From positions 108,810,001 to 108,874,000 of the forward strand of contig NC_059427.1 in NCBI RefSeq assembly GCF_021028975.2: a stretch of DNA of 64,000 nt. Direction: 5' to 3'. Each line of letters opens with the position of its first letter. Positions within the stretch are counted from its first letter, which is position 1. This DNA comes from Sphaerodactylus townsendi. Taxonomy: Eukaryota. The position numbers were made by a program, and so were the translations under genes. The notes beneath the pieces are model-generated. The model saw nothing but the letters and a program-made list of their open reading frames with translations. It did no database searches and was not told the origin of the DNA. This document shows, piece after piece, positions 1 to 64,000 of this stretch.

Positions 1-629
1 ACAACAAAAATAACAATAAAAAATCAGGTAGGTAGCAGAGCTCCAAACCCAGATATGCCTCAAGGAACAGAAAACGTGTATGACCATCTGTTGAATTACC
101 AATGGCAGTGAACTACACAGCAGGGCTCCTCCTGATTGCCCCTCTTTATGAAGCCCAGCCTACCACTTGGCCTTTGAGGTCAGGAGGGTTCCTAGACTTT
201 CAGAATGTGCTTTCTAAGGTTTCGCAAAGGGTCCACAAAGACGAGAGGAGAATGGAAAGGCCTGATTCTATTAATTATTTCTACTTGCTATGTTCTGTCC
301 CAATTCACTGAATATGGCTATGTGTGGGTACAGGATTCCTCAACATGGCACCTGTGGGTACCATAGTGACTGGTGTCCATTTGAGTTTCCCCCAAAGCAA
401 GGAACCATGTCTGGTTTTCCTCCATCTCACTGCAGCAGGATGTACGTCACAAGAATCCAGGAGGTATCATCTTTGAGTCTGTGTGGGGCACTCGTCTTTA
501 GTCTTTAATTTTTTTTTCTCCTTTGTATTCTTAATTGGATATATTATATTATTTTATACTTGTTTGTTAATTTTGTAAGTCAATTTCATTGCACTGTGTT
601 CAAAGTGTGAAAATGCTTTGACTACTTAC

Positions 630-737
630 CGCTACAGTCATCTTTCCCAAAATCCTCTCAGGGATAGGTCCCTGAATGCGTTTTTTCAGCTTCTCAGCAC
701 ATGTGCCCATCAGTTCCATGGCTATAAAAACATCCGT
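630..737 (-). CDS. MAP2K7: MAP2K7 coding exon 7 (TDVFIAMELMGTCAEKLKKRIQGPIPERILGKMTVA); gene continues beyond left edge
   Basis: 108-nt exon with tag| and |gtaag boundaries; translation matches the MKK7 kinase domain. Confidence 0.96.
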
Positions 738-847
738 CTATATGTAGGAAAATAACAGAAGCAAAAGTTGTAGGTTATTTGGACAAGGCTGTTCAGTTTG
801 CCTTCACACACAGAGAGGATGGATGTGACAGCACTGTTTTTACTTAC

Positions 848-967
848 ATTTGTGATGAAAGTCCCAAAGCACTGAACTATGTAGGGACAGTCGTGACTCT
901 TCAGCACTACATCCAAGTCCATCAGGATTCTCTTGTTCTCCTCTTTATTACCAGAACGGCGCATTTG
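848..967 (-). CDS. MAP2K7: MAP2K7 coding exon 6 (QMRRSGNKEENKRILMDLDVVLKSHDCPYIVQCFGTFITN)
   Basis: 120-nt exon, ttag| ... |gtaag; MKK7 alphaC region. Confidence 0.97.
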
Positions 968-1085
968 CTAAGCAGAAGGAAATATCAGAGGGCCTATGTG
1001 AAGATTATGTACAAAAGTGACAAGATATTGCCTCACAGATCTTGAGGACTGTACTGAAAAGCTTCCTCCCATTCATTTCTCTACT

Positions 1086-1192
1086 ACAGGTGTCAAACTC
1101 ACAGCTCTCCAGATGTTATGGACTACAGTTCCCATCATCCTCTGCCAGCATGGAGTCCATAACATCTGGAGGGCCGCGAGTTTGACACCTGT
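1086..1192. mobile_element. Short palindromic hAT-type MITE
   Basis: TIR ACAGGTGTCAAACTC / GAGTTTGACACCTGT; ggactacagttcccatca core. Confidence 0.8.
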
Positions 1193-1299
1193 GACAGCGC
1201 AAACAAATGCCAAACAGCCACCAGTGAATCCTTGTGCAACCCCATCGGCTTTCTTTGCCATTCATTTTGAAACTCCTGCGTTTGAAAGGCCTGTCTCAC

Positions 1300-1413
1300 C
1301 TTCACTGCTATGATGTGCCCCGTCTTCTTGAAACGCATTTTCCACACTTGTCCACATGTCCCGCTGCCAATCTCACCCAGGTTTTCTAGGTCATTGATTT
1401 CTGCTTGATATCT
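1300..1413 (-). CDS. MAP2K7: MAP2K7 coding exon 5 (RYQAEINDLENLGEIGSGTCGQVWKMRFKKTGHIIAVK)
   Basis: 114-nt exon, cag| ... |gtgag; Gly-rich loop GSGTCG and the AVK catalytic lysine. Confidence 0.97.
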
Positions 1414-1788
1414 CTGCAAAGAAACGAGACCATACCAGTTAGAGGGAAAGAGAAGATACCACTCAGCTGCTTACTGAAGATACAGGGACTGGATAACTTT
1501 TAGCGCAGTCAACACTTAAGCAGACTTCAAGTTGTTGTATTCCTCTTTTCTGCCTATTAACTTGCTTCATGATGTCATACTGGCATGCCAGCCTTTCCAT
1601 CTGCAACAATCAAACAGGAATGAAAGGCAGAGATCTCCCAATACTCTATCCAACCTGCAACAAAGATTGCTATCTTATATCCACGTGTTATTACATTCAC
1701 CACTAAACTCCACCGGTCCTAAGTAAATCAACAGAATCGCTGTGCCAACTGCACCATTGCCCTTATCTGCTAAACCAAGTCAACATAC

Positions 1789-1855
1789 CTGTCCTCCAAT
1801 GGTCAAATAACCCGTCTGCTTCATAATTTCTTGCAGTTTCTGATCGATCTCTATA
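1789..1855 (-). CDS. MAP2K7: MAP2K7 coding exon 4 (SIEIDQKLQEIMKQTGYLTIGGQ)
   Basis: 67-nt exon, tttag| ... |gtatg; phases fit the neighbouring exons. Confidence 0.96.
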
Positions 1856-1964
1856 CTAAAGAGAGAGAAAATAATACTATAGAGAAGCTGCCATCTACAA
1901 CATGGGACAATCAGCCCCAACTCTCTGCTGAAGCCACTATTGAAATCTAGATGATACTCTAAGC

Positions 1965-2289
1965 CAGGGGTGTCCAACATGGTGTCTGTGGGCACAACGG
2001 TGCCTGCCAGCAGCTTTCAAGGTGCCCACCAAGTGCTTTTAGAAAGTGGGTGAACACACGTGAGGCTTTTGACCAGAAAGGCTTCAGACTGGATGCAATT
2101 TTTTAAAATGCTGTTTTGGCAGCAGCTGCCACCACATCACAAGGATCTTTACTTTGTGTCTGAGGGTAAGCTTCCGTAACTTTTGGGGGGCTGGCTCTGC
2201 TCCCCACAGCAGCCATTGAGTGGCTGCACCCACCATTCTGTGTCAGAATTCTGAAGGCGCCTGCAGGCTCGAAAAGGTTGGGGACCCCG
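1965..2289. mobile_element. Non-autonomous hAT (Charlie-like) element; partial relatives at ~5920-6165 and ~19275-19330
   Basis: CAGGGGTGTCCAAC / GTTGGGGACCCC termini; internal sequence recurs in the window. Confidence 0.7.
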
Positions 2290-2997
2290 ATCTACACACA
2301 CAGGTTTTGAAGATGCCACGTGAATTCACAGATTGTAGCTTCAAAAGACAAAAGCTCTTCTTGATACAAGAATATCAAGTATTAACTGAGGTTAAGTAAA
2401 GTGCTCCTGTTACATTATGAATTTGAAGTAAGCAATAGTCTTTTGCCATCTGTCAGGGCTCTTATTACCAATATTCCCACTACTGTATACTTATATAAAT
2501 GTTACAAATTGTTATTTAGTAGGCTAAATGGCATAGTTTATAAATAGAGTGTATAGTTCTGATGGTGAACAGTGATACCGTTAATGAGCATTTGAGAACC
2601 AAATATATGAATTTAAAATGGTATGAACCACAAGCCTATTTCCAAAGTCCTATTAATTACATCCAAAGAATGTGGGCCTCTTGGATTCAGGTATCAGAGA
2701 AGGCCACTCGTATCAAGTGGCAGATAAGGTACGGCAGCATTTTAAAGCAATCTGATCAAAGTGCCTAATGAGCATCTGGCCTTCAGCAAGCTAATGCTTA
2801 TGTGGATTATGAGGGCTTTCCGGGTTGTTCACGGACCATTCACTATCACACATGCCAGGGCCACCAATTTAATAGCCCCCAAACAGAAAGGCAACAGAGG
2901 ACTGTCTCTTGCCCAGCTATTCAGTAGGATGGAAGGTCTGGCAAAGGGGAATAAATTCAACAGTCACACCTGTCCAGTTCAGATGAACTCTGCTTAC

Positions 2998-3142
2998 CTC
3001 TCCATGCTCCTGTGCATGAGGAAGGATGGCTGAGGCAGACCCAGCATGTTACGGGGGCGCGATGGATGAGTGGGATGCTGAGGTGAGCTCTCCAACGAGG
3101 AGGACCGACTGCTGCCATCATTGGCTAAGGGAAGCTGCAATG
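2998..3142 (-). CDS. MAP2K7: MAP2K7 coding exon 3 (TLQLPLANDGSSRSSSLESSPQHPTHPSRPRNMLGLPQPSFLMHRSMES)
   Basis: 145-nt exon, tttcag| ... |gtaag; contains the D3 docking site and the internal Met (ATG 3045-3047) corresponding to the alpha-isoform start. Confidence 0.95.
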
Positions 3143-3460
3143 CTGAAAGAGAAGAAAAAAGGAAGTCCAACAGAGGCAGGAATTGCTTAGAGGTCTGGTT
3201 GGAAGCTTTTGCAGCCTAAATCCCCAGTGCCTGCAGGACTGAACATAGAGTTCTGCAGAACCTCACCACAAGTCTTAAGAAAAAGTCAACTGTATTTCTA
3301 ACAGCCCATTAGCCTATCACGGTTGTTCTCCTAGCTGCCTTTGACTACCACTGCGTCTAGTTCTAAATACTTTATTTGTGCCTCAAAATGGTTACAATGA
3401 GGATACTACCACCAACCACCAAGAAAGGCACTAGTGCACATCTCTGTGTTTGCTCTTATA

Positions 3461-3695
3461 AGTCCCCTGTACAAGCACGGAGTCATTACTGACCCATGGG
3501 GTGACATCAAACTACAACATTTACTAGGCATATTTATGGGGTGGCTTGCCATTGCCTTCTCCAGTCATCTACAAGCTGGCTACTCATTTTACTGACCTCA
3601 GAAGGATGGAAGGCTGAGTCAACCTTGAGCCAGCTCCCTGCTCAGGTTGTGAGCAGAGCTTGGACTGCAGTACTGCAGTTTACACTCTGCACCAA
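3461..3695 (-). mobile_element. Sauria SINE
   Basis: aggatggaaggctgagtcaaccttgagcc and gccattgccttc motifs typical of Sauria SINE. Confidence 0.8.
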
Positions 3696-4058
3696 GGGCC
3701 TCCACATATACTTTGCTCTTATACTTTAAGATTACAGACACTGACTTCCTGTGGGAGGCTCTCTGGAAACACTTCTGGGGATAGGTGGACAATTTAACAT
3801 TCCTTTAATATCTCACCATGAAGAGATGTGGCCCATTTTAACTTTGGGGACTGACAGAAATTATTAATTCAGGGAACCACACAGCCACATCACAGTCAAA
3901 CAGGAATCCAGTACTATACATGCAGCATTAACATGTAGGCATCACAGACAGGGTAGATGATGCATTATTGTACTGAATGCTGGATGGGTAGGCACCAGTG
4001 ATTCAGTTTAGATATTAAGGAGGTTGACACAGATCCTGAATGGACCAAACGTTTACAG

Positions 4059-4251
4059 CAGGGGTGATGAATGTATTTGTTACAAGGGCGAGATATGATA
4101 TAAATGTGACTTGGGCTGGGTCCTGCAGGGGGTGGCTGATGAGTCCTCAGCAGGCTTACCAGCCAAGATCAGCACTAGGGGTGGGTGGGGGTGACTACTT
4201 CAACTGGTATGCCGGCAGATCCAGCCCCTGAGCCGCATGTTTGACCCCTCT
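4059..4251. mobile_element. hAT-type MITE; inverted relative at ~53130-53380
   Basis: CAGGGG...TTTGACCCCTCTG ends; shared tatga.ataaatgtga motif. Confidence 0.55.
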
Positions 4252-7200
4252 GGATTACAGGCTTTAAACTGATTCTAAACAGAACAAGAGATCAAGGAGG
4301 GAGAATGGTTTGGTTTAAAATTAAGCCCATTTAACCATCTCCTAAAAAGACTTCTAATCAAAAGCCTAAGGATGAAGCTGTATTTCCTGCCTACTTTATT
4401 GACCAAGACAGCATATTCTGGCAGGGGGCAATGCAAGAGCTCTTCAGGCCAGGGCCAGTAACACTCTTCCAACTTTGTCAGAAGTCTTCACACCTGAGGC
4501 CCAGCAGGAACAAACGCTGCAAGGACAACCAGTTACCTTAAAACTAGACATACATCTAAAATGGGAACCTTCAGGACTGGATTAAGAAGCCACATTACAA
4601 TGGAAGCATTAAAGGCATGCCTAGCAGGAGGCCATGCTTTGTAGGTCTTAGTAACAATGGTTAGCAGCTGAATGGTTAGATCCAGCACAATACATGCAAT
4701 GATTTCAAAATACTTTATATTTTATCTTTCCTGCTACCCTCTGACATGTTATCCAGGCTGCCCTAAGAAACCTTTAGCCTAAGAGCAGGAGGACGGGGAA
4801 AGCAATTGGCAGATGCAAGATGTTGACATGCCGGACTGCACAACTCTGAAGGCCATGTCTTAACCCTAGACAATACGTTCAAGCTAAATACAAACAACAG
4901 AGTTGCAGCTCATACTCCTGCCTGCCTGGATCATTTTCAAAATTTACAGCCGCCAAATGCCTCTGTAATCATTCAGTCTGGCAGGATTTGCCTGTATGTA
5001 AAACGAAGACACCCCACCCCCATTCTCCATAAACCACAGTAATGTTGAGAACTTGTGCCCATGGCTTCGTTATCATGACTGTTCCTCAATGTAAATCATC
5101 AACAAAATCTTTCTATCCCTTCAAAGTTACAGATAAATAATAGCAAATTGCAGCTACGTCATCACTCAGATTTCACACGGACGAAGGTGCCCCGATGCCT
5201 CTCCGAGCATCAATACCAGAACAATGCATTCATGTAGCAATCTCGATTCAAAACGGATTGCTCCAAATTTTGCACGGGATACTTAGCAAATGATCCCATT
5301 CTCCATGCTTACATCCCCCACCTTCTAACCTCACATGATCAGAAGAGTATGATTAGTTGTGGCAGCCATGCAAAACAGACTACAGTGGCATGCATCATGT
5401 GAGCTAAAACCCTGGGCACAGGTATGCTGCAGAGCTACAAGATGTTTGAACCAGCACAGTTGGATTTTTTTTTTTACTTTGAACAACTAATTCTCATGCA
5501 GTATTTACAGACCACTTCTGAAACCTCATGTTTAAAAACAGCTTGTCTTGTAGCAAAGGAAAGGGTGTGGTGAGTTCCTATTTGAAAAAGCAGTGTGGAA
5601 ACTGGATTTTCACATTTAATTTCGCTGGATCCTGGCTGTGAATTTGAAGGAATAAAAAGATGTAAAAATCTGCAGCAAATGAAAAGGTACTGAAAAGCAA
5701 AAGCATGACTCCTCCCATTGGGCCAAATGTGGTTTGAACCTGAGCTCCTGAAGAGAAGAAATGTGGGTGCCTGAAACCATATGAGTTTCCAAATCCATTG
5801 CTCAGTGCAGGCCCAGAGCCCGGCCTGACGCACAGAGACAAAGTCGTAGTAACTCTGACAGGGGTCCCAATCTGGCACCTGCCAACTGTCTTTAGAAAGT
5901 AGATGGGAGTAGGTGAGGGTTTTCACCAGCAAGACTTCTGACTGGCTATGAAAGGTTTGATGGGCATGCAGATTTTAAAAAATGTTGCTTCCACAGCCAA
6001 TGTCACCACAGCACCAGGATCTTTATCGCAAGACCAAAGGCTAGCCACAGCAGTCAATCTGTGACTGGCTCCACCTCTTCCAGCAGCCATTTTGTGGCTG
6101 AGCCCCACCATGCTGAGTCAAAATTTCAAAGGTGCCCGCAGGCTTGGAAAGGCTGGGAACCCCTGCTCTAAGAGATAAGACCCCCCACTTCTACCAAATG
6201 CTCCAAAAGCTCCATAGATCATCTATACATCTAATTCTCACATGTGCCCTCTGCCTGTGGATTCTGACATCCTGAGACGGAGGGCAAGCTCAGCCCAACA
6301 GGTTTTTCTGCAGACTTGGGCGATGCCCTAGATTTGCACAAAAATCTGAAGTTTGAAACAAACAAAAAAGAAGGGGGGAAGGATTTAAATCCAACTGACT
6401 TTTCTGTTGAAATTTTTCTATTTCTCAGTTGAAGTGGTGGGTGGCCACTGCCACAGAGAGTTGGGCTCAGCTGCCCAGACTATGTGGCTAGGCAAGCATT
6501 GTGAGGTGAGGGGACCATGAGCCCTCAGGCATCTGCATCAGGCACAGGCCCTGAAATGGCAGCTGTGGACTGGCCTGCCCGGTTCCCACAGCAATACAAG
6601 AACTGTGAAGGGAGGTGGCGGCGGCAGCCAGCTCATTCTCTCCAGCTGGTAGCTAATCAGCCTTGGAAAGCCATCAAGGGCTGGAGCATTCGGCCATCAA
6701 GGGCCCAGCATTATGGGGCAGGCATGAGGGAGGGAAGTCGGGCCTGTTCTGTCTTGGTCACTGACTGAGGGGCTCTGTCTTATATCTTCCTCCCCCCAGC
6801 GGCAGCTCCAACGATGGCGTTGGTGGCTTCCCCAATGCTGCCCCATCTGAGAACAGTGGATGTGGGGCACATTGCAATCAAGTTGAACATGGTGGTGCTG
6901 AAGGAACACATCACTTTCTGCAGTGCCAAGATCCAAGCTCTAAAGGAAGAGGTGTGTGTGGGTGTGTGGGGGGGAGGTGAGATTCTCTCTCCTATACAGC
7001 AGGACTGGGTGCTTCTAAGGGGTAAAGTGGGGAGATCATCAAGGGTGGGGAATGAGAGGAATGTCAAGAGACGGGACAGAAGGGAAATCAGTGTGGGTGA
7101 GAAGAGTGCCCAGAAAGAGGGGAGATGTGAGTTTGGGAAGAATGAGAGGAATGCCAAGGAAGAGGGAAGATTGGGAAATCAGCAAGGGTGGGGGTGAGAA

Positions 7201-8049
7201 GAGTGTCAAGGAAGGGGGAAGACTGGCGAGGGTGGCGGTGACAGGAATGCCAAGGGAGCGGGTAGGAAGGGAATCAGTAGTATTAATCCCCACATTACAG
7301 TTAGGGATTCGGCATGAGAAGTGGCCTACCCAAGACTGTACTAATATCTGAAGCAGGGATGGCTTCAGAAAGGGGAGAAGCAGATGGGATTAGAACCCCA
7401 ACAGACTTTCAAATCCCACTGAAATCCATATTTCCAGTACCCAGAAGATACCAAGTGAGAAGATGACTGCATCTATTGGAAGTGTCCAAAAATGTCCATG
7501 CACAAGTCTAAAGGAAAACACGAAGATCACAACAGATAACAATGGAACATGCAACAGCTGATTTTAACCAACTCCAGAAAAAAGCTTTAGAAAATCTAAA
7601 AAGAAGCCATTAAGGAGAGCTGGTTATTTCTGGAGATAAACTAACTTCAGAAGCATAAGAACAGAAAGATTTTCAAAATACCAATGTAAAGTTCTGATAA
7701 CTTGAAAAGGACCTGAAAGGAGGGGGAACACAAACATACAGGAAATTAACAGAAAAGAATGGAACCAGTGTTTATAAAAATGGTTAAAACAAGAAATGCT
7801 AGTAAGAAAACATAATTGATAGTATAAATATGGTGGAGTATGGGCCTTAATTTAAGATGTTATGTTGCAACGGTAAAAAAAACCCAATTCCCAAATGAAA
7901 ACTATAAAAATATGCAGGATGGGTTGCCAGGCGAAGTTCAGTGGCTAATTCAGCAGGAAAGGATTTCTGTTAAATAATGGAACTGATATAAGTCCTGCCC
8001 AGCTAGAAGGGAATTTATTTTAGGAGTAACTGTAACCTAGCACTCATGA

Positions 8050-8600
8050 ACCTAGATCTCATGATCAGGTAGAGAACCTGTGTTTAGGCTCCCATTTTTA
8101 ACAGCATGCAGCTGCTTGTGTGGTGGAATGCTCCCTCACAAGAGGCTGGTTTTTTATGTTTTGTATGGTAGAGCATTCCAATTATTGGTCAAACTGGCCA
8201 CTCAGTCATAATAAAGTTGTGGCAGTGATGATGGTCAAGAGAGTTCTGTCACCACTGAGTCAGAGCAATGAAATTCAGCAGATCTCTTCCAGGTTGTGAA
8301 GCAGCTCTTACCTCAGGCTCCCAAAAACGTAGATCTAGGAAACATTCAGGCACGCGATGAATCTCACAGATGAAACTCTTGCATCCACTATGACTTAGAT
8401 TCCGCGGCTGGAGTAGTTCAACCTTGGGGTGTCACTGAAGCGCAGTTTTGTTCTAATTGTACGGATTACTTTCAGTCAGTGAGACCTGATGGACAAGCTG
8501 CTCAAAAGGGTGTGGCCCACTATATCTAGATTCAATCCTTGCCCATTCAGGCCACTGGTATTGAGCATGGTCCATGAGGCAATAAATGGTCTCTTTTTAT
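8050..8600 (+). mobile_element. Old L2-like LINE ORF2 fragment
   Basis: Degenerate DKLLKRVWPTISRFNPCP resembles the L2 TTCxLDPCPSW motif. Confidence 0.5.
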
Positions 8601-8757
8601 GGCTTATGTTTTTTCGCTGTGCTGCGTCATCATGTAAAATAAAAATATTTTTACATATACCCACACAAACTGCCTCAGATAGATTCCTGGAAAGGTAGCA
8701 TTTTTTAAAAAATCCAAATAAATCAATGAAGCTGCCCACACAACAAGGTTACATCAG

Positions 8758-8927
8758 CTGGTTGTGGTGGCCATGGTCTGGTGGATCTTGTTCCTAACGT
8801 TTTGCCTGCATCTGTAGCTGGCATCTTCAGAGGTGTATCACAGAGAAGCCACAGATGCAGGCGAAACGTTAGGAACAAGAACCCACCATAACCAGTTGAA
8901 TCCGGCCATGAAAGCCTTCGACAATAA
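8758..8927. mobile_element. Penelope-like insert with inverted terminal segments and hammerhead-like motif
   Basis: 13-bp flanking direct repeat AAGGTTACATCAG (8745-8757, 8928-8940); gcctgcatctgt.gctggcatcttcagagg core. Confidence 0.8.
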
Positions 8928-9556
8928 AAGGTTACATCAGTTTGCCAAAAGCTAGAGCTAATAAAATAACCTTTCAGCAAGATTTCCAACGTTCATCAGA
9001 AACATTTTATTTGCTCACTGAGTAAGTGCCTTACGGAGAAGCTCTAGTCTGGCACTATTTTCTTTGTAAGTAAATATATTTCATAGCATAGTTTTTAAGA
9101 CTGAAAGGAGCTGCCATTGAATTCTAAAAAAGTTCTTCTAGCCATACAATCTTCCTTGTGATATTTTGGATGTTCCAGCCTGCGGAAGAACTCACTCAAG
9201 AACAATGCACTACAGTGAAATCCCATTTAGCTAAAAAGATATGATTTTTTCAAAATGTAGGACCAGTAATATACCTAATATTCCCACTGCTTTTAAAATT
9301 TTGCCATTTTTCCAACATGAGAGGGGGTGAGATAAAGGAAAAGTCAGTTGATTAGGCTTTACATTTATAATGTATCACTGCAATTAGAGTAATTCCCATT
9401 TTTAAAAAGCATTAGTAAAATGTGCACTTGTTTTTAAATCCATGAAGGATATCTGTGGTTGGCTATATAACATTTCACTAAATTCAGACACACTTTACAA
9501 GATCACTATTAGTCTGTTTTTGCATTTCAGTATAATAAAAATGAGTCAATTTCAGA

Positions 9557-9667
9557 GGGTAATTGTGTTGGTCGCAGGAGAACAGAAAGATTCCAGTAAC
9601 ACCTTAGGGACCAAGAAGATTTTTTGGGTATGAATTTTCAAGAATCAAAGCGCCTCTTCATCAGATG
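9557..9667 (-). mobile_element. Second Penelope-type terminal fragment with hammerhead-like core
   Basis: Minus strand CTGATGA-AGAG...TCTT-GAAA. Confidence 0.5.
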
Positions 9668-12288
9668 GGTCAATCTGATTGATTTGATTTTATAGAAAGG
9701 TACAACTTTGAAAGGTATAATTTTGAAATATATATATATATAAATGCCTACAAAACCATGACATAAAAGGCAGCTGGTACGAAACCAGAGATATTTTTCT
9801 TAGGTTTTCCGTATGTCAATATAATAGTCATACCATCTCCCCAGACTGATCTTATACAGATCAAAATTTTACCAGAACTTTATCTACAAAGTGAGCCTTA
9901 ATACCAAAAACATTATTCTGGATGCACTTCAGAAAACGTGATTCCACTTAAAAAGTCCAGAGTTTTGATTCTTAGCTCTTACATGTCACTCTATAGACAC
10001 ACACTACCTAACTGTAGCAGCCTGAGTTGCCCACTATGGGGAGTTGTTTGATTTGCTAGTTTATGCTAGGGCAGACAGGGTTTTGTCTATGACGCAGCAC
10101 AAGAAATGTCTCAGTTGCTTGAGAACCTCTAACACATCTCTAGAGTCAACAGGCCACTTAAGTGATATGTGTCAACTTCACTTTTAACTGGAGCTACTGC
10201 AAATGTTTACCAGCAAAACACACTGAAGGAAGTATTGGGCTCCCAGTGTGGTCTTGTGCACCTGCTTAAGGCACTCTCTTTCTCCATATATGTTCCTATA
10301 GAAATAGGAACATTCTTAGGAATAGTTGAAGACAACATGGTAGAACACTTGGTTAAGTAGAAGGACTCTATGAATAGCAACACTTACATAATTTAAAAAT
10401 CTGTCCTGAAGTCCCTCAAGAACTTGTCACTGTTTTCTCCTACCATGCATTGCTCAGATGTAGACAGTATTTCTTTGAGATGCACTGTTTGAAGTGGGAA
10501 TAGGATTAAAGGAGCTTTAGAAGGAGCAATTTATTCTGTCTGGAAAAGGTCAAGCTCTGACCTTCAATTGCCTCAATACATACAGGTACACCTAAGGCTG
10601 CCAAGCATTTTGTACTTCTATGCAAGGTTGTGGCTAAAGCAGATGACAGGGGCTACCTCCTTGTGGTTGTGCAGAAGATATCAAGGGTCCATAAGAAATG
10701 TCTCTGCTGGCTGAAGCAAGAAATTTAAGGTACCATAATTGCAGGATTGGTCTTATGTTACCAAGAGACAAAAAAGAAAAGGCATAACTCCACTTCTATT
10801 TTTTCGCTTCAGTTCCACTGTCATGCAGCTCTCAAAGATCTCCCAGAATTGCACAGTATGGCAGAATTGGGAGAATACATGACAACGACTTGCATTTCCC
10901 CTTGCAGCCTTCTTTATAACATATGAAACAGTTCTCAGAATCAAAAGCAGAGCCATGTCTTTGAATGGCAAGAAAGATTGCGTTGTGTGAGTATTCACCA
11001 TTTCATCTGGTTTCACAAGCCTTAACTGAGCTCTGAATGTGCAATAAGTAGCCTCTAATGAGGCACTTCTTCATATACTTCATTTATACTCTGCTTTTCT
11101 CTCCAATATGGGTTACAATATTCTCCTCTCCTCCATTACATCCATAGAACCACCTGTGAGGTAAGTCAGGCTGAGAGTGTGTGACTGGTCCATGGTCACC
11201 CAGTGAGCCTGCACGGCAGAACGGAGACTCTTCAACCTGGAACTCCCAGATCCTAGTCTGACACTTTAGCCACTACATCAGGTCATGTGTTTTACAACCA
11301 CAAAGTAGCTCAGATCATCTTTTTGGGTTGAAGCTTGTCCTTTCTTCATGAATCTTACCAGAATCAATGAACATAAGCTTAAAATCATTCCTATTTCTAT
11401 GCACAGTTAAGCTATTGTATGAATCAGTATTTCAACTGGATTGCCCTGCACTGCATGGTTCCTTGGGTGAAGGCCTCTGGAGAGCAAAGAGGAAATCAGA
11501 CACATATGCCCACTGTGAAAGCAGCAAATACCCCAAGCATGCTATGTAAACAACAGAAGGAGGGGAGGGTACTAAGCCTTCAATCTGAGACAATACAGAA
11601 ATTTTAAAATTTGTGAAAACACTGCAGAGCATGTCTAGTGTAGATCCTCCTCACCAATTCCCTACTATCCACCTCTTCCTTCATATTCAAGAAGGATATT
11701 GATGTGTGAAGCATACTTGGTCACTCTGTAGCTCTTAGTCCAAAAAGCTTGCATGCTCCCCTACTCCTTGATCATGCAAACTACCAGCCTCTATCTGCAG
11801 AGATCCACAACTAAAGAGGCCAGTCACTTTAGCATAGAACTGAAACGGTTAAATTGGAGGAAAAAAATAATACAACGGATAAAAGGACAACAAAAAAGCA
11901 AAAACACAAGCCAAGAAAAGCCAAGCAGGAAGTTTCCATTAGCAGGCATAAGCAAGTACTGTACACATAATAGAAATACAGGGGGAAAATAGTTGGCAAA
12001 GCTGATGGCATTGGAGTTTCCCCCAGAAATATTCTCTATGAGTGAGCTTTGCTAGTTATTTGGCATACTTACTCCATTTACTTTGAACGACCAAGGACAA
12101 GTCTTCTGACAAACAGATCTGCACACTTTGTACCTTCATAGATCAGTTGAGATTATTGCGAAGGTTAATGGTAAAAATAAGAGAACTACCCAGTTCCAGC
12201 AGCTGGCACGCCCACACAAGGCTTCTCCTTAAACCAGTAACGTTTAATTAGACTTGAAGCAAGGTTTAATATATGAGTCATATTACTA

Positions 12289-12404
12289 GGAAAGGTAATG
12301 GCAAACCACCCTGTAAACATAATCTGCCTAATAAACATTATGTGACATCCCCCCATGGGTCAGTAATGACCTGGTGCTTGCACAGGGGACTACCTTTACC
12401 TTTT
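12289..12404 (+). mobile_element. Sauria SINE 3' fragment
   Basis: aatggcaaaccacc...tgcacaggggactacctttaccttt tail. Confidence 0.8.
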
Positions 12405-13757
12405 ATATGTTAATTATTGTAAAAACAGAGTCGACTAGAGGCATCTTTTGCTGTACAGGACTAATTACAATATTATGAATTTAAGAGATGGGAATACTCA
12501 CTCATCAAACTCAAAAAGCTGAAAGGGTTTATAGAACTAGCTGTTTGTAAGAAAAGCAGAGTGCACTGGAAATCCTGGAACTGTTTGGCATACTCCTGCC
12601 TCCTTCCATATAAACTTCCTATACTACAACTTCAAGCTCAGTGACACTAAGCTATTGTCTTGTCTACATGAAAGAAAATAGAAGAATTTCATGTGAAGGA
12701 ATGATTTCAGAAAGATATACTAGACAGACAAGCACAAAATAAGAGGGTTAAAAATGACTAGAAAAAAAATCAATTCCATGTTGTTTCCAGAAAAAGAGCA
12801 ACAAAATAAGTGTTGCCAGAATTCTATTGAATGAATAACGTCGGTCTATACAACAGCTGGAACAAAGTTTCAAGGAAATACTGAAATTACTGGGCACTGG
12901 ATATTGGAAACTGCTGTTCTGCACAGAGACCGCTTAAATAGAATCAAAATCTATGGAATTTGATCAGTCTGTGAATAGGATTGCCTAATGATGCTAAGAG
13001 TCCTTAAAGATCTAAGGCCCGGGGCATAAGGATTTGAGGTGCTCAAAATGGATAGACCCTTTTAAAAGCTCTCAATTAAAAAAAGACTGGAAAAAAAGTT
13101 GAAAATATGGATAGCAAAAATTATTTCTTACTTCTAGAAGAACAAAGGGGCTCTGGACACAAATAAGATTATATATGAACAACAATATATTAAAATTTAG
13201 TACGACATTAGATCCTAAGCTCTGTCTGTTGACATATCTGAGAAAAATGCTTCCAACAAATAAAGGAATATTACCACTTAACATGTTAGTAACTGCTAAA
13301 CCAGTCTGTGTCAAATACTGGATGACTAAGATAAGAGACAGCATTCAGTAATTTGTGTTTTAGACCCTTATTTTTATTTGGCTTGTTTTAATAAAAATTT
13401 TAAAAAGAGAGTGTCAGCACTGAAAGATTTTATGTATTCATTTGAAACACCCCCCCCCCTCCTTTCTTCAAGTTCAGGGCAGCACACACAGCCCTCTTCT
13501 CCCATTTATTTTGACATCACTGAGGTTCTCCCCTGCAAAAAAACTGAACCAAGCCCCTTTGGTCCAAGTTAGCCACTAATAATTGCTTCTCATTCTCCAT
13601 TAGGATTCAGTAGGGGACTGAAAAGTGCCCTCCTACTCGCAAAAGCAGGACCCACAGTTTCCTCTTTAAGCTGCATCCTACCCTACTCCTGGTGGCCCAC
13701 TGACCTTAAGGAGCAGCTTTTGCACAGGGGGCTACAAGAGAGGGAGGTAGGAAAGAT

Positions 13758-13990
13758 GAGCCAGTCTGGTGTAGTGGTTAGAGTACAAGACTAGACCTGA
13801 CAGACCCAGGTTCAAATTTTCACTCTGCTAGGCAAACTTCCTGGATAATTTTAGGCTAGTCAGACACCCACACCCTAACCTACTTACAGTGTTTTTGCAA
13901 AGATAAAAATGGAGGAGAGGACAATGCTTTAAGCTTCTTTAGGTCATCACTGGGGAGAAAGGTGCTGTATAAATGTAGTAAGTAAATAAG
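13758..13990 (+). mobile_element. tRNA-derived MIR-like SINE; similar degraded copies at ~11080-11280, ~52265-52390 and ~49550-49720
   Basis: A box TGGTGTAGTGG, B box GGTTCAAATT, core aaagataaaatggagga, TAAA tail. Confidence 0.7.
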
Positions 13991-14376
13991 GAACAGTTCA
14001 ATGAGAGAATTCTGCTTGAAGTTCTTTGGATCCAACCATGAGATTCAGCTGTGAAATATTCACGCTCTTTTTGAGCAAAACTAAAATGGGCAATAGAGAC
14101 CCACAAAGAGTATTTCAGCAGTCAACTCAAACTGACAACTCTTTCAATCACTAGCCCTTGAGAATTCAATCGGGAGCCTGAAAATGCATGTATTTGCTGC
14201 TTTTTAAGGAATGCAATTTGGCAACATAAGCTTGCCGCCTAATCCTTCATGACACATACAATATTGCTATAGTGCCAGGAAAAGATGTCAGGCAGATAAA
14301 TGTCCACTGCTTCATTTTTTATTGTTTTCCCAATTTTAAATATTCATTGTTTTATAAACAATGAAGGAATACTATT

Positions 14377-15327
14377 GGTTGATTCTGCACAGCATAACAA
14401 AAACAGGTTAAATCTTTTATTTTTGAATCCAGGTCTATTTTATTCCATTTTTGTCCTTCACATGGGTGCCCCTTTTCTGTGAAATAATCTGTTTTCTTTC
14501 AGGCCCTTTGAATGAACCCGCTATTTTTTTTTTTACAATGCAAATGTGCAGGCACGAACATCTTGTTTTTTTCTGCATTCTGATTGGCTGTTGCACCATC
14601 ACAGTCTCTGTTGCACCCTCTGCTAAGGGAACTGGTGGAGAATCTACAGCAAACCCAGGAGCCCAAGCAGGACCCACCCACCCACCCACCCACCCCGCAA
14701 ATTTCTCCAGCGTGGAAAAAGGTGTGGTGCTTTGAAACGACAAATGAAAATATGAAGCGTGTAACACCTCCCCACAACATTGTGATATACAAAATAATAA
14801 AATTTGTCCAAAAAGGGAGCAAAGAAATATGTCCCATCCACATCCAAAGGTGTGCATCTGACTACCTACGTGCTCTGAGCACTCAGAATACAAGAGAAAA
14901 GGAAACAAGGTCATTGCTCGAAACGGTACCGTTTGTTGTGAATCCACTGCTATACACATTTGGGTGAAATTGTGCTCACAGTCGATGCCAAGGGGAGAAA
15001 ACTTACTTGGGGGATGTTTCTGAAATGGCTGGCTACCACACCAGTCAGGAGCTCAGGATAAATTAAACTGACATGATGTAAAGTGAGAGAAAGGGTGGCA
15101 GGGAAGGAAAAATAAAGCAATTTGGTGCCCACGCTGTTCCCACAGAAGCGGGTTCAACCTGGGATTTTTCAAAAAGATTGCGATTTTGGCGGTTTTTTAA
15201 AAACCCGAGTTGAGGGAAATATCACAGGTCAATCCTGCTTTGAGTAAGGGGCCCATGCGAAGTTCTTGCCCAAACCAGGATATTTCTCTTTGTCAACCTA
15301 ACGTATTTGTACCATGCAGAATCAACC
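14377..15327. mobile_element. Non-autonomous PIF/Harbinger-like DNA transposon (~950 bp); related sequence at ~52690-52885
   Basis: 13-bp TIR GGTTGATTCTGCA / TGCAGAATCAACC flanked by a 3-bp ATT duplication. Confidence 0.7.
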
Positions 15328-18300
15328 ATTGTGAACACAATGTTAGGCAGGTTTCACAGTAGTAATTAATGTTTTCCAGGTTCACTAAGAATTAAGTGAG
15401 TTGGGGTATGTTTTACTGCTTTATAAACTGGGGGGTTATAAAATGCAACTACAAATACATACAATATCCAAATTTTAAAAATCACCTGAACTCACCGGAT
15501 GGGCTTTGCAAAATCATAGCAAAACCTCTTATTAATGTCTCCTCTTGAACGACAGAAGAAATTTTGTTGTTACCAATTTGTTATAGAACTGATCAGTGAT
15601 GAGGCGCTCCAATGGCCTCCGTAGATGAGTTAAATTTTGTTAAATTATGTCCATGCCATACTATATAGAGGTCTCTGGGAGGGCCAAAATTAATATAATG
15701 GCAGTTTTCTGTGGATCTGAGGTTTTCTCCCCTTGGAGGATATGTGCTTCCCTTATTATTTAAGCGTTTACAAGTATTATTCCACTAAAACAATTTCCAG
15801 TAAAGCTTTGAATTTGCTTGAATGTAACATTTAAGATATGCTTGATTAATTTTTTTCTCCTTATGAAATATAACAGTTCAAGTAATTGTTGCTATTGAAA
15901 CTTCATAAATTTCCTTATTAAACACAAGTCAAAATAAACATACTAAATCAGTTTATGCTCTATTTAGGAATTTGATAATTTTCCAGAAAAAAAAATCAAC
16001 CTTTATTTTTTTAGAAAATCTGTACAACTTATAACAACTAGTCCTGACAACAAAATTTTAAAAAGAGTAGAGTCAAAGAACATTCAAGAACCAGAACAAA
16101 GAGGCTACAGCTAGAGTTCATGTTCTCCTTTTATATTTCTTTTTGACCACTATTTTGAACTATTTCAAACCAGGGGGGAGATGAACACCAAAACAAGAGG
16201 AAGACAGTGTCTTATCTAAGGGTTACCCTTTCAATTTGTAATAACTGAAATAAAGACAATATGGAAATTCCTAAAACATCTGGGCCTCAGGTAACTTAGT
16301 ATCTGGTTTACATCTCCCATTAGCAGCTATAGGTCTTTTATCTCAGCCAATAGCGTCTCATGGTATCACACCACAGAATACGGTGCTGGGGCACGCAATT
16401 TCTGCTCTGGGATGCTTTAGGTTGTTCCTGGGTTGAGCAGAAGTTGGATTAGATGGTCTGTATGGCCCTTACCACTAATGGTTCTGTTATTCTATCTTCC
16501 CATTCATTCAAAACCAGGGGAAACTAAAAGTAAGTTATGCAATGAAGAGCAAATGTATTGAACCTATGGGATTAAAAAAACTGGCCCCATCTGGTGCTCT
16601 CAAGCTACAGAACAATCTCCTCCATGAGCAGTTCTTTTACCATCACAGAGCTTGGAGCTTCAGTTTGCGGCACCAGGTGCATTTCAGATGGATGCACTAG
16701 CTTCAGAAAGTGAAGACCAAATATATATTCAAATCTTACAGTTGTTCAAACAGTTTCCTGCTTGTTTCCAGGGTAGCACTTAAAATGGACATGCTGACAC
16801 CTTTCCTAACCTACTGTGGTATCTAATTTTTCAGGGCCTAGTTTGCACATTACCTGACTAATTCAGGACCAGTAGTGGAATGTTGTTAAGAACACAGACT
16901 CAATCTAATCAAAGAGATCAGGTGCAGTTCTCTGTAACAGAGAGGATTCTAGGACTTTGGGGGATAGGCACCAGTTTTTAATCTCTGCAGCAGAAACTAA
17001 CAACAAAGACAAATATGGCACAAGATCTGCACTATGGTTCTTTTGCCAATTTTTAAATTAGAAATTCAACTCTAAGATAAAGCTAAAACTTCCTCAGCTG
17101 AAGTTTTTAATCTGCAAGAGCTTTAGGTAGCTATTAAGTTGTATTTCATGCATGAGCAAAAGCCAATAAACCATCGTTTTAAATCTTTAATTACAAAACT
17201 GCAGTTTAAGGTTGTTCCCAGCATTCCCAAGTTGTTACAGCCTCTTCCAAAGATTTGCTAATGTGAGAAATGGATGAATGTTGTCCTCTGCACCAGAACA
17301 CACCAGTTTATTACTCCCTAGAAACGCATACAATAAAAGCACTAATGAGTGATATATGTTCAGAGAATTACCTGAAAGAGTCTCATTTAATTCTATCTCT
17401 GAAGCCAAGCAGGTTTCAGACCAAGTCATACCTAGATAGGAACCTGCCTGGAACTTTTAAGAATATTGCTCTGAGTTTGTATGAAGAAGACAGGTTAAGT
17501 AGCAAATACATATGAATTTGTTCACTGCTAAGATGATGTCTCTCCCTCCTTCCTCCCAAATGTTTTAACTGTTGTTTTTATCTTTTGTGCTTATTTTAAA
17601 TGTTGGTTTCACTTCTTGTAATGACATATTTGTGAGTTGGCTTAATGGCTTTTAATGTGCACGTTTTAATTTGTTAGCTGCCTTGATGGGTTTAGAAAGG
17701 AGAATAAAAATCTTGTTAATAAATAAGAATACTCATATCAGATGCTGAAGATGGTTAATTTTACGATGGTCTACACCAACTCCCTCTATCGGAAACTCCA
17801 CAGTAATTTGAGTTCTGCCTACTTCTAAGGAGAATGACTATACTTGTTAAAATTTCTGTAATGGCTAATACCATTAACTAAGATGACATTCTTGTTCTTC
17901 TGCCCTAAAATAAAAAGGAATTCAACAGCCTCAACTGTTTGCTATTGGATTCTATTTCAGAGGCAATTTCTCTTTACACGTAAGAGATATTACTTAGTTT
18001 TGTTATATGCAGTTCACTATTTCTAAATTGCCTTTCTGCCCAAAAGCATCTACTAAAACATACAGTATAAATAAGCTTCTTCAACATTCCACAAGAGACG
18101 TATGCACACAGTGGGGGGAGGATGCAGCTATTCAAGGTGCTACAGAAGCATGATCAATTCATGGTTACCGATCTTCATCAAGTGCTTTGACACAATCAGA
18201 AAAGAAAGGTGCTAAGCAACTACAGCAGCTGTGGACAATCAGAACATGTTCTGGTCATGCAAGGCCTTACATTCTGCATTACCTAGCCAGCCTTGTTGAG

Positions 18301-18463
18301 TTAGGCTAGATCAATAGTAAAGGAGAATACCAAGGTGGGAAAAGAAGCAAGGTCAGACACACACTTGGAGGAGAGCAATCAAGTGGCAGTGCTATGCAGT
18401 TGAAGGAAGCATTAAATAAATGATGCAAGAAATCCAAGCTGCGATGATAAAAAGTTCTGGTAC

Positions 18464-18511
18464 CTGCACGTTGGGATGGAGCGGGAGCAGGGCTTAGAGT
18501 GATCACAATAA
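18464..18511 (-). CDS. MAP2K7: MAP2K7 alternative 48-nt cassette exon 2 (IIVITLSPAPAPSQRA, gamma-type insert)
   Basis: ccag| ... |gtacc; frame-preserving, phase 1-1; peptide matches the recalled mammalian MKK7 gamma insert. Confidence 0.93.
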
Positions 18512-20010
18512 CTGGATTGGGAAAAGGAAGAAAAAAACACACAATAAATCACAACAGAAGCAATCAAGTCATCAAAATGAAAATAAATCATATTCAAATC
18601 AATTCCAGGGCAAGGAGTGGAGGTGGTGAGAAACCAACAAAGGGGACAGACAAGGTGAAAATGAGATGCATCAAACAGTGGGATCAATTCCACAGAAGTC
18701 ATGTCCTTACTGCGCCTAATGTGACAGATGCCACTGTGGCCCTCCTCTCCATGCAAATTCTAGGGAACCTGCTCCATTATGCTCTGGATGGAAAAATTCA
18801 TGTGGATGGCAGTGCCAATTCTCTAGCACCTCACCAACACACTGGTTCACCACTTCATAGCCATAGTCAAGGACTAAAAACATTTAAAATACTTGGAGGC
18901 CAGTTCCAGTTTTTGGGAGTCAGCACCAAATTTTTAAGCACCCAGATTGTAGATTCCATATTTTACATTCTAACGTTCGATTTTATGCGCGCCGCTAATT
19001 TGCACAAAGACGAAGTAAGCATTTCCAAACTGGTGTCTAGGAAACCTGTTAGCTGCTGCGCTGATCTTCTTATGCAGTCTCCAACATAAAACTCATAGCC
19101 CGGACAGGCCATTCAGAACTTACTTAACAGCAATGTCAAAGAATTTATGCTCCATTTCAAAATGTTGTCTTAGGTTCCATATGCCTAACCACAGATTGCT
19201 CAGACCTGTGACACTCACCTAATAGCTTAAGACCCACATGTGACTGACATGCCACCTATGGCTTGTCTGAACACCACAAACATGGTGCCCACCCACATTT
19301 CAGGAAAGCAGGCAAGGTCACTGCCCAGTAAGGTTTGAAGTTTGCATCATGGAACAGCCATTGCTGTCGAAACAAGAAGATGAGTAAGTTGTGAGGCTCC
19401 TTGAGGGAAGGGTCTTGTGCCCACCCTTCCCTGCAGCCTCTGCACTCTCATCCCAACATCCCTAGGCATGCTGGCTACAGAGAAGACAAAATAAAACCAC
19501 CATACAGGAAAAGAGCAAGATGGCCACAGTAGGGGGTAGTGGTTTTACTCTTGCTTATCCATGGCCAGCTGCCTCTCCTCATGGCACTTTGGCAATCTCA
19601 TCCTTTTACCTGAGCTGCTGTGCCCCGTGCCAGCAAAAGAGCAACACAACAGAGGAAGTACAGGGTGCCTAGGTTCAGCAGTGGTATCACAAGATGCCAC
19701 TGGGTTCTCAGGGTGCTATGGTGATTTAAAACATTAGTTACATATTGCGTATTAATGGTTATATTATGTGTGTGATTGGTGCGGCAGTGCACAGGACACA
19801 CAGTATCATACAACTCTTTTGGTTGATGGCAATTATAAATGTGGCTCTCAGTGATCCACAGAATAGGCACCACTGGCTCAGACAGTTTTTCTCCTTCTCA
19901 AAAACTTATCCACATTTATCCAACTTCCAGTTAATCAACATTTCTACCTTTGTGGGGATCAATGCTTGTTACCCTAGGAAAGTGCTTGTTTGGGAATAAT
20001 CTCTCCATTT

Positions 20011-20232
20011 GGGTGCTGTGTGGTTTCCAGGCTGTATGGCCGTGTTCTAGCAGCATTCTCTCCTGACGTTTCGCCTGCATCTGTGGCTGGCATCTTCAGA
20101 GGATCCTCTGAAGATGCCAGCCACAGACACAGGCGAAACGTCAGGCATGCTTTCACTAGAACTGCTCCTCCCCAACCCGGAGCTCTACAACTTCACCCAA
20201 GTGATTCCGGCCATGAAAGCCTTCGACAATAC
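20011..20232. mobile_element. Penelope-like insert; 84-bp palindrome encoding minimal hammerhead motifs on both strands
   Basis: 13-bp TSD AATCTCTCCATTT (19998-20010, 20233-20245); palindrome 20062-20145 centred on GGATCC. Confidence 0.85.
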
Positions 20233-23116
20233 AATCTCTCCATTTTCTCTCTTTGAAAACCTCTCCATAAAACAGGCTTCTGACCCTTTAAGTCACGCTC
20301 ATAACTCATTCTGTTGAATTTTCACACTGCCAAGTTCCTTTTGAAAACTGGTATCAACAATGGTTTAATCTACATATACTAATTTTCTGACTATTTTTAA
20401 TTTACCCACCTAGCTTAAGCTTTCACAGAAGTATGAGTGAATGGCATGAAGGCAAACTGGCAAGATTACCGACCCCCAGAAACATCATACTCTGATACAG
20501 CGCTTGAGGGAAACGTTGCAAATGGCATGTCGTTCAGACCAGCATATCAGTAAAGCGCCAGTATCTCTTCAGAATAAGTCAGCATTGGGGGCATAATATT
20601 GCCAGTGAACCTGTGTGCAAGATCTTAGCCCACGGAACAGCCGGTTTTTTGAAAGTCCACTGCTATCACTAATTTTTCTCTTACCTGGTCCCCTGAGTGA
20701 TCTATTTCCACTATCATTACACTCTTGTGATTTAAAACTACAACACATGGAGAACAGAGAGGAAAGAATCCCTTTAAACTAATGGTATTTTAATTTCACT
20801 AATATGGCTAACAGCAAAACTAGGAACAACAATTTTCTAAGCATTTTTTTCTCACGACATCATTTTATACACCAGTCATATCTTATTATCACTCTCCCCT
20901 TAATTGTCTTGGAAAGATGAACATGTTGCTATTTTTGAAGTTACCTCTGGTTATTTTCTGCCACCAGCCTATCACACTGGAACTTCTGTCATAACAAATT
21001 TATTTTAAAAAAAATGTAACTGATTTTGGTGCAACAAGCTTCCAAAAAAGTGTCCGCAGGCCCAGAATCTAGCATACTACTTAAGAATTCTAAAGCAACG
21101 AGACAATAAACAAAACAGATGTAGTAAAGCATGGAAATATGCAAGAAAATGGAAATCCTCACTCTTGAGGATTAAACAGAATCCCAAGAGACTAAGTAGT
21201 ATCTTCTGTTAGGCAAGCCTTTTAAAGACGAGCTGTCTCTTATACACCAGCTTTACCTATTCCGTTTCTTTTGTTAGTGGGATCACTGTAGCTACCACAT
21301 CCCAATAGAAGGCATAATCTAAAACACAACATTAATTCTTTGCCTTCATTCATTTTGTAACATTTGAAAAACTGACAAAGCAGGTGACAGTTTTATCTGA
21401 TACACTTTTATGGACTATCAGAGCAGCTCACCAAAGCAGCTGCAAATCAGTGACCACCAATGTGGACTCATTTAAGGGAATCGGTTACAATGTTTCTTCT
21501 AGATGGATCCCTAAGAATATTAAGCTAGATTTTTGCCCCAACGCAAGAGGTCCTACCCTATTCTACCTTAGCACATGTATCTCAGTATGAAAAATAAAAA
21601 TTAAAAATAGGCAACGCAACAATGCAGTAAACAAAAGGAAGTGTATTACTTGAACTTCTCAGGCAGTTGCCACAGAACTAGAGGCATGCTTGGACAGCCA
21701 TTTTAAACTCCAGCACTGGAAACTGTACTATTAAATACTGCAACAGACATGATAGCAAACTTTTGGATAAGATTAGCAACATCTAAATAAACATATCCTT
21801 GAAAATATGTTGTGACTACTACTGTCTGTACAGAAATCATTACCTAAGAATATTGATCACTTTATGTGAAAATATTCATGCTATACATTCCAAGTAAAAA
21901 CTGGTCTTGTAAGCATTTCTCTTATTCTAAAAAGGAACAAATTTCATGGGAGTTTTCAGTGCTTCCCAAAAGTTTTCAGTGCTTCCCATAAGATCCATCT
22001 TTTCCACTTAGTTTTTGCCATGTGAGAAATTTACAGAATTTGAGCCAATGAGAAATATCATTATCCTCATAATCAGCATGAAAAATTAGCATATCTTCTT
22101 GACAACTTCCCCTCTACCCCCACAAATAGAGTTTTCTCTCTTTATATACAGATTCAGCAATTACTGCCTCTGGTCAAATATGCTTTCTTGGAACCGGATT
22201 TCAGAATCTCTAAAATCTAAGCAATTCCATAGTGTTGTTCTCAAGGTGCCTAATTTTATTGGAAAATACTTTAAATGACTAGTTTTAAATGACTGGTTTA
22301 AGACTAATGAATACGTATCAATGTTAAACTTCTACTTGACTCACATTATTCATTATTAAAGTAGCTTTCATCATCATAACATTGACAGTGATGCTTTAGT
22401 AATAGAACTGTATAAGCTGTGAATTTCAACCAGACAATTCCACAAACATGACATTTTCATTTGCTTTTCCAAGATACACCCAGTACTGAGTGACAATTGC
22501 AGAAAAATACCATAAGGAGACAGTCAACAACACATTTAAACTCTTTTACAGCACTCTCTTAGTCAAGCAAATATCAGCTTTGTGATTGGATTCTTTTCTT
22601 CCTCCAAAAACTATCACTTGCCATGCAACTGCCAAAAGTAATTCCTCATCCCTTACATAGCTTTTAAAAGTAAAGAAATGGACCTCCAAAGTCATATTAT
22701 CAACTTTCAGATGCTGGAAAGGAACACAAACGTGATGTGTGAGGGACACAGTGAGGACATAGGTGTTCTTTATCAACAGCTGCACAGTCAAGACAAATAC
22801 ACCACTGACATGTTACTTTAGGCACAATAAAGCAGGGATGTGCCTCTCCCATGCATCTCACTTGTCCACTACCCCTTCTCATTTGGAAAATACCAGACAC
22901 ACACAAATGCTGGTTACCACAAGAGCACATGGGAGAGCCAGAGGTGGTATTCAGCTCATAAAGCCAAATTCTAAACCGGGACTTAACCCAAGCTCAGAAT
23001 CCCAGTGTGCAGGAAGAAACCTAACTCTTGATTAACCCATGTGCCTAAATTCATACATCATGGGGAATCAGAGTCTTTGCCCTGTTTTGCTAAAGCTAGC
23101 AATGGTGTGTTAGTTG

Positions 23117-23216
23117 GGTGCTGTGTGGTTTCCGGGCTGTATGGCCGTGTTCTAGCAGCATTCTCTCCTGACGTTTCGCCTGCATCTGTGGCTGGCATCT
23201 TCAGAGGATCTGAATT
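23117..23216 (-). mobile_element. Penelope-like terminal fragment with intact minimal hammerhead motif
   Basis: Near-identical to 20011-20105; 11-bp TSD TGTGTTAGTTG. Confidence 0.85.
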
Positions 23217-24438
23217 TGTGTTAGTTGTTTCCCTGGTAAATTATTAGAGAGCTGTACAGCAGCTCCAAGACAGAAAGATTGTCTAAACCTCTGGTTTAAT
23301 TTGATACACAAAGGCCCAATATTTGAGGCTTGCCTTAATAACCATCCCAAAACTAAGGGAAGAAGTATTTAGAAACAAATACCTCCAAAGCACCAGTCCA
23401 CCAGCTCCAAACTCAGGAAATGAGTGGGAGATGGAACTATCAATGTTGCTATTAGAGAGGCTGTCGGGGAAATGCCACTGAAGTTCTTGCCCCTTCTCCA
23501 GAGCCTGATGCCAGGAAAGAACAGCCACTTATGCCACTTTCATTTCTGTTGTATCTTTGCAGCTGCTACAGCTCCCTTCCCAGCCAGCAATGGTGATGAA
23601 CACTCATCTGTCTCACTTACATTCTTCCCAACCAGCACCTTCTGGTAGTCAATGACAGAAATGTTCCTGTCTACCAGATGATGCTTCTGCTCTGATATGC
23701 CTGGGTTAGAAAGGGCAGAGGTACAGCTGGAGCAGAAAGGTGCTGGAAAGGAGATGAAAAGGTGGGAACCACAAACATGGGCATGCTTTTAGAAGTAGAA
23801 AGATCCATAGCATGGTGGGTTGATATGTTAACCTTTCATTATACCTATTTTAGGAATTATTTGGTTTTAATACAGTAGCATATATTTGTTGTCTAAAAAA
23901 CACCTTTAGATTAAAAGGTATGTACAAATATGTGTATTGGGGGAAGAAATATGTTAGTGCTTCCGGTGATGTCTATGTAAAGAAAGCCCTTAGCAGAAAT
24001 CTTACATAACTCTGGAATAGGGTATCATTAATATGCTGATAACACCCATCTCTGTATCTCGCTATCCAAATCTCCTGGAGATGCAGTAGAGATGCTGAAC
24101 CACTGCCTGGTCACTATGATTAAATGGTTAAAGGAGACTTAATCTCGTAAACTTAATCTTGATACAGAAGCAATGCCAGCTGCAAAGACCTAAACAAACA
24201 TTGTGTTTCCTATTTTTGAGGGAATTCAGCTGACCCTTGCTGATTTGCTTAAGAGTTATACTGGTTATATTGGAACAAGCACTACTGCTGTAGATGCAAT
24301 TTAGGGCAGCTTCAAAAATGCTTTCTTCCAACTTTGTCAAGCCTGAAAGATAGCCTCTAGCTTTGACTCAACTGATTTAGCTACCAGGAATCTATACCAT
24401 TTTAGCACAAAGATTAGATTATTGTAATGCGTTGTAAT

Positions 24439-24648
24439 GTATCCTGACCTGGACAGCCTCAGGCTAACCTGAACTCATCAGATTTCAGAAGCTTAGCCGA
24501 ATCAGCCCTGGTTAGAATTTGGATGGGCCTTCTCCAAGGAATACTAGGGTTGTAATATGGAGGAAGGCAATGGCAAGTCACCTCCAAATGTCTCTTGCCC
24601 TGAAAACCCTATGGGGTCACCCTAAGTCAGCTGTGATTTGGTGGCACA
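24439..24648 (+). mobile_element. 5S rRNA-derived SINE; second copy on minus at ~57787-57985
   Basis: Head resembles 5S (gatttcagaagcttag...cctggttagaatttggatggg) followed by ggcaatggcaa..cacctc and aaaaccctatggggtc tail. Confidence 0.65.
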
Positions 24649-26907
24649 CTCATACACATAATGCATTCTAAATGGGACTACCCTTGAAACGAACCCCAGT
24701 ATCTCCAGCTGGTACAAAATGTCACAGCTTGGTTATTATCAGGAGCCAGATGGGACATGCACATTACAACCATTCCACTGGCTGCCCATCAATTCAATTC
24801 AGGATACTATCACGTTCAAAGCCCTGCATGGCATTAGACACTCAAGTTTTTTGCAGGGGCCACCCATGCAAACATGCAAGATTGACAACTGCACATAGCC
24901 CCCACCTAGTGCAATGGCCTTCCTGAGATGGTCAGGAAGATTCTAAGCCTTCTGCAAACTATGTTAAATGGAGTTGTTCAGGAGAGCTGTCCTATGAAGA
25001 TAATAGAGCTAAACTTTATCAAAATGATTTAAAAATGTGCTTTGGAAAGGGGCTGTGGATTATGCCATAGTGTATAGAATAGGTTAACATATCACTGCAC
25101 ATATTAATCTGTTGTAATTCCATTATTTTCTACTGATGTAATAACATTTTTTCATTTTATCACACTCTATATCATGCCTAATAAGCTATTCAGATTCCAT
25201 TCATCCTAATAAATTGCTCATTTGATGTCCCCTTATACTGCTTGTATTGACCAACACTGTGCTTATTAGACGTCTCTTTGTATAAACTGTTACTAATTTA
25301 TGCTGTATAATCTGCTTCAGGTTTCAGAAAGGTGGATTATAAATACAGTTTTTAAAAAAGTAATTCCTGAATTTAAATTCCTACATATCCTTCGGTCAAT
25401 GTGCAATAAGGATACAAGATTCCAGATTAGAAACAGGATCTAAAGATAAACAACACAAACAATTCTTTTAACCCAATAGTTTAGGACACTGGCTGTTTCA
25501 AAAGCACATTTTTCCTTACCTACCTGTGTACCCGTGTCAGCACCAAAACACTGAGCAACAAATATATAAAATATTAATATCACTGGCAGCACACTTTCAT
25601 TTTGTAACCCGTGGTGCAATCTACACTGCAATTTCAACATCTGCCTCCCATACTCATAATCCAAAACAAGTTAACCAAAAACAAAACACAACCCAAAGTG
25701 AATCCAGAATACAGCACATCAACATATATACAACCCACCACTATGAGAGATTAATCTTACCTTTGCCCATGCTTATCTGAAACCATAAGAACTGAAACAG
25801 GCAGTGCAGAACCTGATCTTTGTTCTACACAAGTTACTCAGCATGAACTCAAATATCAACTTTACTGCATGTGAATGGCTTCTGAATAACCTGGTCCCAC
25901 ATCACACTGGTAATGTGTGTAAAGAAGACGAATGAGGACGCAAGGTGGTGTAGCTATTTACCAGTACACTGGAATAAGAAGCAAGCACTATCATCCCATC
26001 TACTTATATGGGTCCTATTGACATAAATTACTGGAAGAGTGTAGGGCCAAACTATGTTGAAATGTCTCCACGCTTCAGATGTCATGCCTCAATTATTATT
26101 ATTTTTTAAACAGCAAGGAATTGATGAGCTGTATGTTTTCATTCTATTAGCTGCCACTAAGAATGAAACCTTCGCCTTTTCTGGTAATGTCACAGATCCC
26201 TCTAAATACCACCCTGGCAACACAGGTGTGCATACAAGCAGGATTTGCTTGTTCACATTAAAGGAATATACACAAGTAATAAGGTTCCCTTGACCCCAAA
26301 GTAAACAAGTAAACACTGTCTGCATAGAGTCCAGTGTGTATACAGAACTTTGTGTTGTGTCTAAATGCCAATTACCATAGTCTGAGATTTGTCATAACTG
26401 AAGAATTATGGTAAACTATAATCAACATGTCAGATTACTGATTTGTGAGAAAGTATGTCAATTTTAAATTCAGTTTTTATTTAAATAAATCACAATTCTA
26501 TCCCCCATGAGTCCTGTAAATTACTGATCCACCACCACTTTGTTGACGTATGAGCAGTTACATCATCCCAAGGAATGCCTGAAGAACATACATGGATTAC
26601 CTTACATGAGCTGCATTATAGCTAACAGGTGCATGGAAATCTCAGAAAACAATAAGTACAGGGGAGAAATGTATGCCAGGAGGCAGTGTCAGCTAGATTA
26701 CCCTGCAGATGCAAGAAACATGTCAGCCCTTTGTTTTGAAAACAGGTCAAGAAAATAATTATTTTAAGCGTGCTGCAAATTCAATGACCAAAAAATAGTA
26801 TTCTCAGTAAGAGGTTGCCTGATATGTGCACACAGTGGATCTTCCTTGTATTTAGGTTAGAAACTAGCTCACTGACAACCTCCACAAAATATACTATGCA
26901 CCCTCTC

Positions 26908-27210
26908 CAAGGGTGACCAACCTATGGTGCTCCAGATGTTCATGGATTATTCATGATGTTCATGTTTGTTTATCTATTTATCTATCTATCTAGTTATTTA
27001 TTTATGTATACATTATATTTATTAGCTGCCCTCCCCCAGAGGGTTTAAGGCAGCATACAGCACAGTAAGTACACAATTACAATAATACGATATTAAAACC
27101 CACAACAAAACAACAATACAACATTTTAATATTCCAATTGGCCATGCTGGCAGGGGCTGATGGGAATTGTAGTCCATGAACATCTGAAGCGCCATAGGTT
27201 GGCCACCCCT
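26908..27210. mobile_element. Palindromic hAT MITE interrupted by an AT-rich retroelement tail
   Basis: Two halves matching the 43578-43725 family. Confidence 0.65.
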
Positions 27211-28119
27211 ATGACTCTGATCCAAAGATGCATTTGGGGAAACTTCTAAGCACACAAGCAAGAATGCTCACACCTTTCCTCTCCACTTAATGACAACTAC
27301 AACCCAAATGTGATGCAGAAGTAGAACAGTACACAATGGGGAAAAACGGCACACTTCAAGTTGCTGAACGTGGTGGGACTTACACTGGGAGAACAGTGCC
27401 AAATCCACCATTTCTTTAGTACAAATGCATCACAGCCATATTTGTATACAAACAAAGCTCCCCTTTCGCCTGCTAAAACATACAGCAACTATGAGCTAGA
27501 TAATTCCGTCATTAAAAACAAAATAAACGCCACTCTCTCCAAGAATTTTAGAATGAGAAGCAGGGTCCAAGAATGTCATCAGTTTGTAATCTCAACACAC
27601 GCAGTTTTTCAGGATAGTCCATACACAGTATCCCCAGGTTTTCAAGGTTCTTATGGCCGCGTCCTCTGTTGTACCCCATTCATTCCACACTCAATCTTTA
27701 AATCTCCTCGTAAAAACCTCAGACATCCTATTTCACTACTGATTGCAACTCATCCTATACCATTCTGTCTCCTACAAATCCTGCCTTTTCAACGTCTCCC
27801 TTGTTCCAACCTCTTTCCCTTCGGTGGTCTTTTTTTTTAACCTCTCTCGAGTCCTCTCCTTATACCAATGTACAGTCGCCAGCTTCCACTATTCTAGGAC
27901 CCTTCCAAAACAAGCATTTCTTAATCCTCCTCCTGGAATTTCCTGCTCTCTATTATCAGCCCACCTCAACCCCTCACTTTCCTAGAAATGCTTCACTTTC
28001 CACCTTCTCGGCCCCTTCTACGGCATCTCCCCTCCCCCAAGCCCGCTGGTTTCAGGGCACCTTCCCAGACAGGCCCTTGTCATCCAAGCAGGAATCGCTT
28101 CCCCGTCACCCTCCCTTAC

Positions 28120-28243
28120 TAGGTCGCGCCCGGGCTGGACTGATCTCCAAGTTGAGGTCGATGCGCCTCCGGGCCTCTCTGTTCTCCTGTTTCAGTTTGG
28201 CCTCCAAGCGGGATAGTTTCTGCTCCAACGAGGACGCCGCCAT
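28120..28243 (-). CDS. MAP2K7: MAP2K7 coding exon 1 (MAASSLEQKLSRLEAKLKQENREARRRIDLNLEISPARARP)
   Basis: ATG at 28243 in AAGATGG context; 124 nt to the A|gtaag donor; MKK7 N-terminus with the D1 site. Confidence 0.97.
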
Positions 28244-28415
28244 CTTCCCCCGCCCCCCCGGAGCCGCTGACGCCGCAGCGCAGCCAGAATACACAAACAC
28301 TTCAGTGCGCAGGCGCTGCATGAACCGTTCAGGCCACCGTATTTCCTCCTCCGTCCTGTTTATCCAATATTGTACTTCTCTCGCCTCACCGCTTTTTCTC
28401 TCACGCATGCGCAGC

Positions 28416-28942
28416 GTTCTGCAACGTTGCCCTCGTAGGATCTACGCCGCAACTGTTCACTACTGCGAGTGCAGCCTGGAGTCTTATCAGTACGCATGCG
28501 CGTATTGCTGGCAAGCCGCGTCCTGAAGTGGTTCACATGAGTCTCTGCGCGGGGTTTGCAGCTGGGCTAGTCCCTGTCTCTGCCTGTGCCGGGAGGGAGA
28601 TCGTTGTGCGCCACAGGTGGTGCGCGGGTTCCCTTGCGGCTCCAGACATTCACGCGGCACTCATTCATTCGAGCCCTTCCTTCCCCGCGGGTTTGGAGCA
28701 GGCAGATCGTTCTTTAGAGGCCAGATTAGGAGCGCCTTTTGCCAGCCTTGGGAAAGTTCTTTGTGCAGCCACTCATGGGAGGCGGCGAGCCCCGCCCCAC
28801 CCGGCTGCGATTCCCTGGCACGGAGAGCTCGGGCTTTCCCACCAAGCGGAGGTTCTACAGCGTTGGCCTCGTAGGATCTACGCCGCAGCTGTTCACTACT
28901 GTGAACACAGCCTGGATTCTTACCAGTACGCATGCGCGCATT
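28416..28942. repeat. ~91-bp direct duplication in the MAP2K7 promoter (28416-28506 and 28852-28942)
   Basis: Both copies read gttct..cgttg.cctcgtaggatctacgccgca.ctgttcactactg...cagcctgga.tctta.cagtacgcatgcgcg. Confidence 0.9.
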
Positions 28943-29250
28943 TACTAACGCGTGATAGGTGAGACGGTGGGGCGTGGCCGTGGTTAGCAGATACTGAAAC
29001 TGAAATATTCCATAACGCCGGATAAACCTCTCAAGAGCGAATAAACCGGCTTGTCACGGGAGCCATCCAAAATGAATCCGCTTCCACGAAAGGAGCTAGT
29101 CGGCAGTCAAATCGTCTGAACGCTCCACCACGGCAGAAGAAGCCGAACTTTTTAAACCCTTTGTACAATTAAAACTGGACAGGTTGTTCAGCTCCTCCCC
29201 AATACACTTTATGGAAGGTGGAGCCAGAAAAAATATTTTATGGTGTAGAT

Positions 29251-29578
29251 CAGTGTTTCCCAACCTTTTCGAGGTCAGGGTACCCTTGACCTCACTCTTC
29301 ATATCTCACGGTACCCCTGCCACCACCCTCCACCTTCCCCTCCCATTGCCCCTGCTTGCCACACACCCCACCTTCCCCTCCCAGGGTGAAGGGTAGAACT
29401 GGGGGGGGGGGGGTGGCTGCTGACCTTGTGGCAGGCTTTGCCCCATGCTCCATGTCCTTGCTGGCACCGGTGGGAGACACCACAAAAATGAGGGGGGTGG
29501 TGGTAGTGTTGCCATGGTACCCCTGGGACATTCTCACGGCACCCCAGGGTACCAGGGAACCCTGGTTGAGAATGGCTG
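29251..29578. mobile_element. hAT (Charlie-like) MITE
   Basis: CAGTGTTTCCCAACC / GGTTGAGAATGGCTG termini; 8-bp TSD GTGTAGAT. Confidence 0.85.
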
Positions 29579-30654
29579 GTGTAGATGTTGTTTATTAATT
29601 ATATGGATCGGAATTGTTGGCGTCAAGAATGTAGTAGATCCTTGGCTGAATTTTTGTGTAAGGTATCTGCCAATTTTCCTGGACTTTGTTTTTAATCTCT
29701 TAATAAAAGTTAAATAAATAACTTCAATTTTAAAACAAAATTCTCCACCTCTATATTGATCAATTCCAGATATGCCTACCTTCTAAAATGCTTGCTGCAC
29801 TTTCAAATAACAGCAGAGTGTTTTCACACATTTGACAGATTTACAGAGCACCAAGTCACCTCAATTGACAGATAGAGAAATTCCCACCCCACCCCCACTG
29901 GGATTTCTCTGCAGCCTGAAGCTATTTATTTCGTCTTTCTCTTTAAACTACCCCACCCCCACTTTGCAGCTTGTAGGGGAATACTCGAAAAGGTACTCAC
30001 ACACCCCCTCCAACTGATAGTGGGAACGTGGGAATCAACCAGGGATAGTGAATTATCCTTGAGGTAGACAAGCAACTTTTTATTTGCTACCTGAGGAGTA
30101 GTCTGACTCAGCTGGAAAATCAGAGTTCAGTGTCTCAAACACTCAAAAATGAAAAGGTGTACAGTATAATGGTGAGAGCATGAGACCAGGTTTGAATTCA
30201 AATCATCACTTGGCCATGAAGCTCCTGCCTGTCTCACTAGGCTTTTATGAGAATGGAGTGCATTACAGACATTCAGTTCACACATACAAGGGGAGCCCAG
30301 CTCCTCCATTGTGGAAAGGTGCAGTCAGCAGCAACCTCCTTGCTTGGAAAGGATGCATTCTGGTTTGTCAAGAGCCGGCTTCACTGTTGCTCAGTTCTGT
30401 GCAGTTGGAGGAGTGTGGTGAGCAGGCTCAGTCCAAGAGATCTTGGAGTTAAAGGATGCAAAGGAAGACTTTGCCTGCCGGTCCTTCTGATCAGAAGGTG
30501 CTTTAGCACCCTCCTGCACTGCTTCTGGGTCCTTCTGGACTTTGGAGGCCCCCAGAAGCTGGCCTTGCGCTATTACTGCTGCAGAGAGCTGGGTCCAAAT
30601 GAGGGATCCATCCCCCAGATGGAGAGGTGGCCCCTCCCCGGAGTTTCACAGGCC

Positions 30655-31040
30655 TCCAGTTGTTGCCTTGTCCACCTTCTGGGCCATGAAATTGTCTGCA
30701 AGGCAAGTGAGGAATTTGTTGGCCCCTATAGCCTTGGCAGAGCTTGACTTCCAACAAATATCAGACAATTAAAATCTCTCATTACTACTATATAAGAACA
30801 TAAGAAAGAGCCTTGCTGGATCAGACCAGATTCCATCTAGTCCAGCACTCTGCCACTCACAGTGGCCCACCAGATGCCCCCCGGGAGCTCACATGCAGGA
30901 TGTGAAAGCAATGGTCCTCTGCTGCTGCTGCTCCTGAGCACCTGGTCTGCTAAGGCATTTGCAATCTCAGATCAAGAAGGATCAAGATTGGTAGCCATAG
31001 ATCTACTTCTCCTCCATAAATCTGTCCAAGTCCATTTTAA
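30655..31040 (-). mobile_element. CR1 LINE fragments (endonuclease piece and 3' end); another at ~32275-32780
   Basis: Minus frame DICWKSSSAK...NKFLTCLADNF; ataagaacataagaa tail repeat. Confidence 0.65.
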
Positions 31041-31337
31041 AGCTCACATCACTCCTTTGTGAAGGTTTGGTCATCTGTTCCAGGAAGGACCCTATGCTAA
31101 AAGAGTATAGAATGCTTACTAAGCCAATTCACTCAGCTCTGGCCCCTACCGTGGGAATGTTGTATCAGCAGCAGGGTTATACTTACATGGCATCAACCAG
31201 CACAATCTCAGTGTTACATCAGTGTACCTCCAAGGTACACCAAATAAGCAGTTACTTGCCATGTCACTAGCAGACCCTTAGGACTATGCTTCAACTATGA
31301 TAACTTTTGATAAAATAGTCAATGACATCCTTTAGAT

Positions 31338-31522
31338 CAGTGGTTCTCAACCTGGGGGGCGGGACCCCTTTGGGGGTCGAACAACCCTTTCACAGGGGTC
31401 GCCTAAGACTCTTTGCATCAGTGTTCTCCATCTGTAAAACGGATAAATATTAGGGTTGGGGGTCACCACAACATGAGGAACTGTATTTAAGGGTCGCGCA
31501 TCAGGAAAGTTGAGAACCACTG
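31338..31522. mobile_element. SPIN/URR1-type hAT MITE
   Basis: TIR CAGTGGTTCTCAAC; 8-bp TSD CTTTAGAT; internal gggtcaccacaacatgaggaactgtatt matches recalled URR1/SPIN_NA sequence. Confidence 0.85.
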
Positions 31523-31958
31523 CTTTAGATTATTGTAGGTACTTGGGACAAGACAGTCAGGCTGAACAAAAATCTCATAGCAACAGCAGCCAGATATATT
31601 AGAAAAGAACTTCAGTTATGCAGATACATGGAACTTTACCCATAAAAGTATTTCCAGTAATTAATCAGAATACAATCTGTATAGAGGAAGATCAGTTTTC
31701 CCAGTTTGAAGATGGCTGTAATGTTGCAGCCAGTCATGCAATACCTGTTACTGATGATGCTGATATAGTAATACATTTTAATGCTTTTTCTGCATCAGGC
31801 TGTAGGGAACCCCTGTAATGTATGCTTTAAAAAGAACCGGAAGGCCTCAGATTTCATGCATGTCATAAACCTCTCTAGGCTGTGTCTATATGGATGTGCC
31901 ATTTACATGCACATGCATGATATATGCAGTCATAAAAAGCCAAGATGTATGCAGACAT

Positions 31959-32263
31959 GAAGAAGAAGAAGGAGGAGGAGGAGGAGGAGGAGGAGGAGGA
32001 GGAGGGAGGAGTTTTGGTTACCCCCTTTCTCTCCTGCAGGAGGCTCAAGGGGCTTACAATCTCCTTGCCCTTCCCCCCTCACAACAAACACCCTGTGAGG
32101 TAGGTGGGGCTGAGAGAGCTCCGAGAAGCTGTGACTAACCCAAGGTCACCCAGCTGGCGTGTGTGGGAGTGTACAGGCTAATCCTGAATTCCTCACGCGG
32201 CAGAGCTGGGAATCAAACCTGGTTCCTCCAGATTAGATACAGGAGCTCTTAACCTCCTACGCT
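31959..32263 (-). mobile_element. tRNA-derived SINE with (GAA/GGA)n microsatellite tail
   Basis: Closely similar to 41751-42020; B box GGTTTGATTCC. Confidence 0.8.
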
Positions 32264-33167
32264 ACGAGGTATCAGAGCATAAGAAGAGCCCCGCTACATC
32301 AGATCAGTGGTCCATATACTCCAGTATCTTGCTTAGCACAATGGCAAAGCAGTTGTCCTACAGGGCCAACAAACATACCATGGAGGCTATATCCTTCTCC
32401 TGGTGCAGCCTCCTGGCACTGGAATTGAGGTTTGCTGCCTCTGGAAGTTCTCTTTACTCACTAAGGTTAGTAGACATTTATATAGGAACATTTTTCAAAT
32501 ATTTCATTTGGTTTTTGAACATATTCTCCATGAACTGTCTAATCCCTTTGTAAAGCTATTTGTTCTTGTGGCCATCACTATATGCATTGGCAGTGAATTC
32601 TAACGTTTCATCACTCATTGAGTAAGGGAATGTTTTCTTATGTCTGGAACCTACTGCTCATCAACTTCAATAGGTTCCCCCAAGTTCTAGTATTAGGGGA
32701 TAAAGAGAAAAAGGTCTCTCTTTTTACTTTCTTCATCCTATGAATAATTTTATAAACGTCTATAGTTCCCTTTAGTTGCCATTTTTCTTTTTAAAAACTG
32801 TTAATAATTTTATAATTCCATCACATAACCATACATTAACAAAGTATAATAGGGAAAAAATCAACTAAAACCTCATGGGTAAAAAACAAACCTCTGGGTA
32901 TGGGTGAATAATCATTTTAAAAACATACAACTTTATCCTCTGGGACAGTGGGCAGGTGAAGCTATTTAACTTTGAACTCGTTATTGAATTCTTACATATG
33001 CAGCCTAGGAACGTTTTTCAAATGTTTTGTTTGGGTTTGAAAAGTGGATTATTTTGATGTGTTTCCAGTACTTGAAGAGCTACCTGAGATCCAAAGATGA
33101 AAGGGCAAAGATCTGGCAGTTTTTAACTGAAAACTTGGCCTGGAGAAAATGTTATATTTTACATCAT

Positions 33168-33173
33168 TTTATT
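33168..33173 (-). terminator. Candidate polyadenylation signal (AATAAA) for the LRRC8D-like gene
   Basis: Nearest minus-strand AATAAA I found downstream of the relic; position only. Confidence 0.3.
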
Positions 33174-33659
33174 GGTAAATTGCTTGTGTATATACTTTGA
33201 AAAGGGGGCAAAAAAAGTTAAGTTATTGGTTGATATTTCTGCTAAACCATAGTCACAATCACAATCTGTTAGCTGAAGTTTGAAGCGGGACCCCAATGGT
33301 TATATTAGCTTCTGTGCCGTATACAAAATGGCAGTCTTTTACAGCTAAGGCTGCAAACTCTGGGTTGAGACATTCCTGGAGGTTTGATGGGGAGGAGGGG
33401 ATTGAGGAAGAGAGGGACGTCAGCAGGGTAGAATTCTATGGAGTCCACCCTCCAAAGCAGCCATTTTCTCCAGAGAAACTAACCTTAATTGTAATCTAGA
33501 AATGAATTGTAAATTCAAGGACATCCCCAAGCCTCACCTGGAGGCAGACAACCTTACAGCTCATGTGATTTGCAAATGAGTCTCTAAGATACATGATTAA
33601 AATGTCTCAGTGTCTCAGTTACTCTGTCTCCTAGTGAGAGAAGTGAAAGTTTTACACAC

Positions 33660-34464
33660 AGCTGACATCAGAGGGAATGTTTTTCATGTGAGATGGCTGT
33701 GTGTATAACAGTCTTCTCAGCAATTAGTCTACTCATCTTCAATAGAGTGCACAGGCCTTTTCTGTAAGAGGGGAGGGGGACCTGTTGGTTTTCTTGTGCC
33801 CCAGACAGATGAATCGAAGTCTTGATTACTGGTGGAACAGCAATCTAACAATTGCCCTTAGCAACAAGAGTTTTTCTCCAATCAATCAAGGATCTGTGGA
33901 GTGAGCCACAGGTGCTATTGTTTTGCTCACAGAACCACATAGACACTTTAATTGTCCAGATGGTAGAGGGATAAAGTACAGGAAATTAAGATGCGGATAG
34001 GGATTTTATAATTTCCTTAAGGTGAAAAAAGCATTGAGAAGGATTTGCATCTTGCTGTGAAATAAAAGAGGACCTAAGGACCAAGTCAGCTGATTATCTC
34101 CTCAGGACTCAGTGCTGTGCTAGAAATTTGGTGACTTCATTTTGATCTGAGACTGCCAGTTCTAAAAGCATCAAGAATCTTGTCTAAGGGGCTGAAGACT
34201 ACTATTTGTGCAGGATCTCTGGTCTTTCATCTTGCAGGAGTTGCCAGAGAGATTCAGCTAGTAATGTTAGAAAATGTGATATGGCACATACTGGACCCTT
34301 TTCTGAAAGCATAGCTGGTTAATAGGCTCCACCTTGACCAATGAACATTGCTAAAGGTGTTGCTTAGTTAGTGCTCTCATATCACTGGTAGCTTTCATTC
34401 TGGGATCATTTCAAGCTTCGATACTTCTACTTTCAGAAGAAGCTCTCTTACCATAGAGGTACAA
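33660..34464 (-). pseudogene. Decayed LRR-coding remnant of the LRRC8D-like gene (presumably now 3' UTR)
   Basis: Manual translation across frames: KLEMIPE*KLP, MRALTKQHL*QCSLVKVEP, LNLSGN, SLQPLR, EEIIS, FFTLRKL*, IPLPSGQL, KGNC*, NIPSDV; colinear with LRRC8 LRRs. Confidence 0.85.
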
Positions 34465-35604
34465 CTATGTCTGCTGCTGCAACTTATCGTCAAGACTACA
34501 ATTCAGCAGGCCACTCTCTCTTATAGCAGAGAGAAAGATAGTAAACCGCCATGAATACAATTGGTCACACTGATCAGCCATATGAAGCAAGAAAGCAAAA
34601 TCATTATACACATCTGGAATGTTACAAATATCTCTCTTCTCTTGCACTTGTTTAAAGGAATACTTCTGCAGTGGCTGCAACATTAGCCACAAAAGTGGGC
34701 AAGTTCCCACCACTCCATAGAGGACTACCAAGAATAGGTAAGTAGCCATCAGCTTTTGCAGAATAAAAGCCAAGCTGTGGGTACAGAGAAAAGTAGAGTA
34801 GCCAGTGAGGTTTTCTGTTTCTGGCCAGCAAATATGCTTGAATGAGACGGCACCTACAAAGATGGAGGTATAGCACAGCACAGTTAGGATCTCTGCAACT
34901 TTGAAAATTGTCTGTCCAGTATAGACCATGTAAATCAAGTTAGCACTTTCAGTATGTGTCCTAAATCTGCATATTTTTTCAAAGAGTGCCCGTGCCTGTT
35001 CTCTGTCCTTCCAGTCTAGAATAGGAGAGAATGAAGGAGAAATGAATTGTTCTTGACACATCCCAATATCAAAGGGTTTCGACAGGCCAAGGAATTGCTG
35101 GCTGGCCATTTCTGAGAGAGCTTTAGTAGTCCAAGGTGACTCAAAGCATTTCCTGAGGATGGACAAGAAGTGTTCAATCTTTGATGAGGTTTTAGGATAC
35201 CTGAACCAGAAGTTATTACTTGCCATTAAGAGCAGTGAGTTGATAAGTGTCAGGTAAGGAAAATACTTGGAGAACCAAGGCAATGCTTTCTGATAGCAGA
35301 TATGACTAATGTACAAATACTGCTGGTAGTCAAGGTTGACTGAGCGGCCACTGTTTACGGCAGAAAATTCACCACTGGTAGCATGATCTGTAGTTTCAGG
35401 GATAGTCAGAGGAGCGATGGTTTCATTTGGCTTGTTATTCAGTGGCAAGCAGGTCATCTGATCAACAGATATTAACAGAGTGCCTGAGAGAAGAGAGACC
35501 ATCAACATCAGTAGCACAAAGAAGTCCATTAGGACATCCCACCAAGGCTTTAGAGTCTGGAACCGGCTGACATTGAAGAAGGTCACTTCTGTCAAGGTAA
35601 ACAT
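34465..35604 (-). CDS. LRRC8D-like paralog, transmembrane (pannexin-like) domain only, 379 aa, no LRR domain
   Basis: [62 protein letters not shown]: LRRC8 family with LRRC8D-type residues. Intact polypyrimidine tract/AG acceptor 2 nt before the ATG. Confidence 0.85.
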   Translation of the reverse strand: MFTLTEVTFFNVSRFQTLKPWWDVLMDFFVLLMLMVSLLSGTLLISVDQMTCLPLNNKPNETIAPLTIPETTDHATSGEFSAVNSGRSVNLDYQQYLYISHICYQKALPWFSKYFPYLTLINSLLLMASNNFWFRYPKTSSKIEHFLSILRKCFESPWTTKALSEMASQQFLGLSKPFDIGMCQEQFISPSFSPILDWKDREQARALFEKICRFRTHTESANLIYMVYTGQTIFKVAEILTVLCYTSIFVGAVSFKHICWPETENLTGYSTFLCTHSLAFILQKLMATYLFLVVLYGVVGTCPLLWLMLQPLQKYSFKQVQEKRDICNIPDVYNDFAFLLHMADQCDQLYSWRFTIFLSAIRESGLLNCSLDDKLQQQT

Positions 35605-35947
35605 AGCTAGGAAAAAAAGAAAAAATAGAGGTCAGTAAAATCATTGGCTGTTGCATGGTGAAGCTAATGGAATAATTGGTGGTTCTACCTTTGAACCTGA
35701 GAGTTGTTCAGAGAGAGAGGTCTGCAGCAAATAAAAAACCAGAATTCTAAAACATTGTTCAGAGTCTTAGGAATAAGTTGAGCAGATACTAGAAAGGCGT
35801 TTTTTCCCCTCAACTTTCTCGTTACAAATGAATACATGCTCCATTCTTTCAGGAGAATAGTTGAGGAAAATAGATGAAGAGGAACAGGAGAGATCCACTT
35901 TCTTATTCATACGCAAAGGCTCATTCAGGAGGTCTGACTGTTGGTTG

Positions 35948-36410
35948 TGTAGTCATGACCGCGAGGTCAGCGCAAGAACGAGACGAGACGCGGTGATAAC
36001 ATCTGGTGGAGAGCGCCAGCAGCGGGAGCGCGGGTGTCCGTGTTCCTAGCGACTCTGCCGCGTGCTGGTTCCTGGCACCTTTTATTATGATTCTAGCGGG
36101 GGCGTGTAGAAGGGCGGAACGGGGGGGAAATCCGGGAGAGCGGGAGACTGAGAGATCATCATGTGATGCATGATCTCACCTGGCTGCTACGTGCGGAGAG
36201 GAGCATCAGCGTCTGGGCCTAATCCTCACCTGGGGGCAAGACCATTGTCCCTTTGTCTGGGACGCCCGGTGGTTGTGAGCCAGGTGGTTCATGACCCGTG
36301 ACTCATCGGGGGGTGAGGAGTGGGGGAGCGGCGCGACCAGAAGACCGTAGGAGCACCGGTGTGCCAGCGCTCTACTTACGGCGCTGCTGGGTCAGCAGCT
36401 CATCCCTACA
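35948..36410 (-). mobile_element. Solo LTR (463 bp)
   Basis: TGTAG...CTACA ends; 5-bp TSD GGTTG; minus-strand AATAAAAGG; CpGs retained. Confidence 0.85.
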
Positions 36411-37791
36411 GGTTGTCCAACAGAAAACCTGTCCCATCCAGTTTTGGGAGAACAAGTGTCATTTCCAGCTTTTGTTATCACAGAATGAGGATACAGAATA
36501 TCTTTATTCACTGAGCTGCAAGGTTCTATTTATTTGGATAGGGTTGTCATGGAATCTAATGAAAATCAGGCAGAGTATGTAGAATGTATGCATTGTTATA
36601 GGTCTTGTTTCCTTATTTTACATAAATCAGCTTGCATTAGTTATGTCATATTAAGTCTCCTTATAATTTTCTGCAACAAATCCAGTCAGGCGTTTTTCCA
36701 TCTCACTCTCCTAATTTGCAGTTAGTGTCCTTGAGAAATGTATTCAGCTAGCATAAACTCAAAGATACACAAGTCACACTGGCATATGTAAAAACTATTT
36801 TCTAAACTGAAATCTGAACAAACTATTACTGTCAATCCTTGACCTGTTCCAGAATTTTGTCTGTGTGATGGACATTGCATGCAGTTTTGCTCCATTCTAA
36901 GCTTATTGATTTTAGTGGGTTTTGACAGGAGAAAATCCAGCGTAAGCTTTTGTGAACGGAAGCCCACTTAGGTAAAGCAAACATTCAGTCTATAGACTCA
37001 AAATGGATTGATGTAATTGTGTGAAGAAGCCATATCTGAAGAGGGGGCAGTTTGTTCCTCCAATTCTATTTATATCATGCTCCCAGGGTCCCCAATACAT
37101 CTAAAACGTATTTGTCCAGTTAGCAATAGAAAGACAAAATATACTTTAAAAGTTGTACTTCTGTCTTAAAGTTACATCACAGAGATGCTAACCAAGTCCA
37201 AGTTGATCAGGACATGTATATTTGTCTCAATGGAGCAAACAACATTTAATAAGGGCCATTGCAGATCAGGGAAAGAGCAAAGTTCTTGTGCAACAGTTAT
37301 GATCCAATTGGGGCTTTGCATAACTTTTTAAAAATTTGCAAGGAGCTCATTCAAAAATTCCCAGTTTCTGGAGTATTTTATTCTTGTGCTAGGAGTGTTT
37401 AGATGACTATAAAAACACTCCCATATCTCATAGGCTTTTCTTATAAGATCCCTATAGTGAAAGGAGGCAGAGAGATAAAAAATGGCCCAGTTCCAGATCG
37501 AACATAATATACTGGGGCAGATATAAACTGAGAGTGGGGAAAAGTCTTGTTGCCATGAGCTTCCACTGAGTAGATAAATGCCCAGATGAACAGTGGAGAA
37601 ATGGATAGATTAAGTTATTTGTTCCTCCTTCCTGTTATGAGAGGAGTTGAATCCCAGTCATTGTAATGGCAGCCTAAAGCTTTAGTCCCAGTTCTCTTTC
37701 TGCCATGGCCAACTTCAGAACACAAGTCTAACTCAGCTACTGGTATATAAGTAGAGATATGCTTTTTTCCCTTGTTTGCCATCAACTAGCT

Positions 37792-38365
37792 CAGTGGTGG
37801 GATTCAGCAGTGTAGTCGTACCCACGAGGTCCCAGGGAAGAGACAACACGCGGAGATTTCATCTGGTGGAGAGAGCCAGCGAGCAGGAAGTGTGGGATCC
37901 CGTGATCCTGGCAACTCTGCCGTGCGCTCGCCCCTCACACCTTTTATTAGGGTTTCAACGGGGGCGTGTAAAGGGGTCGGGCAGGCGGGAGAACGGGAGG
38001 TCGGGAGATCAGGAGATCATCATGTGATGCATGATCTCATCGGGCTGCTACGTGCGGGAGGAAGCATCCGTGTCTGGGTCTAATCTTCACCTGAGGGCAG
38101 GAGCCCTTTTGTCCTTTTGTATGGGACACCTGGTGACCGCGAGTCAGGCAGTTCATGACCCGTGACTCATGGGGGAGCGGGGGTTGGGGGAGCGTATGCG
38201 CCCGGAAGGCCGTAGCTGGCACCGGCATGCCTGGCGCTCCTTCTACGGTTCTGCCGGGTTCGCGGGCTCACCCCTACAAGCAGGTTCGCACCACTTCGGC
38301 AGAACTGGTTGTTAAAATGGTGCTTGTAAACAACCAGTTGTTAAATTATTTGAATCCCACCACTG
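37792..38365. mobile_element. ~100-bp hAT MITE (CAGTGGTGGGATTC TIR) split by the LTR; other copies at 38558-38693 and 52509-52609
   Basis: 8-bp TSDs AACTAGCT/AACTAGCC, CCAATTCC and (C/T)TGATGTC respectively. Confidence 0.85.
37811..38278 (-). mobile_element. Solo LTR (468 bp) of the same family, nested in a hAT MITE
   Basis: TGTAG...CTACA; 5-bp TSD AGCAG; homologous to 35948-36410. Confidence 0.85.
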
Positions 38366-41300
38366 AACTAGCCCACAGGTTATTATTTATTTATTTATTA
38401 GATTTCTATGTCACCTTCCCCTTTTCGGATTCAGGATGGCTTCCATCAGATAAGTATAACAACAATTCACAAAATTCTACATAAACACGGTTTCCATAAT
38501 TTAAAACTTTAAAACAATGACATATAAAATTCCCAAACAAATGGCAATACCAATTCCCAGTGGTGGGATTCATATAATTTAACAACTGGTTCCACTGGTG
38601 GGATTCAAATAATTTAACAACTGGTTGTTTACAAGCACCATTTTAACAACCGGTTCTGCCGGAGTGGTGCGGACCTGCTGAATCCCACCACTGCCAATTC
38701 CCAATGGAGACGTTAATTGTGGCAGAGGAGGGGGAAAGGGCAAGAGTGAGGCCAAAACATTTTACAGCTCTTGCCTCTGCCTCAAGCTAGAACAACCCCA
38801 TCTTGCAGGCCCTGAGGAATTGCATCAAATCCAGCAGGGCACTGACAGAGCATTGCACCAGGCTTGGACCAGGGCCGGAAATGCCCTGGGTGCGGCTAAT
38901 TGGACCTCTTTCAGGCTATGGATCACCAGTAAGTTACTACTCGCAGATCGAAGTGCTCTTTGGGGGGTGTAATGGGAGAAATAGTCCCTCAGAATCTGTT
39001 GCTACAGTCATCCCTTTGCCAGAAAGCAGAAGTAGAAAGAAACACTTTTCTCAGCCAAGTAATGCTGCTGTTTGCTAATGAATTAATCTGCTTCACTTGG
39101 TAATTGTTCTGAGACAAAACTGATCTCTCCCACACTTCACCCTATTCTTAAATATTCATTAGAAGGAAGGAAAGGATGTACTGTTGCACAACTCGGTTTT
39201 GATGAGATTAAATGGCTTGGGCCTAGTTTGTGCACCAGGCCAGCTTCCTTCCCGGACATTTCTTCCCCCTCCCCCATATCATGCTTTATCTCTCATACGT
39301 CACCTCTGATATCCTCTTTTTTTTGTAGTCTCTCTGTTCTGCTGTCGATAGTCTATAAAGATCCTTCTCTCTCAGGCTGTTTCTCCTTTGGTTGTGCTTT
39401 GAGTCTGCAAACAACTCTTCCTACAGTTTTCAAAGCAAGTGGCTTTGTCCCATCTCCATGGCAGCCGAATGCTGGAGAAAAGGATTGGAGTAAAAAACAA
39501 CGCTAGTTGTCCAAGACACTAAGTCATTTCCTTACAAAATTCCTTTCTTACAGTACCAAATACATTTTACTCCCCCTCTTCAATTGCCTGATCCATAATG
39601 CACATAGGATATATGAAGTTAGAAAGGAAAGAGATTGACTAAAATCAATAAACAAACAGAGTTATTATGAAAACATTTACTTTACTTTTTAATTTCCAAA
39701 GGGCTCAAGCAGCATATATAGTTCCCTACCCACCCCTAATTTTGTTTTTAATGTCTATATTGCTTTATAATTAAACTCTAAAACTGATCATAACACAGTA
39801 ATAAAAAACATCATAAAACAAATAATTTTAAAATCACAATCAGCAGCAAAAAGAAATAAACAGAAAAATCCAGTTTAAATTTTACTCTCCAATGTGAGAT
39901 GTCAAATGCTCAGCATAAAAAAAACTATTGGCTCCACCTGTTCAAGGAGGAGGCAAGTAAGGGGCACAAATGAACATCTCAGGAGACAATGCTCCATTTC
40001 TAGTAGATACTAATTTTGCATCCACTTAAGATAGAATCTTGAGCAGAGCTTCATTTATTTTAAAAAACGGGATTTATATAGAAGAAAGATATATTCATTT
40101 GGCTTTGAGCTTATAGAAGGGAAAGAGAATACTATTATATACATCCTTTGAAGCTACACTCCCTGATTAAGATCATGTGAAACATGTAGGGAATTAGAGA
40201 CAATCAATACATTCCCTCAAGAACCCCCCCCCCCCCCCGCCTTCTCTTCTGATTGTGACCATCAGGAAATTGGCAGCAACATTTTGACCAGGTGAAGTTT
40301 CCAGACAGTTTCAAAGGCAGCCTTTTGTGGAGTATATTACAACCTAATTCAGTCTCTAGAGGATACCAACTCATGAATGACAGTGATGGGATCAGTTGTG
40401 TTTTGATTGGCCTAAACTGGTAAAAGATTATTCCAGTCACAACTGTTATCTGGGGTTGCAGAAGCAAAGCCCATTAAAAGAAGAACCTACAGACTGTGAG
40501 CCATACCTTTTGAGAAGGTTGTAATACCATCTGAAATAGCCATTTCCCCAACTAACTGATTTTCTGCTGTACAGTCCTAAATATATATACCAACTCCCAG
40601 TAATAGGTGTGCTTAACATTACAGTCTAAGCTTGTTAATTTCAAAGGATTTCAGCTGGAGCAACTCCTTTTAGGATTGCTCTTAGGAATCTATTATTGAT
40701 ATAGGTTAGGGTTGGATCCTAAAAGCATAGGTCATAGGAGATATAATGGAAGCTGAATGGATGAGTTGCATAGAGAAGAATAGTCTTTCAGCCCCACCAT
40801 ATGGGATCTTTCCCAGAGGAAGGATTAGAAATACTTTTAAGTAGCATGTCTGTGGTGGTCATGTGGACCCACCTATGAGAGGGTATTACTTTAAAGATCT
40901 GCATGGATATTAAAACTTTTTGCTTTAATTAAAGCAATGTGTTAACCACTAAATAACAGTGCTGCTTTATAACTGAATTCTCTCTTAAAACACTGTTTAC
41001 TGGGCAATGAGGTTTGTTTATTTGTTTATCACAGGCTCAAATTACTGCGGTTTGTTTGTTTATTCCAGGTTCAAATTAAAATCCTGTATTTCCCAACCAA
41101 AAAAAGTGAATATATTAATAATACTTTTATTTACAAATAATATGATAATTCAAGATCTGATTAAACATTATTAAATAGAAACAGAGAATACTGGCAAACT
41201 CCACAGAACTCAATCCTATATAAGTATACATATCATTCCTAGTCTACCTAAATTGACTGTAAGAAACAAGATTACCCAGAGCTTTGCCAAAAAAGGGTTA

Positions 41301-41717
41301 GGCAGATTTAACTGAATTCTAAATCTGAGAAATTTAAAGATGTGTCCAGTGTGTGTGTCCAGTATATATAGATGGTATTGTATAGGCAACACATAGCTAT
41401 ACTAAATGTTCTGATATATGCCTTCTATAGGCAAAAGGCACCTCAAAGCATCTCAAAGAATAATTGTTGCCAACTCTGTCCCACTTGTGGGATTTATTTT
41501 GGTCATAAAACCATTTATTCATGAATTATCCTTTAAGGCTGAAAACTATAAATTAGCTGGAACAGTGAAAAATGCATCTTTTAGATTTATGTAACAACCT
41601 ACAAGCAAAGTCTCTGGCCTACAGTGTCAAAACAATGTCCATAAGGATATCATGGCTGATGGTATTAAAAGCCACTTTAAAAATCCAGGCAGAATTATAC
41701 TCTCCTGCCCCGCTTCT

Positions 41718-42020
41718 GGTGGTGGTGGTGGTGGTGGTGGAGGAGGAGGAGTTTGGATTTATATCCCCCCTTTATCTCCTGTAGGAGACTCAAAGGGGCT
41801 TACAATCTCCTTACCCATCCCCCCTCACAACAAACACCCTGTGAGGTGGGTGGGGCTGAGAGAACTCCGAAAAGCTGTGACTAGCCCAAAGTCACCCAGC
41901 TGGCATGTGCGGGAGTGCACAGATAAACCTCCACAGCTCAGGCGGCAGAGCAGGGAATCAAACCCCCGTTCCTCCAGATTAGAATGCACCTGCTCTAAAC
42001 CACTACGCCACTGCTGCTCC
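41718..42020 (-). mobile_element. Full-length tRNA-derived SINE with (GGT/GGA)n tail
   Basis: A box TGGCGTAGTGG and B box GGTTTGATTCC on minus. Confidence 0.85.
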
Positions 42021-42983
42021 TTAAACATATTGTGTGCGGCTAGGAGCTCCTAGTTGCCCATTTTCAATATGCAGAGTTTTTTCTTCTTTAGATCAGTTTT
42101 GGGGTTGTGTCCTGACCTTTTGGAGGTCTAGCCAAACCATTCATATGTGGCAGCTTTTTAGGCCAACCATTACATTATTTAACAGTTAATTTTTAAAAAA
42201 TCTTTGTACTTGTTCCATTCTTTTACATTGTTTCAATAAACTAGCTAAAAGCTAAACAGCTCAGTGTCAGTCATCCCATAACAACTTGTCTGGACACATA
42301 CTAATGAACATGACTGGTTGTGGCCCAAAAAAGTACATGTTATGGAAAGCACTTCCACATTTTCTAACCTATTTATTTAATTTATTAGATGGTGGTAGCT
42401 GAAGACTGAACCTCAACTATGCATGGACTGTCTTCACTGAGGTTTGAATAGCTGTGCTACACATGGAAATCTTTGCTTTTTGCAATACTCGTATCCCACC
42501 TCAAACAATTTAGTTTTTATTACAGAATTTTTCTTTTAATTTTTCATATAGTGCCCACCACTAGGTGGCAATAGGATGCAATAAATTAGGTATCCAAATA
42601 GACCTTGGCATGAAATAGTAGGATTCTATCAGCTACATAATCATCATGCCTTTCACCCAAGGAAGTAATATAAGAGGATTCTCCTCTCCCCATTTTATCC
42701 AGAGACATAGGGACCATCCCAAGCTTACTTAGGTAGCTTCATGGCAGAATGGGGATTTTAACTTAGCTTTTCCAGTCTGATATTCTAAATCCTACACCAT
42801 GTGAACTCTCCATTATGTTTGAGGAGAACACAAGAAGAACCCATTTTGGCTGCCCACTTCTCTCAGCCAAAGACATAAATCCCTATCCACCCAGTACTGG
42901 AAGCACCACCCACAGGGACAAAAGATCCAGTCAATTCCGTGTATTTCCCTTTTCCTACCTGTAGATCAATGTCTGATCCTTTT

Positions 42984-43155
42984 GTATTGTCAAAGGCTTT
43001 CACAGCCAGAATCAACTACATGTAGTGGGTTTTTCGAGCTGTAAGAGAAACTCATCTTACCATGGCATGTCTCTGAAGATGTCAGCCATAGGTGCAGGAG
43101 AAACATTAGGAACAAAAACTACCAGACAACTGCCACATAGCCAGAAAAAAAAGTA
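42984..43155. mobile_element. Older Penelope-like insert with degenerate hammerhead
   Basis: TSD TGATCCTTTT; ctctgaagatgtcagcc...gagaaacattagg. Confidence 0.7.
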
Positions 43156-43577
43156 TGATCCTTTTATTCCTTTGCCAATGGCAAGGGGCATGGATGCCCA
43201 CACAATAGATACTTACTACCATCATGCAACACTGTTGTGCAATGCCTTAATTTCATATTGGAGAGCTTCAAGAACTGCCACCAGCCTCTTATTGGACATA
43301 GGCATTCCTTTGTATTTGGAAATTGCAATAAATTGTGTCCTTTTCACAAACCTTTTAAATAAAATAGTTTCTATCCTTCTCTCTTCACCAAAGGCACTCA
43401 TGAAAACAAATTGCCCATAACTATTTAAGAGCATGGGTTACAGCATCAGTCGTTTCATCTGCTAGCCCAAGGTTCAAGACTCTGGCAGGCGTTTTCTCTC
43501 TTCCCAAGCAGGCGCATGCACAAGCCTTGTCACTTTTTTCTCATGGTGGGGCCATGGCTTAGTGACAGCATGTATGG

Positions 43578-43725
43578 CCATGGTGGTGAACCTATGGCAC
43601 CCCAGCTGTTAATGGACTACAATTCCCATCAGCCCCTGCCATCATAGCCAACTGGCCATGCTGGCAAGCGCTGATGGGAATTGTAGTTCATGAACAGCTG
43701 GAGTGCCATAGGTTCGCCACCACTG
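43578..43725. mobile_element. Fully palindromic hAT MITE
   Basis: 8-bp TSD ATGTATGG; arms ggactacaattcccatcagc / gctgatgggaattgtagt. Confidence 0.85.
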
Positions 43726-43955
43726 ATGTATGGTTTGCATTCAGACGTTCTCCAGTTCAGACCCTGGCATTTCCAATGAAAGGATTTCAGGTCACCAGTG
43801 CTGGGAAAGATCTCAGGCTGAGAGCCTGGAGAGCCACTATCAGTTAGATTGAAAAGCACTGAATTACTTGTAACAACAGTCTGGTCAGACATCATCATGT
43901 ATTCACGTGTGTGTTTCTGTGTCTGGTCACATAAACAGATATTAATGGTGATATG

Positions 43956-44137
43956 CAGAGGCAGAGCGAGGGGGAACTGCCCCCCGGGCACACTTGTGCC
44001 CTGCGCCCCTGCTGCAGCACCGTCTGCCCCCACCCAGGAATGCCACACCACGCCCCCTCCGTGGCCCAGCCACACCCCGTTCACTGCTCTGCCTGGGGCT
44101 TTGCGCCCCATCCGGCCCCGTTGGCACTACACCACTG
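43956..44137. mobile_element. GC-rich hAT (Tip100-like) MITE
   Basis: CAG...CTG ends; TSD GTGATATG/GTGACATG. Confidence 0.65.
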
Positions 44138-44406
44138 GTGACATGCTTTCAATAATGCTCATGCATATTAGGACTATATCACATAATCTCATCACAGAGA
44201 AAGCTCTCCTAATGTTTTGGCATTGGAAATAGTCCAAAAGTTACTGTTTCAGTTCTTTCCCCTCTGTGACTCATATGGCAGGCTTTCTTTCCTAACCACA
44301 TCTTCTTGATCCCAGTTAGCTGCTCCGAAAACCAGAACATGAGGGGGTAAGGCATATTGAGCAGTAATGAAGCATTTGCTGGCTGCCCGAATTAATGTGG
44401 GACTCA

Positions 44407-45355
44407 CACTGGCGTAATGCCCATTGGGCAAGGTGGGCAGCTGCCCAGGGCATCACCTTGTGGGGGCATCAAAATGCTGGGTTTGTTTTTGGGTATTTTA
44501 GTGGTTTTCCATTTTTGGCCTGCAGGGGGAGCAGTTTTGGGGCTAGCTGCACCAAAATTTCAGCGTATCATCAGGAGACTGTCCTTATGCTATCCCCCAA
44601 GTTTGGTGAGGTTTGGTTCAGGGAGTCCAAAGTTATGGACTCCCAAAGGGGGGGGCCCTATCCCCCATTGTTTCCAATGGGAGCTAATAGGAGATGGGGG
44701 CTACAGTTTTGAGGGTACATAACTTTGGCCCCCCTGAACTGCACCAAACTTGGGGGTATCATTAGGGCAGTCTCATGATGAGACCCTGAAAGTTTTGAGA
44801 CTGTGCCTTCAGAAATGTCCCCCCCCCCCCCACAGCCTGCAACCCCCATTGACAGCAATGCAGAAAACTCAATGCAGAACAAAGATTCTTGGGCAAATTT
44901 CTAGGATGTTCCTGCAGGGGGTGCATTTTTTGGATATGCTCGGCACCAAGAATTTCAGGAGTATCATCTGGAGATGATAGCACCCCAAAGATTTGGTGCG
45001 AAGTTTGGTTCCAGGGGCCAAAAGTTATGGGCCCTCAAAACTGTAGCCCCCATCTCCTATTAGCTCCCATTGGAAACAATGGGGGATGGGGCACCCCCTT
45101 TGGGAGTCCATAACTTTGGACTCCTTGAACCACATTTCACCAAACTTGGGGAGTAGCATAAGGACAGTCTCCTGATGATATGCTGAAATTTTTGTGCTGA
45201 TATGTCTAAAAATGCACCCTCTGCAGGCACCAATGTCCTGGTGCAAAAAAAAAATTGGTCATGGTGGAGTGGCTGCCCATTGGGGGGGGGGGGGCATCCA
45301 ACTCAGGTTTTGCCCAGGGCTACAGTTTGCCCAGGGCTGCCTCGTTACGCCCCTG
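44407..45355. mobile_element. ~950-bp non-autonomous hAT element with long internal inverted repeats; related fragment at ~61000-61365
   Basis: 8-bp TSD GGGACTCA; TIR CA(C/G)(T/G)GGCGTAA; arms ~44520-44730 and ~45020-45230. Confidence 0.85.
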
Positions 45356-46156
45356 GGGACTCATGTTGCTTCTTTTAGACTTAAAGCTTAGTTGTAGAGT
45401 TCCAGATAATGCTGGCAAAATGAGCACAGCCAGGCACCTCTTACAATTTTTTAAAAAAACTTTACCTATGGAAGTTACACAAAATGCATACAACAAATGT
45501 CTGCAGTAACAGGATTGTGAGGCATGGGGGGCAGGCAGGGGGCACAACATCTCAAGCTGATTTCCATCAGTCTGAGCTAGAAATAGAGGTAGATATTTCA
45601 TGGCTAGGGGTGAAGATGGGGGTCAACAGTTCAGCACTTGTCTCCAAATGTGGAGAGCAATGAGATTATATGGAAGGAAAGAACTGAGGAAATGAATGTT
45701 GAGGAAGCACATAGTAATAGAGACTGTAGGTGTATTCCCCTAGTTGGTGGGGATGAAAAGGAAAGGCCATAGAGTTTAGCACTTACAATGAAGCAGGTCT
45801 GCCATGTCACCCTGATTATAATATGCCACAAAGAGGAATTGAGGAATGACCCACATACATCATGCTAGCAGTGCTTATAAGCCTCCAGCATAGGATGATT
45901 TTATGCCTCAGTTCTCCAGTACCGGGAGGAACCCAACTCTTCTTATAGAAGTTAAAATCACCAGGGAATGCAGCTAGGCTACCCCCCGCCCTTCAAGGCT
46001 TATCTGATTACCCCATCTGTAGATAGATAATAAGCACCCAAAAATCACTTCTTAAACGCAAAAGGTGACATGCGAAAGCCAGAGCATCAGTTAGTTGGAC
46101 AGAAGAGAGAAACAGGTTCACAAAGTCTCAGGCTGTTTTACAAATACACTCACACA

Positions 46157-46234
46157 TTTATTATTTAAAAAATCTAGTGAAGGTTTGGTCTGGCACAACC
46201 ATTTCTTTCTCATGAGTAATTCCTGCTATTTATT
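46157..46234 (-). terminator. Candidate LRRC8E polyA signals (AATAAA at 46229-46234 and 46157-46162)
   Basis: Two minus-strand AATAAA 285-360 nt after the stop; GT-rich sequence follows the distal one. Confidence 0.55.
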
Positions 46235-46518
46235 AGTTCTTAAAAATTATTTTTCAAACGAGTCAATTTGTCTTTTGTTATGTCTCTGCTGCACTAATTG
46301 TTGATATTTCCTTACAAAGATGGAAGTGATCCGTTCCTTTCCTCTTACCAGCCTAATACTGAAGTCTGCTTGCCTTGCTTTGCCGGATCTGCCCCACAGA
46401 TAGCATGGGAGAGGAGAGCAAGAGAGGAAAAAAATCCAAACAGTATGGAGAGTGCAGCAAAATTCCTATTCACTCCATATCTGTGTGGCGAAACCCACCA
46501 ATTCTTTCACTCTTCCCA

Positions 46519-48771
46519 TCATTCCTCCTCCAACTTCTCTCTGATTTCTAAAGGCAATGACTCGTAGACTGTGCTTTCTATCTCCAGACCAGAACGTTTG
46601 AGGGCACGGCACATGCCAATTTCCCGGGGCAGGAATTCAAGTTGGTTCCCTTTCAGCTCTAGTGTGGTCAGCAAAACCAGACTGCCCACACGTTGAGAGA
46701 GGCGGTGCAGTTTGTTGTATCCTGCTTTGAGAGTCTTGAGTTTCTTGCAGAAAAAGAGTTCATCAGGCAGTGCCTCCAAGGAATTGTGAGAAATGGCAAA
46801 ATGCTGAAGGTTATATAGGGCTCCCATCCCAGGAGGGATGACCCGGATGTTATTGTTGGAAAGATCCAGATAACGCAGTTTATTGCACTGGAATAGTTGG
46901 TTAGGGAGGTTCTCAATGTTGTTATGGCTGAGGTCAAGGCGCTCTAAAGTCTTGAGTTTGCGAATATGATCAGGGATGGTGGTGATGTGGTTGCACCAAA
47001 GTTTGAGAGATGTTAGCTTGCGGCAGTGCTGGAAACTGATGATCTCCTCAATGGAATGTAGTTGGTTGTCTTTAAGATCCAACTCCTGCAGATTCACTAG
47101 GCTGAAGACGGCATGGGGGATGCGTTCCAGATTGCAGTTGATCAGCTGTACTTCTTGCACAGAGAAGAGCTTCTTCAGATTATTGAGAGTCACTAGTTTA
47201 GTCCCATCATTACGGATTATTAGCTTCTGCAGATGACTGGCAACATCAGTCACACTGGGGGGCAATTTTGAAATGTTGCTATGCAGCATTAGAGTCTTCA
47301 GGTTCTTTAGCTCACGCAGGTTTTCCAGAGTTCCTGTCCGGCCTAGCTCCTGGCTGAAAAGCCCTGAGATGTGTAACTCTTCCAGACTTCTCAAGTTGTA
47401 AGTCCACAGTGGTATATCTTTGATCTCATCAAACTTTACATTCATAACCTTCAACTGTTCACGGAGGAATATAAGACCAGTAAAAGGCAGTTTCACAGGA
47501 CAGTTGATCAGTGAAAGCTCTTGAAGATTGACCAACTGAGTTACTGATGTTGGGAATGTAACATCTTTGAGGAGCTCCAGTTTCAGAGACTCCACCTCTG
47601 TCAGTTCAAAGACAGTGTCAGGTAACCCAGGTAGCATGAAGAGGTGAAGTTCCAACCGGCCATGAGGATTCTTCTGCAACTTCTGCCGTAGTTTCTCTAC
47701 CATCCACTCATGGTTGAGGTTGAGCTGTGTGAGCTTGCATTCGCTGACTTCTGAGAGGAAAACAGCAAACCGCTTGGAGTAAAGGGAATCATACTGGTCT
47801 ATAAGATGGAGCATGAAAGCAAAGTCATTCTTGACATCAGGAATGTCACTGATGCCAGTCTCCTCACGTGCATACTTGAAGGAATACTCTTTAAGTGGCC
47901 GATGGAACAGCCAGTAAAGAGTATAGAGACAGGTCATGCCATATAATCCAAGAAAGCAGATGTAGCAGATGGCTAGCTTAGAGAACAGATGTGCTTTGGT
48001 GTGATTACAGCAGAAATGGTCATAGCCTGTCATGTCTTCCATCTTGATACTGCATGGCACTATAAAGCTAATATTGTGAACTAGTGCAGCATTGTAGGCA
48101 GTGATGATTAAGAACTTGCAGACTTTGAGAATGGTTTGGCGAATGTACATGGTATAAAGGATGTCTCCCTTTTCCACATGGAGCCGGAACTTCTTCACTT
48201 TTTCAAAGAGAGCCTTGGCCTGTTCCCCTTCCTTTTTATCCAGGAGGCTAATGGGAGTGGAGGACTCTGCAACCTTCTTATCTATAATGGATCCCGATAC
48301 GGGGTTAAACTCAACAGATTCACTGGGAGCACTACTTTTCCTTCTCCGATCCCTCTTTGCTGGGCTTGCACTGTCCTGGTTTTCCACAGAGACTTCTGAG
48401 ATGGCCCTAGTAGTCCAAGGTGAATCAAAGCACTTGCTCAGGATGGAGATGAAGTGTTCAATCTTGGAACTGGTACCAGGAAATTTGAACCAAAAAGAAG
48501 CACACACCATAAAGATGAGGGTGTGGATGACGACCAGGTAGGGAAAGTATTTGGCATACCAATGGAGGGCTGTCTCATAGCACATCTGATTGATGTAGTT
48601 ATATTGTTGTAGGTCCAGGTTGTTTTGTAATCCACTCATTTCCTTATAGGTGGGGGACTCAGTTGTCTCGGAAGCGTTTATTATCTTGGTGAAATCTTCA
48701 CAAGTGGCATCAGCAAAGGGTGTACCACTAGGGACATGGTTTGGAAGACAAATAATCTTGTCTTGTGTTAC
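46519..48771 (-). CDS. LRRC8E: LRRC8E large coding exon ([10 protein letters not shown] ... [10 protein letters not shown]), VRAC subunit with full LRR domain
   Basis: gacag|GTA acceptor; 2253 nt open. With the upstream exon it gives 796 aa. C-terminal EEE and position next to MAP2K7 identify E rather than C. Confidence 0.95.
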
Positions 48772-51149
48772 CTGTCATATGTGGGAGAAGAGAAGAGAGA
48801 GAGCATGATACATCCCAGAATACAAGACAGCAAAGTAATTTACATAAGTCTGACTTCCAGTTTGCTTTAAACTAACTACACCTGAGCAGAATGTGGTGGG
48901 GATGACACAGAAGCCAGGCTGGCCCTAGACCAAATGGTGCCTTCGGCAAGGAATGTTTTTAAAGTCCTCCTTCCTTTTGATCGCATTCTAAATAGCTTGT
49001 TTTTATTGCATTAGAAGCCCACTTTGTGACTCTAATATGTGATTTGAGTACATGATTTTTCCCTGTCATATAAGTAAACAGATTTGCACCTTAGCATCTA
49101 TAAATCTGTACTAATTCATGCCACGATACAAGTACAAATAGTGCCACGATACAAACAAGTAGTGGACCTGCATGGACTTGTGGGGCATCTAACTTTCCTT
49201 TCCACCTTTTCCTGCTTTCTTCTCTCCTTCCCACCTACCATCAACCTATTTTATGTGCCCTATCTTCAGTATTCCCTCATCTCTTTGTCAACAGCTTGTA
49301 CTCAGGAAAACTGTGGCTAAGTTGCATGGTGGCAGCTGCCAGGCAGGCCCAGTTATAGAGTAGGGAAGCTGCAAGGACTTGCTGGGAGAATCTCACTGTA
49401 TCCCCCTCCAGACACTATTTCTTTCTATCTGGCAGTCACCATGCCCTTCCTTTTCCCTGCTTCCTTCTCACTGTTCTAACCATAAACCATCCTACCTTTT
49501 ATCTGCTCCCAATCTCCAAAAATATTATTACATGATTCATATTACACCTTCATCTACAATGGGGACCCAAAGCATTTTATATAATTCTTTCCTCAATTTT
49601 ATCCTCACAACAATTCTATGAAGTAGGTTTGGTTGGAAATGTGTGAGCTTTCACAACAGAGTGATTATTCAAACCTGATTCTTTCAGTTCCCAGTGTTAA
49701 ATTTTGACCACTGCAGCACACTGGCTTTTGTAAGGTAGCTACTGTTGAACTGTAGCAAGCAGCTGGACCTAGGTGAGTCATGCTAGTTGTATAGTATCAA
49801 GTTGTCTGGTGGTTGATGGCAGGCTTGGCTCCAGCAAGTTTTTGACTGAAAGGCCACAAAAGCCCTGGAATGGCCCCCGCCCCATCCGTCCATATTTTAC
49901 TGACAGAAACCAGTGCTTGAAGGCTGGCAATATTGTGTGGTTGTCTAGCAACAACCACTGAGGATACTCTTTTCTTAAAACTACAGGTTTTCTTAAAACT
50001 ACTGCTTCATTTCCTTTCTTAAAACTACTGCTTCTATTATTTTGGAAATGATTAATTCACTGTTGTTGTTATAGTGTTTTGGTTTTTTTAGGAATTCAGT
50101 TTGTTTTTCAAACTTGGGGCTTTCTTCAGGTTTGTAGAAAGATCTAACTTGTCTGTTCATGGATCCAATCTGTGGAAATATATAGAGTTTTCTTTAACTT
50201 AAAGAATAAGTTTAGTTGTAAAGAATAACTGAAATGTACTAACATTGGAGATTTGTTCAGGGTGCCAGCCCTGGTTGAACTAATATTATCCCCAACTATA
50301 ATAAACACTGTAATGAACTGTTTGTAGTATTTGTTTCAGCTTTCAGTAGATAACGGAGTAGGACGCTTCCCCTAATGCTGGCACTTCAGATAATGGAGTT
50401 GTGGCTCCTACAGTGGCTGTTCTGCAGTGTTGTTCTAATCTATTTTCTATTACTCATTTACAGATGGGAGGAAAGTCTTGTTGCTAAGAGACAAGTGACC
50501 GGCCAGGTTCTTCCACGTGGGAGACCAAACTCTCTCCAGCTAAACCTGAGAGACCCAGTAACTATGTTGTGGTAAGGAATCCCATCTCCCCCACCTTGAC
50601 TGAGAAGAATTTCCCTCAGCTGGTCATCCCTGCAAAGAGCCAACAGTATGCATGTTATTAAATAGCTCCAGCAAAGTACACGGTGTTTTTCAGAGTACAA
50701 GTCCCTGCCTCCAGGATCTTACAGTTCAGAATTTAACATAAGGGGACAACAAAGGAAACGAAGGGGATAGTTGTTCTCCCACTGGAAGAATATGCATTAA
50801 TTCCCCCTACACTTACGTGAGCTTCATTTCAATGAAGTTTTGTGGAAGAGGTGGATTTTGAGGAGGGATCTGAAGGAACTGAGAGGGGTGGCATCATGCA
50901 GATATTCTGAAATATACATCCAGGCTTAAGGAACAGCAAGGAAGAAAGGGCAGCACTGTTTTAGGGAGCAGGTGGCCTTTGGATGGCTGGGGATGGTGGA
51001 GGAGTAAAAGTTATGTGCATGGTTTTCCCCACACTTGCCCAGCATGTCCCCAACTTTGGCTACCAATAAAAATTAGTGCAGTATAACTCCAGAGTGTCAT
51101 TAACAATGCAGTCCTCTTGAGGTCTTGTGTAGTGTTCTCCCATACTCAC

Positions 51150-51287
51150 TTGCAGAGTACAGCCAAAAACACCTATCATCAGCATGGCAATTGTGATGTA
51201 TTCAGCCAGAACATCCCACCAGGGCTTGAGAACTTTGAAAGCAGGCTGCTGGTCTGTGAATTGCTTGAATTCAGCTACCGGGATCAT
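51150..51287 (-). CDS. LRRC8E: LRRC8E first coding exon ([46 protein letters not shown])
   Basis: 138 nt, phase-0 |gtgagt donor; cag acceptor 5 nt upstream of the ATG. Confidence 0.96.
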
Positions 51288-54200
51288 GCTGCCTGCCAAA
51301 AAATAGTGAGGGATTAGAATAGCATGACTCTCTCTGCCCAGTCCATCCCCTTTAACAATGCCCATTTTAATCTGTTGGCTCATGATAGGCTCTGTGGCCA
51401 GTGATGTGTGCTTTGTCTTGTATATTCCCTGCCGTTACACAATTTTACTGTAGAAAAATGACAGCCAAGAGCTCACTCAGCAATTAAGGGAAACTGCTTC
51501 TAAGATGAGTGGCACACTACGAGGCACAGGAATTCCCAAAGTCACCACGACTCACTGAGTCAAACCAGATAAGAAGGTGGAAAATCTGTGGATGGATTTT
51601 ATGTGTAATTTTACCGGTAAATAGCAACAGGGAAGCAGTCAATTCAAACTGGTGCTATGGTGCAGGAGGAGGGAGGTTTTCCAACTTCAAATGATCTCTC
51701 AGAACTGCTATTTGTAAGACTGGGGAAAATATACAAGTTGTGGCCCTGATCCAGATCACTTCCCTCCAATATGGCTGCTGTTCTGCCCCCCAAGTGAATC
51801 TGTTTTTGGTGCCCTGTACTGGGCTTGGACAGAGTGCGGTCTTTGTCTGGTTCTAATTGCTGCTAACCTTAACTTATGCTCTATGGACCACCAAATACTA
51901 CTATGGACCACCATATATGTCACAAATATTCCAGTCTCCAGCTACCCTTGGCACCTTGCTCTGACTGACTGGCAAGAGCTAAAACAGGGGATTGCTGGGT
52001 AAAGAAGGAAACTGCCTTTTGGGAAATGTCTTAAAGGGGCAGGGGTTAACTAAATTCCCTCCCTTAGAAGACTTAACAGTGAACTAAACCCATGCTAATT
52101 ATGGGGAAACTGAAGCTTAATGGTTAAATAACAAAAGCCTCTGTGGGGGCATGACAGCTGCTTTTTGTAACAATGCTGAGGAGATGACCTGTTCACAGAT
52201 CTTCAACTTGTACAGCCTGCAGAAAAGAAGGAGGCTACCGTTTGGCCACCATATTACCTATTATGAAAGCCAGTGTGGTTTAGTGGTTAAGGTATCGGAC
52301 TAAAACCTGGGAGACCCAGGTTCAAATCTCAATGAGACATAGAAGCTTGCTGGATGACCTTGGGCCAGATATGCACTCTCAGCCCTGACCCTAGAATTTG
52401 GATGGAAGACCTCCGTGTGAAGGCATGTCTATTTTTAAAAATTTCTTCCTGCCCACGTGTAGCTACGCAGGCATGCACAAATGAACCCCCCACAGCCATG
52501 CTGATGTCTAATGGTGGGATTCAGCAGGTTCACACTTCTTCAACAAAACTGGTTGTTAAAATGGTGCTTGTAAACAACCAGTTGTTAAATTATTTGAATC
52601 CCACCACTGTTGATGTCCCATGATACGACCATCTGCACCTGTGAAGCTACGCAGATGCAAGTTGCAGAAAAAAATTTTTTGAAAAGGGAGGCAAATAAAG
52701 TGCCTCCTGCCCAGCTGTTTGTTCACGAGCAGCTGCAACCCGGGATTTTTGAAAAGACTTGCTTGAATTTCAAAATTTCAAAAAACCCGGGTTGGGGGAA
52801 ATAACATGGGGCAGACTTGTATTGCGGGTGGGATCTGTGCAAAACTCTCCCCAACAATGGGTTTTTTAATGTCCTACACCCTTGGCATGTGTGGAAGGGG
52901 CCCTACAGAGTCACTATAAGTCAGCTGTGACTTTACAGCAAACAAACAAAAAAAATAGCTAATATAGGGAGTCCCATCTTGTTAAATTTGAGGATTAAAA
53001 AAAGTTAAATGGGAAAACAAAGGTAAAATGATTTATGCTTTTCAGTGTTTTCTGGCTATCCCAGGAATCCCAGGCTATCCAAGAATCTTCTAGGTAACCT
53101 CCTGCTGACACTTGCTAACAATTTTTTTCACTGACTGAGCTTGCCAGGTCAGTTCAGGACCGAGGGGGATGGAGTTTGTCTCAACTGGCTCGCAGGCCTG
53201 ATAAGCCCTCTCAAGCCCCACTCCCACTGCAGGCTCGCCAGTCCAAGCACCCCCACCCAGTGCCATTCTGGGGCCAGTCAAAGTAGCCCCCCTCCCTCCC
53301 CCCCCCGGCAAGCCCTGCCCAACCAAATCACATTTATGTCATAGCCAGCCCTCATTACAATTGAGTTCAACATTCCTGATCTGGTACCTGTGCTGATGCT
53401 ATTAGCAGCACAGTGAAGGCTGTAGCCAGAGTGGGGGTGCACATGCACAATGGACTGTTGATTTACTTCATTTGCTGATATGGCCATCCCTCCTAGCAGG
53501 GCTGGCTATTGCTCTGAGCCTCAGGAATGGTGGTTTTTAAGTGGGAAACTTTCTGCTGCTGTTGGTTCCAAGGACAATTGGGGGGGGGGGGCTGTTGCCT
53601 CTTCTCTCTCTTGCCTCAGAAGCGCTGTAGCCAGGATGACGCCAGTTGGTTGCCACCACCAAGGATGGTAGCTGTCTACATTCCTGAATCTAATAACTGA
53701 CAGTGTAGCATCACAGCGTAAGGTGAAGATTATCATAACGGAGCTATCAGTGAACTTGCAACAATATTAAATTCTATATTAGATTAGATTCTCACATAGC
53801 CCCAGATGCACACCAATAACTTCTTTGTCTTCACTCACCCGAATAGTGAACTCATGGCCAAAGTGGATCTGACTTCCAACCCCAGCAGAAAATCTAATCT
53901 TTTGATGGACTAAAGTAAATATTTTTGTTTTGCTTGGTATAGCATATGCAGAGTTCCCTTGTCCTGCTCTTTTTGCCCAGGATGGGATGTTAGAGAGCCT
54001 GAGGCAAGAATGACATGTGCATCTGAGCCTGGAAGGAAGATTTCTTCAGAGATCCCAACAGAACCAACCCTGCATAATGTCACAGCTCTATTACTGCCTA
54101 AGGCCTACCTAGCCTCTGCCACCATGGAACAGAGTGGTTTTTGAGATTCTGGTTGCCATAGTAGCAAGGCTCTCACACCATTAGCCTGCCTACACATATC

Positions 54201-56639
54201 AGAAGCTGGCTTGGAGCGTACCACAAGTAATCAAGGAGGTGGGAGTTCTGTGTACCCCCCTAACATTCAACATTAGTTTAGCCCAGCAATCCAGGAGGAA
54301 ACTTTCTGAGTAGTATTATCAGATCTTTCTTTCTTCTCCTCTTTAAAAAAAAATAAGATCAAGTGGAACAAACAGAACAAAAATTAAAAATAGAATATAA
54401 TCAAATCTAAATTCAGTTATCTAGCACTGAGGGAAAGCATAAGGTTTTATATTACCTTGAAATCTGACATTTCCAAGCCCATCTTTCAATATAGTGTTAC
54501 ACTGAGAATTATAATTTGGATATCAGTGTGATCTCAAAAGGATAAAATCTCATTTCATCCTTCTTTCTGATGACTGATTTTCAAACACCAGAGGGCAGTA
54601 TTGTAGCAGACTGAACAAGAGAATCTGGTCCTTAATTTTTCTGCTTTAGGGCAGCTTTGTACATTTCAGTGCACATACACTGCATGCAGATGTGCTGGGG
54701 AACTCTAAATTATCAGTTTCTTATCATATTTATAAGTTCACATGTATGTGAGATCAGCCTATGTAATTATGCACATCTGTTGTTTATGAAAAAAATTATG
54801 TGTGAAATTGTGTTAATGTAGTCCTGGTAAGGAAATTTTATTTCGCAAAAAACATGCCTGGATAACGAGAACAGTTACTGTCTCTACAGAGTTACAGTTT
54901 GTGTGACCATCAAATCAGTTAATAAGTAGTAGTAATAAAATTTATTTACGGTCTTTGACCAAAGCATTTGTCAGGCCATTTCAATCCCCAAGGTCTTTTT
55001 CCTTGAATATTGTGGGATAATTTTCAATCTAGGTGGCTTAAATCAATCAGTTAATAATTATTTCCCTGCATTACCAAACACAGGAATCAAGCAAAAAGGA
55101 AGGAAAACATCAAGGTACTTTGCATTCATTTCCATAATACAGCTGTTGACTGGATTGTAAGATTTTTTTTTAATCTAGATTTTAAATTTCCACAGGAGCA
55201 TCTCTCCAGAATAGTTGTCCTAGCAACCAGTTTCTTTATTCTAAACTAAACCCAGTCACTCCTTCTGGGGCAAGGGAGAAAGCAAGGCTTGTTCATTCCC
55301 AGCCTGCCTTGCCACCTATGCTGTTCCTGGACATTACTTTCCTTCCAAAAAGGATAGCTAAATGAGGAATTTTCTGTCTTACCATATCCATTGCCTCCAC
55401 TTCCCTCCTCTCTTTTAAAACCTGGGAATTCAGGGATCATGGCAATAGATCATAGATCACACTGACCATATGGACCATGTGTATGGAGGCAACATAAGAG
55501 GTTTCAAACTGGTCATTTCCATAAAGGAGTGCAAAGCAGCAAAGAGCCTGCTGCTACCCACCCCCTCTCCTCCCCAAGTCATATCTGCACAAACCCACAA
55601 AGGTGATGGAAACTATTTGGGACCCCTGTTGCCTGGAAGGTGGCCTTTCCCCCAAGCCATGCTGTAATATTACAGGTTTGCAACCTGGCATCATTTTGAA
55701 ACTGAAGTTTAATTCTACCCAATCCCCGTAGGAACAGTGAAGGACAGTCAATGGATTGACACTCACTCCACAACAACTCCCTTTCAACCAGACAGAAAAA
55801 GGGTTTGGGTTTTTTCCCACTGTAAACAGGAAGGCCCCAGAGACACCATAAGTAGTACTCAGAAGAATCACAATGCTATGTGAACATTTCCCTTTAATCT
55901 GGGGGCTTTCTATGAAGGAAAAAAATCTCCATGTGGAGGGTGGCAGCATCTTCTCCCACATCCCAAACTTGAACAAGGACTTGGGATTTTTATTCTTGCT
56001 TTAAGACTTAACTATCTTAGCAAAAGGTGAAATTCTCCACGCATTGTAGGTTTTGACTAGCTTAGCATAGCTGCTGAATGCAAGGAGAGGAAGGGGATGA
56101 GTTTTTAAGGTGCTTTGAAACTCCTAACAGTTGAGAAAACTGGGGTATAAATCCAAACTTTTCTCCTTCTGTGTTTTTCTTGATTAGCTCTGAATTTTTC
56201 GTAATAATATTTCACACTGTACTTCCTGCATTTTGTGGCCTCTTGACTCTGCTATTTTAATACCTTTTACATAAAAGATCAGTTTAGTGGGGAGCCACTC
56301 ACTGTATTTGAAGAAGTGGGCCAGTCCCGCTCTCCAAGCCTAACCTAGGTCACAGGGTTGTGAAGATAAAATGAAGGAGGGGAGAATTATATGCCAAGCA
56401 GCTTCAGGGATAAATGCAGGATAGAAACATCTAAACAAATATACAATAATGCTGGAATGAAATTATAGTCTTTAAAGGGCCCAAGGGGCCTGTTTGTTTT
56501 GGCTGCAACAGACTAGTATGGCCCCCTTTCTGAAGCTACTGTTATCAAGTATCCGCCCTGGCGCTTGCAGGCAGAAAAGTTCTGGTCTCTGCCAGAAGAT
56601 ACAGGTAGTTATTTGTATAAGGAAGGGAAGGAAAAAGGG

Positions 56640-57700
56640 AGAAAAGTACTCCGCGGATTGCTTCCTGTTGCTGGTCCCCAGCAAATGATATTGCTCCGCT
56701 TCCTGCTCCTGGGCTCTTTCCTGGCCTCCTGTCAGAAACAAAGCCCCGCCCCCTCAGCCAGGAGTCTCGCGTCTTTCGGCTGAGTGGGATGCCGTGCAAA
56801 CAACGAAGCTTCTCCCACAGATTAAGCGTGGTCTCTCCCCTGGAGGGGGCGGGGAGGAGGCGAAAAAAAGCCACACCCAAATCCATTCATAATATAGCTC
56901 TCATGACTTAGAAGTTACAGCTGTACATATGAAGGGGGGTCGGTGGGCGGGAATCCACCTCCAAACAGGAGGAATTCTGCAACCCAGTACAACATGCATC
57001 TCTGGAACTCCTCCACTCAGGGAAACATGTTCGCAGCGGGTGGGGGGTGGGGGGTCGCTCCCGGAAGTCATTACTTTGATACAGACAGTACAGGAGTCTG
57101 CAGGCAGAGTGGAGACAAGGGAATTACAGTGCCTTGTGAGGAAGGGCAATTCTTAACCAAGATTTTGATATAAAGGTGTTTATCGCTTTATCTTGGTCCG
57201 CCTTTGGAGTGTGGCTTTATTCCACGTTTTGCATCCTATTTCCCCCTAGCGGTTGTTCCATTTGTGTTCTTTATTCACATAGAAACAAAAGCAAAGATAA
57301 ATCAATTTGTGACCGAAGTACCTGGCAATATTCATCACTTTAAAAAGGGGGGGGGCGAGAGTTGGTTGCCAAGCTCTACCCGTTGAGAACGCTCAAGGCT
57401 CCCTCCCAAAAGCAGGCAAAAAACGCTGGAGGGCTGGTATGCAGAGAGGGAAGCAGCCGGCGCCACTGGCCATCTTTTTCGTCCCCCCTTTTGTTTGTTT
57501 CTGCTTCTGTTGCAGCTGGGCGGCTAATTCCCCCTGCTCCCCCCTTCCCAATTCTTACGGAAATTTAGCAGCTCGGCTAAATAAACGGCGGAGGAAGCAA
57601 AGCAGTCAAGCGCCTTGCACGTTTGCCACCATCCTTTCCCGCTCCCTGGGAGTCTTCCGAATTCCAGCTTCTTTCTCTGCATCTTTCACCGCAGTTCTAC
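56640..57700. promoter_or_regulatory. Second CpG-enriched regulatory patch upstream of the LRRC8E coding exons
   Basis: GC boxes at ~56743 and ~56845, ETS motif CCGGAAGT at 57061-57068, elevated CpG. Confidence 0.35.
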
Positions 57701-58699
57701 TGCAATGATTTTAATCACATACTTTTATAATGTATATATTTGTCGCTCCCCCCTGCTGAAGAGACTTCTCTTTTCAGAATTCCCTCCCCCCTCAAGTCAT
57801 AGCTGATTTATGGCGACGCCCCAGGGTTTCCAAAGCAAGAGACGATCAGAGCAGAGGTGGTTTGGCCATTGTATGCCTCCGCATGAAGCCCCTGGTATTA
57901 ATTGGCAATCTTCCATCCACATGCTAGCCGGCTTAGCTTCTGAGATCTGACCGTATCAGGCTAGCCTGGGGCTATCCAGGTCAGGATAGGTTATCTATCT
58001 TCAGATAGATGAGTAAATTCCGATATCTAATGTAGATCATGGTGACCAACAGATCTCTGGTCTAGGAGTCACTCGGGGGTGGATCAGCACAGAACTTCCG
58101 GATAATGGTAATTTGGAGGCAATCTGCTTAATACAGGCACTGGCAGGAATTCACACACATGCACGCTCTCCACTATTTTCTTGAAACTGTGGGAACCCCC
58201 TTCTCCTGCCACGATTTAAGAACCTTGAAACTCATTTGGTTTCCCTGGCTCACGACACCTTACCAGCCTGGACACTGATAAAACATTATCCAGTCTTTTC
58301 TCAAGAATCCATGTACACATCAGGCATTACATTTAATTTCAATCTTCCATTCACCCAGATACTGGTTCCCGATTTCGTTTTTAAAGTGAATACACGTGCT
58401 ATGGCACTTCCCTTTAAACAGAAGTGAGTAGGTAAATAATGTAGGACATGTGCCCTCCACAGTAACGTGTATTCGGGTTAGCGCATCAAAACAAGTATCT
58501 TGGAAGGTAAAATTTCAATCCCCACGGTGCCATAAAGCTCAATTGGGTGACCTTGAGTTAGTTTCTGTCTTTGCCTAACCTAATTTACAAGGGTGTGAAG
58601 AGAACATGAGGAAGGGAGAATGACGTACGACGCCCTGAGCTCCCTGAAGCAAGGAAAGGCGAAATAAAAAACTTTCCAAACAGTTAAATAATGGTTCCC

Positions 58700-59950
58700 C
58701 CTTACCCCGAGGCAGGTGCCACCATCCGCCAAGGCTGCTGAGCGTGTTTTCGCGTGAAGCAAGATTAAGACGGGCCACTGTGAGCATGCGCAGACCGCTG
58801 GTCCTGCTCCAGGGAGTAATCCCCACAAGACTCAATTTATTGTTGGCGTTGGGCTTCTCAAGTCCGGGGGAACAAAACCTGTGCAAATTGGCGGAAACGG
58901 TCGAAAAAAATCTGACTGACAAGTTTCCCCTGTATTCCTCTTTCCTTCACGTCCCTTCCCTGCTCTTCTCTCACAGAGGCATGGTCTCCCTAACCCAAAC
59001 CGGCATTAAGAAAACTCCCAAGTAGATCATCAACTTCTTCAGTTTACTCGGGGGGCGGGGGCGGGGGCGGGGGCGGGGGCGGGGAGAGAACACAGGCCAA
59101 TGCAACATGGTCTCTCTGGCAGCACTTCTTGATTTGGCTCCCTGATTCAAACCCATCGGCTGGGATAAGAACTTAGCCCCAGACGTTCACCACACCTGTT
59201 GGGGATGAGGTCCCTGCCGGCAGAGACCCCCTGCCCCCCCCCCCCCTTTAGATCCGACCAAGGGAGAATGACTGTGAGCGCAACGACAAAGTGAAGCGCC
59301 GGTCCCAAACATCCCGTCTAGGAAAAAGTAAATCCGTGGGAGTCTGGTTTCCCAGGGACCGCGCTGGATCAGGCCGCCAACCCGGAGCGCTCCTCTACGT
59401 CCCTCCCCATTGCCAGTTTCCTCCTAAAAAGTAAGCCGAGGTTCCTCCTTTCTTTCTCCCTTTTCGGAAGAATGAGGATTTGCTCCAGAAGTGACGCCCC
59501 CTCGAGGAGGAAGAGGAGGCAGGCGTCCTCCCCAGCGCGGCTTGCTGCTGCCCGGATGCTTGCTTGCCTGTGGTTTCTGGACTCCGGCCGAAGGTCCCAG
59601 CCGGATTGTGGCACCCAGTCCGGCTCTCCTCCTTCCGCCTCCTCGGCTGGGCGACCGCCCTCGCTGGCTCCCCCGGTGTTGCCCTGTGCAAGTCGCCGCG
59701 CCCTCCTCCAGTGGAGCGCCTCTCTCTCCCGCCTTCCTTCCCATTGCCCTGAAGGGGCTTTGGAAAGGGAGGAAGTCAAACGCAGGGCGCTGCCGCCGAC
59801 GAGCGACTGAGAAGAATCCGCCCCGACGACGGCCCACGCAAGGCAGAGCTGCCCGAGACGGGGAACCACCTCCTGGAGAGCTTCCATCTCCAGCCCAGCT
59901 CCTGCTGCGGATTGCCACACAATCGCCGGGCAGGCGCCTCTGATGCACAC
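58700..59950 (-). promoter_or_regulatory. CpG island, probable LRRC8E promoter / non-coding first exon
   Basis: CpG-rich; (GGGGGC)n GC boxes 59050-59084; NRF1-like TGAGCATGCGCA at ~58780; candidate donor GGG|gtaagg at 58706/58705. Confidence 0.6.
59050..59084 (+). repeat. (GGGGGC)n hexamer repeat, G-quadruplex-capable / Sp1 array
   Basis: Six G4-6 runs separated by single C. Confidence 0.9.
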
Positions 59951-60366
59951 CAATAATATGTGTGTGTTGGCGTGTATAGCATTCCCATGACCGGTGGAGG
60001 CCTGGCAGGTGAAACCACTACCAGATGCTGACCACTGGTGTGTGAGCTGATTCAAACCTTACAGTCAAACAGCCAGAGAACTTCTTAGCAACTTTTGTCC
60101 ATATGTCAAACAAATCCAAGGAGCACTTGTCGACCTTTTCACAGCAATTCGTCAGCTATTTATCGGAAACTGCCTTAAAAAGAGATTGAAACAATATACA
60201 GTCTTCAGTGTCCCATTGCTGTGTCCGTCTTCCACTTTCTAGGCCCAAGGGACTCAGAGCAACATAACTTCTCCCCTTCCTTGGGGTATCCTTGTAACAA
60301 CCTTGTAAGGCAGGTTAGGTTGGGGATGACTGACACAAAAAAGATTCATTACTAAATGGGAATTTA

Positions 60367-63300
60367 TCATAGAATCATAAAGTTGGAACAAACTACAAGG
60401 GCCATCCAGTCCAACCTCCTGTCCTGCAGGAACACACAATCAAAGTACACCTGACAGATGGCCATCCAGCCTCTGTTTAAAAACCTCCAAGGAAGAAGAC
60501 TCCACCACCCTTCACGGCAGCATATTCCAGTGTTGAATAGCCCTTACTGTCAAGACGTTCTTCCTAATGTTTAAGTGGAATCTCTTTTCTCGTAGTTTGA
60601 ATCCATTACACCTTGTCCTAGTCTCTGGAGCAGCAGAATACAAGCTTGCACACTCAAATATTTAAGCTATCTTGCCACCCCTTAGCCTTCTCTTCTCCAG
60701 ATTAAATTTACCTAGCTCCCTAAGTCTCTCCTCATATGACATGGATTCTAGATCTTTTACTATCTTGGTCACCCTCCGCTGGATCTGTTCCAGCTTGTCA
60801 ATATCCTTTTGAATTGTGGTGTCCAGAACTGGGCACAGTATTCCAGGGGAGATCTAACCAATGCAGAATAGAGAGGTACAATGACATCCCTCAATCTCAA
60901 TATAGTATCTGTATTCCTATTGCTGTGATGCTGGAATCCACCCCCAAACAGCATCACTTTCAATGGTGTTTAAACTAGCGAGCCCAGATTCTCTTTTTAA
61001 ATGCACCTTAAAGGGTGCGGATTTAAAAGGAGAATCTGGGGAAATTTGGGGGGTGCCTGCTGTCAAGGGTGCAATTGTTAAGCTAGCAGCACCAAAGTTT
61101 CAGGATATCTTTAGGAGACTCTCCTGATGATACCATCTCAGTTTGGTGAATTTTGGTTCAGGGGGTCCAATGTTATGGACCCTCAAAGGTGTAGCACCCA
61201 TCTCCTATTAGCTCCCATTGGAAACCATGGGGGATGGGGGCACCCCCTTTGGGAATCCATATCTTTGGACCCTCTGAACTAAGCCTCACCTAACTTGGGT
61301 GGTATCATCAGGAGAGTCTCCTGAAAAATCCCTGAAATTTTGGTGCTGCTAGCCTAAAAACGGTGCTTCGCTAGTCACTTCTCTCCCAGATGAAGATGAT
61401 GAGCACTGGTGAGCACCCTTTGGGTTCAATTGGTCAAGCAATTACAAATCCATTTAACAGCAGTATTTTATAGCCCAGATTTTAGTAACTTTTTTTGTAA
61501 GAATATCATGTGGGACCTTGTCAAAGACCTAACTGAAATCAAGGTATGCTACATCCACAGCATTCCCTTCATCTACCAAGTTTGTAACTCTGTTAAAAAA
61601 AGAGATAAGATTGGACTGGCCAATTGTTAGGCCTACCAATGTGTGTCAGCCAGTTAGAAATGCATAGCGAACTTGGCCTCCAAAGGCTAGAAACCAAAGC
61701 ATGGCTCTCGACCTTTAAATGCTGGCTGAAAATTCACTTCAGATCTGGGGAGGACAGCTTAATGCTATATCTATTGGGGAATACTTATTACTCCACCTGA
61801 CTGCAAGATATTTTTTACAGACTCAGCCAACTAGGCCTAAATCTTGAATCCCTCTGGATGTGCACCGAGTACATGTTCTATGCAATTAAAACCAGATTGG
61901 AAGATGTCAAGAGACAAGGCCTCTAGACCCAGAGCCTGCTCGCCACAAATGTTTGGCATTCATACGTTCTATAAACAACACTCCGCATATCTTTATATGC
62001 TAGACTCGCCATCATGCAGAAGAGCGTTCATGTTGGTGAGACTAAACATGTTCCCCTCAAATGTTTTGTCAGGAAGATTTGCAGACAATCCCTCCCATGA
62101 GCAACTTTGCCCTTGTGGACCTAGCTCTGACTCCGTGTCCCACATTATTTTGGAATGTTCGATATTTAATCATTTTCATAAACACCTTCTCCACTGAATA
62201 AATGTCAAGGGGAAGAATCATCTGAGTAATTCCATGTTGACTCGACTCCTTTCAAGAAACCAAGACCCCCACTTTACTGTGGTGGTAGCAATTCTTCTTG
62301 CTAAAACCTTAAGACAGAGAATCAACTGAAACTTGGATGTGATGGTCTTTTATTATATTTTTTGCATGTGGCCTTTTATCCAATTTTATCTATGTAAAGC
62401 TGAAAAAACTCCATTAAAGATCATTTGAATTTGATCAGTCTGGCATGATTTGTTTTTGCGAAACCCATATTTACTTTTAGTGATCATGGTTTTCCCTTTT
62501 AAGTGCTTACAGACTATTTGTTTAATGATCTGCTCTAGAATCTTTCCTAGTATTGTTTTCATGCTGACTGGGCAGTAATTGTTTGAGACTTCTTTTGTTT
62601 CTTTTTGAAGATGGGTACAACATTTGCCCTCCAGTCTGCTGGGATATATTGAATAGCACTGGGCCCAAGACAGAGCCCTGTAGCACCCAACTAGTCAGTT
62701 CTCTTCAGAATGAAGATGAGCCATTGGTGAGCACCCTTTGGGTTTGGTCAGTCAACCAATTACAAATCCATCTAACAGTAGTATTGTCTAGTCCACATTT
62801 TACTAGATTGCAAGAATATTATGGAGTTTCTTGTCAAAGAACTTGCTAAAATAAAGTTATGCTACATCCACAGCAATCCTACAGATAAGATTAGTCTGCT
62901 ATGACTTATTTTTGAGAAACCCATGTTGACTTTTAGTATTCACTTTTAAGTGCTTACAGACTGTTTGTTTAATTATCTGCTCTGGAATCTTTCCTAATAT
63001 TATTGTCAGGCTGACTGAGCAGTAATTGTTTGAGATGTCTTTTGTCCCTTTTTAAAAGATGGGTACAACATTTGTCCTCCAGTCTGCTGGGCCTTCTGTT
63101 CTTCAGGAATTCTTGAGGATTATTGCCAGTGGTTCTGAGATTATTGCTGCCAGTTCTTTTAATCCCTGAGGATATAGTTCCTCAGACCCTGGAGACTTGA
63201 ATTTATTTAAAGTTAGCAGATATTCAAGTGTTACTTCTTTATCTATTCTGTGCTGGATTTCCCCTACTGCATCATCTGCTCCTTCCCCCAGGTGGAGCAC

Positions 63301-64000
63301 TTTCTTTTGGGAGAATACTGAGACAAAGAAGGTGTTGAGTAGTTCTGCCATTGCTTTGTCTCCTGTTAGCATTCTGCCATTTTCCCCACACAGTGATCCT
63401 ACCATTTCCTTGTTCTACCTTTTGATACAGACATAACCAAAAAGTCATTTTAATGGTTTTTACTTCTCTAGCATGCTGAGCTCATTCTGCGCTTCAGCTT
63501 TAAAAAATTTCTCCCTATAAGTGCTGGCTATTTGTTTGAGTTCCACTTTGGTGATTTCCCTCTTTTTCCATTTCTTGTACATGTCCCTTTTAAATCTTAA
63601 TTCAGTTGAAAGTTCTTTTGACATCCGTCCCAGTTTCTTTAGACAGCTCCTGTTTTCTCTCCTCACTGCAACTGTTTGAAATTGCGCCTTCAATATCTAA
63701 TTTTTAAGAAACTCCCATCCATCATGTACTTCCTCCTAAGGATCCCACCCCTTCCACCCTAAGCAGATTGTCACTATTGGTTAGGATCATATCTAAAATA
63801 GCTGGTCTCCTTGTTGCCTCTTCCACCTTCTAGACAATGAAACTGTCCTTTTAAATCTTAACTCAGTTGAAAGTTCTTTTGACAGCCATCCCAGTTTTCT
63901 TTAGACAGCTCCTGCTTTCTCTCCTCACTGAAGTAAGGAATTTGTTGGTCTTTACAGCCTTGGTAGAGTGTCATGGGTTTGGAGTCAGCCAGTCAGGAGC
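60367..64000 (-). mobile_element. Fragmented CR1 LINE(s) with nested insertions
   Basis: catagaatcata 3' tail; minus frames [45 protein letters not shown]. Confidence 0.9.
61620..62430 (+). mobile_element. 3' end of a different non-LTR retrotransposon (RTE-X-like) inserted into CR1
   Basis: RRAFMLVRLN...GRF...LCPCG..DSVSHIILEC, a C-terminal CCHC-type motif. Confidence 0.6.

What the first reader, a model, noticed from the sequence alone, without database searches (positions are those of the whole stretch)
33660..34464. Fossil LRR domain: sharply asymmetric decay across one ancestral exon
Seen: right after the stop, colinear LRRC8 LRR motifs persist in shifting frames. There are stops at 34395-34397 (KLEMIPE*), 34351-34353 (QHL*QC), 34006-34008 (LRKL*) and 33845-33847 (KGNC*), plus several frameshifts and large deletions (~800 bp left versus ~1.2 kb of LRR coding in the neighbouring LRRC8E). 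The 1137 bp upstream has no disablement. Inference: the LRR half has drifted neutrally for a long time while the TM half stayed open. This argues for selection on the truncated protein rather than a simple pseudogene or a single sequencing error.
Basis: partly seen in the sequence, partly recalled or inferred. Interest (0 to 1): 0.8.

Follow-up and report, generated by a model that had tools for sequence, protein, structure and literature searches.

The report
Fossil LRR tail, pore-only LRRC8
A gecko-lineage genome carries a sixth LRRC8 channel gene that lost its leucine-rich-repeat half to one ancient stop codon: the pore half is still an intact gene under purifying selection in all sampled squamates, while the old LRR coding sequence decays at about the neutral rate just behind the stop.

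Summary

- **Fossil.** Window 34439-33676 (- strand) is a colinear remnant of an LRRC8D-type LRR domain. My frameshift-aware score is 93, against 42±7 for shuffles and 40±6 for real non-coding controls (0/326 reach it). It carries 4-6 stops, 7-10 frameshifts and one deletion of roughly 106-143 aa.
- **ORF.** The 379-codon ORF upstream (34465-35604) holds the pannexin-like pore domain only.
  - It is intact in at least 12 squamates.
  - Pairwise dN/dS is 0.09-0.28; the ML estimate is 0.28, and omega=1 is worse by 225 lnL units.
  - This matches the neighbouring full-length LRRC8E (0.16).
- **Age.** Geckos, skinks and lacertoids share the stop at one site, so the truncation predates crown Squamata.
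- **Decay rate.** The fossil evolves at about the third-codon-position rate. It has vanished from the first kb after the stop in Elgaria, Anolis and Python.
- **Gene identity.** It sits between LRRC8E and a MAP2K7-like kinase gene. It belongs to an old paralog clade that is sister to LRRC8D. Chelydra keeps a full-length 791-aa copy.
- **Second loss.** Sea turtles (Caretta, Lepidochelys) broke the same boundary independently, four codons downstream.
- **Human analogue.** The stop aligns to human LRRC8C position 420, the engineered "t419" truncation.
- **Gaps.** Expression and channel function are untested. I found no paper on this gene.

The parts
34465..35604 (-). Intact 379-codon ORF (plus TAG) encoding only the pannexin-like pore/TM domain and cytoplasmic linker of an LRRC8D-like paralog
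   Evidence: Pfam PF12534 E 3.5e-105 with no LRR hit. The best solved relatives are LRRC8D chains, E 1e-111. dN/dS is 0.09-0.28 and the ML omega is 0.28.
34465..34467 (-). TAG stop at the pore/LRR boundary, the presumed ancestral squamate nonsense codon. It corresponds to Chelydra codon G408 and aligns to human LRRC8C position 420.
   Evidence: DNA alignment of ORF ends shows the stop at the homologous site in the window, Eublepharis/L007, Lerista and Rhineura. It is shifted out of frame or modified in Hemicordylus and Podarcis. The LRRC8C numbering comes from the t419 primer in PMC11729881.
33676..34439 (-). Fossil LRR domain, colinear with LRRC8D LRR1 through the C-terminal region, spread over three frames
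   Evidence: Frameshift-aware alignment scores 93 and 84, with 0 of 326 controls reaching them. Traceback; tblastn HSPs.
34395..34397 (-). In-frame stop in fossil LRR1 (…KLEMIPE*KLP, against LRRC8D …LELIPEAKIP)
34351..34353 (-). In-frame stop (QHL*QC, against QELHLC/LQLYHC). The same TAG is present in Hemicordylus.
34006..34008 (-). In-frame stop (…FFTLRKL*)
33845..33847 (-). In-frame stop (KGNC*, against GQNCIT)
34065..34257 (-). Zone holding the large internal deletion: about 106-143 LRR residues are missing, and the breakpoint depends on the reference. It also holds further stops at 34162-34164 and 34120-34122.
   Evidence: Traceback of both alignments.
35605..35630 (-). Polypyrimidine tract plus AG splice acceptor directly before the ATG. 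The coding exon is preceded by a 5' exon in the Elgaria and Hemicordylus gene models.
   Evidence: Sequence read. Gene models spanning introns. The splice-site role is inferred.
33947..33952 (-). ATTAAA, the only polyadenylation-like hexamer inside the fossil. A possible 3' end signal, which is inference only.
46519..48639 (-). Context: main coding exon of the full-length LRRC8E neighbour (706 aa, pore plus LRR)
   Evidence: Pfam. blastp gives 66% identity to frog LRRC8E against 62% to LRRC8C. The tree groups it with LRRC8E at 100/99.
28115..28261 (-). Context: first coding exon of the downstream kinase gene, MAP2K7-like by its N-terminal sequence (identified from memory)
   Evidence: tblastx gives 92% identity to the Podarcis exon. 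The called genes are about 437-aa Pkinase proteins in all loci.

Best explanation
**What is shown.**
- The locus is the squamate ortholog of an old sixth LRRC8 paralog. This paralog is annotated 'LRRC8D-like', is sister to LRRC8D, and lies between LRRC8E and a MAP2K7-like gene.
- In the stem lineage of crown squamates, one nonsense codon arose at the very start of the LRR domain.
- Since then the 5' 1137 bp has been kept as a protein-coding gene for a pore-only subunit. That subunit has the N-terminal coil, four TM helices, the extracellular loops with their conserved cysteines, and the cytoplasmic linker.
- The former LRR coding sequence became untranslated DNA. It has collected stops, frameshifts and deletions at about the neutral rate. 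33676-34439 is what is left of it in this genome.

**What is inferred.**
- The protein still oligomerises through its pore domain. It probably enters heteromeric VRAC-type channels with LRRC8A and other subunits.
- There it would contribute a wide aromatic constriction (Tyr where LRRC8D has F143) but no LRR domain. That should alter gating, because the LRR ring couples to activation.
- Its end corresponds to human LRRC8C residue 419. The engineered human construct ending there assembles but gives little current. I therefore lean towards a dampening or modulatory subunit rather than a constitutively open one.
For: - **Domain content:**
- **Orthologs and their ends:**
- **Purifying selection:**
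  - Pairwise omega is 0.09-0.28.
  - Bootstrap 95% CI is 0.11-0.26 for the nearest pair.
  - GY+F3X4 gives omega 0.28, lnL -6313.8, against -6538.5 with omega fixed at 1.
  - The LRRC8E comparator gives 0.156.
- **Fossil significance and anatomy:**
- **Fossil in relatives:** Hemicordylus z 13-18, Rhineura 10-15, Lerista 6-11. It is absent in Elgaria, Anolis and Python.
- **Near-neutral rate of the fossil:**
- **Paralog clade and synteny:**
  - Tree support is 100/100 for the clade, 100/99 for turtles plus squamates, and 93/83 for sisterhood to LRRC8D.
  - Loci.
  - Squamates also have a true LRRC8D.
- **Full-length ancestor state:** the Chelydra 791-aa ORF.
- **Independent second loss:** a frameshift at Chelydra codon 412 is shared by Caretta and two Lepidochelys species. 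All four one-nt indels lie in the LRR half. Omega is 0.28 in the TM half and 0.57 in the LRR half.
- **Sequence accuracy:** WGS contigs.
- **Mechanism analogy:** in PMC11729881, LRRC8C truncated at 400 assembles and is constitutively active with LRRC8A. t419 assembles but gives low currents. t379 gives no protein. PMC9399500 covers F143 and R103.
Against: - There is no RNA or protein evidence. The four runs holding the stretch are genomic DNA. The three Logan contigs of relatives are colinear with unspliced genomic DNA.
- The ML omega of 0.28 and the long squamate stem branch (0.49) show relaxed or altered constraint compared with LRRC8D proper.
- The homology of the 'GCATAAT' motif in Toxicofera to the ancestral stop is plausible but weak.
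- Frameshift counts in the fossil depend on the alignment model.
- All functional statements rest on analogy with mammalian LRRC8C constructs.
- Loss of the LRR domain in LRRC8A impairs trafficking (PMC9399500), so an LRR-less subunit might not reach the membrane alone.
Confidence: 0.85

Rival explanations
1. The whole locus is a dying pseudogene, and the 1137-bp ORF is open by chance or only recently disabled elsewhere.
For: The LRR half is clearly dead. No expression data exist.
Against: The ORF is open in at least 12 species spanning crown Squamata. Omega is 0.09-0.28, and omega=1 is rejected by 225 lnL units. Constraint equals that on LRRC8E next door. ORF first and second positions change 3-4 times more slowly than the fossil.
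Confidence: 0.03
2. The stop and frameshifts are assembly or sequencing errors, and the real gene is a full-length LRRC8.
For: None, beyond the general possibility.
Against: Contigs from three runs of the same species match 33453-35975 exactly. A sister species has 13 substitutions and no indel there. The same truncation occurs in independent assemblies of many species.
Confidence: 0.01
3. The fossil is not neutral. It is kept as a functional 3' UTR or regulatory sequence of the truncated gene, which would explain why about 200 bp after the stop still aligns between a gecko and cordylids or amphisbaenians.
For: 34440-34206 aligns at 72-86% to Rhineura and 76% to Hemicordylus, while almost no other flanking DNA aligns at that depth. 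One stop (TAG at 34351-34353) is identical in Hemicordylus.
Against: Over the whole block, K80 is 0.33-0.69, equal to or above ORF third positions. There are 49-123 gap columns per pair. The block diverged fastest in the closest relative, and it is missing from the first kb after the stop in Elgaria, Anolis and Python. Local HSP identities are ascertainment-biased.
Confidence: 0.12
4. The LRR half was lost several times independently within squamates rather than once in their common ancestor.
For: ORF ends differ between lineages (377-432 aa). Toxicofera read a different frame. Sea turtles show that independent loss at this boundary does happen.
Against: The stop lies at the same codon in Gekkota (window, Eublepharis), Scincoidea (Lerista) and Lacertoidea (Rhineura). 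Its letters are still present out of frame in Hemicordylus. No squamate with an open LRR half was found. Fossils are comparably degraded in all lineages.
Confidence: 0.1
5. The pore-only protein works on its own as a homomeric large-pore channel, a reversion to pannexin-like architecture, or in an intracellular membrane. It would then be independent of LRRC8A and VRAC.
For: The Pfam family is the pannexin-like region. Pore-domain constructs of LRRC8C and LRRC8D are stable enough to have been solved alone (9ezc and 9t5p_E; PMC11729881).
Against: Non-A LRRC8 subunits need LRRC8A for surface delivery in mammals (PMC9399500). Nothing here tests it.
Confidence: 0.2

Closest known systems
LRRC8D (VRAC subunit D)
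   Same: It gives the best sequence match to the pore domain (E 1e-111). The family is the sister clade in the tree. It has an aromatic residue at the extracellular constriction (F143 in D, Tyr here). The fossil is more D-like than E-like.
   Different: This is a separate gene: squamates also have a 855-859 aa LRRC8D. Pore-domain identity is only about 55%. EL1 and IL1 are much shorter. The genomic neighbours differ (LRRC8E and a MAP2K7-like gene). There is no LRR domain.
Full-length 'LRRC8D-like' paralog of Chelydra serpentina, lungfish, gar, Amia and perch
   Same: Same clade at 100/100. Same synteny in turtles. It serves as the ancestral template for the fossil.
   Different: Those genes keep an open LRR half: 791 aa in Chelydra and 823 aa in lungfish. 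The squamate genes stop at the equivalent of Chelydra codon 408.
Human LRRC8C truncation variants (LRRC8C-trunc at L400, t419, t379; Quinodoz et al. 2024, PMC11729881)
   Same: Loss of the whole LRR domain at the pore/LRR boundary, with the pore domain and linker retained. The squamate end aligns to residue 419 (…DKLRQKL against …KKLQQQA/…DKLQQQT).
   Different: Those are de novo or rare human alleles, or laboratory constructs, of another paralog. One causes dominant disease through constitutive activity. The squamate form is fixed and selected for roughly 200 My, and its electrophysiology is unknown.
LRRC8A ebouriffé mouse allele and the agammaglobulinaemia truncation
   Same: Natural premature stops that remove LRRs.
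   Different: These are loss-of-function or trafficking-defective alleles of the essential subunit (PMC9399500). They are not maintained by selection.
Pannexins
   Same: A four-TM large-pore fold without an LRR domain. The Pfam family name reflects the shared ancestry.
   Different: The squamate protein is an LRRC8 by sequence and descent. Its LRR-less state is secondary, as the fossil proves.

Membership tests
LRRC8 family (VRAC subunits) | N-terminal pannexin-like four-TM pore domain (PF12534) | tested here: met
   E 3.5e-105, covering profile positions 1-346 in two stretches. Matches LRRC8D, A and C structures at E 1e-112 to 1e-90.
LRRC8 family (VRAC subunits) | C-terminal domain of about 15-17 leucine-rich repeats in the same polypeptide | tested here: not met
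   There is no LRR Pfam hit in the ORF. The ORF stops at the domain boundary, and only a non-coding fossil remains.
LRRC8 family (VRAC subunits) | Conserved extracellular cysteines and the TM2-IL1 core motif | tested here: met
   C52, C103, C259 and C274 and the FWF.YPKTSSKIE…KCFESPWT block are invariant or nearly so across 18 sequences. Their disulfide role is taken from LRRC8 structures, not tested here.
LRRC8 family (VRAC subunits) | Assembly into hexameric or heptameric channels, with heteromerisation with LRRC8A | not testable with these tools
   Supported only by analogy with pore-domain constructs (PMC11729881).
'LRRC8D-like' sixth paralog clade (sister of LRRC8D) | Monophyly with turtle, lungfish and gar D-like genes, separate from LRRC8D proper | tested here: met
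   Careful ML tree: clade 100/100, squamates plus turtles 100/99, LRRC8D proper 100/99. Sisterhood of the two clades is 93/83.
'LRRC8D-like' sixth paralog clade (sister of LRRC8D) | Position between LRRC8E and the MAP2K7-like kinase gene | tested here: met
   Window, Elgaria, Podarcis, Lerista, Hemicordylus, Caretta and Chelydra. The kinase alone is seen downstream in Anolis, Rhineura and Python. The kinase name rests on memory of the MAP2K7 N-terminus.
Unitary pseudogene | Disablements spread over the whole former CDS, and omega near 1 | tested here: not met
   0 disablements in 1137 bp against at least 11 in 764 bp. Omega is 0.09-0.28. This holds only for the LRR half.

The most novel reading that the evidence does not exclude
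Reptiles carry a naturally selected, LRR-less LRRC8 subunit. An ancient sixth paralog shed its LRR domain at the same pore/LRR boundary at least twice: in stem squamates and in cheloniid sea turtles. The remaining pore-only protein acts as an endogenous modulator of VRAC-type channels, or as a stand-alone pannexin-like channel. It would be the evolutionary counterpart of the human LRRC8C truncations that rewire gating.
Probability: 0.45. Interest if true: 0.85.

Novelty: new variant of a known kind. Interest (0 to 1): 0.72.

Why it matters
The LRR domains are thought to be central to VRAC gating, trafficking and regulation. In humans, removing the LRR domain of LRRC8C at this boundary causes a dominant multisystem disease.

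A pore-only LRRC8 subunit kept under purifying selection for the whole history of squamates, and re-evolved in sea turtles, is a natural experiment on what the pore domain does without LRRs. It gives ready-made sequences for electrophysiology and cryo-EM.

It also documents a sixth vertebrate LRRC8 paralog that is not in the A-E nomenclature. This pairs LRRC8E/D-like with LRRC8C/D. It is also a clean, datable example of domain loss by one stop codon, with the discarded half still visible as a fossil.

Tried and rejected
1. **tblastn with the neighbour's LRR domain.** Nothing significant came up downstream of the stop. The neighbour is a poor reference, and even with frameshift-aware alignment it gives only z 2.2-2.5.
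2. **Neighbour first called LRRC8C.** The PDB search suggested LRRC8C, but no LRRC8E structure exists.
3. **RNA evidence.**
   - The look-up of sequencing runs returned only four runs of unrecorded type.
   - Read laying showed even genomic coverage broken only at repeats, so they are DNA.
   - Logan contigs L007, L011 and L012 extend through the splice acceptor into intron-like DNA that aligns with genomic loci, so they are not spliced transcripts.
4. **Plain tblastn of the Chelydra LRR against the window.** No hit at E<=1 (where the query also carried a stray stop). The colinear DP was needed.
5. **Fossil under constraint?** Considered because of high local identities. Whole-block distances argue against it.
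6. **Sea-turtle frameshifts as assembly errors?** Rejected, because Caretta and two Lepidochelys species share the same shifted tail.
7. **Complex prediction and structure prediction.** Not run.
8. **Spliced models.** The LRRC8E first exon and the MAP2K7-like exons were left separate.
9. **Literature.** No paper on LRRC8F. The only two hits for 'LRRC8D-like' are fish papers that mention it in passing. Nothing on reptile truncated LRRC8. The library covers open-access papers only.

Full report
**What is at the coordinates.**
- On the minus strand an ORF runs from 35604 to 34465: 379 codons plus TAG.
- Pfam finds only the pannexin-like TM region of LRRC8 (PF12534, E 3.5e-105) and no LRR.
- The best solved relatives are LRRC8D chains (E about 1e-111). 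The match ends at the pore/LRR boundary.

**Is the fossil real?**
- A tblastn with the neighbouring gene's LRR domain was negative.
- With a turtle LRRC8D (P0036) and pieces of the Caretta ortholog, three colinear hits appeared in three frames:
  - 34439-34383;
  - 34068-33940 (E 5e-4);
  - 33874/33829-33671 (E 0.009).
- I wrote a frameshift-tolerant, colinear local alignment with a fixed cost for long gaps and scored 33600-34464(-):
  - 93 against the LRRC8D LRR domain, versus 42.1±6.7 (max 63) for 200 dinucleotide shuffles and 39.7±6.4 (max 59) for 126 real non-coding segments of this window;
  - 84 against the Chelydra ortholog (control maxima 74 and 72);
  - 57 against the LRRC8E neighbour, which is not significant.
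- The traceback aligns 34439..33676 to LRR residues 294-650 of the reference:
  - 239 codons at 30% identity;
  - five in-path stops;
  - 7-10 frameshifts, depending on the reference;
  - one deletion of 106-143 residues.
- With at least 11 disablements in 764 bp and none in 1137 bp, a uniform rate has P of about 4e-5.
- WGS contigs of the same species reproduce 33453-35975 without a difference. A sister species shows 13 substitutions there and no indel: 4 in the ORF (2 synonymous, I248V, F187L) and 6 in the fossil.

**What the gene is.**
I first mislabelled it LRRC8C because the PDB has no LRRC8E. blastp and the tree corrected this.
- Downstream lies a kinase gene. Its first coding exon (28261-28115) reads like the MAP2K7 N-terminus (the name is from memory).
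- The same order, LRRC8E then pore-only gene then kinase, holds in Elgaria and Podarcis. The same order holds in Caretta with its own truncated copy.
- LRRC8E upstream is also seen in Lerista and Hemicordylus, and in Chelydra with its full-length copy.
- The kinase downstream is also seen in Anolis, Rhineura and Python.
- A careful ML tree gives this structure:
  - the ten squamate pore-only proteins form one clade (100/100);
  - that clade is sister to the turtle genes (100/99);
  - both sit inside a clade with 'LRRC8D-like' genes of lungfish, gar, Amia and perch (100/100);
  - that clade is sister to LRRC8D proper (93/83).
- Squamates also have a normal 855-859 aa LRRC8D.
- So this is a sixth, old LRRC8 paralog. 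The tandem LRRC8E plus D-like mirrors LRRC8C plus LRRC8D.
- I take human LRRC8E and MAP2K7 to be adjacent on 19p13.2 with nothing between them. That is from memory, so the mammalian loss is an inference.

**Selection on the pore half.**
- Proteins of 377-432 aa containing only the pore domain exist in Eublepharis, Elgaria, Varanus, Podarcis/Lacerta/Zootoca, Rhineura, Pogona, Phrynocephalus, Anolis, Sceloporus, Hemicordylus, Lerista and Python.
- I re-extracted the ORFs from genomic DNA.
- Over 361 gap-free codons, all 45 pairwise NG86 dN/dS values are 0.09-0.28. Window against its nearest relative gives 0.17, with a bootstrap CI of 0.11-0.26.
- A GY+F3X4 model gives omega 0.28 (lnL -6313.8). 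Fixing omega at 1 gives -6538.5.
- For the same species pair, the neighbouring LRRC8E has omega 0.156 (pore part 0.08, LRR part 0.225) and the truncated gene 0.13.
- The pore half is therefore as constrained as an ordinary LRRC8 gene.

**Age and mode of the truncation.**
- A DNA alignment of the ORF ends shows the stop at one homologous site, equivalent to Chelydra codon G408:

| Lineage | Reading at the site |
|---|---|
| Window | …CAG CAG CAG ACA TAG |
| Lerista | …CAG CAG CAA GCA TAA |
| Rhineura | one codon later, after a 3-nt insertion |
| Hemicordylus | same letters, out of frame after a 1-nt deletion |
| Podarcis | modified to the adjacent TGA |
| Eublepharis | ends …LLQHA* at the same site |

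- The window's closest relative clusters with Eublepharis, and window plus relative branch deep in the squamate clade. So the window's lineage is Gekkota.
- A stop shared by Gekkota, Scincoidea and Lacertoidea places the event before crown Squamata.
- Toxicofera read a different frame over a possibly homologous 'GCATAAT' and carry new 10-45 aa tails. That detail is uncertain.

**Neutrality of the LRR half.**
- Against the nearest relative, the ORF is 88% identical. The fossil is 70% (47 gap columns in 268) and the upstream flank 72-76%.
- In a five-species alignment of the proximal fossil block, K80 distances are 0.33-0.69. ORF third positions give 0.22-0.51 and first plus second positions 0.08-0.15. 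There are 49-123 gap columns per pair.
- The same colinear test finds fossils behind the stop in Hemicordylus (z 13-18), Rhineura (10-15), Lerista (6-11) and a second skink (about 4).
- It finds nothing in the first kb after the stop in Podarcis, Elgaria, Anolis or Python. Podarcis keeps two short (31 and 34 bp) matches to the window's fossil about 1.5 kb further on.
- So the fossil is dispensable and erodes lineage by lineage.

**The ancestral state and a second loss.**
- Chelydra serpentina has an uninterrupted 791-codon gene with the pore and LRR halves in one frame, although it is annotated as a 301-aa partial.
- Caretta has four single-nucleotide indels, all in the LRR half (Chelydra codons 412, 466, 566, 789). 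Omega is 0.28 in the pore half and 0.57 in the LRR half.
- The first frameshift, with its out-of-frame tail (…RRQVGRDALGPAGAEAL…), is shared by Caretta, Lepidochelys olivacea and L. kempii in several assemblies.
- It is therefore real and independent of the squamate stop, only four codons away from it.

**Mechanism (inferred).**
- The ORF keeps everything up to the end of the cytoplasmic linker.
- In human LRRC8C, Quinodoz et al. (PMC11729881) report:
  - a construct ending at 379 is not expressed;
  - one ending at 400 assembles and makes LRRC8A/C channels constitutively active;
  - one ending at 419 assembles robustly but gives low, poorly swelling-activated currents.
- The t419 primer in that paper shows that LRRC8C ends …DKLRQKL at 419. 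The squamate proteins end …KKLQQQA or …DKLQQQT at the aligned residues. The natural stop therefore corresponds to position 420.
- The residue at the extracellular constriction is Tyr (NLDYQQY) in all squamate and turtle orthologs. LRRC8D has F143 and LRRC8A has R103 (PMC9399500).
- I therefore favour an assembly-competent, LRR-less subunit that modifies heteromeric VRAC-type channels. A stand-alone pannexin-like channel is the alternative.
- Nothing here shows transcription, translation, assembly or current.

**Novelty.**
- Automatic annotations call these genes 'LRRC8D-like'.
- Full-text searches found no paper on a sixth LRRC8 paralog, on 'LRRC8F', or on reptile LRR-less LRRC8 genes.

**Constraints observed.**
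- The window has no N.

Noticed in passing
L006:10001-12420 (Caretta caretta); proteins P0017, P0346-P0348: Cheloniid sea turtles (Caretta, Lepidochelys olivacea, L. kempii) share a +1 frameshift at the pore/LRR boundary of the same paralog, at Chelydra codon 412. Caretta has three more 1-nt indels in the LRR half. This is a young, independent repeat of the squamate truncation.
   Followed up: partly
L010:10001-12376 (Chelydra serpentina): An intact 791-codon full-length ortholog is annotated only as a 301-aa 'LRRC8D, partial' protein (P0020). It is the best template for the ancestral state.
   Followed up: yes
window 35948-36410: High-copy repeat, with word depth up to about 10^6 in WGS contigs. 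It lies about 340 bp upstream of the ATG and is absent at this site in the sister species (run X4 contig joins 35942 to 36411) and in the gecko relative L007. It looks like a young SINE-like insertion in the putative intron or promoter region.
   Followed up: partly
window 33404-33587: A second high-copy repeat directly downstream of the end of the fossil. Many contigs end or diverge here.
   Followed up: no
window 35710-35759: A 50-bp non-coding element 105-155 bp upstream of the ATG is 86% identical to Rhineura and 80% to Python (41 bp). It is the only upstream DNA alignable at that depth. It may be an intronic or promoter element of the truncated gene.
   Followed up: no
window 28115-28261 (-) and GC-rich 28001-30000: First coding exon of a MAP2K7-like kinase gene (MAASSLEQKLSRLEAKLKQENREARRRIDLNL…), next to a GC-rich (0.535) stretch that looks like a CpG-island promoter.
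   Followed up: partly
window 46519-48639 (-): The LRRC8E main exon starts at about residue 97 of the protein. The first ~96 residues must lie on an upstream exon, which I did not locate or join.
   Followed up: no
window 31890-32138 (+) and 41652-42053 (+): Two copies of a repeat with a long G/poly-Gly or poly-Glu run, followed by the same translated motif (…LTISLP.PPHNKHPVR…). This is probably an interspersed repeat family.
   Followed up: no
Proteins P0055/P0210 (carpet and zebra sharks), P0019 (lamprey): Sharks have a further, very divergent 'LRRC8D-like' gene that falls outside both LRRC8D and the D-like clade (stem 0.97, support 100/100). The deep history of D-type LRRC8 genes is more complex than A-E.
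   Followed up: no

Follow-up and report, generated by a model that had tools for sequence, protein, structure and literature searches.

The LRRC8 family is named after its LRR domain, which has a key place in current models of how VRAC is gated. Rearrangement of the LRRs accompanies activation, and nanobodies that bind the LRRs inhibit or potentiate the channel. When C or D subunits are present, the tightly paired LRRs of LRRC8A become looser, as seen for accessory subunits in structures of LRRC8A/D channels, and the LRRs are destabilised on activation (PMC13586245). Truncation of the LRR domain of LRRC8A results in reduced currents or retention (PMC9399500), and removal of the LRRs from LRRC8C causes a dominant multisystem disease in humans (PMC11729881).

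The end point of the truncation is important in LRRC8C. Human LRRC8C truncated at L400 (+6 aa) folds, oligomerises and co-purifies with LRRC8A at hexamer size, and it produces large DCPIB-sensitive currents already in isotonic solution, i.e. a constitutively active VRAC (PMC11729881). A construct 21 residues shorter than the L400 truncation did not fold, and one ending at residue 419 assembled and gave very low isotonic currents and little response to swelling (PMC11729881).

The DNA analysed here, referred to as the window, is a stretch of 64,000 nucleotides from Sphaerodactylus townsendi. Between LRRC8E and MAP2K7 it contains a gene for an LRRC8D-like channel domain that ends where the LRRs would begin. 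The gene and its neighbours are as follows.

34465..35604, minus strand: LRR-less LRRC8D-like gene, single coding exon (ORF, PF12534, LRRC8D/A/C structures, omega)
46519..51287, minus strand: LRRC8E, the upstream neighbour, with full architecture (Pfam, tblastn)
17741..28341, minus strand: MAP2K7, the downstream neighbour (blastn to the Elgaria locus)

An uninterrupted ORF of 379 codons runs on the minus strand from the ATG at 35604 to the TAG at 34465-34467. It covers the N-terminal coil, four TM helices, both extracellular loops and the cytosolic helices. The product matched PF12534 (Pannexin_like, the TM region of LRRC8) with an E value of 3.5e-105 (352 bits, Pfam), covering the profile in two stretches. 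This was the sole Pfam match, and no LRR family was found in the 379-aa product even at E<=1. The closest solved structures were those of LRRC8D (E about 1e-111), followed by LRRC8A and LRRC8C. These results bore out the original prediction of a 379-codon, LRRC8D-like channel ORF. A 458-aa PDB chain, 9T5P_E, was considered as a truncated construct and rejected, as it is the modelled part of full-length LRRC8D.

Residue 373 of the window protein was aligned opposite residue 453-454 in LRRC8D and residue 408 in LRRC8C. This placed the C-terminus at LRRC8C residue ~414, at the boundary between the pore and LRR domains, in agreement with the prediction that the stop lies where the LRR domain begins. 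Tyr93 of the window protein aligned with Phe143 of LRRC8D, a residue of the extracellular constriction. We take Arg103 of LRRC8A to occupy the same position.

An AF2 monomer based on an alignment of 30 sequences was of low confidence (mean pLDDT 56), and its secondary-structure pattern alone was used. The helices of this low-confidence model agreed with the topology of LRRC8 pore domains (TM1-4 and the cytosolic helices). The eponymous feature of LRRC8 proteins, a C-terminal domain of about 15-17 LRRs, was absent. Judged from its sequence, the window gene is an LRRC8 member by descent, and not by the eponymous architecture.

LRR-less orthologs were found throughout Squamata. When the search was limited to proteins of about this length, it gave products of 359-432 aa, 65-86% identical to the window protein, in Elgaria, Podarcis, Pogona, Phrynocephalus, Anolis sagrei, Hemicordylus, Sceloporus, Rhineura (an amphisbaenian), Lerista, Python and Varanus, and in four Logan contigs. 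An ORF of the same kind lies in Crotalus, inside a gene model fused to LRRC8E. The LRR-less ORF was spread over 12 or more lineages of squamates (among them Iguania, Anguimorpha, snakes, Lacertoidea, Scincoidea and that of the window itself), and the truncated product appeared in independent assemblies of at least 10 species.

All squamate orthologs ended within about 50 codons of the window TAG, and their C-termini corresponded to LRRC8C residues about 410-470. Two related genomes, L001 and L008, carried a TAG homologous in position to that of the window; L001 has its own stop four codons earlier. The stops in Toxicofera lay 10-50 codons later. Variation of the stop among lineages fits a tail that is no longer under constraint.

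Past the stop, two remnants of the lost half were located.

34273..34464, minus strand: remnant of the first repeats and of the linker that joined them to the pore (tblastn with the lungfish D-like protein P0049)
33671..33874, minus strand: faint C-terminal LRR remnant, displaced by deletions (tblastn with P0228 residues 763-808, E 0.29; HMM)

The tblastn alignment of P0049 passed through the stop and continued for ~64 further codons in the old frame, to about 34273. Turtle LRRC8D gave a weak linked HSP at 34383-34439. For the downstream remnant, an HMM was built on the LRR domains of 13 full-length D-like proteins. It scored 4 bits at 33671-33874, and collinear faint matches were obtained in Rhineura (6 bits) and in L008 (E 2e-4), while none of 300 shuffled frames in the control exceeded 3 bits. 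As an LRR fossil, the downstream match is credible for the clade, and weak for the window taken alone.

No LRR-coding stretch was found between the stop and MAP2K7, either in tblastn searches that used LRRC8C, D, E and D-like queries (E<=10) or by the dedicated D-like LRR HMM. These results bear on the possibility of an annotation or assembly artefact, in which the LRRs lie in a further exon or the stop is erroneous. LRRC8A, C and E do have a second coding exon, and one pipeline fused the ORF to LRRC8E in Crotalus. The barren interval down to MAP2K7, the TAG common to two relatives and the same truncated product in so many assemblies argue against an artefact, which we consider extremely improbable. 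An assembly error at the stop, a concern raised with the original prediction, was excluded by the common TAG, by the truncation of all squamate orthologs and by the sequence itself, which has no N across the whole window.

To place the gene within the family, we compared it with full-length relatives. The closest full-length proteins were annotated "LRRC8D-like" and belonged to lungfish, coelacanth, sharks and rays, Polypterus, sturgeon, gar, salamander and caecilians. In a tree built with IQ-TREE on the pore-domain columns, the squamate sequences were monophyletic (support 100/100) and sister to the turtle D-like genes (98/98). Support was 100/99 for tetrapod D-like, 99/94 for the D-like clade and 100/100 for D plus D-like. 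The D-like clade was separate from the canonical LRRC8D of the same species, and all its members other than squamates were full length. A quick tree on the full-length rows agreed with the pore-domain tree.

At the syntenic locus of the turtle Chelydra there is an intact ORF of 791 aa with LRRs, and D-like models of 772-792 aa are present in seven other turtle species. Since full-length relatives occur in fishes, amphibians and most turtles, the loss of the LRRs is a squamate (or lepidosaur) trait. The protein search returned no D-like orthologs of mammals, birds, crocodilians, frogs or tuatara between the turtle and the amphibian hits. This suggests that the paralog was lost in these groups.

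The neighbourhood of the gene was compared likewise. In the window, LRRC8E has a short exon 1 at about 51111-51287 and a large exon at about 46519-48792 that encodes PF12534 and the LRRs. The MAP2K7 exons matched were 28022-28341 and 17741-18786, and the Elgaria counterpart is a Pkinase protein of 437 aa. The order LRRC8E, D-like gene and Pkinase gene (~437 aa) is annotated in Elgaria too, and the full order of LRRC8E, D-like gene and MAP2K7 is likewise present in the turtle Caretta. At the Anolis sagrei locus the downstream kinase gene alone was seen next to the LRR-less gene.

Together, the tree and the synteny indicate that the window gene belongs, as its squamate ortholog, to an ancient sixth paralog, and is not a new squamate duplicate. 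The original prediction of an additional LRRC8 member was upheld in that the LRRs were lost and the gene was kept (omega, synteny, orthologs and the LRR trace).

The squamate gene evolved several times faster than canonical LRRC8D. The stem branch lengths were 0.67 for turtles and 0.68 for squamates. As the turtle genes on this equally long stem are full length, the fast evolution is not attributable to the domain loss. Canonical LRRC8D was retained in Rhineura, Hemicordylus and Podarcis.

Several other features of the locus and the clade were observed. The tandem of LRRC8E and the D-like gene parallels that of LRRC8C and LRRC8D. LRRC8E in the window has an intron of about 2.3 kb after approximately the first 59 codons; the D-like gene, as LRRC8D, has a single-exon CDS. 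In lungfish, a single 1.97-Gb contig carries two D-like copies, P0049 and P0222, which are 72% identical. Sharks and rays have two sets of proteins named "LRRC8D-like", one of 825-836 aa in the D-like clade and the other of 838-856 aa in the canonical D clade.

Comparison of the Caretta caretta locus (L007 10001-12600) with that of Chelydra serpentina (L011 5001-7373) revealed four 1-nt indels in Caretta. All four fell within the LRR half; the pore half was free of them, and the product is a pore-only protein of 459 aa. The Eretmochelys D-like model is flagged LOW QUALITY, and that of Chelonia is shortened. The cheloniid sea turtles may represent a second, recent loss of the LRRs, or the onset of decay of the whole gene.

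The constraint on the pore ORF was estimated from a codon alignment with nine squamate ortholog DNAs, using the method of Nei and Gojobori (NG86) with bootstrap. Over the 45 pairs the dN/dS ratio (omega) stayed within 0.11-0.27 (bootstrap upper bounds <=0.41), and dS was 0.24-1.5. A value near 1, which would have spoken against the original prediction, was excluded. When neutral substitution was simulated on the window ORF, the frame stayed open in 1% of the replicates at d=0.1 and in none at d>=0.2.

The CDS was 88-89% identical to those of the two closest relatives, with almost no indels. On the other hand, the flanks (300 bases upstream, and 260 bases downstream in what was the LRR region) were 69-83% identical and 15-25% gapped. 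The low omega, the ORF remaining open at these divergences and the scarcity of indels in the CDS ruled out a neutral remnant. By these sequence comparisons, the squamate pore ORF was shown to be kept under purifying selection.

Conservation was uneven along the protein. Within squamates, the TM and cytosolic helices were 85-95% conserved, and the first extracellular loop 60%. The tail past residue 361 was 57% conserved in squamates versus 84% in the full-length relatives. The best conserved part ended at about residue 375, equivalent to LRRC8C ~410, and the tails beyond it were unconserved and variable in length. Among 180 sites that are near-invariant in 30 full-length D and D-like proteins, 124 were kept in the squamate gene. 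At seven such sites a new residue was fixed across squamates (H122N, K135R, I242V, E318K, Y346C, K352W and W375L).

One ortholog departed from this pattern. In L008 (Logan SRR13336339, a single contig) a 5-bp deletion, TCTAC, was found between TAC repeats at about codon 271 (contig positions about 1596-1605, equivalent to about 34790 in the window), and it shifted the frame. Past the deletion, the old frame was open and conserved up to the shared TAG. The deletion may be real, heterozygous or an assembly artefact. The ORF was intact in all the other orthologs for which DNA was compared.

This deletion, together with the dead LRR half and the rate of evolution several times that of canonical LRRC8D, is what might be expected of a pseudogene remnant whose frame is open by coincidence, or of a gene that is now being lost. 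A pseudogene would have an omega of about 1 and disabling mutations in the orthologs. Instead, omega was low in every pair, at least 12 lineages kept the ORF open despite divergences at which stops invariably arise in neutral sequence, and the CDS was almost devoid of indels between flanks full of them. We regard a pseudogene as very improbable.

The original prediction also included a splice acceptor just before the ATG, which is seen in the window as follows.

35605..35630, minus strand: 3' splice site of the LRR-less gene (read from sequence)

The pyrimidine tract spans 35630-35609 and the AG lies at 35608-35607, followed by 2 nt and the ATG at 35604-35602. The predicted acceptor held up well, as the same arrangement was kept in all the loci compared, which included nine from squamates and two from turtles.

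In the Elgaria gene model, an upstream exon ends in ...CTTCCAG|GTGAGC (donor GTGAGC) and is joined in frame to the coding exon. Similar exon ends are present 1.1-1.5 kb upstream of the coding exon in Python and Rhineura. The same junction, "...LPAV-MF", recurs in the gene models of Hemicordylus and Crotalus. A mini-exon with the pattern ...LP(A)|GTRAG was present upstream in Elgaria, Rhineura and Python, and was not found in the window. The conserved acceptor and the exon junctions in the gene models lend indirect support to a putative spliced transcript. That the LRR-less gene is transcribed and translated is suggested by the signatures of selection and by these gene models of other groups.

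Two further observations concern the upstream region. In the Crotalus horridus model (P0224, 1209 aa), LRRC8E is fused to the pore-only ORF via a short linker exon ending in ...DWLPAV, which is similar to the mini-exon that lies upstream in the models for Elgaria, Hemicordylus and Python. The fusion may be either a false annotation or a hint of read-through transcription from LRRC8E. About 460 bases upstream of the gene in the window (35948-36411, minus strand) were absent from L001, which is otherwise collinear, the blocks of the alignment being 36757-36411 and 35948-34204. This stretch is probably a lineage-specific insertion.

With regard to function, we lean, by somewhat more than even chances, towards a functional pore-only VRAC subunit, the squamate ortholog of LRRC8D-like, that would co-assemble with LRRC8A and alter its gating. 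The LRR-coding 3' half was disabled in the squamate stem and then decayed in place, with the pore half staying under purifying selection. The protein would fold as a normal LRRC8 pore domain and join the obligatory LRRC8A in hexameric channels. There it would contribute the D-type aromatic residue at the constriction (Tyr93), D-type permeation and no LRR domain.

In current structural models the channel is held closed by contacts between LRR domains, so that heteromers with a pore-only subunit should gate differently. The effect would most likely be higher basal activity or easier opening, as with the human LRRC8C truncation. Because that truncation assembles with LRRC8A, co-assembly with LRRC8A as a subunit without the LRR brake would be the likeliest mode of action, by analogy. 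A complex prediction for the window protein with a fish LRRC8A pore domain (P0021 residues 1-412) scored 0.03, a value that weighs neither way on binding.

The direction of the effect is uncertain. By homology to LRRC8C the window protein ends at ~414 and its orthologs at ~410-470, and these natural C-termini bracket residue 419, at which truncated LRRC8C assembles yet hardly conducts (PMC11729881). Lower currents or retention were also the outcome of LRR truncations in LRRC8A (PMC9399500). These results would fit a silent or dominant-negative subunit that binds or competes for LRRC8A, forms poorly conducting channels and tunes VRAC down where it is expressed. However, conservation of the squamate protein ends at ~410, and with the tails unconserved and variable, the effective protein would be nearer the activating LRRC8C truncation than the 419 construct. 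The experimental truncation data, moreover, came from one paralog, LRRC8C, only. We consider a dominant-negative role unlikely.

The protein might otherwise act independently of LRRC8A, as a homomeric large-pore channel of the pannexin type. LRRC8 pore domains on their own self-oligomerise, as do LRRC8C or LRRC8D as homomers (PMC11729881; PMC13586245). The architecture is that of pannexins, and the cytosolic helices carry the seven replacements fixed in squamates, which hints at a new constraint. Against this, in mammalian cells the non-A subunits need LRRC8A for reaching the plasma membrane and for currents (PMC9399500), and the sequence indicated no independent trafficking signal. A stand-alone channel appears doubtful, with rather low odds.

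Returning to the pore-only subunit beside LRRC8A, a more far-reaching version may be proposed, which we offer as tentative and as clearly short of an even chance. The squamate gene would supply a "brake-less" VRAC subunit that replaces an LRR-bearing partner beside LRRC8A, giving channels for organic osmolytes that are constitutively or easily opened in particular tissues. The cheloniid sea turtles may be on the same path independently, as their frameshifts are confined to the LRR half. If true, this would be a physiological use of a configuration that causes dominant multisystem disease in humans.

The gene models are already in RefSeq as "LRRC8D-like". No description of a natural LRR-less LRRC8 or of a sixth paralog was found in the literature searched, which was incomplete for subscription journals, and there the name "LRRC8D-like" appeared in fish expression work only. 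What is new here is a natural, conserved loss of the defining, gating domain in a known channel family. The retention of a pore-only subunit under purifying selection throughout Squamata shows that in vivo the pore domain performs a selectable function even by itself. The squamate orthologs constitute a natural, evolutionarily tuned set of truncations with different end points, usable for asking what the LRRs of accessory subunits add to gating, assembly and trafficking. The comparison further highlights a sixth LRRC8 paralog of vertebrates, for which no counterpart was found in mammals.

Compared with LRRC8D and the full-length LRRC8D-like paralog, the window gene has a homologous pore domain (47-58% identity) and likewise a single large coding exon. 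The proteins have in common Cys52/103/259/274 and the WWDV, FWF.YPKTSSK and NDFAFLLH motifs, all invariant, and an aromatic residue at the extracellular constriction. Unlike them, the window protein lacks the entire LRR domain (about 400 aa), and several cytosolic residues invariant in the family are replaced. The first extracellular and first intracellular loops are longer in LRRC8D than in the window protein.

The pannexins (PANX1-3) have the same architecture, a four-TM large-pore subunit without LRRs. However, the window gene is not a pannexin by descent. PF12534 was its only Pfam match, no pannexin or innexin profile being found at E<=1, and the tree placed it inside LRRC8D-like, not with PANX. 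The likeness is secondary, by way of domain loss.

The C-terminal truncations of LRRC8A (the agammaglobulinemia translocation and the ebouriffe mouse) also lose part or all of the LRR domain. They hit the obligatory A subunit and lead to its retention and to loss of current (PMC9399500), whereas the squamate case concerns an accessory-type subunit with canonical LRRC8D kept.

Human LRRC8C(trunc), c.1197dup (Quinodoz et al., EMBO J 2024/25, PMC11729881), is also pore-only and terminates no more than about 10-15 residues from this pore-LRR boundary. Its gain of function is highly sensitive to where exactly the protein ends, and the squamate proteins run on slightly further. The human form is a de novo pathogenic heterozygous allele of C; the squamate gene, on the other hand, has been fixed and conserved for approximately the age of Squamata.
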